This document shows, in pieces, positions 1 through 64,000 of a stretch of 64,000 bases of DNA. Location of the stretch: contig CBFFRP010000298.1 of the NCBI GenBank assembly GCA_965644295.1, positions 558,001-622,000 of the forward strand, in the 5' to 3' direction. A model generated the notes under the pieces. It had not been told where the DNA came from and ran no database searches. It saw only the letters and a list, made by a program, of their open reading frames with translations. A program made the translations under genes and the position numbers. This stretch comes from Paraphysomonas bandaiensis. Its lineage: Eukaryota > Protista > Chrysophyceae. Every line of letters begins with the position of its first letter. Within the stretch, counting starts at the first letter, position 1.

Positions 1-3000
1 CACCGGAACCGTCAAAACCATGTCGAATATATTAAGGTCACTTGATGTATTCAATATATGAATTTTGTACCGAATAGAGCATAAATTCGGGTTGGAATTG
101 TCGTAAGCACAAGAAGCATAACACTGTGTCGTCAGTGGACTAGGTGAATTGGCAATCGTATATCTATATCACACGGTCACTGAGAATATACAGCAATATA
201 GAGGTCGATATAAAGTAAAATCACATGCCACTTATTCTACTGAAGAGAACACAGAAAACCACTCACTCCATTACAGTCACATCTTCTTGACCTCCCGGTT
301 CTGCAAGCACATATATCGAACCTCTAGCATCCACTTTACGCACACACTCGTCGTTCATAATTACTCTGTCTGCAATGACGGTCTCAGATGGTCGCAACCG
401 CTTGTCAATCTGCCTGAAGATATCTGGATGGTTGATGTTGAGGCCAACCTACACACACAAAACAGTTATCGAAACTGAACAGGCCAAAAAGCCGAGCAAT
501 TTCAGGCATGTAGTGTATAGTAGGACAGCATGAATTGCGAGTGGCCTACTTCGATAGAAGTCCGTTGGTTAACTTTGGAAGACATTAACACAGTGCCGTT
601 CACGGAAGTACTTTCGATCGAGCCTGAAAACCACCAGGTAAATGTCATATATAATCTTTTGCCATGAAATGTATACCTTTGGCATTACATTTAGCAGTGA
701 ATTTCTCTTGAACATTAAAAGAAACGGATTCTCTATGACGAAAATGTAATAAAACATGAACGCATTTGTACAAATACAAAAGAGCACACGGTTCATGTAC
801 ATATTCATTTCAGCGTAGGCAGTAACACACCTACGGAATTGTTGCGTCGCAGAATAACTACTTCCCGACGTGAGGCGTTTCAGAGAAAGGGTACCCAACA
901 GAGTTGAAGAGGGGGGACTTGTAGCATGGGTGGGGCTTAAGTTTTCTTTTCTTTCTAGATTTAAATGACTTGAGTGCCACTCACTTACGTGACTTTAGAA
1001 ACGCGTTACTAAATGAATACGACTCCATACAAGATACTCCACCTGGATTCTATAGTACTCTCCAGAGTCGCCATAGCTACGCCATCTGGGGCTGATACAT
1101 CGCCTCTTATTAACGAAGATGACTCCGTCGGAATTTTAGGTGTGGAATTCGTTAAACCAAGATGAATCCTATAACGTCATCAGTCAAGAAGTATTTCTAA
1201 CGTAGCTAGGTACATAATTATCGCTGTACCTAGGAAATATCGGAAACTCAGATGAACTGGGCTTCTTTCTGTTCATGAGCCAATGTGGCATCACATCATC
1301 CAAACCACAGCATGCACTTTGCTGGGGCCACTGGGTCTCGTTGCCAATTTCAATTAGCTGAAAAGGTGTCCCATCGTCAAGCTCCTGTACTACAGCTGTA
1401 TACGAATCAGGCATTACACTGCCAATCGTCCACATTGAAACTATGTATAATCGTTGACTTAATAACACTAGACCACGAGCTATTTCATCTAGTAGAGTTT
1501 TAGCGGTAGATTTTGATGTAGATACCATTTCCAGCATAAGATTCTGTACATAAAAGTAAAATATTATCATACACAGCACTACACAGCAAACAGCAGTGGA
1601 CCAAAAGTCTACTTACTTGTATGCGAAAGCACAACTCCTCTGAAGAGTATAGCACAATATGCGTAATCGCTTCACGTACAGTATCACAATTTTCCAATTT
1701 TCCCTCCTTAATTTCATTTGCAACGGCAAGCAATATATCGTCCACAGGACCCACAAGTCTAAGTATGAAATGATCCACCTCTGATGGGACGTGCTGACAG
1801 CACTGAGATTTGGACTTATTAACAGTACGCACAATATAAGCAAGATGGTATCCACAGCGTAAGGCACATGTTTTTACATGCACATCTGTATGCTTAATTA
1901 GCCGCAGGATACATTTAATGCTTTCCTGAAAAAGGGAGCCGAAGACTATTCCGTTCTCAACAGAAGTGGTGTTTAGCATGTTACTAACTGGAGAGATGCT
2001 ATTCAATTTCAAAAGGAGTTGTTGTGTGTAGATGCGAATAAGAAACAAAACAGTCGATAGCTGCAACGATGTCATCAGCAATTTCGAGCTGAAGAGTTGC
2101 CTAGTCTCAGATTGGTCACTTGTCTTTAAATGTGACGCAACAGTTGAATCAAGATTGTCTGCTCTGACAAGAACGGACTTAAGGACAGTTTGTAAACTTG
2201 ACCACCAAGTGGGTACAGCATACTGAGCACCAATATTCTTGCTGCTGTAAAACCTCTCGTCTTTCTTCATTACTCTGCCAGGAAATCTCATTAGAGCACA
2301 TAAATTCAAGGCATCTACGCTGAACATGTACACGCAGTGCATACAACTAAAGTGTCATAGATAGGTATCGTTCGTACTTATACGAAAATGATCGGAAAAA
2401 CTGCAGGCATTTCTGGACTAATAGCGCTGCACTAAATTGATCATCATGGGTGCCGGTGTGTACTGCAGATGTCAACTGCATATCAGCATTAACTGGTGGT
2501 TTCATCGGTTTAAATGACCTACCCTTTGAAACTGTGTCATTACTGCTGACGCAATGACTTCTTTCTCTTCACATTCGCTCTCTGACATCGTAACACACAT
2601 GCCCAACAAATTGGAATACAGCGTATGCGATATGTCATCACGCGATAGCAAAACCTCAAGTCTACGACAAAATAATGACGGAAGATATGTGTAAATATCT
2701 CATGTACGAACAACATTAAATAAAACCAACGTAAGTTGTAGCGCGATTCTATGTCATGCTTAAGAACATACCTCGGTAGAACATCAGTGAAACTAACCTC
2801 GTTTTTATGAGTCCGACATAGATTTAATAAGGCGGCGGACGCCCTTTGAAAACAAGCGATAATTACACGACAAACACGTACACATCATACAGGATAGAGT
2901 AGAAGTATATATGTTGAAGAAGGACCATGTACATTACATACTTCTGTTATCACTCACACACCTGTTTACAAGGGCAGTTGCTGCTACTGAGCGGAACACT

Positions 3001-3476
3001 ATATTCTTCAGAAAACTTCCAATGTGACAGAGAATGGTGGAATCAAATGTACATGATGTACAAGCTAGCCATTGCAACGTGCACATACTGCGTTCCTCTA
3101 AGTCTTCAAGAACAACATGTAGAGTATCAGAGGAATACGTTGTATCTGGTGACTCGAACAGCGACAAGGCCATGTATACGAGAGGTTTAACTTTGGAAGA
3201 CACGGACAAACAGTCCGTTAAGTATTTGTGAGCAAATGGTGGAGATAGCCCATATTCTCGTGCTACAAGCAACTGGAATATGTTTCTTTGCCTCAAGGAT
3301 ACATCAATCTCATCATGTGATGTGAGGTTCTCTGCAATGTGGTCCATTGCGATACGAATAACATCATCTGGTTGAGGAGAGGAATTAACCTCCTCTAGCC
3401 AATCTCTTATAACAACAACCATATCCCGACTTGATTGATGTCTCAAGGTAGAGATATCAGTGTTCATTGACGTCAT
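1..3476 (-). CDS. Large multi-exon hypothetical protein; continues past the left edge of the window
   Basis: ORFs 2934-3476, 1500-2342, 1184-1579 and 569-898 lie on one strand and appear to be joined by short GT-AG introns, e.g. FPIFPR|intron|IHLGLTNSTPKIP. A further exon near 290-450 reads VGLNINHPDIFRQIDKRLRP. No family recognised; the true start may lie in a small upstream exon. Confidence 0.7.
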
Positions 3477-4241
3477 TTCTGATAGTTCCAGTAACTACAA
3501 GGTAGTATATACCATAATATGTATATACATATATCACTATACGAATAATGCGATCAAGTTCATATGTAAACACTCACTTCAGACAATCAAGTGAATGACT
3601 TTGACTTCATATGAAATATATAGACATCCACAGAACACTCATGTATCAGATACTGTCTTCACTTCATAGTGGAATTCGAATACTATATCCATATATGTAG
3701 AGCCCTACATACACAGGAGTGTATGGTATGGTATACTATAGCTGTATAGCTGTACTACAACACACAAGAAGTTGTGTTAAGGAAATACTGCTGTATATGA
3801 CGTATACCATTGACTGTATTTGCGCACACTGCTTTATCCCAAAATCCTGTCGAAATCTGCGTCATTTTGTATTTTCAGATTTTCAGGTTCAGAGTTCTCG
3901 GTATCGTTCGTCCATAAAATAGGATCGTTTGTTGTTGTGAAACCAGGATAAAAATGCACCCTTTTTTTCAACAATATTCTCCACTGACACCAAAATTCTC
4001 ATAGTTTTCAAGAAAATGTAATCAAATTCTTCATATTTCTCCAATTTTTGAATTGGAGATCTTTGAATATTCCTGGTCTTTGTTTCGTCAGTTGGTTGTG
4101 GATTTGTGGTGTGGGAGACAGATCCCAACAACTGATTACGATGTCGCTGAAAAATTATACAAGAAATCTGATAGGAGCATCTCTAGAAGATTCAAATTCT
4201 ATTTGTGTAGGCATTTACATATTAACGACCTAAGAAGAAGG

Positions 4242-5473
4242 ATGAGTGATGGTGGTAGTGATTCGAAGAGTATGACCTCTTCGTTCGTAAAGAAACTGTT
4301 TGATATGGTGGAAGGGCAGTCTGAGATCATCACTTGGGTCGCCGAAGGAAAGGTGAGTGAAACCTCTATATATGAACAAGGCTGATGGATGTGATACAGG
4401 CGTTTGAAGTAAAGGATCCAAAGCGACTAGAAACTGAAATTCTTCCTATATTTTTTAGGCACTGTAGATTTCAATCGCTGGTCAGACAGTTGAACTTCTA
4501 TGCTTTCAAGAAAGTCAGTAAAGAAAGGAGCTCGTGGGTATATAGCCATGAATATTTCAGACGTGACAGACCCGAGTTACTCCACAGAATGCGGAGAAAA
4601 ACAAACAATCACTCCGCTAAGCGCAATCGCCGCGACGGTGTTTCGAAGGGAAAAACACATTTCATTTCTCAGTCTCAGTACTCCTCTGACGACAGCTCAG
4701 AAGAATCGTATGACAACGATGGTGTCAATACCAGTGGGAGTTACCACTTGACACCCTTGAATGAGCCTAATTCGGCCAGTGAGGGCTCATGCGACACTCC
4801 TAATTACAACGGATCGGGCAGTAGCTGCGACTCGGAGGGTCTCCAGTCAGACGACGAGGTAGACTACGAAGAAGTCCTGGGGAGCTGGGACAATGTACAT
4901 CAATTTTTTCTCAGTGGGGCGACAGGGAATAAAGATTCGCTCTCTTTGATGAAAGTAGAAGGTAACAGAGGTGCGGTTGACGTTCTGTGCACAACCGTTT
5001 CAGATGACACCACCGAGTCCGCGCGAGAGGCTTCTCTAAAACACCTATTGACTTTTTGCCTATCCCGCAATCCCTGGCAGGATACGCAAGCCCTATTCGC
5101 GGACATTCATGGACTGCTATCGGATAATGCTGATATGACCAATGAGCTGAACGCGTACGCCTCTGCACTGGCCCCGCCATCAACTCTTTCACTGGTGGTT
5201 CATAGGACGATGCAGCAATCCTCAGAAGTACAGCTCTCCCCATCCCATTCTGGTGATTGTACGATCGCTCCTTGTATTTTAAGGTCCAACGAAATTACTC
5301 TTGTACGCACATTTATCGCGTTTGCTCTCGCTTGCCTCCACGACGCTTGCCACAGCGAGCATGTGGTAGGACCCCCACACTTTCCTGATGGCCATTCTCA
5401 AGTAGAGGCGTACAAGTCTGCCCTTGGTATGTGCGTTGACAACTGGTCCAGCTATGCGAAAACTTGCACGTAG
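4242..5473 (+). CDS. Heat-shock-factor (HSF-type DNA-binding domain) transcription factor, 2 exons (intron 4353-4399)
   Basis: SFVKKLFDMVE...IITW|AFEVKDPKRLETEILPIFFRHCRFQSLVRQLNFYAFKKV...YSHEYFRRDRPELLHRMRRK is the HSF DBD signature; the intron restores the frame. Confidence 0.92.
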
Positions 5474-6049
5474 TGCCTTGAATGCATTAGCACTCAATGC
5501 CTACTGGTTTTCAGTGTGTACGTTTCCCAAAACTCATATGTTCTTTATTTTTATACCTTAATGTTCCATTAGTAATATTGCCAAGACCGGCCATAATCAT
5601 GAGTAATGAAATAATGATATTGCCACTGGGGCTTGTAGAAGTGCATCGTTAACAGTATGATGTGATAAATGATATATAATTGTAGCTAATAAGCAATTTT
5701 GATACAATTCATTACTTTAATATTTTCGAAATATTCTCCAGCGCTCCAGAGTCATTACATGAAGTTACAGAGCAGTACGGCATCGCTTACCTAATATTAA
5801 GTCAGGCTTGTTTCAGCTCGAAATTATTTGCGGTGACTTACGTTCAGCTTATATTTTATTAATCAATTTATCTGGATTCTGAACAAGGGGAATTCATTCA
5901 TAAGTGGCAGGGCTGCGTACTGCGTAACAATTTCTGGACAGTTATTTTTTGCAGCCCTGGGTAGCTGATGAGGACAACTAGCCTATGAGTCATAAGCGGG
6001 GGCACGTAACAATATATTGCTATTCTGTACGACGCTCAATACTATTGAA

Positions 6050-7000
6050 GTTGTACAGTTCCAAGGAATCAGAGTAGTACAAAGCTGCTTACTGCTTACA
6101 CACTGCACTCAACTAAAAATCAGATGTATCTAAAAATCGATATCCGTTTCACCTATTTCTTCATACATAGTTCTACAAATGGTGTGCCAACCACAAATAA
6201 CACTGTTGTATATACAGATAGCCACAGAACATTACTGTCCACACCAGGCTTTAATATATATATATCCTTCCCATCAACGACTACAACCCCCCGCATACTC
6301 ATCTTACTACTACATATAGATGACTTTTGTTCTTAATATGAGACCTGAATAAGTTGCTCAGTGAAACTATCTTGTGTCATATTGCCATTAATTATTGCCT
6401 CATACAACACAAGGTTATCCTCGATATCACCGTACATGGACCCTCGAATCGTGATGATAATTTGAGAGACACCCTGTACTTCTCCTTATCCGATGCTAAT
6501 GTAAACACCCTCACTGTGCTATTCCTTATAAGAATAAGTCTCCCACCTGTTACTCCTTACATTGTATACGCGACCTTCGTGTTTACACATGATTTAGAAA
6601 GTTTCTTTTCAGTTTCAGCCAGCTACTCCTTATATCACCCATTCCCACTGTGCAACGTTTATCCTTATCTCGCAATCCCTTCTCTTTCTCAAAGTGACCT
6701 CTAAATCATACGTCCCCACCATGTTTGTTTAGGTCACTCTCATCAACACGACATGTAGCAAGGTGTATATTGCATAGCCACTGGAGTTATACATATAACT
6801 TACACCGTTGTCAAGAATATATCCCATGTGATTAACTGTAGTTTATATAGTGATAGAGAGGTCAGCTAACTTCCGCTTCATGTCCCCCGCTTGTCTTTTA
6901 GGTCTAAGACTGTACAGATCAAACCCGTTAGACTAACACCCATCTATATATATATACAGCACATATAAATGACATCGAAATAATAAGATTAAAGTACCAG
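6050..7000 (-). mobile_element. Degenerate Gypsy-type LTR retrotransposon 3' fragment (integrase tail, PPT, start of 3' LTR); boundaries approximate
   Basis: The minus strand reads WDIFLTTV*...YTPCYM and KLSSRFEGPCTVISR (GPY/F-like motif). These are followed by GCGGGGGGT-TGTAG near 6293-6281, which looks like a PPT plus a TG LTR start. Confidence 0.5.
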
Positions 7001-7187
7001 GTGATACTGAAGATGGAAGCAAGAGAGAATGTCCTGGACTTATGAGATGAGCAAGATATAGTGATAAATAGACAGAAGAGCTTCTTGACTATCATATCCA
7101 GTATACTAGTATATATATCCATATAGCTACACTCTGAGCTGTATGACGTTGCTTGTACGAACTACGTGTACGTATACCGCTCACTTA

Positions 7188-8799
7188 CAGCGCATTCTCG
7201 ATATATCGCGGAAAGTGTCCTGGAGAGGAAATCGCGATATATCGCAATATCGCGATATACAATTTAATAGTAAAATACAGCACTGTATTCCGCAAAGTCA
7301 TAGAGAACAAGTTTAAGGAGCTTAAGACTGTGCAATATATCCACAATGTCGTGTCTGTATAGCATAGTACTCCTTGTACTGAATGGCACATGCAAAGAAT
7401 TTGTGAAATAAGTTACTAATATATCATTATTTATGGAATTTATGGTATTCAATTTCTTAACACACTTACTACATTCCTAGCTAACAATAAGATAAAATTA
7501 TTAAATTTCATGGACTTCAGAACCTTTAGTACGTGCTGAAAAAAACTGATGCAGAGAAGTTTGTACCTTAGAATGATTCTTGTGCCTTTCTGTATGAATA
7601 TTATTCTGCACTTTTCTGAGGAGCTCAATATGCGCTGTTGAATGCCCCTCCTGGGTAGCATAATCGAGTAACATTAAAACAGCATTGTCGGCTTGCACAG
7701 CAGTAATAGCACTATCATTTCCATTGGTGTTAATACAATCATCCTCGTCATCGTCATCGCCTTCGTCCTCTAAAGACATTGACTGCTGAAGTGCAGTGAT
7801 ACTGCTCTTATTTGTTCTTCATTATGTCTCATTATAATAAAGAATTGATCTTTATAATAGTAAAACAATGTTGTGATTATTAGAGTGTTAGTAATGAACA
7901 CGATAGAGTGAAAATTATGAATAACAATATAGAACATAGCAATATTCAACCTATGTTGTACAGATGGTATGTACAAACTTAAGCATATACAATAGAGAGC
8001 TCATACAGCATAAAATAACCTGATAGCTGGTTCTTACACGCATTAAGGTTTCCGTAAATTGAATTATTAGTACTTGTCTTATAATGTCACTTGATAATGA
8101 AACCCTACTGCTTAACCAATTAAAAGTTTTCTCATACTCATCCTCTGTATCAAAGTTTGACATTATACGAGAAGTATTAACTTAACAACAGAAGGTAAAT
8201 ATCCCCCAGTGCATTTTCCTTAGTGTACTCTTCAGTGCCAAACATGTCTCCGCCTTTTTCGGCTTTTGCCCAAGTTTCAATCAGGTGTCCAAGTGTTGAT
8301 ATTTGTGAACTCCATGCATTCTCAGGGAATGACTCCAGAATGGTCTCATGAGCCTCCTGTTATTGAGGGTATGTAACGAAGAAATTTCTCAATAACAGGT
8401 ATTCGAAGTTCTTGCAGCACGCGACATTGAATATCATGAGACATATATATATCCTTCTTATGAGCAGACGTCCTTCGATGAGAGAAAAAGACTCTTGCGC
8501 ATCATTACATTTCATCCTCAGGTAAGGATTCCAAATTTTACCCCCCCACTCTCTCTCCAGGGTAAGCATTTTGGTAAGCATTTTCAAAAACTTACCCCGA
8601 AAATGCTTACCAGGGCAAACAGAAATTGATTTTCGGCGTATTTTGGTAAGGAATGCTTACCAAAAAAATGCTTACCCTTGTAACAGAAAATGACCTCAGT
8701 TTTCCATTAGAATTATGTGTGATGAAGTGTCCTGGACCAAAATCCGCGATATAAAAGGGTATCGCGATATACATACCGCGATATATCGAGAATGCGCTG
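7188..8799 (-). mobile_element. Non-autonomous pogo/Tigger-like DNA transposon with nested fragments
   Basis: Perfect 24-bp TIRs CAGCGCATTCTCGATATATCGCGG (7188-7211 and 8776-8799), each flanked by TA. Internal ORF 7501-7779 carries an acidic tract and QTSLHQFF, typical of Tigger transposase C-termini. Confidence 0.88.
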
Positions 8800-8956
8800 T
8801 ATACAATCGATGCGAATGACATAATCGATGCCGTTTTTTTCAGTTTATTTTTGATTCTTTATTGCTGATTTGACATACTATCAAGAATGAACCTTAAAAT
8901 CTTATACATCTTTGTACGTAGTTTAAAACAAGCATATTTACCGAAAGTATATTTAT

Positions 8957-9536
8957 GTGATGCAAAATCCTGCAGATGTTGTTATGCCATTGCGACGCAA
9001 TAGAGACTACAGTGGTCACTGTTTCGACCGAGATGAAATATGTTCAATTGTCCATTACATGGAATCCGAGCACTTGGAGCCAAGTGACATGCACAAACAG
9101 TTTCCCTCTCTGAGTAGAAAGCGGTTTCAGAGTTGGAGGGCTAAGGTTAGAGCTGAACGTCCCATATATAGTAGCTCGTCCTCGAGACCTACTTGCTTGG
9201 ACGATATATCGACATTGAAATTTCGTGCTTGTGCCAATGATGGAAGCCATAATGTTCCAGAGCTCAGAAAGCTTTTTAAAAAAGAGGCTACTGAAACAGC
9301 GGTCAGACGTGGAGTAATTCCTGAGGGTGAAGAAATAGAAGTGAGCGATGGTTCGTTTTTCAGGTATAAAAAGGCAGCGAGTTCTCATCAGAGGGTTCCC
9401 CAGGCAAGCAAAAAAAGAAGAAGAAAAAATATTTCTACGAGGAATGTCCACAGCGGAGAGACGTCAGTACAGACTCGATAAAGCAATCGAGGCACTAAAA
9501 GCAATTACTGACGACGAGGCGATGGAACTAGCATAG
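8957..9536 (+). pseudogene. Truncated transposase N-terminus (HTH-type, Tc1/pogo-like)
   Basis: SRPTCLDD and EVSDGSFFRYKK resemble the GRP..L and S.ST..RY motifs also seen in the 51492-52222 relic; no DDE core follows. Confidence 0.4.
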
Positions 9537-10207
9537 CATATGGTTGTAGGTAGTATAGCACACGGTTAATTTCGATGTTTTGCTGATTTTTTAATTTGTG
9601 CACTGTGGACAACAGTGCACACTCGTTTTTCGTTTTGAAATAAATAACGTAATTTTTTACTTCAGTAGTCGTCCATAAGTGCTTTACTATCGTTCTAATC
9701 TGCCCTACCGCATTGTGTACAATGTACAATAGGTAGTAACACTTTAGGTACTAATAGTGTAAATAGAGACACTAAAATAAGCCAGGATAATATTCTCCAC
9801 TGTTATAGGCTAAACACAGTAATCCCGTGTTCCATATAACTACATAGTGTTGTGTTTACTACCTTTATAGTCCTTGACTTCTATATGATGTATAGACGTA
9901 TAGACAGTGAACATATGCAATATACATCATATACCATATACCACTCACATATAGTGTGTTTGTATACTATATGAACCCACAGAGAGAATATGTGCATAGC
10001 TGCTACAGGCATGAGCACAAAGAGGCGAGTGTCGTACTTTTACCAGGGTCATGTGGTGCTGTATATTACGGGCCAGAAAACCCCATGAATAGCCTAATAA
10101 TATGCAACCGTATAATCTGATTGGTGAGTGGTGTGTGTTGCGGTCATATATATAGGAGAGTTCACAGAGTCCAGCAGAAAGAATATATGGACTACCAAAC
10201 ACTTAAA

Positions 10208-10650
10208 TAGTCTCTGCGTGCTGTACGAAGCACGCAGAGTGAATATGCAAAACATATATCATACATTTAGTCCCTGTGTGTTGTATGGAAAGCACAGAGT
10301 GAACACATACCTCATATAGCACCTATATAACCCTTGTGTACACTGTGTGAAGCGCACGAAGTGAACATATACATCATATACCAGTATACCATATATATAT
10401 AGTCCTTGTGTGTTTGTGAGCTGTATGAAGCAGCAGCCAGAGTGAATATACGAAGCATATAACACACATATATAGTCCCTCTGTGTTGTATGAAGCACAC
10501 AATGAACATACTAATCATATACCACATTCATAATAGTCCTTGAGTGTTGTATAAAGTACACAGAGAAAATATACAGTGTATATACCACATATATAGCCCC
10601 TATATGTTCTATGAAGCACACAGAACGAACACACAGAACATATACCTCGT
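10208..10650. repeat. Degenerate minisatellite, about 60-72 bp unit, about 7 copies (weaker copy near 9866)
   Basis: Recurrent unit TAGTCC(T/C)TGTGTGTTGTATGAAGCACACAGAGTGAACATATAC... Confidence 0.8.
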
Positions 10651-11668
10651 ATCTAGACCTCTTATAACATCTACAATAATATATAACAGTAGAATACGCC
10701 TGGTGACAATATAACACACTTATATACTCTTCCACTCAAATATCTCATCTTCAATGCAGACGACACACACACAGTGGAGACATATATCGCAAAGATGTGA
10801 TGACCTCTGCTGAATGCTTTAATATCGACTGCAATGAGATCCCTGACATTCTTCAATCAGAGCAAGGAGATTATATCCATAAATACACTATGAATGGGAC
10901 CAATTATGAAGTAACGTCTGTCTACGGAAGACTAGCTATTGTATGTAAAGCAGTTGAATGATTATTCCCCTCAAAAATACAAATAATGAGCTTACAGGAA
11001 GTGACAACCACTCTGAGTACATCTTCAGGTTCAGGGGACCAGGAATACACCCCTCTCACTCCCTATCAACTGATATTTCAACCAGATGTCAGCGTTGATA
11101 TGACTGACCACTAGAAGCATCCATTCTTTAGTACAGATGTATTTATTATGAATGAGTATCCAAATATGATGATATTTAATGGCTTTAATGTAAGAGTTTT
11201 CCACATCCAACCCTCCCGTATCGGCATCCTTTGTATATTTTTGTTCAAAGATGCCTCTAATATTGAGACAATAATTATCTGTATTATAGTCGTAGTTGTA
11301 TCTCAGTAATATAAAAATCTCAGTAAAATATTTGCTTCAATTTATTTTCGAAAAATATGAAGCAGTCTGCCGATGCGCCCAACAAAAATAAACTGAAAAA
11401 AACGGCATGGATATGTTGGCATCGATTGGATTATTGGTATACTTCGTAGACAGTTTCCAGACATATCCATATACAGCAGTGTCAAGTACAGAGTACAATA
11501 CCAGGAAATTTCCTATACTGGTATTTGTATTGTTGTAGCTGTAGTGCTTGCGGTATGGTAGACCGTAGCGGGATATGCTGCTGTATGATGTAGCTGATGT
11601 ACTTCTATATATATCCATCACAATACTTTGCTGATACACTGAATTTCACAATACAAAATATAAGTGTT

Positions 11669-13021
11669 ATGAGTGAGAGTGATTCAATCTTTTCACGAGG
11701 GATTCCTCTCCAGCTCCTGCAATATATACGTGACCATGTTAAGGAACGTAATCCTCATTCATCGACACGAGATGTTCATCATAAGACTATTATGAAGTGG
11801 ACGAAAAACACTCAGTTATCTCTTGCAGATACGATGCGTAATCGGCCCGATATATTTAATACTGTCGTGACGCACTGTAGCACTGTGAATGTATACGTAT
11901 GTCACTGCTGGTCAGGAAACTTCTGTGATTTAATTGAGCAAATAGAGTTGTATTTCCGTAACAACTTCCCTAATTTGGATAATCCTGTGGTGTGGATCGA
12001 TATTGCAATGATCAATTTTTGGGAAGAAGACCATGTTGTGTGGTATCAATCTATTCCTGAACGTGTTCGATCTGTGGGTCATACACTACTTGTCCTTCCG
12101 AAAATAGATTTCGATGGGGCGAATGACTGTATGACACTCTCTTCCGACTGTAACTCACTATATATATTTAGCCGTACGTGGTGTCTGTTTGAATTGTTCT
12201 GTTCTGCGTTTTACATATGTGAATTCGGAATACAAGGAAGTGTGGAAGATATAACTCAACTACTGGATTCGCCACTATCAGTGAACATATCAGCTTCAAG
12301 TACTACCATGGAGGAAGACCACACCGCCTTACTCTCTGCAATACAGCTACTCGACCCAGATACAGATTTGGACTCGGCGAATCATACTGTACTGAACCTT
12401 GTTCAGGAATGGATCAGCAACGAAAAAGCCGCTCGTAGTATGCGGGCTAGGCCTCATTCTACAGATACTGACAAGGTATCAGAAGTGAAATGCTGTGAAG
12501 AGTTACTGAGTACAGGAGAGTCGAAACCTTCGAGCACTGTAGGTATATGTAGTAGCAGTGCTGAACACTGGACGACGAGAGACAGGGAGAGTATTGGATA
12601 TCCCACGCAGCCTTCAGATAAGAGCCTCAACCGCGAGGTGTTGCACCACGGTGACTCAAATGTATCATACCTAAATGCAAGTGATGCACTTGAGGGATCG
12701 CAAAGTTTTGGCGAGGTAGTGGATATGGGCCCAGGTGAAGAAGATATCGTTCTTTTCTGCTGCCCTTACGAAGAATGTCAAGGGAGTATTACCATCCCCG
12801 CGTCGCAGGTTAACTGCGGGGTCTTCCGACATGGAGTGTTCAAGCATAATGGACGACAGATACCACCCCACAGTAGTAAATGGAAATGTGATCGACTTGC
12901 TGAAATGAATGCAGTGTATGGATGTGCAAAACCATTTCGGTGTCGAAAGTGTATATCGTATATAGAGGGGTCTACAGTTGGTAAAACCGTCTACACGATT
13001 GAAAAGTGTGATTATATATGA
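11669..13021 (+). CDS. Intronless TIR/HET-like domain protein fused to a C-terminal Cys/His-rich domain resembling a giant-virus protein
   Basis: Open frame of 474 aa, probable start MSESDS. Motifs YVCHCW, VVWIDI and FSRTWCLFE; C-terminus CPYEEC..NCGVFRHG..QIPPH..CD..YGCAKPF..CDYI. Confidence 0.75.
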   Translation: MSESDSIFSRGIPLQLLQYIRDHVKERNPHSSTRDVHHKTIMKWTKNTQLSLADTMRNRPDIFNTVVTHCSTVNVYVCHCWSGNFCDLIEQIELYFRNNFPNLDNPVVWIDIAMINFWEEDHVVWYQSIPERVRSVGHTLLVLPKIDFDGANDCMTLSSDCNSLYIFSRTWCLFELFCSAFYICEFGIQGSVEDITQLLDSPLSVNISASSTTMEEDHTALLSAIQLLDPDTDLDSANHTVLNLVQEWISNEKAARSMRARPHSTDTDKVSEVKCCEELLSTGESKPSSTVGICSSSAEHWTTRDRESIGYPTQPSDKSLNREVLHHGDSNVSYLNASDALEGSQSFGEVVDMGPGEEDIVLFCCPYEECQGSITIPASQVNCGVFRHGVFKHNGRQIPPHSSKWKCDRLAEMNAVYGCAKPFRCRKCISYIEGSTVGKTVYTIEKCDYI

Positions 13022-13394
13022 ATTATGTAAAATATGGATAAGTCAATGTACAGAACACCTTTATAAATTTATACTTATTTTATTTCTTAAAGAGGTCAAC
13101 TCCTACTGGCTCTCAATAATTGATGGTTGACCACAGACCACAGTGCCTGACTGGTGCCTAGTTTTGGTACATGACATGTTGTACTACTTGAAATTTGCTG
13201 CTCATATTATTCACCTGTACTAGTTCCTACATTCTACACTGTACGCATATTCTTGCTTATCGTCCTTTATATAGTATTGCACCATCAACACCAATTACTC
13301 CTTCCTTCGCCCATAGGTATAAAAACACAGACTTTACATCAAAGAAAACTAAAGAAGCACAAATCAGGAGAGAATATATGGTCACTGAATATTA

Positions 13395-13962
13395 CAGGGC
13401 TCCGTAGGAATATATTGATTTGCAATATATTGTAAAGTAAATTGATTGGTCGACCGGCCAAAAATTCCATCAATATAGTTACTGTTAAAGCAGCTCACAA
13501 AACATTGCAATCGATGTAGAATGTAGTTCCAATTCATGTGAACGCATGTTCAGCGCAGCGAAACTTATTATATCAGTGTTTCTGTATGTATCCTATTACA
13601 CTTAATATGATGTGTTTCTGAAATGTAGTCGATGGGTGGATAATTGCATATTTTCAATTTATTTGAAGGAATATAGTGGTGTTTACGTCACCGATGATGG
13701 TTTAGAGGGTGAGTATGAGGTAAATTGTGATAGTTAAGCAGTAGCTAGAGTCTTTTCTTGGCAGTGTAGTGGGTTTGGTTATCATATGATCGTTATGACT
13801 AGTACTAAAAACGGATTCTATGGTTGTACTTTTCTACTGAGTAATGATACTAATATATCAATATATTGCAATAGTATTGTTGGTTCGGTTAAAGAGCTCT
13901 ATCAGTTGTATTGAGGAACGTTATCTAACAATAGTATAGCAATATATTGTTCTCTAGTCCTG
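13395..13962 (+). mobile_element. hAT transposon relic
   Basis: SSNSCERMFSAAKLII near 13525-13572 matches the hAT C-terminal dimerisation motif. Imperfect CAGG...AATATATTG ends with subterminal CAATATATTG repeats; no TSD seen. Confidence 0.55.
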
Positions 13963-14519
13963 ATATATCCTCATCTGTTCCCAGTTGAAAACATCCGTAC
14001 ACGACTGAGGCACATGTCATAGGCAATTTGTTTTTCTAGATATAAGTCAGGAATGATTTGTCTATATAACCAGTCAATTGATGTGGATCTGTATCCTAAT
14101 ACGAGTAGTAGCTATTGCAGTACATCCAATAGAGGGGTTTTGGGAATGTCCTTGTTACAGATATACCGCCGTTTCTATACAATAAATATGGGACCACATC
14201 TGCATAAAAACTGGTACTTTTCCGCTAAATATCTCCTATATTGCTGTATCATATACACCATATACGTTGATTCTACACATAGCTTCCAAGAATTTGCTGT
14301 AAAATACTGACACAACGACTACATCATACTCTCTCCCTGTACGTGTAGCTAACATATACATAGTCCCCAGTATACTATTATACGTATACAGTATACAGTA
14401 TATAGAGACATACCACTTGTGCGTGTACAACTGATACGATGTCTAGATGTGTGTGTCATGTCTGTATATTTAAAAGCATAACACTATCTTGAACTAGAAT
14501 AATAGAAGTATATATTAAA

Positions 14520-15920
14520 ATGCAAAGTGAAGAATATAATGAAGAAGGAGATGAATTCAGTAACTCATTCTGTGAGGATGATGGTGATTCCATGTCCTCT
14601 GATGACAGTAGTGAGGAGGATGAGAACGTAACCCCTGCTGATCAAGATAAAACTAACAAATATGATAATCAGTTGTCGAAAACTGCAATTAAAATGGGTG
14701 GAATGAGTTTGAGTTATGGTGAAGCGAAATTATACGGCCTTATTGACGAAGAGGGTAATATAAAGTCGAAAGTATTTCACAAAAAAACGAAACGTGACCC
14801 CAAACAAGTCGAACAACATATCGCCCAGCTTGCTACAACCAAACCAGTTACAACTACAGTTACTCCAGAAGATACAGAAGACTGTACTTTTAAACCGCAG
14901 AAGTCGAAGCAAGCGGAAAGGGCGATGAAAAATCCTAGATGTGGCTATGATTTCGTATCTCGACTTGGTGAAGCTGGTAATTTTATGGACAGGTGAGCGA
15001 GTTGTCGTCAATGCATGCCGTCATAATATTCAAGTACTATTGAAGGACTTTTAACAGGAATGATGGCGAGAAAACCCAAAAGCATATATTAAATTCTTTG
15101 AAAGAAGACTACGATGCACGACTCGATAAACTTCAATGCCCCAAATGTAGGAAGTTTCAATCCTTCGATGAATATATGGAACGTCGACGATATTGTGGAG
15201 GTTGCCAAGAGCGTTACACAAAACTTCATGTTAGTAAAGGGAAAACGTGGGAGCTAAAGCAAGCAGAAAACGAGAAGAAAAAAGCTGAAAGGCTAGCTAA
15301 AATTGAAAGTGAACTGTATGGTGACTGTTCCTTCAAGCCGAAAACTCAAGGAAGGTTATTATTCCGATGTTGTATGTATATTTTGTGAATTTGCATCTTT
15401 AGTCCCAGGCGGCATGGAACTTCTAATAAATCAGTGCAATTATCTCTTCATGAAAGGTTGGGTTGGATCTCAGCCGTTTGGATTTTGCACTAATATTGAA
15501 CGCCGTGTAGAACGAAAAGGTTGCTGGAATCGCAAAGGCGAGAAGCTGAAGAGCGTCGTAAGAAGGAGAAAGAGGAAGAAGAGCTTAAAAAGATTAAGGA
15601 ACGCGAAGCTGTGTATGCTGCCCAGAAGCGTGCGAAAGAGAACCATGATAGGAGTACTGCCCCTGCTCAATCGAGACGCCAAGGTATTTTCTCAATATTA
15701 TTTTTCGATTAAATTACATATTGATATAGAGAAAAGTAACTTATCTTCGAAAAGAAAAGACCAGAAAGCATCTACTCGTGGCTTAGGTAATTCGCGAGAA
15801 GGTCATAGTAAAAGAGTTAAGGAAAAACAACGGAAGCAAGAAGTAGCATACAACAAAACTGTCGGGAATGTTTCTGACAAATTTAATCAGCTCCTTGTCG
15901 AATTTGACGAGACAGTGTAA
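14520..15920 (+). CDS. Multi-exon hypothetical protein: acidic N-terminus, DCTFKP/DCSFKP motifs, CxxC...CxxC, coiled coil
   Basis: ORFs 14520-14996, 15098-15388 and 15521-15712 plus a last exon, separated by short intron-like GT-AG gaps. Confidence 0.75.
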
Positions 15921-16142
15921 ATTTAATTATAGCAGGTCATAAAGCACTATTATCTGGCATTTTACGGAATCGTGCAATACTTAAGAGAATTATGTAGTAA
16001 CCTTTTGGCAGTACGGCAGGACCAGAAGTAATGTTGTGCCTGATTGGAGTGTCACCCTAGTGAGGATGTATGTCGTAACCATAGTTCTAGTTGAGACCAG
16101 TTGTAGTATCTGAATTTATTGGATTACCTCATGACTAGGCTG

Positions 16143-16205
16143 AAATGATGTTTATTCTATTCTGCTATAAGCATGGAATGATCTTTATTCTATTCTGCTA
16201 TAAGG
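16143..16205. repeat. About 33-bp tandem duplication immediately upstream of SINE-like copy A
   Basis: AATGAT(G/C)TTTATTCTATTCTGCTATAAG occurs twice. Confidence 0.8.
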
Positions 16206-16214
16206 CATATGCCG

Positions 16215-16720
16215 CCCTCAACAAAATCGGACTCGCACCTTTTCGTGGTGTTCTGGGGGATAAGTACCGGAGTTATTTCTCTGGGAAACTAACGTGAGCC
16301 GCAAACATAGTCAGCAGATATTCTTCTGCCCACTCATAGCTGAATGCTTGTGTGGTACAAGGGACACCAATAAGTGTCACTTGTGTAGACGTCTTTTTGG
16401 GCCCTGACGAATAAACAGGCATCCGGGAATGGGTCCACCTCAAGGGCATCCGGGACAGGGCCCACCTGAAGGGTAACCGGGGTATTGGGCTGCCTGCTAA
16501 AGTCAAGCATCCAGGATGCTTACCTTAAGAACTCAGAGCGGAAGTGTCGCACCTTGGTGCTTGCGGCGACGCACAAGCAGCTTCCGTAGCGTTAAATAGT
16601 AGGATAAAAAAATGTGTACTGATTAGTTACAGGTAGAGGTCTAACTAGTTTGTCTAGCATTCATCTAGCTACTAAGTTGGTGCAGGTTTTTAACGCCTAT
16701 TGCTAATAATAAGACTTTCA
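16215..16720 (+). mobile_element. SINE-like / internally deleted retroelement, full copy A
   Basis: Head CCCTCAACAAA..CGGACTCGCACCTTTTCGTGGTGTTCTGGGGG and tail GCACCTTGGTGCTTGCGGCGACGCACAAGCAGC...AACGCCTATTGCTAATAATAAG, shared with other copies in the window. Confidence 0.8.
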
Positions 16721-16905
16721 ATATGGCATATGCCGAGTTCAAACTAATTCACTTCTAAAGGAAGAATATTGTGAGTTATAATTTAAGCTAAAATATATAC
16801 AACAAATGTAAACTCGAAGTGGTTGCGCTACATGGGGCTTAAAAATGACATGTATTTTTTTTAAATAATTGCTCTATCAAACACTTTATATCACAAGGTT
16901 AATAT

Positions 16906-18389
16906 TTACAGTGTAACCGTTGTATTGGGCACTGATTTACTTTGCTCGTTCACTTCGAACTTCAGCAACGGTATGAATGCACCACGAGACAACAAAGCCT
17001 TCCGCTCAAGCAAGAGCGCTCTTTGCAAGGTCTCTTCCTCATTAACAACAGCTATCATCGCCTCAATATCCGATACTCGAGATTCCTCCCCAAATACAGC
17101 GCTTCCTTCTACCCCACCCACTCGAAGGGGTTCGCGAGGTGTGTCCTCTACGCCCTGAGGAGGCCTTGACACTGTCTTGGATCCCTGTGGTGGTTCTGTA
17201 CCCATTCCTTGAGCATGTGATGAAAGCTGCTGGGAGAATGACAACAGATGCTGAGATCCATAAGTTGCACCCGTCTCCGCAGAAGAATGAAATACTACTC
17301 CTACTAAGTCAGAAGACTCAATACCTAGAGAGTCCAAAATCCTCTCAATAGAATCCGATTTGAGTAAGTCCATATCTGTTGCCACCTTACGAAGATAATT
17401 TTGGTTCATATACCTACAATTACAACGGCGTTAAAACGAATCGAAATCTGAAAAGTAAATACTGGTATGACAATATCAGCAAATTTAAACATAAATAAGT
17501 ATTCAGATCAGGGATCGTACACAAAAGGGTGGGGGCGCCACATTTCTTTTCGCCAAAGCTGTATTGCTTTGACAACATCCACCGTGGCATCTCGTAGATT
17601 ATGCAAACTCTTTCTCAGTTCCTCGGCCATCTCTTTATGTCTATCTGTTCCCTGTCCCGCACTGACTTTTCGCGCAACCTCTTCACTAGCCGACATGAAT
17701 TTCATGCTACTGCTGCGCCGGGCAGAGGCAATTAGTTCTGTGCATTGAATTACACAGGATTCTCGGTGTTCAATAAATCGCAGCACAGCAATGGTGCTAC
17801 GGCGGTGGTCCTTTAGGCGGCGCACATAGCACGCTAATTCATCAATCTGTTCTGTCGTTTTATATGGACCTTGCAATAATGAGTAAGAATAAAAATCACG
17901 GTCACAGTCTGGGACATGTAACTCTTTCCACAAGCTGAGAGTTCGTTTGACAAGCTTCTTGAAGAGCTTGGGGTAATTAATCTGATTATCTGCTTGTGTG
18001 CTGTGCTCAGGTCTGGGTGCTTGTGGGCTACGAGATGTAGCCGTGCCGGTGAGATCAAAATCCAAGTCCTCTCCTTGTACATGTTCGCTAAAAAATTGTC
18101 GCCAAGTTTTTTGTTGTAATAACTTTAAAGTTGGTTCAGTTTGCAAATAATTCAAATTATCATACACTGAACGGCCGATATCACGAGACTCTTCACCAGC
18201 AGCTCTGTGAATCTTTTTCAAGACTTTATAGGCCACTTCAGCTGCAGAAGGTGTCTTTCTAACGGCCCCGTATATGTTTTTCCTACTGGTGCTTACAGGA
18301 GGAGATGAGAGGGCAAAGTTAGCTGATTTGGGTCGTTTAAGAGTTGATTGATAGGAGTTAAACACTTCCCTATCTGGTGCGAAGGCCAT
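16906..18389 (-). CDS. Hypothetical protein, 2 exons, with a conserved-looking W..PHPFVY..NYLRKVATDMDLL block
   Basis: ORFs 17508-18413 and 16906-17409 joined by an intron of about 100 nt; probable start MAFAPDRE. Confidence 0.75.
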
Positions 18390-19654
18390 TTCTACAATTG
18401 AGATATATATCACAGGAGATAGGCTGAATATTGATCTATGTCCTCGCTGTTACATGTGCAGTGGTTATGTACACAAGGCATAGCATACGAGACATGGCAA
18501 GTGCTATACTTCTTACAGTATACACATATACAGAGTACACTGTGTATCATATACGGCCATATCTTACCACAACAAAAAAAAAAAAAGAAATGAGATGAGT
18601 ATGAAACTGTCATGCATGTACTCCACTGCTGTATACAATAGGAATACATATCCGTATACCCGTACACCATACAATGTCAGAAGTGCATAACACCATGCAT
18701 CTATGCATCACATGGATATCGGTGACAGAAGTCAAGGACGGACAAAGATCTTATAGTAGTGTGTATATGGTTTGGGGAGTCAGCTAATAGGAATCTAGTT
18801 ATGGCTCTCATCTAATACTGCTCTGTGTATCGTGTTTAGTGGTTCTAGCTACAGTCAGGTAACTGTTCAGTGGATTTAATAATGATGTGGCTTCGGTTGC
18901 AGTCCGAGGATGTGTATATCATCTACTGTAGATGTGTTCTTTGATTTGCCTTCAAGCGTGTCGATAGCTTATTCTAATTTATTTGGAAAGTTGTATATGA
19001 CAACTGTAAAAATACACAGAAGTAATGCAATAGTAACATTGTCGACAACACGTGATTATCTCATAACAATACTAAGTAAAAAAATTAAGAAGTTTATATG
19101 TGAAACAAGTTAACGTCATAAAGGCAAGAAATTTAGATGTTTTGTAAATTAGAAGTTGTATTTTACGGTTTCGAATTATTACCTTAATTTTGAATAATAT
19201 ATTGTTGTATGAAAATTAATGATAGGCTATGAGATAGTTTAGAGTTTAGACAAGCTAGAATATAGAATATAATCATGCCATGAGAAGTTGTGATAACATT
19301 GATTCACAGTTGAGATGATATATTTAAATTTAGTGAGACATACTATCTATGGTAGATTCTATGTAGGATGTCAGAATAGTTATGATTATGGTGTATACAG
19401 TATACTACAACCATGGGCCATAAGGTAATATCACCCCGCAGTCGAAATCTTACTACAGATTTTAAAACATTGAACAAGGGCATACTATTTAATCCGCAGT
19501 TAAATCGTAGCTTTTTCCTATGGCAAAGTAATCTTTAGTGAAGTATTTTATCTAATAGTTAGATATATTTGACCATGGGTTACAAGGAGACTTAGAATAT
19601 TGAAACGAGGGAAGAATCATAAGCTCTTATAACTTGGGCAAGAGAGGATACTCA

Positions 19655-19900
19655 CTCCATTTTAATAATAGCTATAACGAATGTACCCCTGAAGAATATT
19701 ATTAAGATTCACTGATTCACATAGCTAAATTGTAGCTTATCCTCATGATCTCGATATTATATAGAATGCATATATATTTACTTGCTTACTCATAGACGAA
19801 ATATATTTAACGGAATGGGTATTGTATTAAAATTTACTCCGTTTTAATAATAGCTATAACGAATGTACCACTGAAGAATATTATTAAGATTCACTGATTC
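19655..19900. repeat. About 65-bp direct repeat pair
   Basis: CTCC(A/G)TTTTAATAATAGCTATAACGAATGTACC(C/A)CTGAAGAATATTATTAAGATTCACTGATTC at about 19655 and 19837. Confidence 0.85.
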
Positions 19901-20085
19901 TATATACCCCTGAACATATATTACACACGTAAATTCAATAAGATACAATGAAATATCAATTGATTGAATTATTATCAGACTAAATAAGATACGTGAAATA
20001 ATATCAGTCTGCAACCATGTCTTGCTGTTATACTATCAGGCTTTATTCTTTTATGTAAAGTCTTGAGCTAATTATGTAGTCATAT

Positions 20086-20351
20086 TTGGGCCCTGTCAAA
20101 TAAACAGGCATCCGCGTCTTTAAAAAATCCTGAAGTCAGCAGATGTCAGGTATATCAACATTCTGCGTTCTCATTGCGTTTGCTTTGAGTGATAGAGCAA
20201 AAGTGGTTGCATCTTGTGCTTGAAGTGACGCACAAGCAGCTTTCGTAGCGCCAACTAGTAGGATATCAGAGATTAGCACTAGTTAGTTAAATTGTTTTGC
20301 TAAATAAGTTCTGACTCTTAAACGCCAACTACTAATAATAAGATATTCACT
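20086..20351 (+). mobile_element. 5'-truncated SINE-like copy B
   Basis: GGGCCCTG..AATAAACAGGCATCCG through GACGCACAAGCAGC to CTAATAATAAGATATTCACT; middle segment closest to copy F. Confidence 0.75.
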
Positions 20352-20400
20352 GTTATTTCAACCAACAATAAATCTTAATTACTAATACTTGTACAGAATA

Positions 20401-20686
20401 CGTCACAACAAAATCCTGCAGAGCCCTAAGCCAAGGGCACCCCCTGACTAAACCCATTTGCAATCCAAGGACTTACGTCCATAGAGATCTTCTCCCGTAC
20501 ATAAAATAACGTAAGTGGTCGCACCTTGGTGCTTGCGGCGACGCACAAGCAGCTTCCGTAGCGTTACTTAGTATGATATGAGAATTTGTACTAGTTGGTT
20601 ACAGGTAGAAGTTTATCTAGCGTGACTTGTTGTCATCAAGCTACTTAACTGGAGCGAATTTTTGACGCCTACTGCTAATAATAAAA
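20401..20686 (+). mobile_element. Short LINE 3'-end fragment (copy C)
   Basis: GCAGAGCCCTAAGCCAAGGGCACCCCCTGACTAA is a decayed AEPYPKGRPPD-stop, matching the ORF end at about 50200-50236, followed by the family tail. Confidence 0.7.
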
Positions 20687-22399
20687 ATTATTAGGATTCA
20701 GCTTAATACATGACAGTATCTGTGAGTTATAATGTTCAATGAAATATATCATGAACTGAATTAGAGAGAGTATCTGTTGAAGATACATAATCGTCATTAT
20801 CAGTTACACTTCTAACTATTCCGTTGTGCATGATAGTTATGTTCTATATTGTTATTCATAATTCTCACTCTACTGTGTACATCACTTTACACTCTAATAA
20901 TCATAATCATAACATTGTTTTTACTATTACAAAGATTTATTCTTTATTTGAATTTGATACAGAAATGTGATGAATAGGAACAATTGTTGTCATTTAGCAT
21001 CATAAACAAGCTGAAGACCTGCTAGTTTATACTAAAGATAAGATGATTTCTTTCTTAAATCCGAAATTGTGATTTCATGTCTACATTTTCCAGGTGATAA
21101 AAGTGTTCTACTAGGCCAAAAATACAAGTTACGAACAGGGATAAGTTGATATTACCATTATAGCAATAAAAGATTCTACAGTGCAATGGAAAAGGATTCT
21201 ACAGTAAATTAAATTTCACCCTTCACTCGACTATTCTCCATCTAAGCAAGATAATTATACAGATTGTAGACACAATAGGACAATATATGGACGCTATCAA
21301 CTAAGTCGCAGTTGATATAGAAACCACACTACAAAATATTATGACTCCTCCATACTGGCTTCTTTCTCTTTCTTGTTTCGAGAGAAGAGCTCATTTAAGT
21401 ACAATCGATTGCGCAGATCCTCGTCAATACGGTCGTCGTTCATCATAATCGCCTCGAATTCATCCGAGCATTCATTATCTGGAGTACTGGTGCAATTGCT
21501 GTCCATTTGAGAGTCCGACGAATTATTTTCATTTCTATCTTCAACTGCATTGGAGCTATCGTAGGTTTCGCTGGACTAAAATACAACATATAAGCAACAT
21601 GTCATGTGACATACGCATAATAATAACATACATTAGCGCCTGATGTGTCTCCCTCATCCTCATACTTCATCCCCTCCTTCATGCCATCAATATCATTATT
21701 TTCAGACCAGGAGCACACCATCTCTTCTCCATCCTTGCCCATATGATAGTTACCTTTCTTGACATGTTTATTTAAATCAAGTTTTCTTTTACTAACAAGC
21801 ACAGACTCTTTCGTGGCATGCTTACCACTTCCACCCTCTGAATTTGGTTCACAATACATGTGAAATAAACAATACACACCGAGTATCAAAGTCTAATGCA
21901 TATACCCAACAGAGTTAGTGTATTGTCATCTAGTTTGACAACAAGGAGTTTAAGACTTCTATTACACTGATAGCTAGCTAGCACTCCGCCCGTATATATG
22001 CATAGAGAGAGTATGTATATCATATGTACAATAAAAAAATAAGTTCAAGGGAAGAGATGGCTAAAAGTGTGGGAAATGTCACCCATATGTACCTTTACAC
22101 CATCTTGGGTGCTGTCCGTTCAAGATACAATACCTTCCCAACAGAATCCCATAGTGTGTGCTGCTGGTGATGTACTACTTATCCTTCTGGACTTCTTAAA
22201 CTTCTACAGCGTATAATAACGGTAGGTACAGTATATCCTACTTCGTATCGGCAATGAGTATCTTAGTTTTCGGAAATAAATTGAAGCAAATATCATCTCC
22301 ATTACTGTACTACAACTACGGCTGAAATACACATAATTGTTGTCTCAATATTAGAGGCATATTTGAACAGAAATATACAAAAAGGATGCCGATACGGTC

Positions 22400-22920
22400 T
22401 TGTCTATTCTCCATACGGTTTACCTCAATAATCTGGCTATAAAAGACACATTAAAAGATATGAACAATTACGCTGCAATGGAGAACTCGAATAGCAGTAT
22501 GAGAGAGTATGTAGAGAATATCAGAAGGAAAGTTATGAGTGACATACTGAACCGCGTAATTCATGCAATTGTGGATGATATTATTGAGACGGAGTGTAAT
22601 CCTGTAGATGTCAAGAAGAGACGCATAAATAGGCCCAAAGTTGACTTAGACAGAACGGATTGGGGTAGAATGTGGAACTCCCCTGATGTTGTAGATTCCA
22701 GTTCATTCACAGGGAAGAAATTCAGACTTCGATTTCGTATACCATACGCATTCTTCAAGGAGAAACTACTCCTTGTGTAAAGCGGGTATCTTCAATACAT
22801 AGCAAGAATCCTATATTCCAATTCATTTCCAGTTCATGGTTGTTCATTGCATGCATGGACGGGATACAGATACTGTTGAGATACTTAGTGAAGTCCCAAT
22901 GACAACTGTGAACACCACAA
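22400..22920 (+). pseudogene. PIF/Harbinger-type transposase relic (N-terminal part)
   Basis: TDWGRMW...SFTGKKFRLRFRIPYAFF resembles the FRRRFR.PY motif of PIF/Harbinger-type transposases; downstream sequence is decayed. Confidence 0.6.
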
Positions 22921-23419
22921 AAGGAGAATACTACACCTGAGTTAATTGTATGGCAAGGAGAATGATAAAACGATTACCGTGGATGATGAAGAGACGTATA
23001 TTTCTGTGCAAGATTTACAACGAGAATGGTATGTATGCCGATGACTGTGTCAGGCCTTTTCTGTCCTCAACCGCAGATGGTATCAAGTTAGAAATATTCA
23101 GAGGTGATTTATTAAGTGAATATCAACTTGCAGAATGAGAAGAGCGAACACAGGTAGAAATTTCTTAAGCACGTCGGCTGGTTGTGACACTCTTAACATT
23201 TGCAGAATGCTAATTGAGTGGTAGTAGAGTTTTCCTCCTTACGAAGTCGTATACTGCAATAGGAATTGCTTATTCCGTATCAACATATTTTGATGGAAAG
23301 TAATAAATAGACTTTATTCATTAGCCCTGGGACTTATGACACTCCTAGAAGGGATAACTAATTGAGTTATATATGTAGATGGCTCACGTTGCATACTAAG
23401 CGTAATAAACAACTCCTTT

Positions 23420-24230
23420 TATAGACTTTACAGGCGCTGCATATTATCCGAACTTGCCGTCTACCATACACTGGATACAAGCCATTCAGTTGCCGTTCAG
23501 GGGTGGTGTGATGCTTACATCCGCTTCTTAGCTGGCAAGAGCTCGTTCTCCTGCTGGCAATCGAAGCACATAAAATGCAAACCACTCCGATGGATATTCG
23601 GAAGGATTGAATCCTTTCTTCAATGTAGCTTCTAGTTCGCTTCTTTACTCTTGTCTTTCTCAGTCAGACACTTATCAGTTCTTCAACCTCGTTTACTGCT
23701 GGAACTCTTTGTTGAATGGGAATTCCACCAGCATCATTTCATGCCTGAATTCCCTCATTGCCTCCAGTCTCAGCTGTCTATACATCTACACAATGTTATC
23801 AGCAAATACGCATCACTGAGAGCAAGATTCATTTACCTTGAGCTTCAAAGACATTGTCAACTTGTCAACAGACTCTTCCGGCAATTCATGGTCGTCAGGA
23901 CGCTCCATGGTTCTCAATATGGTGCTGCATCATCATACTCTACCGCCCGTATCATATATATATCATATAGGAAGAGATAGCACACAGAAGACGGTGTAGT
24001 GTGTTGCGTCATACATGGATTGGATAGGTTACTGTTGACTGAGTAAATATCATACATCTCCAATAGGATTCCTACTCCATCACTTCTCTTGTGCTTCCAC
24101 TTCATGATAGGAGAGTACCAGTAGCCGATAGGAGAAGAGTTCCAGTACAGTGCTTCTCATATCAGTGACTTCATCGGACAAACTTCCTTCTTACTGTAGT
24201 AAGTCAATAGTAGCTGTGGATACGAGTGGA
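23420..24230 (-). pseudogene. Decayed intron-containing coding relic, possibly the second gene of the Harbinger element
   Basis: MERPDDHELPEESVDKLTMSLKLK|intron|MYRQLRLEAMREFRHE...PSEWFAFYVLRLPAG with several in-frame stops. Confidence 0.35.
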
Positions 24231-24641
24231 TCTACTGTATCGGCTCGATTTTTATTTTCCTGAGGAGATATCGGATACCAGCTTTTTGTTACCATGAAGA
24301 TACGTACAAGTGGCTGCGTACGAAGTACCATATATAATATATAGAGAGTGTATGGATGTAGAGAGATGTTAGAGCGGCATATATAACCCTGAACAATGAA
24401 TGATCTTCCCTGACATCATATATGTAACAACGAAGCTTATCCTTCTATCTGACACTCTCTAGACTATCAGAATGGTTCCCAATCATGTGGGGATAGTGGA
24501 TACTGTTAACTCTACTCGACAACAGTCTTTGAGAGTATAGAGCGACTAGTCTCCAAATATATCATTAACACCCATGTGAGAGGATATAACTCAAGCAATG
24601 AACTCATTAAAAGTCAACAGAAGTTTGTGTTAATCGTGTTT

Positions 24642-25493
24642 ATGTCTGCTATTGAGGACTATGAGAAGACGGCCCGCATGTTCCTCCAGCAGAAGATAAC
24701 GTGTCCAACTATCGCTCTGTTTCGTGAGTGTACGAGAAGACAATTATCACATTCATATTCTACTCTACCGCGAAACTTCTATTTTGGATCGTTTCCTCTA
24801 CGAGAAAAGTATCTTGCGAACGTTTTATTGGCAAATGTAAAACGACTGGCCAAGTTGTTATATTCGTCGTTGCCTGTCACTGTAGAACCGTGTCCTGCAG
24901 ATAAGGAGTCACATGATAAAAAGCACTCCTCCAAACTTTCCCATATCGCGCTACAAGCCTTAACTCCAGCCCTCAAAACGCTGAGGCTGCCTCTAGTTAT
25001 ATGACTGAGCCTCCGTCCAAACGCTATTGCAGAATGGACCCAGAGGTACTCGTAGTTTGTATCGATGGGGGAGTTCGTAGTGTCAAGTTGCTGCATTGTA
25101 GTGAGTTGATCGCGCGGATTATATTTCCTACGAAGGAGTTTTTGGCGGTATCCATTCGGGATATATTTGCCAGTGCACCTCCAGGCTCAAAGAAACGGTC
25201 CAGTTCCCCTGAGTCTACGACAGTTATGAAAAATGGTAGTTCTGACCAATCTTCCCCACCGAGTACGGACACACTCGAGCACTTCATTTGTGCTATTGAA
25301 TGTGGAAAGAGGGAGAGAGACATCATATTGAGTTTGTGTAATATATATCCGTAGAGACTGCATTCTCTGCACAGTATCTATTTTTCCAATTCATACATCT
25401 GAAGATTGTTTTCAAGGGTATCGGGCGTATATTTCCATGGACAGCAAACTTATCATTGGGTCAGATGGTAAACCTATCGTCCCTACCGCGTTA
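24642..25493 (+). pseudogene. Frameshifted hypothetical coding sequence
   Basis: Consecutive protein-like ORFs 24576-25004 and 25001-25354 and a third frame to about 25493 overlap without clear splice sites. Confidence 0.35.
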
Positions 25494-26119
25494 GTTTTTC
25501 TTCAGTTATGATAAATTAAGGGAATCGATATATTGTATTTTCTTTCAGAAAATACCCATGTGGATAATGTTTTTGAACTTATGCTCTCTGTGTCACATGG
25601 CACAGATTGTTATCTCAAATAATTACTATATTTATTGTAGTGTTTGTATTAAGAACATGGAAGCTGTGAATGTTACAACATGATGTTAACTATGAATTTA
25701 CATTGAACCATAAAACCCTTGGATTTCAATTTGTTTTATATATAGCCGTTAGTTAGGAAAATAATAGTAAATTCCGTGGTGCATAGATCTAGTGAACTTT
25801 TATGAAGAAGGATAGGTAAAGTGAGAAACGGTGATTGTACGAGAGCTGAAAAGGGACCAACTCATACTTACGTTCTAGGAGCATTCTTGAATTTACCGCT
25901 AGTATCTGGTATGTTTATATGTTACATATACCAAAATTGATAGCTGAAACAATAATGGAAGGAATATAAACTTAAAATATATTATCTGCTAAATATAAGA
26001 TACCTACAACAACAGTGTCACAATATATAATACATCATTTTGTTTTTTTCCCTACTATACTACTTCACTAAGAACTCTGTCTCACAACTCAATTTTACAT
26101 ATTTCGTCAATATGGCAGC

Positions 26120-26745
26120 AGGTTAAAACTCACGAAATTAGGCTTCGGCTCAAAGGAACAGGAAGAGGGTAACTACAGGTATTTAGCCTCAGGCTAAATG
26201 TTAAGTATTAAAGTGTGAGATGACATGTAGTCCTTCAGTGTCAAGAAGTGCGGTTAATCAGGTGGACGCCCTTTTGGGTAGGGTCTCAGAGTTATATAGA
26301 TGGGAGGATAGTGTTCCGAGGGGGAGTAAGATGGTGCGAGGTAGAAGCTGTAGAGTCTCGGGGCGTCGCTGACTGTAGTTTATATAACTAGATCTGGCGG
26401 AGCCGTCTACGTTGGGGTTCGCGTGTATATGGGGGCGTGAAAGTGTTAGAAGAGTAGAGAGGAGACGAGGTCATTCGCTCAGATGGGATTCTCTGCTGTG
26501 AGGCACCATAGGGTTCGAAGTGGGGGGACTTATGGGTTGTGTGGTAATAGTTGGCGGTCGAATTGTGGAGGGAACTGTTGACCTGGGGCGGGGTTGGGTA
26601 TAGGGCACAAACCGTCTTGTTACTCCTCTAGGAGTCGGAGAACCCAAGGTTGCCTTCGCTGGATTCGCTTCTTACTAGTAGTAACGTGTTCAGGAGGAAG
26701 TCTGTGCGGAACTCTCGGGGAAGCAGCGTAGCGTGGACCAACAAG
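26120..26745 (-). mobile_element. Decayed LINE 3' fragment of a family related to 49966-51050, with a different 3' UTR
   Basis: The minus strand yields WVLRLL, QRRRLRQI and PYPK(fs)GRPPD-stop, the same motifs in the same order as ORF 50187-51050. Confidence 0.7.
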
Positions 26746-27214
26746 AAAAGTATATATCATTTATAAAATAATGATAGTGTAATATGTAAACACCACGTAG
26801 CAGGCACTGAAATTGTAGATTGCTCACGAAGCTATTTCTAACTCTTTTAGCCTGAAGTTTGCGCTGATATTAATGTGCAAAGATGCCATTAAAATCTGTA
26901 GAGTTGTATTAACATTGGCTTGAGTTTCTTCGAATAATAGAGAAGATACTGTATACCCTATAGAATATATCAAACGCCCTTCTTTAAAGCTATTAATGTG
27001 TGACAATTTTCCCACAATTATAATGGCCATTAATAAAACATTCTTCCAAAATCAAAATGGCATTACCATTAACAATTTTCATACGCATTCCTGACGCTGA
27101 TCCAAATGATTTCTGGGTGTTTTGTTTCATACCTCAGTTGAACTTAGGTAGTGACTTCACGTTACCCCTCTCGTCGTATGCGTATGAGCGCTACCACGTA
27201 TAAAGTTGATATTA

Positions 27215-27313
27215 AATAAAGAATTGATCTTTATAATCGTAAAACAATGTTGTGATTATTAGAGTGTAAGTAATGAACACGATAGAGTGAAAATTATGAA
27301 TAACAATATAGAA
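27215..27313. repeat. About 100-bp dispersed repeat, also present at 7836-7934
   Basis: Near-identical AATAAAGAATTGATCTTTATAAT..TAAAACAATGTTGTGATTATTAGAGTGT...AACAATATAGAAC. Confidence 0.85.
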
Positions 27314-27694
27314 CGTACTATCATGCACAACGGAATAGTTAGAAGTGTAACTGATAATGACGACGTTATGATGACGATCACGTATCTTCGACAGATACTC
27401 TCTCTAATTCAGTTCATGGTATATTTCATTGAACATTATTATAACTCACAGATACAATCATGTATTAAGCTGAATCCTAATATATTATTACCCAAACTGA
27501 GTACGCTAACGCAACATTCAATAAATAACTCACAAAATGTAATCTTTATTAGTGTAGAGCTCATAAATGCAGTCTTGATTTTGGCACAACTACAACATAT
27601 GACTCTGTTGAATACTATACTCAATCAACACAATTTTTGACATAAACATCAGAGCTAATTCTGTAGCATCTTATGGAATTGGAAAGGAAAACAA

Positions 27695-30539
27695 CTAGAC
27701 AGCCCCTGCGACATTTTCAAACTTGCTCTTTAACTGCTCCACTTCTTGTAGGAACTTTTCTGCGAACATGGCCTTGATAAAAATGAAACCGCTACTGGAA
27801 CGGATACGGGGATCCGTGTGGTTCTGGAAGTATTCCTCGCCCAGAAGAATACGCAGCAGCCGCTTCTGTCTCTTCTGAATGCTCCTAGACCACGACGAAA
27901 ACGGCCCATCTATTCATAACAACATTGTGAACTCAGAATAAAGCTGACTTTATATAGTACCGTGGTACGGGGAGGGGAAAGAAGCAGCTTTCTGGGTTGT
28001 GAAGCAACTCATGAAAGTGTCATGCATGAGGTCCAGGTCGTCACTGGAGACGGGAATCATCAAGGTGCAGTCTGAAGGTGTGAACTCGAACCAAACATTT
28101 CGATAGCCCCACACAAGTGGGTTACTGTTAGCAAGGTCTTTTCGTCCCAACACAATTCGAAGTCCAGCGGCCACAACCTTAGAACAGAGGTTAACAAAAT
28201 ATGAAACAAGCAATAGATATTGTGGTTGCAATCATTACGGGCATACACTCTACTCCAAGTCTACACTTACAAGGAGGACTTTGTAGTGTGTATCGGGTCC
28301 CGTTCCTTCAGGGTCCAGAGCAACCGTGATAAGATTCGGTTGACGTGCCTTGAGTAAATTGGCCATAGGTAATGCATCGTCCTCAAGTGACGGCATCGGA
28401 GTGAAGAAGTCGTCAGTGTAGAACCTATACAGGAAGAGTCACTAAGACTGACAACATCGCATATCGACAGATCCTTACTTCGACCGCAAGTGATGCACCC
28501 TATTGTTTGGCATGCGAGAAATAGCCCATACACGATCCACCTCTGTCTCTCGCATACAACCTTTAAGAATTTGTATATCCCTATGAACACATGAGCGACA
28601 AAAAGAATGACCACGGTCTGGCATACTTAGGTATGTTGTCTCCAGGGTGATGATTGGGCAGATAGTCATTCAAGAGCCACAGTATCTTCTCTTTAATCGC
28701 TGCAGCAAGAGCACCAAGGGCGAGTGTGGGAGCAATATTCCACACTTCCGCAACCTTCCGCAAAAATATAACGTGTTCTATGTGGTCCTGCTGCTTCAGG
28801 TCTTTACGGAAGAATGCAGCGCGAAATGCAGACATCAAGTCATCGTAGTCCCGACTGATCTCTCCAGCCCGTACTGCTATATCCAAGAAGGTTAGCTTCT
28901 GCGCAGGATGAGTATAAAAGTATGCAACCGCGGCATCATCAGCGGGGGCCAAACAAGCCTCACACTGCGCTTGAAGGTAACTTTCATTGACTGAATGAAA
29001 TCCCGATGTCAGGTACGCAAAATGGTTCACATTGCCTCCCATCTGCTCTCCAAGTGGAACAGTAAGGGCTGCCGAGGGGGTTCTCTCCAGCTCAGGTACT
29101 GGATAGGATGCACCCTCAGGAGCTGGACCAGGGTGAGGACGACCTAGCAGGTCATGCATTCCCCCATGATAAGAGAGCATGATATCATCGTGGTGTGGGG
29201 CAGTGTGTACTATACTGTTATTCGTAGACACACTCGCCGCCAGCCCGGCTTCGATTTTTTCCCTCAATCTTCTGGCAGCACATGCAACCAAAGCACGACA
29301 GGTTAAGCTATCCAGCAGGTACGAGGGACAAGGGATGACGCTGTTGCTACTGCCTAGAGCCTCAGGGGTCAACTGGTGCACAGGTATATCCAACCTAACG
29401 GATGCCTCATAGAGATATGTCTCAAGCAGACGGTAGGCTGCAGGGGGCTCAGCAGATATTGCAGGCTGTGATCCACCCACACAGGTGCAGCCGGAGAGGT
29501 GGGCTAGAGCCCATTCTAATGCCGCAGCTGAATCACATTCACTGATGCGCTTTGCTTTCCGGGCAGTGAGCTGACAACCCGCCCCGTGAGTGATATAAAA
29601 TCTGGCACCTTTGTGCCCATGCAGGGCAGAAGCAGGGCGAGACTTATCAACTCCATCTTCCAGGGCTGCCCTAACGATACCCGCTTTACCTTCACCAGCA
29701 GCCATGATAATGACGGTTGCATCAGGGTTGGCAGTGATTGTACGCAAGCCAATCGTCATAGCTGCCTTGCCTCTGGAGATCTCTATACCACCGAGGTCAC
29801 CAGCTGCCTGTGCTGCAGTGGGGTAGTTAAACTTGACCAGGCGAGTTACACTATCAAGGGCATCTCCTTCCTGGTTGAAGGCAATGTGCCCATCAGGGCC
29901 AATTCCTCCTAGAAAGAAGCCAATGCCACCTAGACTCTTAATACGATTCTCATATACGTCACAATAATGCGACACTCTTGTTAAAATGTCTTTCAGAATA
30001 GATTTTGTAGGATCTTTTGCCTCGCGAGTTAATAACGACAAATCGATATTTGGATCAGAAAATGCATTAAGCTCCTCCTGAGTGATGACATTTTCAGACA
30101 AAAGGTCGAAAGTGAGCACATTTTCGTCTGGAATGTCCAATAATTTAATGTAATACTGTCGAATATATCGACAAAATGAATTCCTATGTGTTGGAGCCAT
30201 AGGAAAAAATTCATCCAACATAACAAAGCTGAGCTGAGAGGTGTCCGGGAAGGCCTCTAAGTTGCACTGACGGATCTCATCCTGCACCTCTTCACTCTCC
30301 CATCGATTCTTATATTTTTCAAGTGTTTTAATAAAGAATTCAGGTGTTCGTCCAGTGGGTAATGCAACAACTCCCTTAGGATTGGCTTTCACCCACTCCA
30401 TGAACCTCTGAGACACTAGTTTACCTAACTCATAGATATTAGCCACCTCAATGGTTGGAACGTGTTCTCCTGGATATGTCCAGTCATTCCCACTTCGACT
30501 AAGGAAGACTTGTTCTATATTACTCCACTCTACGCTCAT
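27695..30539 (-). CDS. nagB: Glucosamine-6-phosphate deaminase (NagB) fused to a PIG-L/LmbE-like deacetylase domain; 5 exons
   Basis: LPTGRTP, MLDEF and GGIGPDGHIAFN (NagB); HTAPHHDDIM, DPEGTGPDTH and WGYRNVW (LmbE-like). Start MSVEWS; four small 3' exons splice in frame to ...ENVAGAV-stop. Confidence 0.88.
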
Positions 30540-30739
30540 GATGACAGGTGTGTATATGTGTTGGTTGTTATGATGGATTCTGGAAGGCAGAATAGTTTTA
30601 ATGAGTCTTGTACTGATCCACATGCAGCCACACCACACACACCACACTACGACGTACATCACACCACGTTGTGAGAGGACGGATGGCTGTCGAAATACTG
30701 TATACTTACGTATACCCATCACATAGGGACATAGGTGGA

Positions 30740-30960
30740 CATACATGCATACATACATACATACATACATACATACATACATACATACATACATACATAC
30801 ATACATACATACATACATACATACATACATACATACATACATACATACATACATACATACATACATACATACATACATACATACATACATACATACATAC
30901 ATACATACATACATACATACATACATACATACATACATACATACATACATACATACATAC
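30740..30960. repeat. (CATA)n microsatellite, about 55 units
   Basis: Directly visible; lies between divergent genes. Confidence 0.99.
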
Positions 30961-31047
30961 GTAGATATAAGATAGATCTGGGCTGTGGTTGTATCACAGG
31001 AATAGTATCACTATATTATCATTACCAACAAAATCCGCTTTCCCATT

Positions 31048-32597
31048 ATGGAATTTAGTCGTATTAACATCGACGGACAGAAGTATTACGGTATGTTCTG
31101 CCCTGCTATCTGCTGCTCGTACATCCATCATACACTCCAGTGTTGTCATATATGCATATATCTACAGTGGATGTCACAGTATTGTTCTATATGCAGATGA
31201 CAAGCCCTTCCCTCTCTGCATGTCTCCATCATCAGCAGTGAGGTTGGACAGTGTGGTGTCATGGATAGAGGCCAACAGAGACTATTTAGGTGACCACTGC
31301 TATCTCACATATCTATGCGGACATCTATATGAGTATGTTTATCCTTATCCATGGATACATGTTCTTTGTGGTGCTGGTATATATAAGCCTGTGTGTGGTC
31401 TTCGTGCAGATGTGGTGATACGTCAGCATAGCTGAAATAGTTAATTGTTTTTAGACAATCTTCTGAGGGAGTATAAAGCGGTGTTTTTCCGAAATTGTGG
31501 AATTCAGAGTGCACAAGATTTTGATCGAATTGTTGAGGCCACAGGGCTCAAAGAGATGGCTTATGTTGGGGGCGCTGCCGTTAGAACAGTCGTAACTCCA
31601 CGAGTGTTCACATCAAACGAATCTCCCCCATCCGAGAAGATTCCTTTCCATCATGAGATGGCCCAAGTACCCCAGCCTCCGACACACTTGTTTTTCTACT
31701 GCGAAGTACCGTCTCAAGTGGGTGGCGAGGTTCGTTTAATGTCGGAATGCTGCCCTGATATAAACGTTTTCTGCAGACCCCTCTTCTACCGTCCCATGAG
31801 GTTTACACTAGAATGACTGAAAGGTTCCCAGAATTCATGCAGAAGGTGGAAACTCTGGGGGTTCAATATATTCGTGTTATGCCATCCGAGGATGATCCCA
31901 GCAGCGCTATTGGCAGAAGCTGGAAGTCTACATTTTTAACCGAATCTAAAGGTAAATTCTATCGCGTGAATGTGTTTAAATGCAGTTGGTTTCCATGTTT
32001 ATACCTATATGGATTCGTTTTAGCTTTACCTTTGTGGTTGTATTGATTTTATTGGCGTGTTGTTGATTAACAAGTGAATTGGCACTGAAGTACTTTACCT
32101 AAAACGCAGATGAGGCTGAAGCAAAGCTGCGGGAACTTGGATCCACGTGGGAGTGGCTGGATAACGGTGATCTGCGAACTATTACGGCTGTAGTTCCGGC
32201 CATTCGTACTGACACTGGTCCGAATCGGACGGGTGAGAAGACTTTTTTCAACTCAATGGTGGCTGCTTACACTGGGTGGAATGACACGCGCAATACCGGA
32301 AGGGAGGCTGTGCGTCTGGGGGATGGCTCACCCTGTGACGAAGAAGCGATGAATGTAAGCTTTGTTCCCTTGCCGTGCTCTGTGTGTAGTGCACAAATAG
32401 TTAGCGTAAAATAATGTCGTAACATTGCTATCTACTTGCAGGCAGCTGTGGAGATTATGGACGAGGTTGCCGCAGTTATCCGATGGCAGGCAGGGGACTT
32501 TGTTTTGATCGACAACCGAACCGTGATGCATTCTAGGAAGCCTTTTGAAGGCAAGCGGAGGGTTCTCGCGAGTCTCATTCAAGATCCTCCCCGCTAG
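31048..32597 (+). CDS. Clavaminate synthase-like (TauD/TfdA family) 2OG-Fe(II) dioxygenase, about 6 exons
   Basis: YVGGAAVR, FTSNESPP, IPFHHEMAQ, FFNSMVAAYTGW and IDNRTVMHSR. Confidence 0.92.
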
Positions 32598-32964
32598 GAA
32601 ATTAGACCTCGATGTTCTACTAATTTATCACACATACAACTATTCTGATGTGCTATTTTCCCATCTGCTGTCCATTGTAGATGCAGTTTATAACGATTCG
32701 ATATTTCCTTGGAAGCACTGTTATAATAATTTTTTTATCTGTCAGCAGTTAGAAACTGCTCGAGATTATATTAAATGCTCTTTTTTATTATTACTATCGT
32801 GTGGCTGCTAGAGAAAGCCATTCAAGAAGTGATAACTCTGAGGTAAGGTCATTTTTATTCCAAATGAATACTAAATTCTATCAAACCAACGATGAAGTTA
32901 CTTAATCAGCATTAGTTTGGATACTTTTATCTTTTATACAATTCAAGTTTATCAAAGGATGGTA

Positions 32965-33434
32965 GCAGTAGTTAGTAGTGAAAGTCTGATTATTTAGCAA
33001 TAGGCGTTGAGACCTTGCATCAATTAGTGGCTAGAAGAATGCTAGTCATACTAGTTAGACCACTACCCGTAACTAATCAATACAAACTCTTTTATCCTAC
33101 TATTTAACGCTACGAAAGCTAGCAGTAGTTACTTTAATTCCTATTCATTGTTTTTAGTGTAAATTATAAATTCCTTAAGGATACATATGAGTTTCTTTAA
33201 GGCTACTTCACACGAACAAACATTCATATTTGCTGTAAGAAGACAAGAAGCCACGACTTCATTGTTGAAAATTGCTCATTCTTAACTAGATATTAAAGAT
33301 CTGATTATTACATGAGAGAACTTATGGCATTTATCTATCTATTACTCTAGACTAGTGGTAACACAGATTACGAAATGCGTAGTTGTCTCGGGACTGCTTG
33401 TGCATTGCTGCAAGCACCTTGGTGCAACCATTCC
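32965..33434 (-). mobile_element. Two tail fragments of the LINE/SINE family (about 32965-33121 and 33388-33434)
   Basis: Reverse complements of the family tail: TAGCAATAGGCGTT...CCTACTATTTAACGCTACGAAAGCT and CTGCTTGTGC..GCAAGCACCTTGGTGCAACC. Confidence 0.75.
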
Positions 33435-33540
33435 TTGATTCTTAACTAGATCTCAGAGAAAATTTGTCGTTAGATCAAACATACCTTGAAAGATCAAACG
33501 ATTCCAGTTTCTCAATATCATCACAGCATTGCTTTGTACA

Positions 33541-33674
33541 TCACAATTTTTCACTGTATTCTCGTGCATTGTCTTCAAGTGACATATACTGAATATACTA
33601 GAATATAATCACAATATTTCACTGTATTCTCGTGCATTGTCTTCAAGTGACATATACTGATATACTAGAATATA
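33541..33674. repeat. About 68-bp tandem duplication
   Basis: TTTCACTGTATTCTCGTGCATTGTCTTCAAGTGACATATACTGA..TATACTAGAATATA occurs twice. Confidence 0.9.
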
Positions 33675-33968
33675 CTCCATTTTCTAGTATTCAAAATACA
33701 GTGTAGTGAACTTTTAGCTTTTCAGAGAATATGATTTATGTTACTAAAATCTAACTTCCTCTCTAGGAAACGGAGCAGTAAATATGAAAAGTATTTTCGT
33801 TGTTTCTTCTGCTTTGTGCGCGATTGTAAATGATATGTTATTTAGTGTTGTAGTGTTATTAGTCAACAGATTGGGAAGAAATATTGAATAAGAGATTACA
33901 TTACACTTCCATTTAAAAAACATACCCTGACAAGTGCTTTAATTAATACACATTACTTCAACGAATAA

Positions 33969-35918
33969 TCAACAAATCAAAAAATCATCAAATTTATAGA
34001 GCAATTCCTCCTCCTCGTCTGCTTCCATAAACTCAGTGGTTATCCTAAAAAAGTCAAATATACGTCTAGCCCAATACTTCTGCGTGTGTTTGGATGAAAA
34101 TGATTCAATGTTATCAGTAGTGGGATCAGAAATAATACAATTTGAATCTTGGCTGGCATGTAGTAGCTGAAAGTACGATAGTCAGATATTGATCCGTTAA
34201 ATATATGCAGGCAAAAGTAAATGAATACATATAAATAATAAAGACATCAATATAAGAGATGTAAATACAAAAAGAATATTTTGTAGGATACCACACCTTA
34301 CAGAGGGCAGCCTTCTCCTCATGAGTACGTAGCATACAGGGGCATACCACACAGCAACTCAGGAATGCAGAAATACGACCAATAGACGGCAACACATCTA
34401 AATCAAACATGAGTCGCCACAAAAATTGGTAGATAAAAGAAACAAATTACAACATTGCGATTTAACTCACCAGTTTTTCTATTTTTCACCTCCGATTTAC
34501 TCCTTTTACTTCCGTCTGATGTACCGCATCTGGGATTGAGGACAGCTTTTGCATACATATCGATCAACACTTGAATGAACGGTTGCCGAGGCAACCTGTC
34601 GAAGGGTTCGTTGTCATCTGTTTCAAAGAGAAAAGTGAAATAAAATAAAAACAATGAAATACAGTATTAAAATCATTGTAACGAAGTACAATCATATGAA
34701 ACGCGGAAGGTATACGACTTTGGCAATCTAAAGATCATCATACGCGATCGAGACACTAATATAATATGCAGTATAACTATATAGCGTACTGAATAGTAAA
34801 ATAGCAAACAATTTATATTGTATAGTACAATGGTATAGCCAAGCTAAAACCCAATAAATTATATGTTACATGTTATTGCGATCCGTATATAGATAGCTCA
34901 CCTGGTGTAACCTTAAACCCTGGTCTATCCCTGTACTTTTGACGTACAATACTCTGTAGAGCTCCCAAAGAAGCCATCACAGCATCGGCCTTGACATGAA
35001 AGCCGATTACCACCTGATCTGTATAAGTAGGGGGACTGGGGGGATGAATATGCAGTGCCTGTATAATAAACAGAACCAATGAATGTAATATAAAGTAAAC
35101 AGCATATATCGATATATCCCAGCATATACTGCAACAAACTACACCTGTAGCACTGACTCTAGAATTGGACTTGCAGGAGAAGACGGCACGTCCGATACAG
35201 CTCTACCCTCACCTATGCCTTCACTTTGATATTCATCTTTCTCTAAACGAAGCAATTCAATTTCTTTCACATTTGTCTTTTTATGGCGCCGTATGGCCTC
35301 CATCAGTAACGAATACATAGATATACGATGACACTCCGCACAGACATCGCGCTCTGCGGCAACATTTCCTGTGTCAACGGAAGAATGCTGACATTTAGTC
35401 ATCATCCCGGAGCGTACGCTATCAGGGTTAAATGTAAACGAGTCAGTAGTTGCAGTCTTGATAAGTCGAGGATGCAGTGTATGCTTGATCTGGCTGTCAG
35501 TTAGAGCATGAAAATAGACTTTCAGCTCATAGTATTTAATTTCTAATTGTTTAAGAAGTCGATTAATCTCATCCATCTCCTATCAACGATATCACAATCA
35601 TGTAATCATGAACCGGAGTACACACACCTCTATCTTGAACTGTATGTGATTATTGCCTCCACACAACATCAAGAAATATTTTGGCTCAAGTATACTGAGT
35701 GTATTTACATTATGAGGTAACCGTAAATTATTTCTTTCTATTGGAGTAGGTTTATGTTCTAATATCTTTGTTAGATCAGATAGTCTCTGCTTAGGGGTAC
35801 GCTGCCATGGCTTACGATGCTCATATGTGAGATCCATTGCACCGAAATTCTTCCCTGGTGATGATTTACGGATTGTATTGGGGTTATTTAAGGCTATCAG
35901 ATGTCGATCTAGTGCCAT
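33969..35918 (-). CDS. Multi-exon hypothetical protein
   Basis: ORFs 35598-35918, 35139-35576, 34873-35079, 34403-34654 and 34126-34422 plus a last exon LLHASQDSNC...WARRIFDFF, separated by GT-AG introns. Confidence 0.7.
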
Positions 35919-36347
35919 GACTCGTATATTGGTTGTTGATTACTTAATAAGAAGGTCGTATATCGACATCTGATGATGTATATATATGTATGTGTGTTAG
36001 CTTAATGGAAGCCTCTACATTCCTCTTCTCATAGATCCGATCCCATATATGGGATATTTCCGACAGATTCCATAAAGAATTCTTGTATTAGAACTGAAAG
36101 AAAGTATCTATTCAAGATATTACACAGAAATTTGATTAGAAAAGTGTACAACTGAAAATGTTAGGATAGAGATTGAAGCCATGTGATTTGTCGAGAGGTG
36201 AAGATAGAAGTGTTGAAGTGAGTGTGTGAAAGTGATCTAAATTTGATGAGATCTCAACACACACACACACATACACAGTTATACATATAGGAATATACTG
36301 GACGGTCCGGTACGCTTACAGCTCCAGAGCCTTATACTTTAAAGCAC

Positions 36348-37325
36348 ATGTCTCTCAATCAGGTCGAAGATGAGAATACAGATGATTCAATCGTTTTAAG
36401 CACACAAAAACCTGTAACTATCATGCATTTACGTGAAACTAAGGTGTATTGTTCCTCTGTTGTTCTCAGTCAGTACTCAGATCTATTAGAGAAGTTGTTA
36501 TCATCCTCTAAGAATGTATCAGTGAATATGGAGCTGATTTCTGGTATTGAGGATGAAACATACATATCGTTTCTCACACATATACATAACCATTCATGCA
36601 TTGCACTGGTTAATGAGTTCAACCTGAAGTATGTTCGGATAGCAGCTGATTGGCAAATGAATGGGTTCGTTGACATATATCGAAAGATAATGCATACATT
36701 TATCGATCAATGTGTGTTGTTGGCCTCTGATGTGTTTCAGTGGAGTGATTTCGCAGATACCTGTGATATTCCTGTTGATAGTGTTATTCAGTACTTTCTT
36801 CCCTATGGCACCCGGTATGGCTCCGTTTTCTCTACTTACCGCAACGAATTGTTTGTTATACGTGGTAACGAGAAGGCTTATTTAAACATTCAACGTAAAG
36901 ATGCCAATGTATCTTATCGTAAGGTGAAGGCTATTGAGAAAGAGTCTATTCAATCCACTGCACGGATACGACTTCCACCAACGCATATCGGTTACTTTAG
37001 CCCAACACGTCCTTCTAGTACTTTTTCCAGAATGCATTCTAACGGTTCTTTTGACGGGCATTCCGATGGCCGACAGAATGGCAAACTGACTGTTGTTTCG
37101 AAGGATGACAGCGAATATTTGACTATGTTTTGGGATGTTGTGTTTGTACTACTCAATTACAATGTGTACCAACATCCGTATATCACCTCTAAATCAGCAT
37201 TGGTCAAAGTTCTTAAGCAGCGTCCTTATCTGGCATGTTGGGAACAGATGGGACGTATTTTTACCGAAGAGGAAAAAGTTATATTGAAAGTGTATATCAA
37301 CGGGACTGACGCCGAGTTTTATTGA
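36348..37325 (+). CDS. Intronless BTB/POZ-like domain protein
   Basis: 325-aa ORF; KVYCSSVVLSQYSDLLEKLL...FLTHIH...IAADWQM resembles a BTB domain. Confidence 0.6.
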   Translation: MSLNQVEDENTDDSIVLSTQKPVTIMHLRETKVYCSSVVLSQYSDLLEKLLSSSKNVSVNMELISGIEDETYISFLTHIHNHSCIALVNEFNLKYVRIAADWQMNGFVDIYRKIMHTFIDQCVLLASDVFQWSDFADTCDIPVDSVIQYFLPYGTRYGSVFSTYRNELFVIRGNEKAYLNIQRKDANVSYRKVKAIEKESIQSTARIRLPPTHIGYFSPTRPSSTFSRMHSNGSFDGHSDGRQNGKLTVVSKDDSEYLTMFWDVVFVLLNYNVYQHPYITSKSALVKVLKQRPYLACWEQMGRIFTEEEKVILKVYINGTDAEFY

Positions 37326-38013
37326 AAACAGTGAGGCCATACTCGTTGAATATAAGTTTTCTTTAATTCTATTGCAAGATAGCGGCGTATATATTACACG
37401 TTCCTTGTTCATCGGATCATTCGTCAATGAAATGCATCCTTAGACTATATATTACATTAAAAGTTTCATTTTCATAGAGTACACAGATTGACTAGATTAT
37501 AATTATTTTATATTACTTCATGATATAATGGTATAGTGTACTTTACTGTGGTTTACTCATATATGATCTTCTGTATGTTTTGTGGAGGCGATTCTGTATT
37601 GCATGAACGACGCGGTTTAGTAGTGCGGGTTGAGTATCGTAAACGCGGATTATTTACTTAATGACGACAAGATTTGATTTAAATATTAGTATTAAATATT
37701 ATCTGCAGTTAGTCTTATCAATTGAAATATTGTTGAGTGTTTATCTTAATACGTACCATGTATGAGTGTAAATAATTCTATCGAAACTTATCTTATTTAT
37801 GGCGCTCGACAAAATGTTTGTCCGTTAGTCCAGACCTACCTATCAATTAAGCAGGAGCGTATTCCGCTCCCTCAGTACAATAAAAGATATTATCCACATA
37901 TAGGCTTCGAGGGTGCTGTAATCGACACCACTTAAGAATATTCAAGTGTGAATCCTCTGAAGCTACACTGGGTACGGCGGGTGGTTTGATGGTATATCAG
38001 TATATTTTCACAT

Positions 38014-38525
38014 CCCTCAACAAAGTCGGACTCGCACCTTTTCGTGGTGTTCTTGGAGATAAGTACCGGAGATATCTCTCCGCGAAACTAGCATTAGCCG
38101 CAAACATAGACAGCAAATATTGTTCTGCCCACTGATAGCCACATGTTTGTGTGGTACAAGGGACACTAATAGAAGTGTCACATGTGTAAACATGTTTGGG
38201 CCCTGAAGAATATACAGGCACCCTAGAATGGGCCTACCTCAAGGGCGTCCGAGGTATTGGGCTGCTTGCTGAAGTCAAGCATCCGGGCTAGTTCACCTTA
38301 ACGACTCATAAATCCTGAAGTAGTAGATGTCAGGTATACCAACATTATGCTGCCTAAGTGATAGAGCGAAAGTGATTGTACCTTGGTGCTTGCGGTGATG
38401 CACACGCCACAAGTAGATTTTGTAGCGTTAAATAGCAGGATATCAGAGTTAAGTACTAGTAGCTAATTGTTTTGCTGCATTAGTTCTGACTCTTAAACGC
38501 CTATAACTAAAAAGAAGATATTCAC
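38014..38525 (+). mobile_element. SINE-like full copy F
   Basis: Same head and tail as copy A. Confidence 0.8.
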
Positions 38526-39047
38526 TTCTACCATCACATTTATTTGCAACCAACATCTGAGGGAAACCATGTGACCATTGAGTCCGTCACATTAAAGCGA
38601 GATACAGCTGCTTAACTCTATCTTTCGCAGTTATATAGTGAAATCGCTGGTGTCGTGGACATCTCTGGCCAAAACAAGATGTTATTATACGCTGTATCCT
38701 CTATATACCGCACTGTATTCCATGTACCTCTCTTCTCATTATTGTGTACTGGTATACAGAGTGTAGCAGTACCGCACAGTTCCCTGTATTCCGTATTTGC
38801 TCCATGTACCTCTCTTCTCTATATACTGTACCGGTATACAGTATAGCAGTACATATGCACTGCTGCCTGTACCGCCATATGAAGGACCATATGAGAGATC
38901 CACTCCCCTCATAGTTACCTTCCACACCATATGACCCCACTATACCCCATACACCTTATCTCATAAACATCTGTCCCTCTATCATGTCTCTAACATCTCA
39001 TTCTCTCTCTTGTCATTCTTCTAGAGGCATAGAGAGGATAGTTTATC

Positions 39048-39938
39048 ATGCAGGGGTCGTATGATACAAGAGATGAGATCACAGGCCCTACAGAGGGGTT
39101 AAGGGGCCCTATAGAGGAGCTGAGAGGTCTTATAGGGGAGGAGATAAGCGGATATATGTCCGATCATGACTGTTACAGGTTCCTTATAGCGAGGGGCATG
39201 AGCATGACCAAGACTGTTGCTATGGTGAGGGGTTGGTGGCAATGGTGGAATTCTCCGGCCTATAAAGATGGTCCATTTCCGTCTGCTATAATATCCGCTG
39301 CTTCTATAGAGGACCCCAATGAGGAGATTTACACTGATCTTTGCCCTCATGCACTCCATGGATTTGACAAGAGTGGTCACCCCATTTACTGGGAGAAAAC
39401 TGGAGTTATATCACATAATCTTAAGCATCTCAAAACACAAGTGGATATCGATACTTTAGTTGCCCGTCATATTCGCATTCAGACGTTGACTGAAATGCGT
39501 CAGAAATACAGCAGCAATAAACTAGGCCATCCAGTGGAAATGGCAGTGATTGTATTCGATCTTGCCAACGTAAAGAAAATGCCGGATTTATTTGGTATCA
39601 ATCAGCTGCGAAAAATCGCGGCTATGGATCAAAACTACTACCCTGAGAGATTAGCGACCTTAATAGTGATTAACGCTCCCAGTTTTGCGACATCACTATA
39701 TAAACTCGTGAGCTCAGCTATCGATCCGAAAACTGCATCAAAAATTAAAATCGTGGGTACTGATTACGTAGAAACTCTGAGGGAGCATATGGATGACTCC
39801 CAAATTCCTGAGGAGTATGGAGGGTCTGCTAAAAATGTATCTTGGGGATGGCCTTATTCTGAAGAAAGTGGGGTATCTCCGGCCCAGCTGAGAACATATT
39901 TTGAAAGGAAGACTTCTTCTTCCGAGATTGCAGTTTAG
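39048..39938 (+). CDS. SEC14/CRAL-TRIO lipid-binding protein
   Basis: RFLIAR, GFDKSGHPIYWE, DQNYYPERL, INAP and IPEEYGG. Confidence 0.93.
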   Translation: MQGSYDTRDEITGPTEGLRGPIEELRGLIGEEISGYMSDHDCYRFLIARGMSMTKTVAMVRGWWQWWNSPAYKDGPFPSAIISAASIEDPNEEIYTDLCPHALHGFDKSGHPIYWEKTGVISHNLKHLKTQVDIDTLVARHIRIQTLTEMRQKYSSNKLGHPVEMAVIVFDLANVKKMPDLFGINQLRKIAAMDQNYYPERLATLIVINAPSFATSLYKLVSSAIDPKTASKIKIVGTDYVETLREHMDDSQIPEEYGGSAKNVSWGWPYSEESGVSPAQLRTYFERKTSSSEIAV

Positions 39939-40751
39939 ACGGGTATTGTTCATCGATCGAAGAGACGATAGCTTATCTTTCTAATTTGTTTTGCCATATG
40001 TTTTGACGCAATTTTCTGGATTTCAAAATGAATGTTTAAATTGAATAATTGTTATTTCATGCTTACCCTAAGTAAATTAGTATCAAAGATAGTTATTGTT
40101 GTAATATTACCCTTGACTGGGATGCATCGGCTTATATAGGGTATACCGGTACCGGTCATTGGCTGTTTAAGTCACAAAACAAATCTGGCTGTTATGTTAT
40201 TCATTCAAGCCTGGTAGATATAACTCGACTCATATGCGCCGCCAATATTGGACACTCTAAAGTGTGCTTGTAGTAAGAAAGATCTCCTGTGCACAGTATT
40301 CAAACTCGAAGGGCTTCAATCTGTCACCTGCAATTATGCGGGCTGAGTCCTGACGTGCTAGGTCTTATTCCAAGTGAAATAGAGAATGCCAGGAGGACTT
40401 GAAATTGTTTCAATGTGTGTCAATAGAATAGGAAGGCTAACATCAGCTCAATCTCCACGACGTTTGTACATTGTTTGATCATCTGGGCGATAACGCAGCA
40501 TTGCTGCTTTCAAAACGGAAATTATTGTGAAGTTGAAAGGTGGAATGTTGTTAATAATAAACATTCATTTCTTCTTTATCCGGACGATAAAAAGAATTAA
40601 ATTGAAATATTGTTTCTCACTGAGGAAAGTCGGGGTAATACCAAAACATTCTCAGATGAGAGCGCGCGTTGATATCCCATTGCTGATTTTAGTTCTTTAC
40701 TATAAAATGGGTTTGTACCTACTATATGATCAGTATCTAAACAACTTACTA

Positions 40752-41153
40752 CCCTCAAAAAAGTCGGATTCGCACCTTTTCGTAGTGTTCTGGGGGATCA
40801 GTACTGAGATATTTATTCGGGAAACTAACGTGACCCGCATATATAGTCCGCAGATAATGTTCTGCCCACTCATAGCCTAATGCTTGTGTAGACGTCTTTT
40901 GGCCTTGGCAAATAAACAGGCATCCGGGAATTTGCACACCTGAAGAGCATCCGGGGTATTGGGCTGCCTACTGAGGTCACCTTAATGACAGTGCATAAAG
41001 TGGATGTACCTTGGTGCTTGCGGCGACGCACAAGAAGCATTCGTAGCTCCTAATAGTAGGAAATCAGAGCCAAGCACTACTTAGTTAAATTGTTTAGTTA
41101 CATTAGTTCTGTCTCTTACACGCCAATTGCTAATAATCAAACACTCACTACTA
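40752..41153 (+). mobile_element. SINE-like full copy G, internally shorter
   Basis: Same head and tail as copy A. Confidence 0.8.
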
Positions 41154-41797
41154 ACTAAAATACAACATACAACATAATTAAGCTAGTCAATTAGGTGCAA
41201 TTAATTGGCAAGATTTACCAATAATAATTGCAATTTGTTGGAAAATGGCATACAGTGTCAATCGCTAAATTCATATTGCCTCAACTACCAATCATTTTGA
41301 AACAATCTTAGATATCACGATCTTATATATATTCTTCAGTTTCACTACTACGATTGCTATTATGACACTAGTTCTCATTTCTCACAATACAGTTAACCAC
41401 TTCTGTATTATTCCATTAACAGTCATATCTTAGAACTACATCTTTTAATTGCTCTCAAACAGCAAAACTCAACACAATTATCATTTTATAAACTAATTGG
41501 TGCCGTTCTGTGTGTCGTATAAATTCGTTCGGCTGTGTCCGACAACAGGTATATATTATGTCATACGATAAAATACATATGGGTTACACGAAAATGATAA
41601 TTACCATTTTTATATTAAATGTTGGCAAATCATATTTATACGGTATAATACAATACGCAAGCTAAAAGTAGGCATATATGTGTGCAATTCAGCCACCTAT
41701 GAAAGTACAAAATTGTATTTAACATGTAATGTTATTCTATAGCACAGCATCGATACTGTGCTATCTGCTTAAAAGCTATCTCTTTGCGGCAATTTCT

Positions 41798-43692
41798 TTA
41801 ATAACTGGAAGAGGCCATTGATATAATTGCATTGTAAAACTCCTTGAACTCTGAAAACCCAATTTTACCGTCCTGGTCGGTATCAATCGCAGAAAATAGT
41901 TCTTCGATATTTGACATACTGATGGGTTGGAACCCCGTCGGGTTCACTCGTTTACTCTCCAACATACATCCCACAGCTAGATTAAAATCCTGGAGGTTAA
42001 CATATCCCGTATCATTGATATCAAATACGCTGAAATACATCCTAATCACAGCCTCGTCAACAGGGTGGTGATCTTCCTCTGGCTGGAATGCTAACATTGT
42101 TATGAGAAATTCCTTCAAACTAATAGTACCTACGAACAATAAGTGTGTCATTCTCAGTACAACCGAGTATCAAGAAATGACTCACCAGTGTTACCAATAT
42201 CAAACACATTAAATACACTACGCTGTGCAAGATTCGGAAGACCCGCCTGTGTAATAATATCTACAAATTCCTCGTATGTGATTTCTTTCTCCACAGAGGT
42301 CCCGCTTTCATCAGATATTAGGCTGTTAGTGGATATTGAGGTGACCACCATTCTCTTGAAAGCATTGATGCGTGTTCGAAACTCGATTGTACCTGCCGAT
42401 ATATCTCTGCTCGCCTTCACAGGGCTAGAGGGGTAGCCCCCAGGTGAAGCGGTTAAACTTTCTGCAGGATCATCAGTACTGTCAATCACATTGCTTGATG
42501 CATTGATCGAGGATGTCGAAGACTTTACCGCCTTGCGCATTACAGGCAGAAGCTCAATAAGATGCTCGCGCTTTATCTTACTGCTCTCCCCAACACTGTT
42601 CTGTAAGAAAAAAGCCCGCATCCTCTGACGCAAGGCAAGATGTTTCATTCGGGTAAAGTATTCCGCACCAAGATTGGTATCGGGTACATCTGTGGTCATC
42701 CAGGGATGTCTGAGGATTTGTTCTATTGTGAGTCTTTCGTCGGGGTTTAAAATAAGAATGCGGCGAACTAAGTCCATGGCTTTGTCACTGATACCTTCCC
42801 ATCCTTTGCCCACCATGGGAAAGTATTTACCTGAAGCAGACTGCTCTGGGTTTTCAGGGTGGAATGGGGTTAAACCAGATAGCATACTGTAAAGACAACA
42901 TCCAGCTTGCCATATGTCCGAGGAGCTTGAGTACTCGCGATGAGAGAGGGTCTCCGGAGCGATATATCCACGGGTCCCGCAAGCCTTTTTGCGAATAAAA
43001 ATGTCTCCCTCATTAGCTATCTTTACCATAAGCCCAAAGTCAACTATCTTAATCTGTCCATATTGGTATTAGAGGCATTCGAAGTTATATATCATGCTTA
43101 CCTTCGTGTCATCAGTTGGATCTTCGAACATTATATTCTCCAATTTCAAATCACAGTGGATGTATTTCTGTTGATGAATACTGCGTAGTGCATTGATAAA
43201 TCCCTTAAACATGCGTTTCAAGTCTAGCTCTGAAACTGTAGTTCTATTGTGAATCCTATCGAGGACAGTGCCATGATCTAGCAACTGCATGACAATGACA
43301 GGATAGGAATTGCGCCAAAGCTTTCCATCCTTAATATTGGCAATCCCGTTGGGTGTATCCAAAAAAGTGCCATACAACTGAACCACACCGTGTACCCCTT
43401 TCAGAGACATCATAATATCGATCTCTGCTTGAATCGCATCCATATTCGGCGCACGTTTACAGTAACCAAAAAACTTGAGAGCAACAGTCTGTTTAGTGGA
43501 CTTTCTCGTGCCCTTATAGACCACTCCCATCCCGCCCTGAGCTATGTAACTGTTAACAGTGAAGTCCTCTGCCTGAAGCCGATAAGGTGAGTCGATTTCT
43601 GTCTGTGATTTAATATCTGCTTCACTGCTAACTGTCTTATCGTCATCGTGCTCGTTATGATGAGTCTTATAACTCGATTGACTGCACCCCAT
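41798..43692 (-). CDS. CDPK-like Ca2+-dependent protein kinase with EF-hands, 3 exons
   Basis: MGCSQS acylation-type N-terminus; QGGMGVV, VALK, HCDLKLEN, DFG and YIAPE; EF loops DIGNTGTISLKE (across the splice), DINDTGYVNLQD and DTDQDGKIGFSE. Confidence 0.92.
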
Positions 43693-44193
43693 TCGAAGAG
43701 CTTGATATCACTTAGATGACAGGAATTATGATCATACAGAGGGGTGTTAACGGCCTTTGAGGGGGTTGAATGGTGTGCATTGCAGGCAGATTGATTCTAG
43801 ATTTCTTCATATGCAAAAACATACTAAACATATGCAGGAGTCACACAGCAGTGAAGTCCATATGATTTGAAGTCTTCCTCGTGTACAGCTCTGTACATGC
43901 ATCTCTATACATCTAGACATCGTACATCATCCCTCTGTACTCAACATCGTACTGGATATGGTACATCACTGTATACCAGTATACCACACAACATATGATT
44001 TCTTTGACCCATATACAAACATGTACAGCAGTAGCTTATAGAAAGCAATGTTTTCTAACACATACCTCTGATTTTTTCTATATTTCCAGGATAATATTTT
44101 CCACGATCATAGAAAACGCCATATTTGTTATGTTAATAGTTATAATCTGCTGTACATATGCTGTACACACTCATTGTGGCAATGTCCAGCATA

Positions 44194-45974
44194 CAGCCGT
44201 TCTTAACAAAAAAAACCTACCAAAAAACCTCGGAAAAATCCTACCTTTTACAAAACCTACCCATAGGAGGTTTTCAAAACCTACCCAAAAATGGGGGGGT
44301 GAGGTTTTGAACGACCATCCGGGTGGTCCTTCAAAACCTCGGGTCCAAAACCTATGGTCTGGTCGATGTACCATATGAATCGATATTATACAACAAATAG
44401 AGCACACTAAACACATATTATAACTGGTTTAGCCCTTGACCATGGATGTGCTAATGAAGGACGTTGACAGTGATAGTGGTGAAGAAGTGTCTGGTATTGA
44501 AGATCCATATTATGGGCTGGACACTGACGAAGGAGTGCGGTAAATTTGAGCAAACCTTTTCTATTACTATATGCCACCTGTACTATGGGGAATAGTATAT
44601 ACTGAATCGCAATGAACTCAGGATCGCTCTGTTGGCGATCCTCTGTCGACGATACAAACTTATCTCTAACAACTTATTCCAGATTATACCGAAGATTCAT
44701 CATGAGTTAACTATGATGAAAGAGGAAATCTACTCCCAGCAGCATGATATATATATATGGCACATTATCTTCTGAGATTTGTTGGAGAGGACCGAAAAAG
44801 TAACACTTATTATTTAGTCCTTCTATATCCTTCCTTTGAAAGAGTAAAGACTGTGATTTGTGTTACTATGTTGAGTAGGGAGACTGTGTGTAATCAACAG
44901 TGTAGAACACTGAAAATGATGATAATAACAATTATTATTGACTTCCAAAATATTAGACACCAGTCTAGAGTTCTTTGGCTGCCTTATGTTGAATGTTGAC
45001 CAACACAGATATGTCCCCTGGGGCACGTTGCAATAGGTGTGACTGTATACATATCCCTCGTCACGTATTGCATTTGTTTATTAAAAGTGTCACTTTCATT
45101 ACCATGTATTCGCCACGCTATCAACAATTGAATTCACTACCGTTATATATCGTTAAGTATTTTAATAATGGCAAAGTCATCACATCAGTCGTTAACATTT
45201 CCAACTGTGAGTGTTCGCAACATCCTAGCTATCATATTTTACACTACTGTCATCAAAATTTACTGATGGGGGTGGAGCTGAAGCTAGTGAATACTATATA
45301 CTACGAACTACGAATAGTTTTCATGGCTAACAGTTTATCTCATGGCTATACTTTGATGCTCTCATTGACGCAGCTAGATGGAACTGCTTTCCGAACTCCC
45401 ACTCCGCAAGATCTATCTCGTATTCCGTAATTCCTTGCTCGTTTTCTCGCGCAGAAATTGTTGCCTGTATTCCTTCACCACGCTCCTACAGCTCGTCTAC
45501 GTTTCTATGTAGATACTCACTCCTGAGATTCATCTCACCATGGAAAACTGAGCCGAATTACCAACAGCAATGAACAGTCCCTCTTCGAAACGCTTCTTAG
45601 GTCACAACTTCACTCAAGTCTGATATGTCAATGATGAAGCCTCGACCTTCAATTGTTCCAAGAGTTGGTGACTCGATATCATCAATATCTGCTTCCTATT
45701 GAGGGTCAACAGACCCACCCGTGTCATTGGAAACTGAAGAAGTGTCCATTGTTAACCTTATACTATCGAATAATAATGATTTATCGAGTAATTCTATTGT
45801 ACACTGTTTAAATATTCAAACCTGGTGGACGAATGCAGAGGTTTTCGAAATCCTCTGGTTTATGGGTAGGATTTTTTTGTTAGTACGGTGCAAAACGAAA
45901 GCCCAAAACCTCACCACCGAGGTTTTGAAAAAGGTAGGATTTGTGGGTAGGTTTTTTTTTGTTAAGAACGCGTG
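44194..45974. mobile_element. Non-autonomous CACTA/CMC-like DNA transposon
   Basis: 27-bp TIRs CA(GC/CG)CGTTCTTAACAAAAAAAACCTAC, 3-bp ATA duplication on both sides (44191-44193, 45975-45977), subterminal AAAACCT repeats. Confidence 0.8.
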
Positions 45975-46693
45975 ATACGGAAATCGTCTCTTGGGTGCAC
46001 AGAAGATCCTTGGCAATTGACATATTGCATGATAAGGTAGAGAAACACTGGAGTGATCAGAACTCGATTGCTGCTATGCATTTATTGAAGTAGTTAGGAA
46101 TGCATGTTCTAGATTCCAGATATCAACAATATATTGAAAGTCTTACATATGACAGATATTGGGAACAGAACATAGTGTTCGGTGCTGTGTTAATAACAGT
46201 AATTGCACATGTACTCTATCAATGACAAACCATTTAACTCGATATAGCATTCTATATTTCAACTTACATACTTACATATGTATATCAATGATACCAGCAG
46301 TTAATAGTGACTATCAAGACAGTTACTGTATGTGTATGTTCTTCCTATCAAAATAGTAGTGTACTTACATGTTTTCTGAAGCGTTGCTGCATTGTAATGC
46401 TTAGTGCCACTTAACGTAGTAAGCAGCTCACAACTACTCGCTTCGATATGCCGCTACGATATTGAGCATCATTTTCTACCTCTCTAATGTAACATAAATA
46501 CCTTACACTACACTACACTACACTACACTACAACAAATACTCAATTACGTGACCATTCTTACTATGTTAACCCCACCTTTGCATAATATAGATCAGAAAC
46601 AATTACGTCATTGAATAGTTTCACAAAACTTCAGTGTAAATGCCTACACTCCAACCGTGAAAACAGCTACACGCCTTACGCACAACTATCGTC

Positions 46694-48446
46694 CTATGGG
46701 TCCATGTCTCCTCCCGGACCTCCAGGGCGCTTAGGACCTCCCGCGGGCTTGGACATGACGATCTGATCTACCCTCAACACAGTTATTGCGGCATCCACAG
46801 CCAAGCGGAGAGCATTCAATTTCGTGGCGTAGAGATCATACACACCAGCAGCGGCAGCGTCCATAGGCTTGAGCTCCTCGGTGTCAAAGCCCATATTGGC
46901 CCCTTGTCCGTCGGCGTGGGCCTGGTGGAGGTTGTGCAAATGAACAGTTGAGTCTCCACCCGAGTTCTCAGCCAAAGTGCGGGGAACCACGTCGAAGGCC
47001 TCAGCAAACTTTCGGATAGCATACTGGTCCAGGCCTTTTACCTCGTCCGCGTAGCTCTTCAGCCGTCTGTTAAGTTCGAGCTCCACTGCCCCCGCTCCGG
47101 GAAGCAACCGACCATCGTTGCAGAGCGTCTTCACAGAGCAGATCCCGTCGTCCAAGGAGCGCTCCAAATCGTTCATAACGTTCTCAGTGGCAGCGCGGAG
47201 GACAATACTGGCGATGGATGTATCTTCAGACTCATCCTGCGTAAGCATGGTGATCTTTCTGCCAGCAACTTCAATAACTTCAAGCCTACAAAAAAGCTGT
47301 CAAGGAAGGAAAGCAATCTACATTTAGTAGTACTCACAAGGACACTTCCCCCATCTCTTCGGGAGAACAGGGGCCAAGCTTCATCACCGCAGTAGCTCCA
47401 AGGGCTCCACAGATTCGTCTGAGCTCGAATTTGGACATGATCTTAAGCACCATTAGCCCATACTTGTCCAAGAAATGCAATGCCATCTCACTCACTGAAC
47501 CATTGCACACAACTCCCTTCACCCCTGCCGCAGAAATGCTCGCAACAATTTCCTCCATCTTCTTCTCCTCACTCTTGTTATAGTTCATCAGCTCATCAGC
47601 ATTCTTTAGGAGGACTGTTCCCTTGGCCTCCGCAGATGCGGCCTCGAAACCACAACCGAACACAATTACTTTCCCATTCTTAACGCTCTTGACAATTCCC
47701 TCCGCATCTCGCAGAATGACCATGCCCTTAACCACTGTACTCTGTAAAACATTGCCCCCCCGGAGCTTTGCGATACGCACATTGTCGACATTCAGTTTGG
47801 GGTGGGCGTTACCAGGGCGAAATGTTGAGATGCAGGCACGGGTAATAAGGTCGCCAAGGAAGTCCTCGTATCCAGCTTGCTTGGTGCCTACAACTGCACG
47901 TATGGCCGCCTTCACATCATCCACAGCACGCACATCCTGTACATTGCGAACAACCAAAGTAGGTAAGATATCCACTGTCTTGTTCAGAGCCATCTGGTAC
48001 CCAGTGACAATCTCAGAAGTGTGTACGCCATTCTTAATGAGCTCCTCGGCGTTCTTCAGAAGCTCACCAGCAAATGACAGTACCTAATAGATATATAAAA
48101 AACAAAACGACCAGACCATAAGCACTCTTACAAAATTTGTATTGTCTCCATATTCCATTTCTTGGGTCTCACTGGCCAAGACCAGCATCTTAGCAGCAGG
48201 GTGCTGGACCTCGAGCTCCTTAACTATCGTCGCACAGTCACTGGTGACTATAATCTTCTCTAAATGGTTCACAACTAATTTATTCATTCCGTTTGGACCG
48301 AGAGATGTTTGCACCATTCCAGCGATTGCCTTAGCGGCCTCAATGTTGCGGAGTACAGCCCCGTGCACTCCCTCGAAGTGCTTGTGGCCATCCTTTAACA
48401 TACCGCCTAGCCCGGCAGCTGCATTCAAATTCATAGATTTTGCCAT
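46694..48446 (-). CDS. CCT8: T-complex protein 1 subunit theta (chaperonin CCT), 4 exons
   Basis: TSLGPNGMNKLVVNHLEK, ELEVQHPAAK, GDNTNFV, PGAGAVE and VDQIVMSKPAGGPK. Confidence 0.97.
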
Positions 48447-48953
48447 TGTGAATAAACAATATTATTCTACTGAATTAACTGGCAAATAACTTGTATATAT
48501 ATAAGCTGCACACCTCGAAATATGTATATACAAGTTGCCCATTACCAGACTCTTGGTCTCAACCACACACACAAAAACACACACAGAAATGTAGACAGAG
48601 TTGGAGAATGTGTATGTATGAATTTGTATGTATGTTGAGTGTACTGTGATACCGTGTACGTGAATGTTGTGTGCAAGTAAGTAGGTACTCACTGCGGTTG
48701 GATATTGGTTTTGTAGGATAGGTCTGCAGGTACATAAGTACAAAAACAACTCTAGTACTCTCCACCACAAAAAGAAACGAACACCATCAAAACTAAAATC
48801 CTGAATATATCCTATGTCGATTAAAGATACTTTATATGTGGTCGAAGGAAAGGTGAGCAAAAAATATAATAAAACAAGTTGAGTGAAGTGGTCTGTGGAG
48901 AGGTGGAACAAGACCTTAACTATTATTATAGGTGAAGAACTGGTTAAGCTACA

Positions 48954-49370
48954 ATGTCATCATCTGGAACTTGCGTAGGACTCAACAAGGGCTTTCCTGT
49001 CGAGAAGAGGAATGTCCCTAAGAGACCAAGCCAGAACAAGACTGTAAGAGTTTGTATTATGCAATATATCTCTTGTAATTGATATGCAGAAACTCTCCAA
49101 GCGTAACGCTATGGTGAGAGACCTTGTTGGCGAGGTTATGGGCATGGCTCCTTACGAGAAGAGACTCTTGGATATGCTTAAAGTTAGCGGAGCCAGTGCC
49201 GATAAGCGCATGTACAAATTCGCCAAGCGCAGGGTAAGTCATATAGGAGTGATTATACGTCGATGACATGCTTTTTCCAGCTTGGATCCCACAAGAGAGC
49301 TTTGAAGAAGCGCGAGAAGGTCAAGGAGATGTACTCTAAGATGAGAGCTAAGGCTGCTATGCACAACTAA
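48954..49370 (+). CDS. RPL36: 60S ribosomal protein L36 (eL36), 3 exons
   Basis: VGLNKGF, GMAPYEKR and KFAKRR|LGSHKRALKKRE. Confidence 0.96.
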
Positions 49371-49965
49371 ACACCTTTAATATGTACATTGGCTGTCATC
49401 ATTCCAGATGAATTCCATGCTTTTCAGTTGAGGATGGGCTTAACGTAAATCTTCTCTCTTCAATAATACTATTGTGTTTACTTCATGTTCTATGTGGGTG
49501 GTCGGATACATTGATGTGCGATTTAGGCATACGCGGATACTTGAGTATGAAAGTATCAACGTGAACCTATGCAGTCATATATCGTTGTATTTCGGATCAG
49601 AAAATGATGACAGCTCAAGTCAACACATTATTCAACCGTGCTAGCATTCTGGTCTACTACCACATGTATGATTACGTTCTAGCCGCTATTTCAGTTTGCT
49701 TTTATATTTATTACTTTAGACCATACGCTTAGTTATTACATTCGACATTCCAATGTAGACAATTATACTTGCAAGCATAAAGCAACTGCATAGCATTTCT
49801 TAATCAACTAGATTCGAATAAGAAATCTTACAACTGTGAAAAGTTGTAATCGCATGAGGCTTTGGTATTCAATCTAGAGGTTGATCTACAAGAACTCTAT
49901 CCTCCAGAATGAAAAAGCACCGTTCTCCATAACCCTGAATGCAAGCTAGCTATATATTGAATGTC

Positions 49966-51050
49966 TTTTTATTTAGCAATAGGCGTTAAAAACTCGTTCC
50001 GATATAGCGGCTAGTTGAATACTAGTCTACTAGTTAGACCTCTACCCATAACTAATCAGCACAAATTCTATTATCCTACTATTTAACGCTACAGAAGCTG
50101 CTTGTGCGTCGCCGCAAGCACCAAGGTGCAACCACTTCCGTTCTTGATGTTGTGTGTGAGTTCGCCCTGCTCGTGTGTCTGAGGACTCACTGGCGCGTGT
50201 TGTCCGGGGGTCTCCCCTTGGGATACGGTTCCGCCTGACTCTGAGGTACCGGGTTCTGTATTAAGGTCCTGAGTGTACCGAGCACTAGATGTGTGGACTG
50301 AGAGGTTGATGGTGTGGTGGAATGTGGCGGTGTCGCCATGCACCGTTTGGGCGTTGGGCATAGGTGGAGTTGCCGGAGACGTCGTCGCCTTTGTCTAGGG
50401 CCTGTTGGTTTCATACGGTCCGTTGCTATGGTCCTCTGTGTATGGTTGGTAGGGTTCAGAGGTGCGGTGGGCGGTGTTCCAGTCTCGGTTCTTCTGTGGA
50501 TTCCTAGTAATCTTAGCACCCTTGGGCGTTTCCGTTTCTGTCTGTGTTTTGGACTCGGCCGCGGTAGTAGCCTTGGGGGGCCTTTCCGTAGGGTCACGTA
50601 TCTTCTTCCGCGATCTTGGATCATGAGCTTTGCTGCAGCGAAAAGCGGTAGCAGTAATTTGATGATCGCTGATTCGATGCTGCGCAGTCCTTGGGATGTC
50701 AGTGATTCATGGATGTGATCTCCAAAAACCATTTCAAGCTGTGTCATTGTGATGGTACCCGTCCAGAATCTCTCCACCTGTGGCACGGAAGGGTTCCAGG
50801 CCCTGCTGGAGAGTCGCTGGAGTACAGTGGTGGTCCATTGGGGTAATTCCGGATTCCTCATTTCTTCTAGGAGCGCGTTTTTGTGGCTGTGAAATGCAGA
50901 CTCCCTTATCTGCGTTATGGTGTCGTTTGTGCAGTCTAGACACATATGCTTGAGTGAGTCTAGTCTAAATCCGCAGTCAGAGCATACGGCTTTAGCCATG
51001 TCGAGTCCGTGTTTGGTTTTCGCCCGGTTTCTTCCTATGCTGAAGGACAA
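49966..51050 (-). mobile_element. 5'-truncated LINE (non-LTR retrotransposon): C-terminal CCHC region plus 3' UTR tail
   Basis: Open 287-aa frame with CSDC..DSLKHMCLDC ending PYPKGRPPD.., followed by the family tail; higher GC than the flanks. Confidence 0.8.
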
Positions 51051-51491
51051 GCTAGCTATGTCCCTGTTACCCTGACCACATTCATCAGGATAATTACGTG
51101 CAGCGTATCAGGTATCAAGTATTCAATACATTATTAAGATATTTATCGTATTATTCACACTTGTTACGACGTTCTTCTACACGTGTCATATGTATAATGT
51201 ATAATTAGCTTTTTACAAGAAAACGTCATTAGTGATTCGCTATTAGCGATATCACAATGTATCAATCTACTAACTAGCTAGTATATGGCTACAGTACTAT
51301 CATTGGTGTAATATAAAGAAGAATTAACATAGGTGTAAATTATAATAAAGATATAAATGAATTAGTATCGAATATATGGAAAAACAACGAATGAATAGAA
51401 AATAAATACGAAAAAATAGAAAGTAAAAAAAGAATCGAAAAAGGATAAAGGAAAGAATCGAAAGAAAAGTAATAAACAAGGACAACTGTAT

Positions 51492-52792
51492 CTATTTAGA
51501 GACAGCTGTGTAGTTTGTATGCAATGTGGTGTGTCTGTCAAGCATACCGTCACATGGAGGGTTACCGCAGCTGTAGACGCGACAATTCTTGACCGTGCAC
51601 CTCCTCCATTGTGCCCTAAATTCACCACCTGTAGATGAACACCCACAACATTTTTTGTTAGAATGTCGGGGCTTGGAAACATCGTTCACCATTGGTAGTA
51701 CCACATCCATGTCCACTTCCGCCTCTTCTTTCCCTAGGCCAAGTTCTTTGCGGTAATTGTACATTGTGCTTCGACAGAATGTAGTGGTAGCCCTCGCATT
51801 GGGCTTGCCCATCTGTGCCGCCACTTGGAAGGCCTTCTGCCAAGAGTCTTCATAGTTTTCTGTCTCTCCCCCAGTGTCATCCTTAGCTTTGAGAGCTTTC
51901 ATGGCCTTGCAGTTATCAGTAGTCAGTTCGACCAGCTTTCGCTGCCCTTCCACAGTCAACTTGCGGGGTCGCCCTAACACACAGTCTGGACTCTCTCCAT
52001 TAGAGTGGCGGTTTAACGCACTTGTGATAACATATTTAGTGGAGGATACACAGATAAATAGGAATGAACTTACGCTTGTAATGTGTGTCTGTCTACTTTC
52101 ACTACTTTGGACGCCTTATTTACGCTAAACCCCCTCGTATTAACGAGATCTATGCCAACTCGCTTCCGTTCATTCACATCAGCTGATACGGGGGGTAACA
52201 CTGTCCCACTGCGAGTAATCATCGACCCTGAATGGATGTATATGTTACTACACAGTGAACATATGCGTAGTAGTTAACTTGCATAGATATATGAGCAGCT
52301 TACCGATTACAAATACAGAAATTACAGGCGAACGAAAAGGAAATAAAAGAAACAGTTTGTAGTGGCAAAACTATCTCTGAGTGTAGATCATTGATATACA
52401 AAATAGCAGTTGATATTGCACTGTATATGTATAGCACTACCACTTAAAGTAATGATATTGATCATATCGGATATCTACAGCAGAGGCAGTGTAAGCAAGA
52501 TACTACAGATGAACACTGTGTATGTATTCCTATTCCGGTATTGATACAGAGATTGTAGACTGTAGATTGTGAACTAGAAGTCTACTACGAAGAAGAAATG
52601 AAGTGAGTTGCTTGAAGTTTAATTGGGTGGGGGGTAGTTTTTTTGGACACTCCTGCTTTTGTATATGGATGTTGTGTACAGAGTATGCTGTTGAGTACAT
52701 TTTCTTCAGGGTAGGAATTCTTACGAGAAATCGATTTTCGGCTTTTTTTGTAAGAAAACTGGAATTCCACACCCCAAAAAACTGAAACAAGG
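51492..52792 (-). mobile_element. Internally deleted pogo-like transposon (psq-type HTH, CENP-B-like HTH, Cys-rich C-terminus; no DDE core)
   Basis: SVNKASKVVKVDRHTL, GRPRKLT, RSTMYNYRK and CCGC..WRRC..C..C..C..H. Terminal region 52590-52792 shares AGAAAT(C/T)GATTTTCGGC with 8621-8637. Confidence 0.55.
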
Positions 52793-52973
52793 CAGTATGG
52801 ACTCCACTGTACCAGGCAGGAGTATCTGGATATTGGCAGGTAAATTTCAGTACTAATGTGTGTATTGCTTATAGGTGTGTACAGGTGTGGATAGTAGGAG
52901 TGATATCTGGGTAGATATATGAATCATATCATCCAAGTGTATATTGAGATCAATGCTGTACTTTTGGAAACAG

Positions 52974-55583
52974 TTTACGATAACTGAAATTATTAAATCT
53001 GCTCGAGATGGTGATCTGAATGGTGTGGTAAGGGGTGTTGGTAGGGGCCATACCAATAAACAAGATGAGGTAATGTATACATCACATATATACATATATA
53101 CAGAGAGTGTTATTATATAGGGGCTCATGTATGTGTATATGTCATAGGATGGTTGGACAGCCCTTCACTATGCTTCCATGTCAGGTCACAGTGATATAGT
53201 TAAGTATCTGGTGGATGCAGGAGCAGATTGTAGTATGAAAACCAATGTAGGTGACCTCTCCTCTACCCCATATATATAGAGTGTGTGTGTATTATATTAC
53301 AGGGGTTCATATTTACTGTTGTTTTTATTACAGAGTGGTTGGACAGCTCTTCACAGGGCTGCCTCAGGCGGTCACAGTGATATAGTTAAGTATCTGGTGG
53401 ATGCAGGAGCAGATTGTAGTATGCAAACCAATGTAGGTGACCTCTCCTCTACCCCATATATATATAGTGTGTGTGTGTTATATTACAGGGGTTCATATTT
53501 ACTGTTGTTTTTATTATAGGATGGTGGTACAGCTCTTCACTACGCTGCCTCTAGAGGTCGTAGAGATGTAGCTGAGTATCTGGTGGCTGTTGGCGCAGAT
53601 TGTAATATACAAACCAATGTCAGTCATCCATTTCTCTATATCCCAGCGTATATATAGTATTATGATGTGGGGGCTAATATCTGGTTGTTGCTTTTTTGTA
53701 GGCTGGTATGACAGCTCTTCACTATGCTGCCATGACGGGTCACAGAGATGTAGCTGAGTATCTGGTGGGTGCAGGAGCAGATTATAATCTACGATCCAAT
53801 GTAAGCTCCCCGACCCCTCTACGTCATATACATATATAATGTACATGCTGTTACACTATAATGGGTTTATATCGAATTTTATTTTATAGGGTGGTAACAC
53901 AGCTCTTCACTTGGCTGTCGATAATGATCACAGAGATATAGCTGAGCATCTGGTGGCTGTAGGAGCAGATAGTAATGTACAAACCAATGTAAGTAACCCC
54001 ATCCTTCTCTACCGCTAAGCGTATATGGTGTTATACCCTAACGGCTCATATCTGATTGTTATATTATGTAGGATGGTATGACAGCTCTTCACTACGCTGC
54101 TGATAGAGGCCACAGAGATATGGTGGAGTATCTGGTGGCTGTAGGGGCAGATTATAATATACAAACCAATGTAAGTAGCTTCACCCGTTTCTACATTTGT
54201 GTATGTATAGTGTTATACTCTGAGGGCTTATATCTGACTGTTGTTATTATAATAGCCTTATATCATTGGGGCTCATATCTGCGTGTTGCTTTATTATAGG
54301 GTGGTAACACAGCTCTTCACTATGCTGCCATGACAGGTCGCAGAGATGTAGCTGAGTATCTGGCGGCTGTTGGAGCAGATTGTAACATACAAACCAATGT
54401 AAGTATCCCTATTCTTTACTAGACCAGCAGGGTATATGTAGTGTTATATTACTAGAGACTAATACTTGGTTGTTTTCGTTATTATAGGGTGGTAACACAG
54501 CTCTTCACTATGCTGTTGATAGAGGCCACAGAGATATAGCTGGGTGTCTTGTGGCTGCAGGGGCAGATTATAATATACAAACCAATGTAAGTGACATCGC
54601 CCTATTCTACATCAGCGTGTGTATAGTGTTATACTCTAAGGGCTCATATCTGATTGTTATGTTATGTAGGATGGTATGACAGCTCTTCACTATGCTGCTG
54701 ATAGTGGTCACAGAGATATAGCGGAGTATCTAGTGGCTGTCGGTGCTGATTATAATATACAAACCAATGTAAGTAACTTCGCCCTCTTTGGCATCAGTGT
54801 ATGTATAATGTTTTACTCTGAGGGCTTATATCTGACTGTTGTTTTATGTAGGATGGTATGACAGCTCTTCACTATGCTGCCATTGCAGGTCGCAGAGATG
54901 TAGCTGAATATCTGGCGGCTGTTGGAGCAGATTGTAACATACAAACCAATGTAAGTATCCCTATTCTTTACTAGACCAGCAGGGTATATGTAGTGTTATA
55001 TTACTAGAGACTAATACTTGGTTGTTTTCGTTATTATAGGGTGGTAACACAGCTCTTCACTATGCTGTTGATAGAGGTCACAGAGATATAGCTGGGTGTC
55101 TTGTGGCTGCAGGGGCAGATTATAATATACAAACCAATGTAAGTAACATCGCCCTATTCTACATCAGTGTGTGTATAGTGTTACACGCTAAGCTATATCT
55201 CATTATCACTGTTATTTTAAATAGTCTATTTTTGGGCCTTATATCTGATTGTTATATTATGTAGGATGGTATGACAGCTCTTCACTATGCTGCTGTTAGA
55301 GGTCACAGAGATATAGCGGAGAATCTGGTAGCTGCAGGCGCAGATTATAATATACAAACCAGTGTAAGTATCCCTACTCTTTCTACCCCCTTATATATAC
55401 ATTACCCACGGACCTACCATATGAAAGACAACATGAAAACTCGGCGATGTACTGTGTCATTTCATTTTATGATCTCCATGTTAATTTTTGCAGGATGGCA
55501 TGACTCCTGGTGATATAACAAGAGATGATTCAATACGTCAACTTTTCCTAAATACACATGTTAGCAAAAGTATTATGTACTGA
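52974..55583 (+). CDS. Ankyrin-repeat protein: N-cap exon, twelve 99-nt single-repeat exons, C-cap exon; start uncertain
   Basis: Repeat exons start at 53148, 53334, 53520, 53702, 53890, 54072, 54300, 54488, 54670, 54852, 55040 and 55265. Each reads xGxTALHxAxxxGHxDxxxxLVxxGADxxxxTN. Last exon 55494-55583. Confidence 0.92.
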
Positions 55584-56064
55584 TCGTCGCATTTGTAGAA
55601 CTAGAAACATTTTTTTTATGTGCGTGTTGTATAGGCTAAGAGACAGAGACAGGACGAGGAAACTGCTGCATAGATATGTATGTGATATCTGTTATCTCAC
55701 TCTGGTTATTTCCATCGTGGCTTGAGTTATATCTATATTTCTCTAACCGTAGTGATAATAGTTGCATCTGGGTGCTTGTCGAGTGGCAGATGTAATAATA
55801 TATTCTAAAGTCAACATCACAATTAAGATGTAAGATAGAAGATAGTTTCCATTTAAGCTGAATATTACAGTTGAATGTCTATATTTTCCCGGTGCTGATA
55901 ATATTAGCGTTTTGTTGAACCCGATCCAGGTTATGTTTACTGCAGAGGTATACTTCTTGGCTTCTACCATTCACGAGCATTCCTAACACCATCAAGCTAC
56001 CTCTGCTTGGGTTATTTCAATTTCTGGTTAACAATAGTTGCCAACGAATTACATGCTGAACACA

Positions 56065-56455
56065 TTAGTAGTGAAAGTCTTATTATTAGAAATAGGCATG
56101 TAAGAGTCATAACTAATATAGCATTGCAATTTAACTAACTTGTGCTTAACTCTGATATCCTACTATTTAACGCTTTAACGCTACGAAAGCTGCTTGGGCG
56201 TCAACACATACACCAAGGTGCAAGGTGTAATCGCTTTCGCCCTATCACTCAAAGCAAAAGCAGTAAGCAAGCAGAATATTCGTCAAGGCCCGAGTGCCCC
56301 TTGTACTACACAAACATTAGGCTATGAGTAGGCAGATTTTGTTCTGCTGACTATATAAGCGGCTCACTTTAGTTTCCCGAAGAAATATCTCCGGTATTTA
56401 TCCCCCAGAACACCACGAACCACGAAGAGGTGCGAGTTCGACTTTGTTGAGGGTG
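56065..56455 (-). mobile_element. SINE-like full copy I
   Basis: Reverse complement of the family head (with a 7-nt TCGTGGT duplication) and tail. Confidence 0.78.
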
Positions 56456-56645
56456 TTGAACAGACTATCAATCATCAACATAAATAGCATTGAGGTACAA
56501 CCAAATTGTGCGCTCATGAGACAACATTCCAGTTTAAAATTTTCTCTGGCACGTCGAGTATAACGTCAATAGTTCAAATATATTACATACTATTAACTTC
56601 ATGTCTGTAAAAAATATATTCACCAGAAACTTTACTTATACAGAA

Positions 56646-58316
56646 TCACCACATGGAAAACTTCTCTGCACATATACTGTGACCATATTCCATATATTCC
56701 TTTTTCGAAACCATATGACTACAGATTGTACCCGCAGACAATTCCTGCTCAGCGAACCTCGCAGCACCTTTCCAGGCATAATCTGAAGGATCTGGAGGGG
56801 AGAATACCTGTCGTCAGTAATATAAATCAACAACAACACATGAAAACAGTGCCACACTCACGTTTACGCTATCAGCCCAGTGACTAGGCACAAGTGGTAA
56901 AAAATCGGATTCGAAACGGCTTCTGAAATTGGGAATGCCGGAGTTCCCTCCTGTCAGGATAACATTTCTCACACATAGGCCCGCCTCAAGCTGTTTAATG
57001 TTGTGAGGTGATAACAGAAAATATGTGCCGAATACTCACATCATGTAATCCAGCGATCGACTGGCCTGCTGCTTCAGCTATACCCGCCTGATGGATCCCA
57101 ATATCTGATGGTCTAAATAGTAGCTCGGGCACAGAAAAGCGTTCTGATTCCATGGTAAGGATCTGCTCTTTAGCTTCAAAAGCATCTCCTTCTTGTTTCA
57201 CAAAACCGCGCATCACAGTATGAAAGTCAGGCATAACGAAAAACTTTCGTAAGTACTCTTCATCTTCTTCGTCGTCACTATCATTAACTTTCACTTCATC
57301 ACCTGTGTGTGATGAGATCTTCTTGGGCACAGTCATCTCGCCTCGAAGCTTAAAGCATTTAGTGAGATCGTCCTCGAATGATGAGCTGACAAAACTCAGC
57401 TCTTCCTTCACCTGAGTGCAGCGTTACAATTCACCAGACAGTTTCAAAATCAGTAGTGGACCTGGTTGATTAGCAGAAACTCGTCCATAACATTCCACTG
57501 TCTGTAGCTCACTAATTCCTTCAGGTAATTCGTAAGAAGCTTACCACCTATATTCACTCTCTTACACTGAACACAAGCATGTTACATATTACTAAAAGTA
57601 CGGTTGGGCATTCTCACCGCATGCTTGATACACTTTCCATCCACAAATGGCATACAATGAGAAAAGGAAAACCCAGAATCAATAACTAAGCTGCATTCCG
57701 GGAAGCTCGAAGTCAGTTTCGATATTTTAGGACTCTCATTAGAAGCAGTGTGTGTGCTCTCTGTTTTCCACACTTCAGACGAACAACTAGAACTTCCAGA
57801 ACTATGGCTTGCATAATATTCGTATGCACTAAACCACGGTGCAGGCCTGCAAAGGGCAGACTGAAATCCAAATTCTTCGAACAGTACCTGTAAAGTGGGA
57901 TGAGTAAGTGACACACCGCTACAATGCAAACAGGACCTCATTCATATCAGCTTGTAGTTCATCTGGACAAAACGGTGGTACTGTGACGATGACACCGCAG
58001 CTATCTGTTGAGCTGTTCATATGAGAGGAGTCGAATATACGCTGCCATATCTATACAACATAAACCCACTAGACATACACAGAAACACACTTACATCTCT
58101 CTCTATGTTCCAATTAACCAAATAACCCCTATCGAATGGTCGAGTGAACTGTAGTTGTGATGTGTTTAATATATTCTCAATCTCATCCCCCACAAACACC
58201 TGCATAGTCTTATTGATCTTAGCTATGCAGTTCGGCATAGTCATAGGGGTCGATTCACTCGACCACCCGTATTTGACTCGATATGCTCCATTATCGAGGA
58301 TGGCTATGGGGTACAT
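56646..58316 (-). CDS. ARP6: Actin-related protein 6 (SWR1 complex), multi-exon
   Basis: [54 protein letters not shown] and [16 protein letters not shown]. Confidence 0.93.
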
Positions 58317-58372
58317 GGTGCTTGGATGTACATGTAATTGTAATGCATGGATAGTAGAAGATAGAAGAGACC

Positions 58373-59131
58373 TGTATGTATGTATGTATGTATGCATGTA
58401 TGTATGTATGTATGTATGTATGTATGTATGTATGTATGTCTGTATGTATGTATGTATGTATGTATGTATGTATGTATGTATGTATGTATGTATGTATGTA
58501 TGTATGTATGTATGTTTGTATGTATGTATGTATGCATGTATGTATGTATGTATGTATGTATGTATGTATGTATGTATGTATGTATGTATGTATGTATGTA
58601 TGTATGTATGTATGTATGTATGTATGTATGTATGTATGTATGTATGTATGTATGTATGTATGTATGTATGTATGTATGTATGTATGTATGTATGTATGTA
58701 TGTATGTATGTATGTATGTATGTATGTATGTATGTATGTATGCATGTATGTATGTATGTATGTATGTATGTATGTATGTATGTATGTATGTATGTATGTA
58801 TGTATGTATGTATGTATGTATGTATGTTTGTATGTATGTATGTATGCATGTATGTATGTATGTATGTATGTATGTATGTATGTATGTATGTTTGTATGTA
58901 TGTTTGTATGTATGTATGTATGTATGTATGTATGTATGTATGTATGTATGTATGTATGTATGTATGTATGTATGTATGTATGTATGTATGTATGTATGTA
59001 TGTATGTATGTATGTATGTATGTATGTATGTATGTATGTATGTATGTATGTTTGTATGTATGTATGTATGTATGTATGTATGTATGTATGTATGTATGTA
59101 TGTATGTATGTATGTATGTTTGTATGTATGT
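58373..59131. repeat. (TATG)n microsatellite, about 190 units with CATG/TTTG/TCTG variants
   Basis: Directly visible; fills most of the ARP6/threonine aldolase intergenic region. Confidence 0.99.
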
Positions 59132-59244
59132 AGCATATCTGGATATCTGGATATTACAAGGTCATCACATCTCCTGCATCTCACGTCGACTACTTTGCAG
59201 GCCCGATAAACCAACAAAGACAATCAAGTGAACACTTTTAGAAA

Positions 59245-60453
59245 ATGTCAAATTTTATTGATTTTCGAAGCGATACAGTCACAAAGCCCACTGATGTTAT
59301 GCGCAGAGCAATGGCAGGTTTGAATTACTACAAGGTGCAACCATACTATGAATAACGATACCACAGACGCATGTGTTGGTGATGATGTCTTCAGTGAGGA
59401 TCCTACGGTAATACGACTAGAGTCTAGGATGGCGGCATTGTTTGGTAAAGAAGCAGGTCTATTCTTCCCCACAGGCACAATGTCCAACTTAGCTGCAATC
59501 ATGACATGGTGTGATGGACGGGGAGAAGAGATTATTGGTAGCAATATACGTCCTTCTTAGTTGATAGAGATAATATTTTTACCGTTATAGTTGGGTCTTC
59601 TAGTCATATACTGCTATACGAGGGCGGTGGGGCAGCTAGCATTGGTGGTGTTGCGTTGCGATCGCTCCCCAATGAACCGGACGGCACAATTAGATTGGAG
59701 AGTATTATAGATGCTATTCGCACAGTTGACATACACTACCCTGTTACACGCATGGTTGCTCTGGAGAATACTCACAACTATTGTGGGGGTCGCGTGCTTC
59801 CGGTTGGTTACGTGGCATCAGTCGCTGAGGCATTGCGTGGTAGTGGGATTGCACTCCACATGGATGGCGCACGCATATGGAATGCTGCTATAGCCACAGG
59901 TGTCGATATGAGTGAGGCAGTACGGGGAACGGATTCTGTTTCCATTTGCATGTCTAAGGGCATAGGAGCTCCTGTAGGATCAGTGTTAGTTGGCCCCGCG
60001 GATTTCATTGCCAAAGCAAGGTGCAGGAATGATTATTTACAATATATCAACTAATGACTCTGTGACAGGCGAGTTCGGAAAGCTCTTGGTGGGGGCATGC
60101 GGCAAGCCGGAGTATTAGCGGCAGCTTGTTTGGTTGGGCTAGATGACTTTTCTGCTGGACTTATGCAGACTGATCATGCGAGGGCGAAACGTCTGGCCAG
60201 TGCCATTGATGCATTGCCTTTGTTTCGAGTCAATTTAGATGAAGTTGAAACGAATCTCTTTGTAGTGTACCTTGTACAATGTGGTACATGCACGTCGGCA
60301 GATGTGTGTAACCTTTTAAAAGAGAGAGGGATACTTGTGGTCTGTCGAAATCCAACATCGCTTCGGATTGCCACTCACCGTGATTTGACAGATGATGACA
60401 TAGATGCTGCTATTCGTATTTTTAAAGATGTCTCTGATATCGTTGTTGTTTGA
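59245..60453 (+). CDS. GLY1: Low-specificity L-threonine aldolase, 4 exons
   Basis: [40 protein letters not shown] and GGGMRQAG. Confidence 0.95.
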
Positions 60454-61076
60454 TTTCTTATCAGGCGAGATTGAAGAGTGACACACTATTGCAGAATGGC
60501 ATCGTTATTTTTCATGTGTAACTCCTATTGAGTAGCAAAGCAACGTAATTATTGTTCTATAATGATAATTTCTGATTAGTATTCTTTTAAACTATTTAGA
60601 TAATACTAATCAGATATGTTACTTTCAGTCAGAATAGCAGTGTATACTCCTCAGGTGTTTTATTCGTATATTTTTGTGAAGTGGTAAAGAATATCACAGC
60701 AGGGAGCAGGGTACTAAATACCTGTGTTATATCGATCTGTATTCTGTATGTGATCTTCTATTATTGGCAGTGGTGCAAGCACTTTTACTATGGTTGCTTT
60801 CATGATCTTTGGTTGCTGCCTTACTCAACTTTTCTTTTGTTACATTTCTACGGATAACGGATAGTAATCATTTCACTGAGTATTACGTACTGCATACTAT
60901 ACACACATTTTTATTTATTTCCCGTCACTACTTACGCAATAGGTACTTGTTTCGATCTTATAAGTAGCTAAGTAGTACATAATAAGAACCTTAGATTCGA
61001 AATTACCAACGAATCATATACACTAAAGCTTATGGGCTTTTTAAAAACATTCTTTTGTACATATTCTAACCACTCA

Positions 61077-62391
61077 TTATCCTACGTCATCACAGAAATG
61101 CAACCTTTCTAAATAAATGCGCTGCATGCAATGAAAGAATAGCAAATCCAAAACGTTTTCTTCAAGCACAAAGTTATAATCTATATCTCCTACAGTTTCT
61201 CTGACAGGCACCTTTCTGTAGTTTGAGTCTCGTTTAGCTTGGCTCTCATGTGGAAGTACTTTCTTAGGTGGAGTTTTCCATCCTAAGACTCTATCTATCA
61301 GGGGTGGGGCGGAATCCAGCCATTCAGTCACAAGAACTACATGAAATTTTCTAACATTTTCTAGAGCTGCGCGGAACATATCCCAGGTTATTGGTTTACC
61401 GACGAACTTGTGATACGTCCAGTAGAAGTCTTGCTTGTTGTGAGGAGGATGATCATCTGGCGTCCCAACAAAGGTCGTAATATAGTAGTTTATACCCTGT
61501 AACAATCTGTCACCCAGTAAATATATGCATGGTAACACCCACCATAGTCCACAGCTTGTTGTTGTTGTACCACGTCCTGAACGGCCTTCTAGGAGCATCC
61601 AGCCGAGATCCATCTCTGTGTTCCAGATGTTCAAATCTATATTGCGAGTACCACCTATCGACTGGGTGTCTAAAAGTCGTCGCTAGTACTGTCCCTCGCC
61701 AATCTCCCATGTGGGAGTAATAAGCGTCCCATTCGTTTGCAGTTATCCTGAAGTCATTTCGTTCCATTCGGCTCATCAAGTACTCCTCATTGTTCCAAGG
61801 AGGAGTAGCAAGGGAGCCACGGTTATCTATCATACAGAAGTAGGGAGGAGTTTGGCGGCGCGGAAGATTATTCTGAGCCAGATCACAGAATCCGGTACCC
61901 CCAGCCTTACGTAGGTGCTGGTAAAATAGCCATGTTCCTTTTTTTCCAGCTCGGAATTCTGCCGATCTAGTATGATTCACCAAGTCAGGAAGAGAAAGAC
62001 GTTCATGAATGCCAGATGGACAGGTATAATTATCTGGCCCTGGTGGAATGTTGAGAGGGTTCTCACTAACTAGCTTACGGGCAAGTTCTGCGGGGTTATT
62101 TATCCCCTCCATATAGAGCTCCTCGATAACTTCATATATACTCTTGGATAACTGCGTCTTGAATTCTGCATCAGTCTTATCAACTGTTACAACAGAGGGT
62201 ATATGCATTGACGCTCTTGGAAAATTGAAGAACTCTTCTGTTGCGATTGCCCCAATAGTGTCCGGAGGAGCATTTCTAAATAGCCATAGCGAGAATGCAC
62301 TCATTAAGAGTAGAATGGCAATTACCTTACACAAAAGAGATGAAGTCTTATGTGGGCCAATGCGTCTTCTTCCACTTCGCATCACTGGCAT
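61077..62391 (-). CDS. Golgi-type (type II membrane) sulfotransferase-like protein, 2 exons
   Basis: N-terminal transmembrane helix; HLRKAGGT (5'-PSB-like) and FRHPVDRWYSQY (3'-PB-like). Confidence 0.8.
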
Positions 62392-62964
62392 AGCTATAGA
62401 ATCTTATACTAATATCTTATGCTCCTTATGGGGTACTATAGAACAGCTATCGTTACAATCAATACGGAGTGATACATTCTAATAATGGAATTATTCGCAA
62501 TTGTCATTGAACATATTGACACTATTGTGCAGGAATTGGCATAGATAAGTATCGTGTATTGCCACTACTTTAAATTATGCATAGCATACTGCACAGCACA
62601 ACACTGCTAGACAGTACAGCCTGGTGTGGAGGTGTATGATGCGTCGTACTGCTGTACGTAATACAACAGCAGGAGGTACACCTTTAGGAGGTACGTATTT
62701 TTGTATGTTATTGTACAGTACAGTACTACAAGAAAGTTCTCTGTCCATATTGTACTGCTGTATATGTCGGGATGTATACATGTACGTATGGTAAATAGGT
62801 ATATATTGTACTGCTGTAGTAGTGTATGGGTACAGAGATGTGTATGGTGTGGTCAACAGGCAGCAGTGGTTTATCTGCATCTTACTTAACGAACACATTC
62901 CATCTCTACCACTCTGCCTCCACATGCCTCAAATAACTCTTTCATAACACACTTGCCCTCTCTC

Positions 62965-64000
62965 ATGATAACCTCACGTCTTCTATCCAATGCACGTGCA
63001 TTTCCATCACTATCACCAGCAGCAACAGCATACAGATACATATACAGGTCCATACACAGCTCGAGCTATATGAATAGCACACAATCTCATCCAAGTGCCA
63101 GATCTGGTCTTCCAACATCACAATTATTCACTGTACTTGGAATTGAAACATCATGTGGTTAGTTGTATGCAAGTGTTGCTGTTACTGGTGCTAACAGTCC
63201 ATAAGATGATACTGGAGTCGCAGTGGTGAGATCTGACGGTGCCATCCTCTCACATGTCGTATATTCACAGGTACGAAGTTTTATTTTACATTACTATACA
63301 GTAGTGTTATACTCGAAATGTAGAATAAAATTCATGGAAAATTTGGAGGTGTGGTTCCTGGTTTGGCAATGGAGGCTCATCAAGAAAATATGAAAGCCGC
63401 TGTGACTGAGGCCCTTTCCCGTGCTGGAATGCGAAGTGTTGCAGAAGTAGATGGGATATCTGTTACCAAAGGCCCTGGACTGGAAGTTTGCTTGAGAGTA
63501 GGGATAAGAGAAGCTCAGGTACAACTTGAGTTTATGTATTGTTGGTTAACCTATTGTGTAGGAATTGGCACGAACTCACTGCAAGCCGTTTGCTACTGTT
63601 CATCACTTGGAGGCTCACTGCCTAGTGGCCCGACTTGCTGGTGAACTGACTTCTTCCAAGTCATCTGAATGTGCTAGCCTCGACGGGGATGGTGACCTTG
63701 TAGCTACAGTGCCTCGAGTACAATACCCGTTCCTTGCACTTCTGGTGTCTGGAGGGCACACCTCACTTTTATTGTGTCGGGGTCTAGGTGATTTTACCAC
63801 AATTGGCCAAACCCTGGATGATGCTCTGGGGGAGTCTTTTGACAAGGCAGCTCGTATTCTCGGGATTAATGCAGGGTTCGTCAACGGAGGACCCGCTGTG
63901 GAGTCGGCTGCACGTGGTGGAGACCCATTGGCATATGAGGATGTTCTGAGTGTACCTATGCGTCGTCATCGAAATTGTGACTTCAGTTACTCCGGTGGAT
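62965..64000 (+). CDS. OSGEPL1: Organellar tRNA N6-threonylcarbamoyltransferase (TsaD/Qri7/OSGEPL1), truncated at the window end
   Basis: Targeting-peptide-like N-terminus; VLGIETSC|DDTG, GPGL, HHLEAH, LLVSGGHT and TLDDALGESFDKAAR. Confidence 0.94.

Follow-up and report, generated by a model that had tools for sequence, protein, structure and literature searches.

An intronless protist gene joining a predicted TIR-like domain to a Cys/His module of giant viruses

Introduction

What might a protist gene do that encodes a possible immune-type effector domain at one end and, at the other, a small Cys/His module homologous to stand-alone giant-virus proteins? The question is raised by an intronless open reading frame (ORF) in a 64-kb stretch of Paraphysomonas bandaiensis DNA, the whole of which we refer to as the window. 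An initial annotation, made from the letters of the window, had read this ORF as a TIR/HET-like effector whose sensor was replaced by a captured viral domain. Protist defence against giant viruses is barely known, and TIR genes have been implicated in the resistance of microalgae to a giant virus (PMC12489294). Our literature searches returned no report of a TIR-like domain fused to a giant-virus module; the gene family described here provides a concrete, sequence-defined candidate.

Results

A continuous ORF with two conserved ends

The ORF runs uninterrupted over positions 11597..13021 of the plus strand, with a length of 474 aa in the longer form that begins at an in-frame ATG at 11597; its stop codon occupies 13019-13021 (Table 1). 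We favour the downstream start at 11669, because the N-termini of related proteins align from about residue 7 of the resulting 450-aa form. The initial annotation had described one ORF with three N-terminal motifs, a linker and a Cys/His end of ~90 aa, and we located the ORF as well as YVCHCW, WIDI, RTWCLFE and the CPxxxC pair, whose cysteine codons start at 12761 and 12776. Its description of the genome as intron-rich likewise agrees with the surroundings, in that a nearby TCP-1 gene and a protein kinase gene are each split over adjacent ORFs separated by short gaps.

Within the 64-kb window, which has a GC content of 40%, the fusion ORF ranks second in length, and its product retains all family-invariant residues of both the N-terminal domain (N-domain) and the C-terminal module. 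Such a length in DNA of this composition, combined with the invariant residues kept in both domains, excludes a chance ORF. No paralogue of the gene was found elsewhere in the window.

Neither the whole protein nor its halves gave a usable match to Pfam or to PDB sequences; a Cadherin_5 match to the protein (E 0.02-0.08) was set aside as noise. The only database gene model for the locus, EukProt P0003, comprises 237 aa and covers the C-terminal part, starting at an internal Met within the last helices of the N-domain. Between the two domains, the linker is conserved among relatives in neither sequence nor length, does not align, and falls outside both confident AlphaFold2 models. We tentatively picture the predicted product as a cytosolic two-part protein, in which a disordered linker would connect a TIR-like domain with a zinc-binding module.

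Table 1 Features of the fusion gene, in positions of the 64-kb window.
Feature	Position	Strand	Description
Whole gene	11669..13021	+	Intronless ORF, 450 aa + stop; position 11669 encodes Met25 of the 474-aa form
N-terminal extended TIR-like domain (predicted)	11669..12418	+	Residues 1-250; AlphaFold2 model, PDB fold matches
Motif block 1, YVCHCW	11894..11911	+	Residues 76-81; first core strand (strand E75-78)
Motif block 2, WIDI	11993..12004	+	Residues 109-112; end of second core strand (E107-110)
Motif block 3, RTWCLFE	12173..12193	+	Residues 169-175; start of helix after third core strand
Linker	12419..12742	+	~108 aa, ~residues 251-358, S/T/E-rich
C-terminal Cys/His module	12743..13018	+	Homologous to stand-alone giant-virus proteins; 70 IMG/VR loci, fold match
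Putative zinc ligands (codon starts)	12761, 12776, 12815, 12830, 12869, 12887, 12923, 13007	+	Conserved Cys/His columns

The fusion recurs on cellular contigs

Related proteins of 445-514 aa (P0004, P0005, P0006/P0153 and P0007), each encoded by one ORF, align with the window protein over the N-domain as well as the module, at 28-31% identity, and P0008 represents the same fusion gene cut off by a contig end. The contigs of these relatives carry cellular genes, encoding a histone deacetylase, a Na/Ca exchanger, thioredoxin and a DUF747 protein, and display no synteny with the window. The expectation that the same fusion exists in relatives was thus borne out by at least four divergent metagenomic proteins with cellular neighbours, which identifies a host gene family as opposed to a viral insertion or an artefact.

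The setting of the gene in the window is cellular, too. All Pfam-identifiable window ORFs (HSF, CRAL/TRIO, kinase, TCP-1 and actin, as fragments) derive from ordinary cellular genes; the ORFs directly flanking the fusion gene had no Pfam match. None of the other window ORFs resembles the giant-virus loci that carry the module, and no cluster of viral hallmark genes surrounds the fusion. The GC and GC3 values of both domains are host-like, such that composition separates the domains neither from each other nor from host genes. Taken together, the lack of any other viral-like ORF in the window and the host-like composition exclude a recent viral insertion as well as a merger by chance or assembly, and the host-like GC and GC3 of the module suggest its capture to be old. 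We hold with high confidence that the fusion architecture is that of a real host (protist) gene. Repeats are located just upstream of the gene, and an Rfam scan of the 64-kb window returned no match.

The N-domain has a probable extended TIR-like fold outside curated families

Conservation within the N-domain family, counted over up to 18 members, includes residues of all three motif blocks. H79, W109 and D111 are each kept in 18/18 members, N116 in 17/18, R169 and W171 in 16/18 each, and C172 in 17/17. The candidate catalytic glutamate, E175, is present in 16 of 17 members and replaced by Asp in one.

In a word-indexed search of 5.8 billion clusters, the N-domain appeared almost an orphan, with its own ORF (as P0003) as the only match. 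Exhaustive and profile searches disclosed a small family made up of the fusion proteins, a 170-aa fragment and TPR-linked proteins (P0013, P0089, P0154-P0159), the latter bearing 1-3 N-domain copies ahead of TPR_10/TPR_12 (NPHP3-type) arrays. That this domain usually precedes TPR repeats, as the initial annotation stated, holds for the paralogous families, in which the same domain stands ahead of such arrays. No N-domain relatives were found in IMG/VR, searched with the N-domain alignment, or in the flanks of the viral module loci. NB-ARC and NACHT domains are absent from the window protein and from the TPR-bearing relatives P0013 and P0089, and by this absence the window protein is not an NLR. 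PADLOC defence models, applied to the 18 family members, yielded nothing meaningful.

N-terminal matches to TIR_2 or HET had been expected and did not materialise. Pfam HET matched neither the window protein (E<=10) nor any of the 18 family members (E<=1), and none of the 18 matched Pfam TIR at E<=1; one sub-fragment of one relative aligned with TIR_2 at E 0.0066, below the cut-off. A PDB profile search with the N-domain pointed to a bacterial TIR domain, 3h16, at E 0.91, in a weak alignment that spans block 1 to block 2 and places block 1 on the region of the first strand of that structure.

The AlphaFold2 model of the N-domain (pLDDT 85.8, pTM 0.86) comprises a helical extension (~residues 14-63), followed by a beta-alpha-beta-alpha-beta-alpha-beta core. 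E175 falls on helix H170-181 of this model, after the third strand (E138-142). When the model was compared with PDB folds, TIR-domain entries made up 24 of the top 50 matches, led by SARM1 (prob 0.99, E 0.035, TM 0.46 normalised to the target) and including C. elegans TIR-1, RPP1, SPARTA, RPPT-TIR and AbTir; no match reached E 0.001. Going by the predicted structure, the N-domain probably has a TIR-like fold, and we conclude that it is an extended version of that fold outside every curated family. Of the original assignment to a TIR-like/HET domain, the conserved blocks (His, Trp-x-Asp and Arg-x-Trp-Cys-x-x-Glu) stand, the TIR-like fold is probable, and membership in Pfam HET or TIR has to be given up. 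Kinship to HET is a lead.

The module forms a stand-alone protein family in giant viruses

A word-indexed search with the C-terminal module returned two stand-alone proteins of 88 and 98 aa (46% identity), one of which is encoded on a gene-dense contig, adjoining a PIF1 helicase. Exhaustive searching extended this to 718 proteins at E<=0.001, at least 142 of which (63-266 aa) have a module-only architecture. By pattern scan with a three-sequence module alignment, 70 loci were recovered from IMG/VR (34-55% identity, tblastn E 3e-21 to 6e-11), many of them GVMAG, on contigs of up to 406 kb. All 70 loci lie on Nucleocytoviricota contigs and encode the module by itself, in an ORF of 66-111 aa (median 84). 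Flanking genes encode, among others, the NCLDV major capsid protein, a family-B DNA polymerase (PolB) with an intein, and RNase H, and a 214-aa form of the module adjoins an NCLDV poly(A) polymerase and an AEP primase. A phage genome collection contained no match, and 185,579 prokaryote species genomes contained two, both on 3-kb MAG contigs. The initial annotation had assigned the motif string to a small stand-alone protein of NCLDV (Imitervirales) genomes; the 70 IMG/VR loci and Yasminevirus, an isolated Imitervirales virus, confirm this assignment, and matches to the C-terminus are indeed dominated by stand-alone NCLDV proteins.

Across 206 module sequences, six Cys and one or two His occupy columns with shares of 0.85-1.00, from which we infer two zinc sites. 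The window module retains all invariant and near-invariant positions of the viral family. Its AlphaFold2 model (pLDDT 92.7) had a sole significant match among viral predicted structures (BFVD), namely Yasminevirus A0A5K0UAF1 (100 aa, E 6.7e-07, 36% identity, probability 1.00). Neither a fold search with this model nor a profile search with the module returned anything significant from the PDB, and Pfam, run over 105 module members, gave only sub-threshold matches to zinc-ribbon families and DUF7560.

In 29 of 65 viral loci, which represent 10 of 30 sequence groups, a co-directional deoxynucleoside kinase gene precedes the module, with kinase identities down to 26%. Further frequent neighbours are RNase H, endo/exonuclease/phosphatase and PIF1 helicase. 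From the kinase linkage, the viral module may serve metabolism rather than structure.

Cellular copies of the module and direction of transfer

Apart from the fusion family, two cellular proteins carry the module. One of them, P0128, comes from the ciliate Pseudocohnilembus persalinus and is a hypothetical protein with an N-terminus of unknown nature; its gene lies among cellular genes and, being longer than its coding length, contains introns. In the other, P0058, known from a eukaryotic transcriptome of EukProt, the module is joined to a CBM_20 domain. By distance, the modules of both proteins have IMG/VR viral ORFs as their closest neighbours and are remote from the clade of the window fusion, which fits repeated capture from a viral pool. 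Among proteins whose source was looked up, no stand-alone cellular copy was identified.

The host-fused modules group, with a mean distance of 0.47 within the group versus 1.20 to others; the fusion clade has a bootstrap of 29/200 on 84 columns, in an unrooted tree. The module also occurs in cellular genes; this bootstrap allows no strong phylogenetic claim, and transfer from host to virus keeps some probability. Viral module clusters number in the hundreds, are divergent and range from 22 to 52% GC, as against a handful of cellular clusters. Judged by this distribution, a large viral pool and several independent host captures would be the simplest reading, and we lean towards capture of the module from viruses by the host.

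Discussion

Comparison with known systems

Among known systems, the window gene comes closest in its presumed working to an effector of TIR/HET type whose recognition domain has been exchanged. The best structural matches of the N-domain are TIR NADases (SARM1/TIR-1, plant TNL TIRs such as RPP1, the bacterial AbTir and the SPARTA TIR), with which its model shares the alternating beta-alpha core and a conserved Glu on the helix after the third strand, residue-level equivalence of E175 being putative on the predicted model. The domain constitutes the effector end of a multi-domain protein in both, with paralogues bearing repeat-type sensors. However, the window N-domain is larger (~250 aa versus ~140), with an N-terminal extension of helices and a long loop ahead of the helix that bears the Glu; it lacks a significant sequence-profile match to TIR NADases, and matches their fold marginally (E 0.035, TM 0.46).

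Fungal HET is a cell-death domain and a remote TIR homologue, whose mechanism is unknown (PMC10890737). Its three blocks (PF06985) would share order and general character with those of the window N-domain, a putative equivalence. HET domains are ~200-250 aa long and N-terminal, and are combined with variable C-terminal recognition domains, as exemplified by het-B, where a lectin fold sets specificity. In contrast to HET, the window family is protist and metagenomic, not fungal, and escapes the Pfam HET model.

NADase activity can occur in divergent TIR-like domains that have a conserved Glu, and the TeTIR domain of TEP1/NWD/NPHP3-type STAND proteins is described as always found directly upstream of a NACHT ATPase (bioRxiv 10.64898/2026.09.21.753143). 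TeTIR, an extended TIR-like domain (200-350 aa) with a catalytic Glu and a conserved Cys that is associated with NPHP3-type TPR, would resemble the window N-domain, and relatives of the window protein match Pfam TPR_NPHP3. The window protein departs from this arrangement in that NACHT and NB-ARC are absent. No TeTIR structure was among the PDB fold matches; the TeTIR crystal structure may be missing from the PDB copy searched.

The integrated decoys of plant NLRs (RRS1-WRKY, RGA5-HMA) occur in paired NB-LRR proteins and copy host targets of pathogen effectors (PMC4246468). They share with the window protein an unusual extra domain on an immune-type effector or receptor, at the position of recognition. 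Yet the window module resembles the virus's own protein, and a nucleotide-binding domain is missing. The integrated-decoy label of the initial annotation consequently fits poorly: relatives of the module are overwhelmingly viral and not host targets, which leaves 'decoy' as a loose term.

Compared with the stand-alone NCLDV proteins (Yasminevirus A0A5K0UAF1, GVMAG, IMG/VR), homology extends over the whole module and the Cys/His pattern is the same. The window copy differs in forming the C-terminus of a 450-aa host protein encoded among cellular genes, and in the first Cys pair, which is spaced two residues wider than in the viral homologues.

A working model

The most likely working model for the host gene as a whole is a virus-triggered effector, a model that we put forward tentatively. 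The N-domain would be an effector whose small protist family otherwise operates with TPR sensor arrays; since paralogous families place such arrays behind this domain, the module takes the sensor position. During infection, the captured module may associate with its viral homologue, or with the partner or ligand of that protein. This association would gather several copies of the TIR-like domain, which, once clustered, could cleave NAD+ or a related nucleotide via the conserved Glu. Loss of the nucleotide would then block viral replication, with the cell being sacrificed. Capture from virus to host is proposed here from the distribution of the module, enzymatic activity and activation by clustering by analogy to TIR systems.

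An antiviral sensor-effector function is possible on the same analogy, and we regard it as slightly more doubtful than the working model itself. More speculative, and on balance unlikely, is a narrower form, in which the protein would be an NLR-free innate receptor composed of a TIR-like death/NADase domain and a domesticated giant-virus protein as homotypic bait. Equally speculative, and part of the same reading, is the suggestion that module capture by unrelated eukaryotes, seen in the ciliate gene and the CBM_20 fusion, might mark a recurrent point of host-virus conflict. Should the sensor reading be right, the gene would represent a minimal effector-plus-bait receptor, in which a microbial eukaryote reuses virus-derived sequence for immunity, and would offer the first functional handle on a widespread, anonymous giant-virus family linked to deoxynucleoside kinase.

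Alternative explanations

The alternative that survives best, unlikely as we consider it, attributes the fusion to a shared biochemistry: the module would be a small zinc-binding domain that binds a nucleotide, nucleoside or nucleic acid and does one and the same job in hosts and viruses, and the fusion protein would be an enzyme of nucleotide metabolism or signalling in which the module serves regulation or targeting, with no role as a pathogen sensor. The deoxynucleoside kinase upstream of the module on the same strand in 29/65 viral loci speaks for this proposal, although this gene order may be plain synteny among related giant viruses; RNase H, endo/exonuclease/phosphatase and PIF1 helicase as frequent neighbours point in the same direction. 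So does the mechanistic and structural kinship of TIR-type enzymes to the N-glycosidases DNPH1 and MilB (bioRxiv 10.64898/2026.09.21.753143). The weak zinc-ribbon profile matches of the module are compatible with it, but neither fold nor sequence comparisons connect this module with a known nucleotide- or nucleic-acid-binding domain. Partners count on both sides: the module has others, namely CBM_20 in P0058 and the unknown N-terminus of the ciliate gene, while those of the N-domain are NLR-like TPR arrays, which suggest surveillance rather than metabolism. Fast evolution (28-31% identity between fusion members) and a patchy distribution, both typical of immune genes, also argue for a virus-triggered effector over a metabolic enzyme. 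If the metabolic reading were right, the gene would still connect nucleotide chemistry with an uncharacterised zinc module of viruses.

Somewhat less probable still is transfer in the reverse direction, with an old eukaryotic module, a fusion ancestral in the protist lineage, and giant viruses that acquired the module from hosts at least once. The unrooted tree with its fusion-clade bootstrap of 29/200 would accommodate such a history, as would the existence of intron-bearing cellular copies and the fully host-like composition of the module. What weighs against it is the distribution: hundreds of divergent viral clusters (22-52% GC) stand opposite very few from cellular sources, the cellular copies are scattered, each being closest to viral sequences, and viruses as a rule carry the stand-alone form, of which no cellular copy was identified among the sources looked up. 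We therefore retain capture by the host as the favoured direction.

A third possibility, which we deem improbable, is interference, whereby the module would compete with its viral homologue for a partner and the TIR-like domain would serve as scaffold or for localisation, without catalysis. In animals, co-opted viral genes are established as dominant-negative restriction factors. Every invariant residue of the viral family is kept in the module, as competition of this kind would suggest; the conservation of H79, W109, D111, C172 and E175 in both fusion and TPR-linked members, however, argues for an N-domain with a conserved active site of its own.

Finally, we give next to no credence to an artefact or remnant, whether part of a giant-virus insertion that became endogenous or a product of two genes joined by chance or in assembly: the EukProt model that spans only the last 237 aa and the repeats just upstream of the gene would be in line with it, but no other window ORF is like the viral loci, the Pfam-identifiable window genes are cellular, the N-domain is absent from viral contigs, and the fusion ORF is continuous in four or more divergent relatives whose contigs are cellular.

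Gene neighbourhood of the module in giant viruses

On giant-virus contigs (loci L004-L069), the small gene encoding the stand-alone Cys/His module was recurrently preceded by a deoxynucleoside kinase gene on the same strand, an arrangement found at 29 of 65 loci and in 10 of 30 sequence groups (L030 is given as an example in the table). Further repeated neighbours of the viral module gene encode a rhodanese, an RNase H, an endo/exonuclease/phosphatase and a ~920-aa protein without a Pfam match. One viral copy adjoins a family-B DNA polymerase with an intein inside it (L017:6198-10043).

Module copies labelled as prokaryotic were confined to L078, L079 and P0016, all on contigs of 3-7 kb from metagenome-assembled genomes (MAGs) assigned to an unclassified bacterium and to Cryomorphaceae. 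Most likely, these are giant-virus contigs mis-binned into bacterial MAGs.

Domain arrangement in relatives

In the metagenomic fusion relatives P0004, P0005 and P0006/P0153, the module is split by a long, Lys/Glu-rich low-complexity insert (alignment A6, columns ~720-860), located after the conserved KPFR-type motif and before the terminal Cys-x-Tyr-Ile; the window module carries only a short insert at this site. Relatives of the N-terminal domain also precede TPR arrays, either as several tandem copies ahead of one array (P0089) or as repeated domain-array units (P0013).

Annotation of the gene and its upstream repeats

The sole database protein at the gene locus is the EukProt model P0003 (237 aa; window 12308-13021), which begins at an internal Met and lacks the greater part of the N-terminal domain, so public annotation may be under-calling this gene.

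Two repeat pairs, each with one copy just 5' of the gene, may represent dispersed repeats or MITE-like fragments. A degenerate tandem array farther upstream gives rise to spurious Tyr/Cys-rich ORFs.

Coordinates of viral module neighbours, N-terminal-domain relatives and repeats upstream of the gene
Feature	Position	Description
Deoxynucleoside kinase	L030:4075-4866	
Module	L030:5001-5201	
P0089	L077:2408-6127	Three tandem copies of N-terminal-domain relative, then one TPR array
P0013	L076:94-6528	2144 aa; two units, each N-terminal-domain relative plus TPR array
Inverted repeat, ~50 nt	window 8801-8853 / 11383-11431	87-97% identical; copies 2.5 kb apart
147-nt repeat, reverse orientation	window 11216-11360 / 22261-22397	80% identity; copies 11 kb apart
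Degenerate tandem array	window 10173-10646	~60-nt unit repeated about 5 times at 61-77% identity; 1 kb 5' of gene

Elsewhere in the window, positions 58017-59231 hold long ORFs overlapping on both strands, and the GC skew across 58-60 kb is strong, at 0.30. A short actin-like match is the only similarity here, suggesting low-complexity or repetitive sequence.
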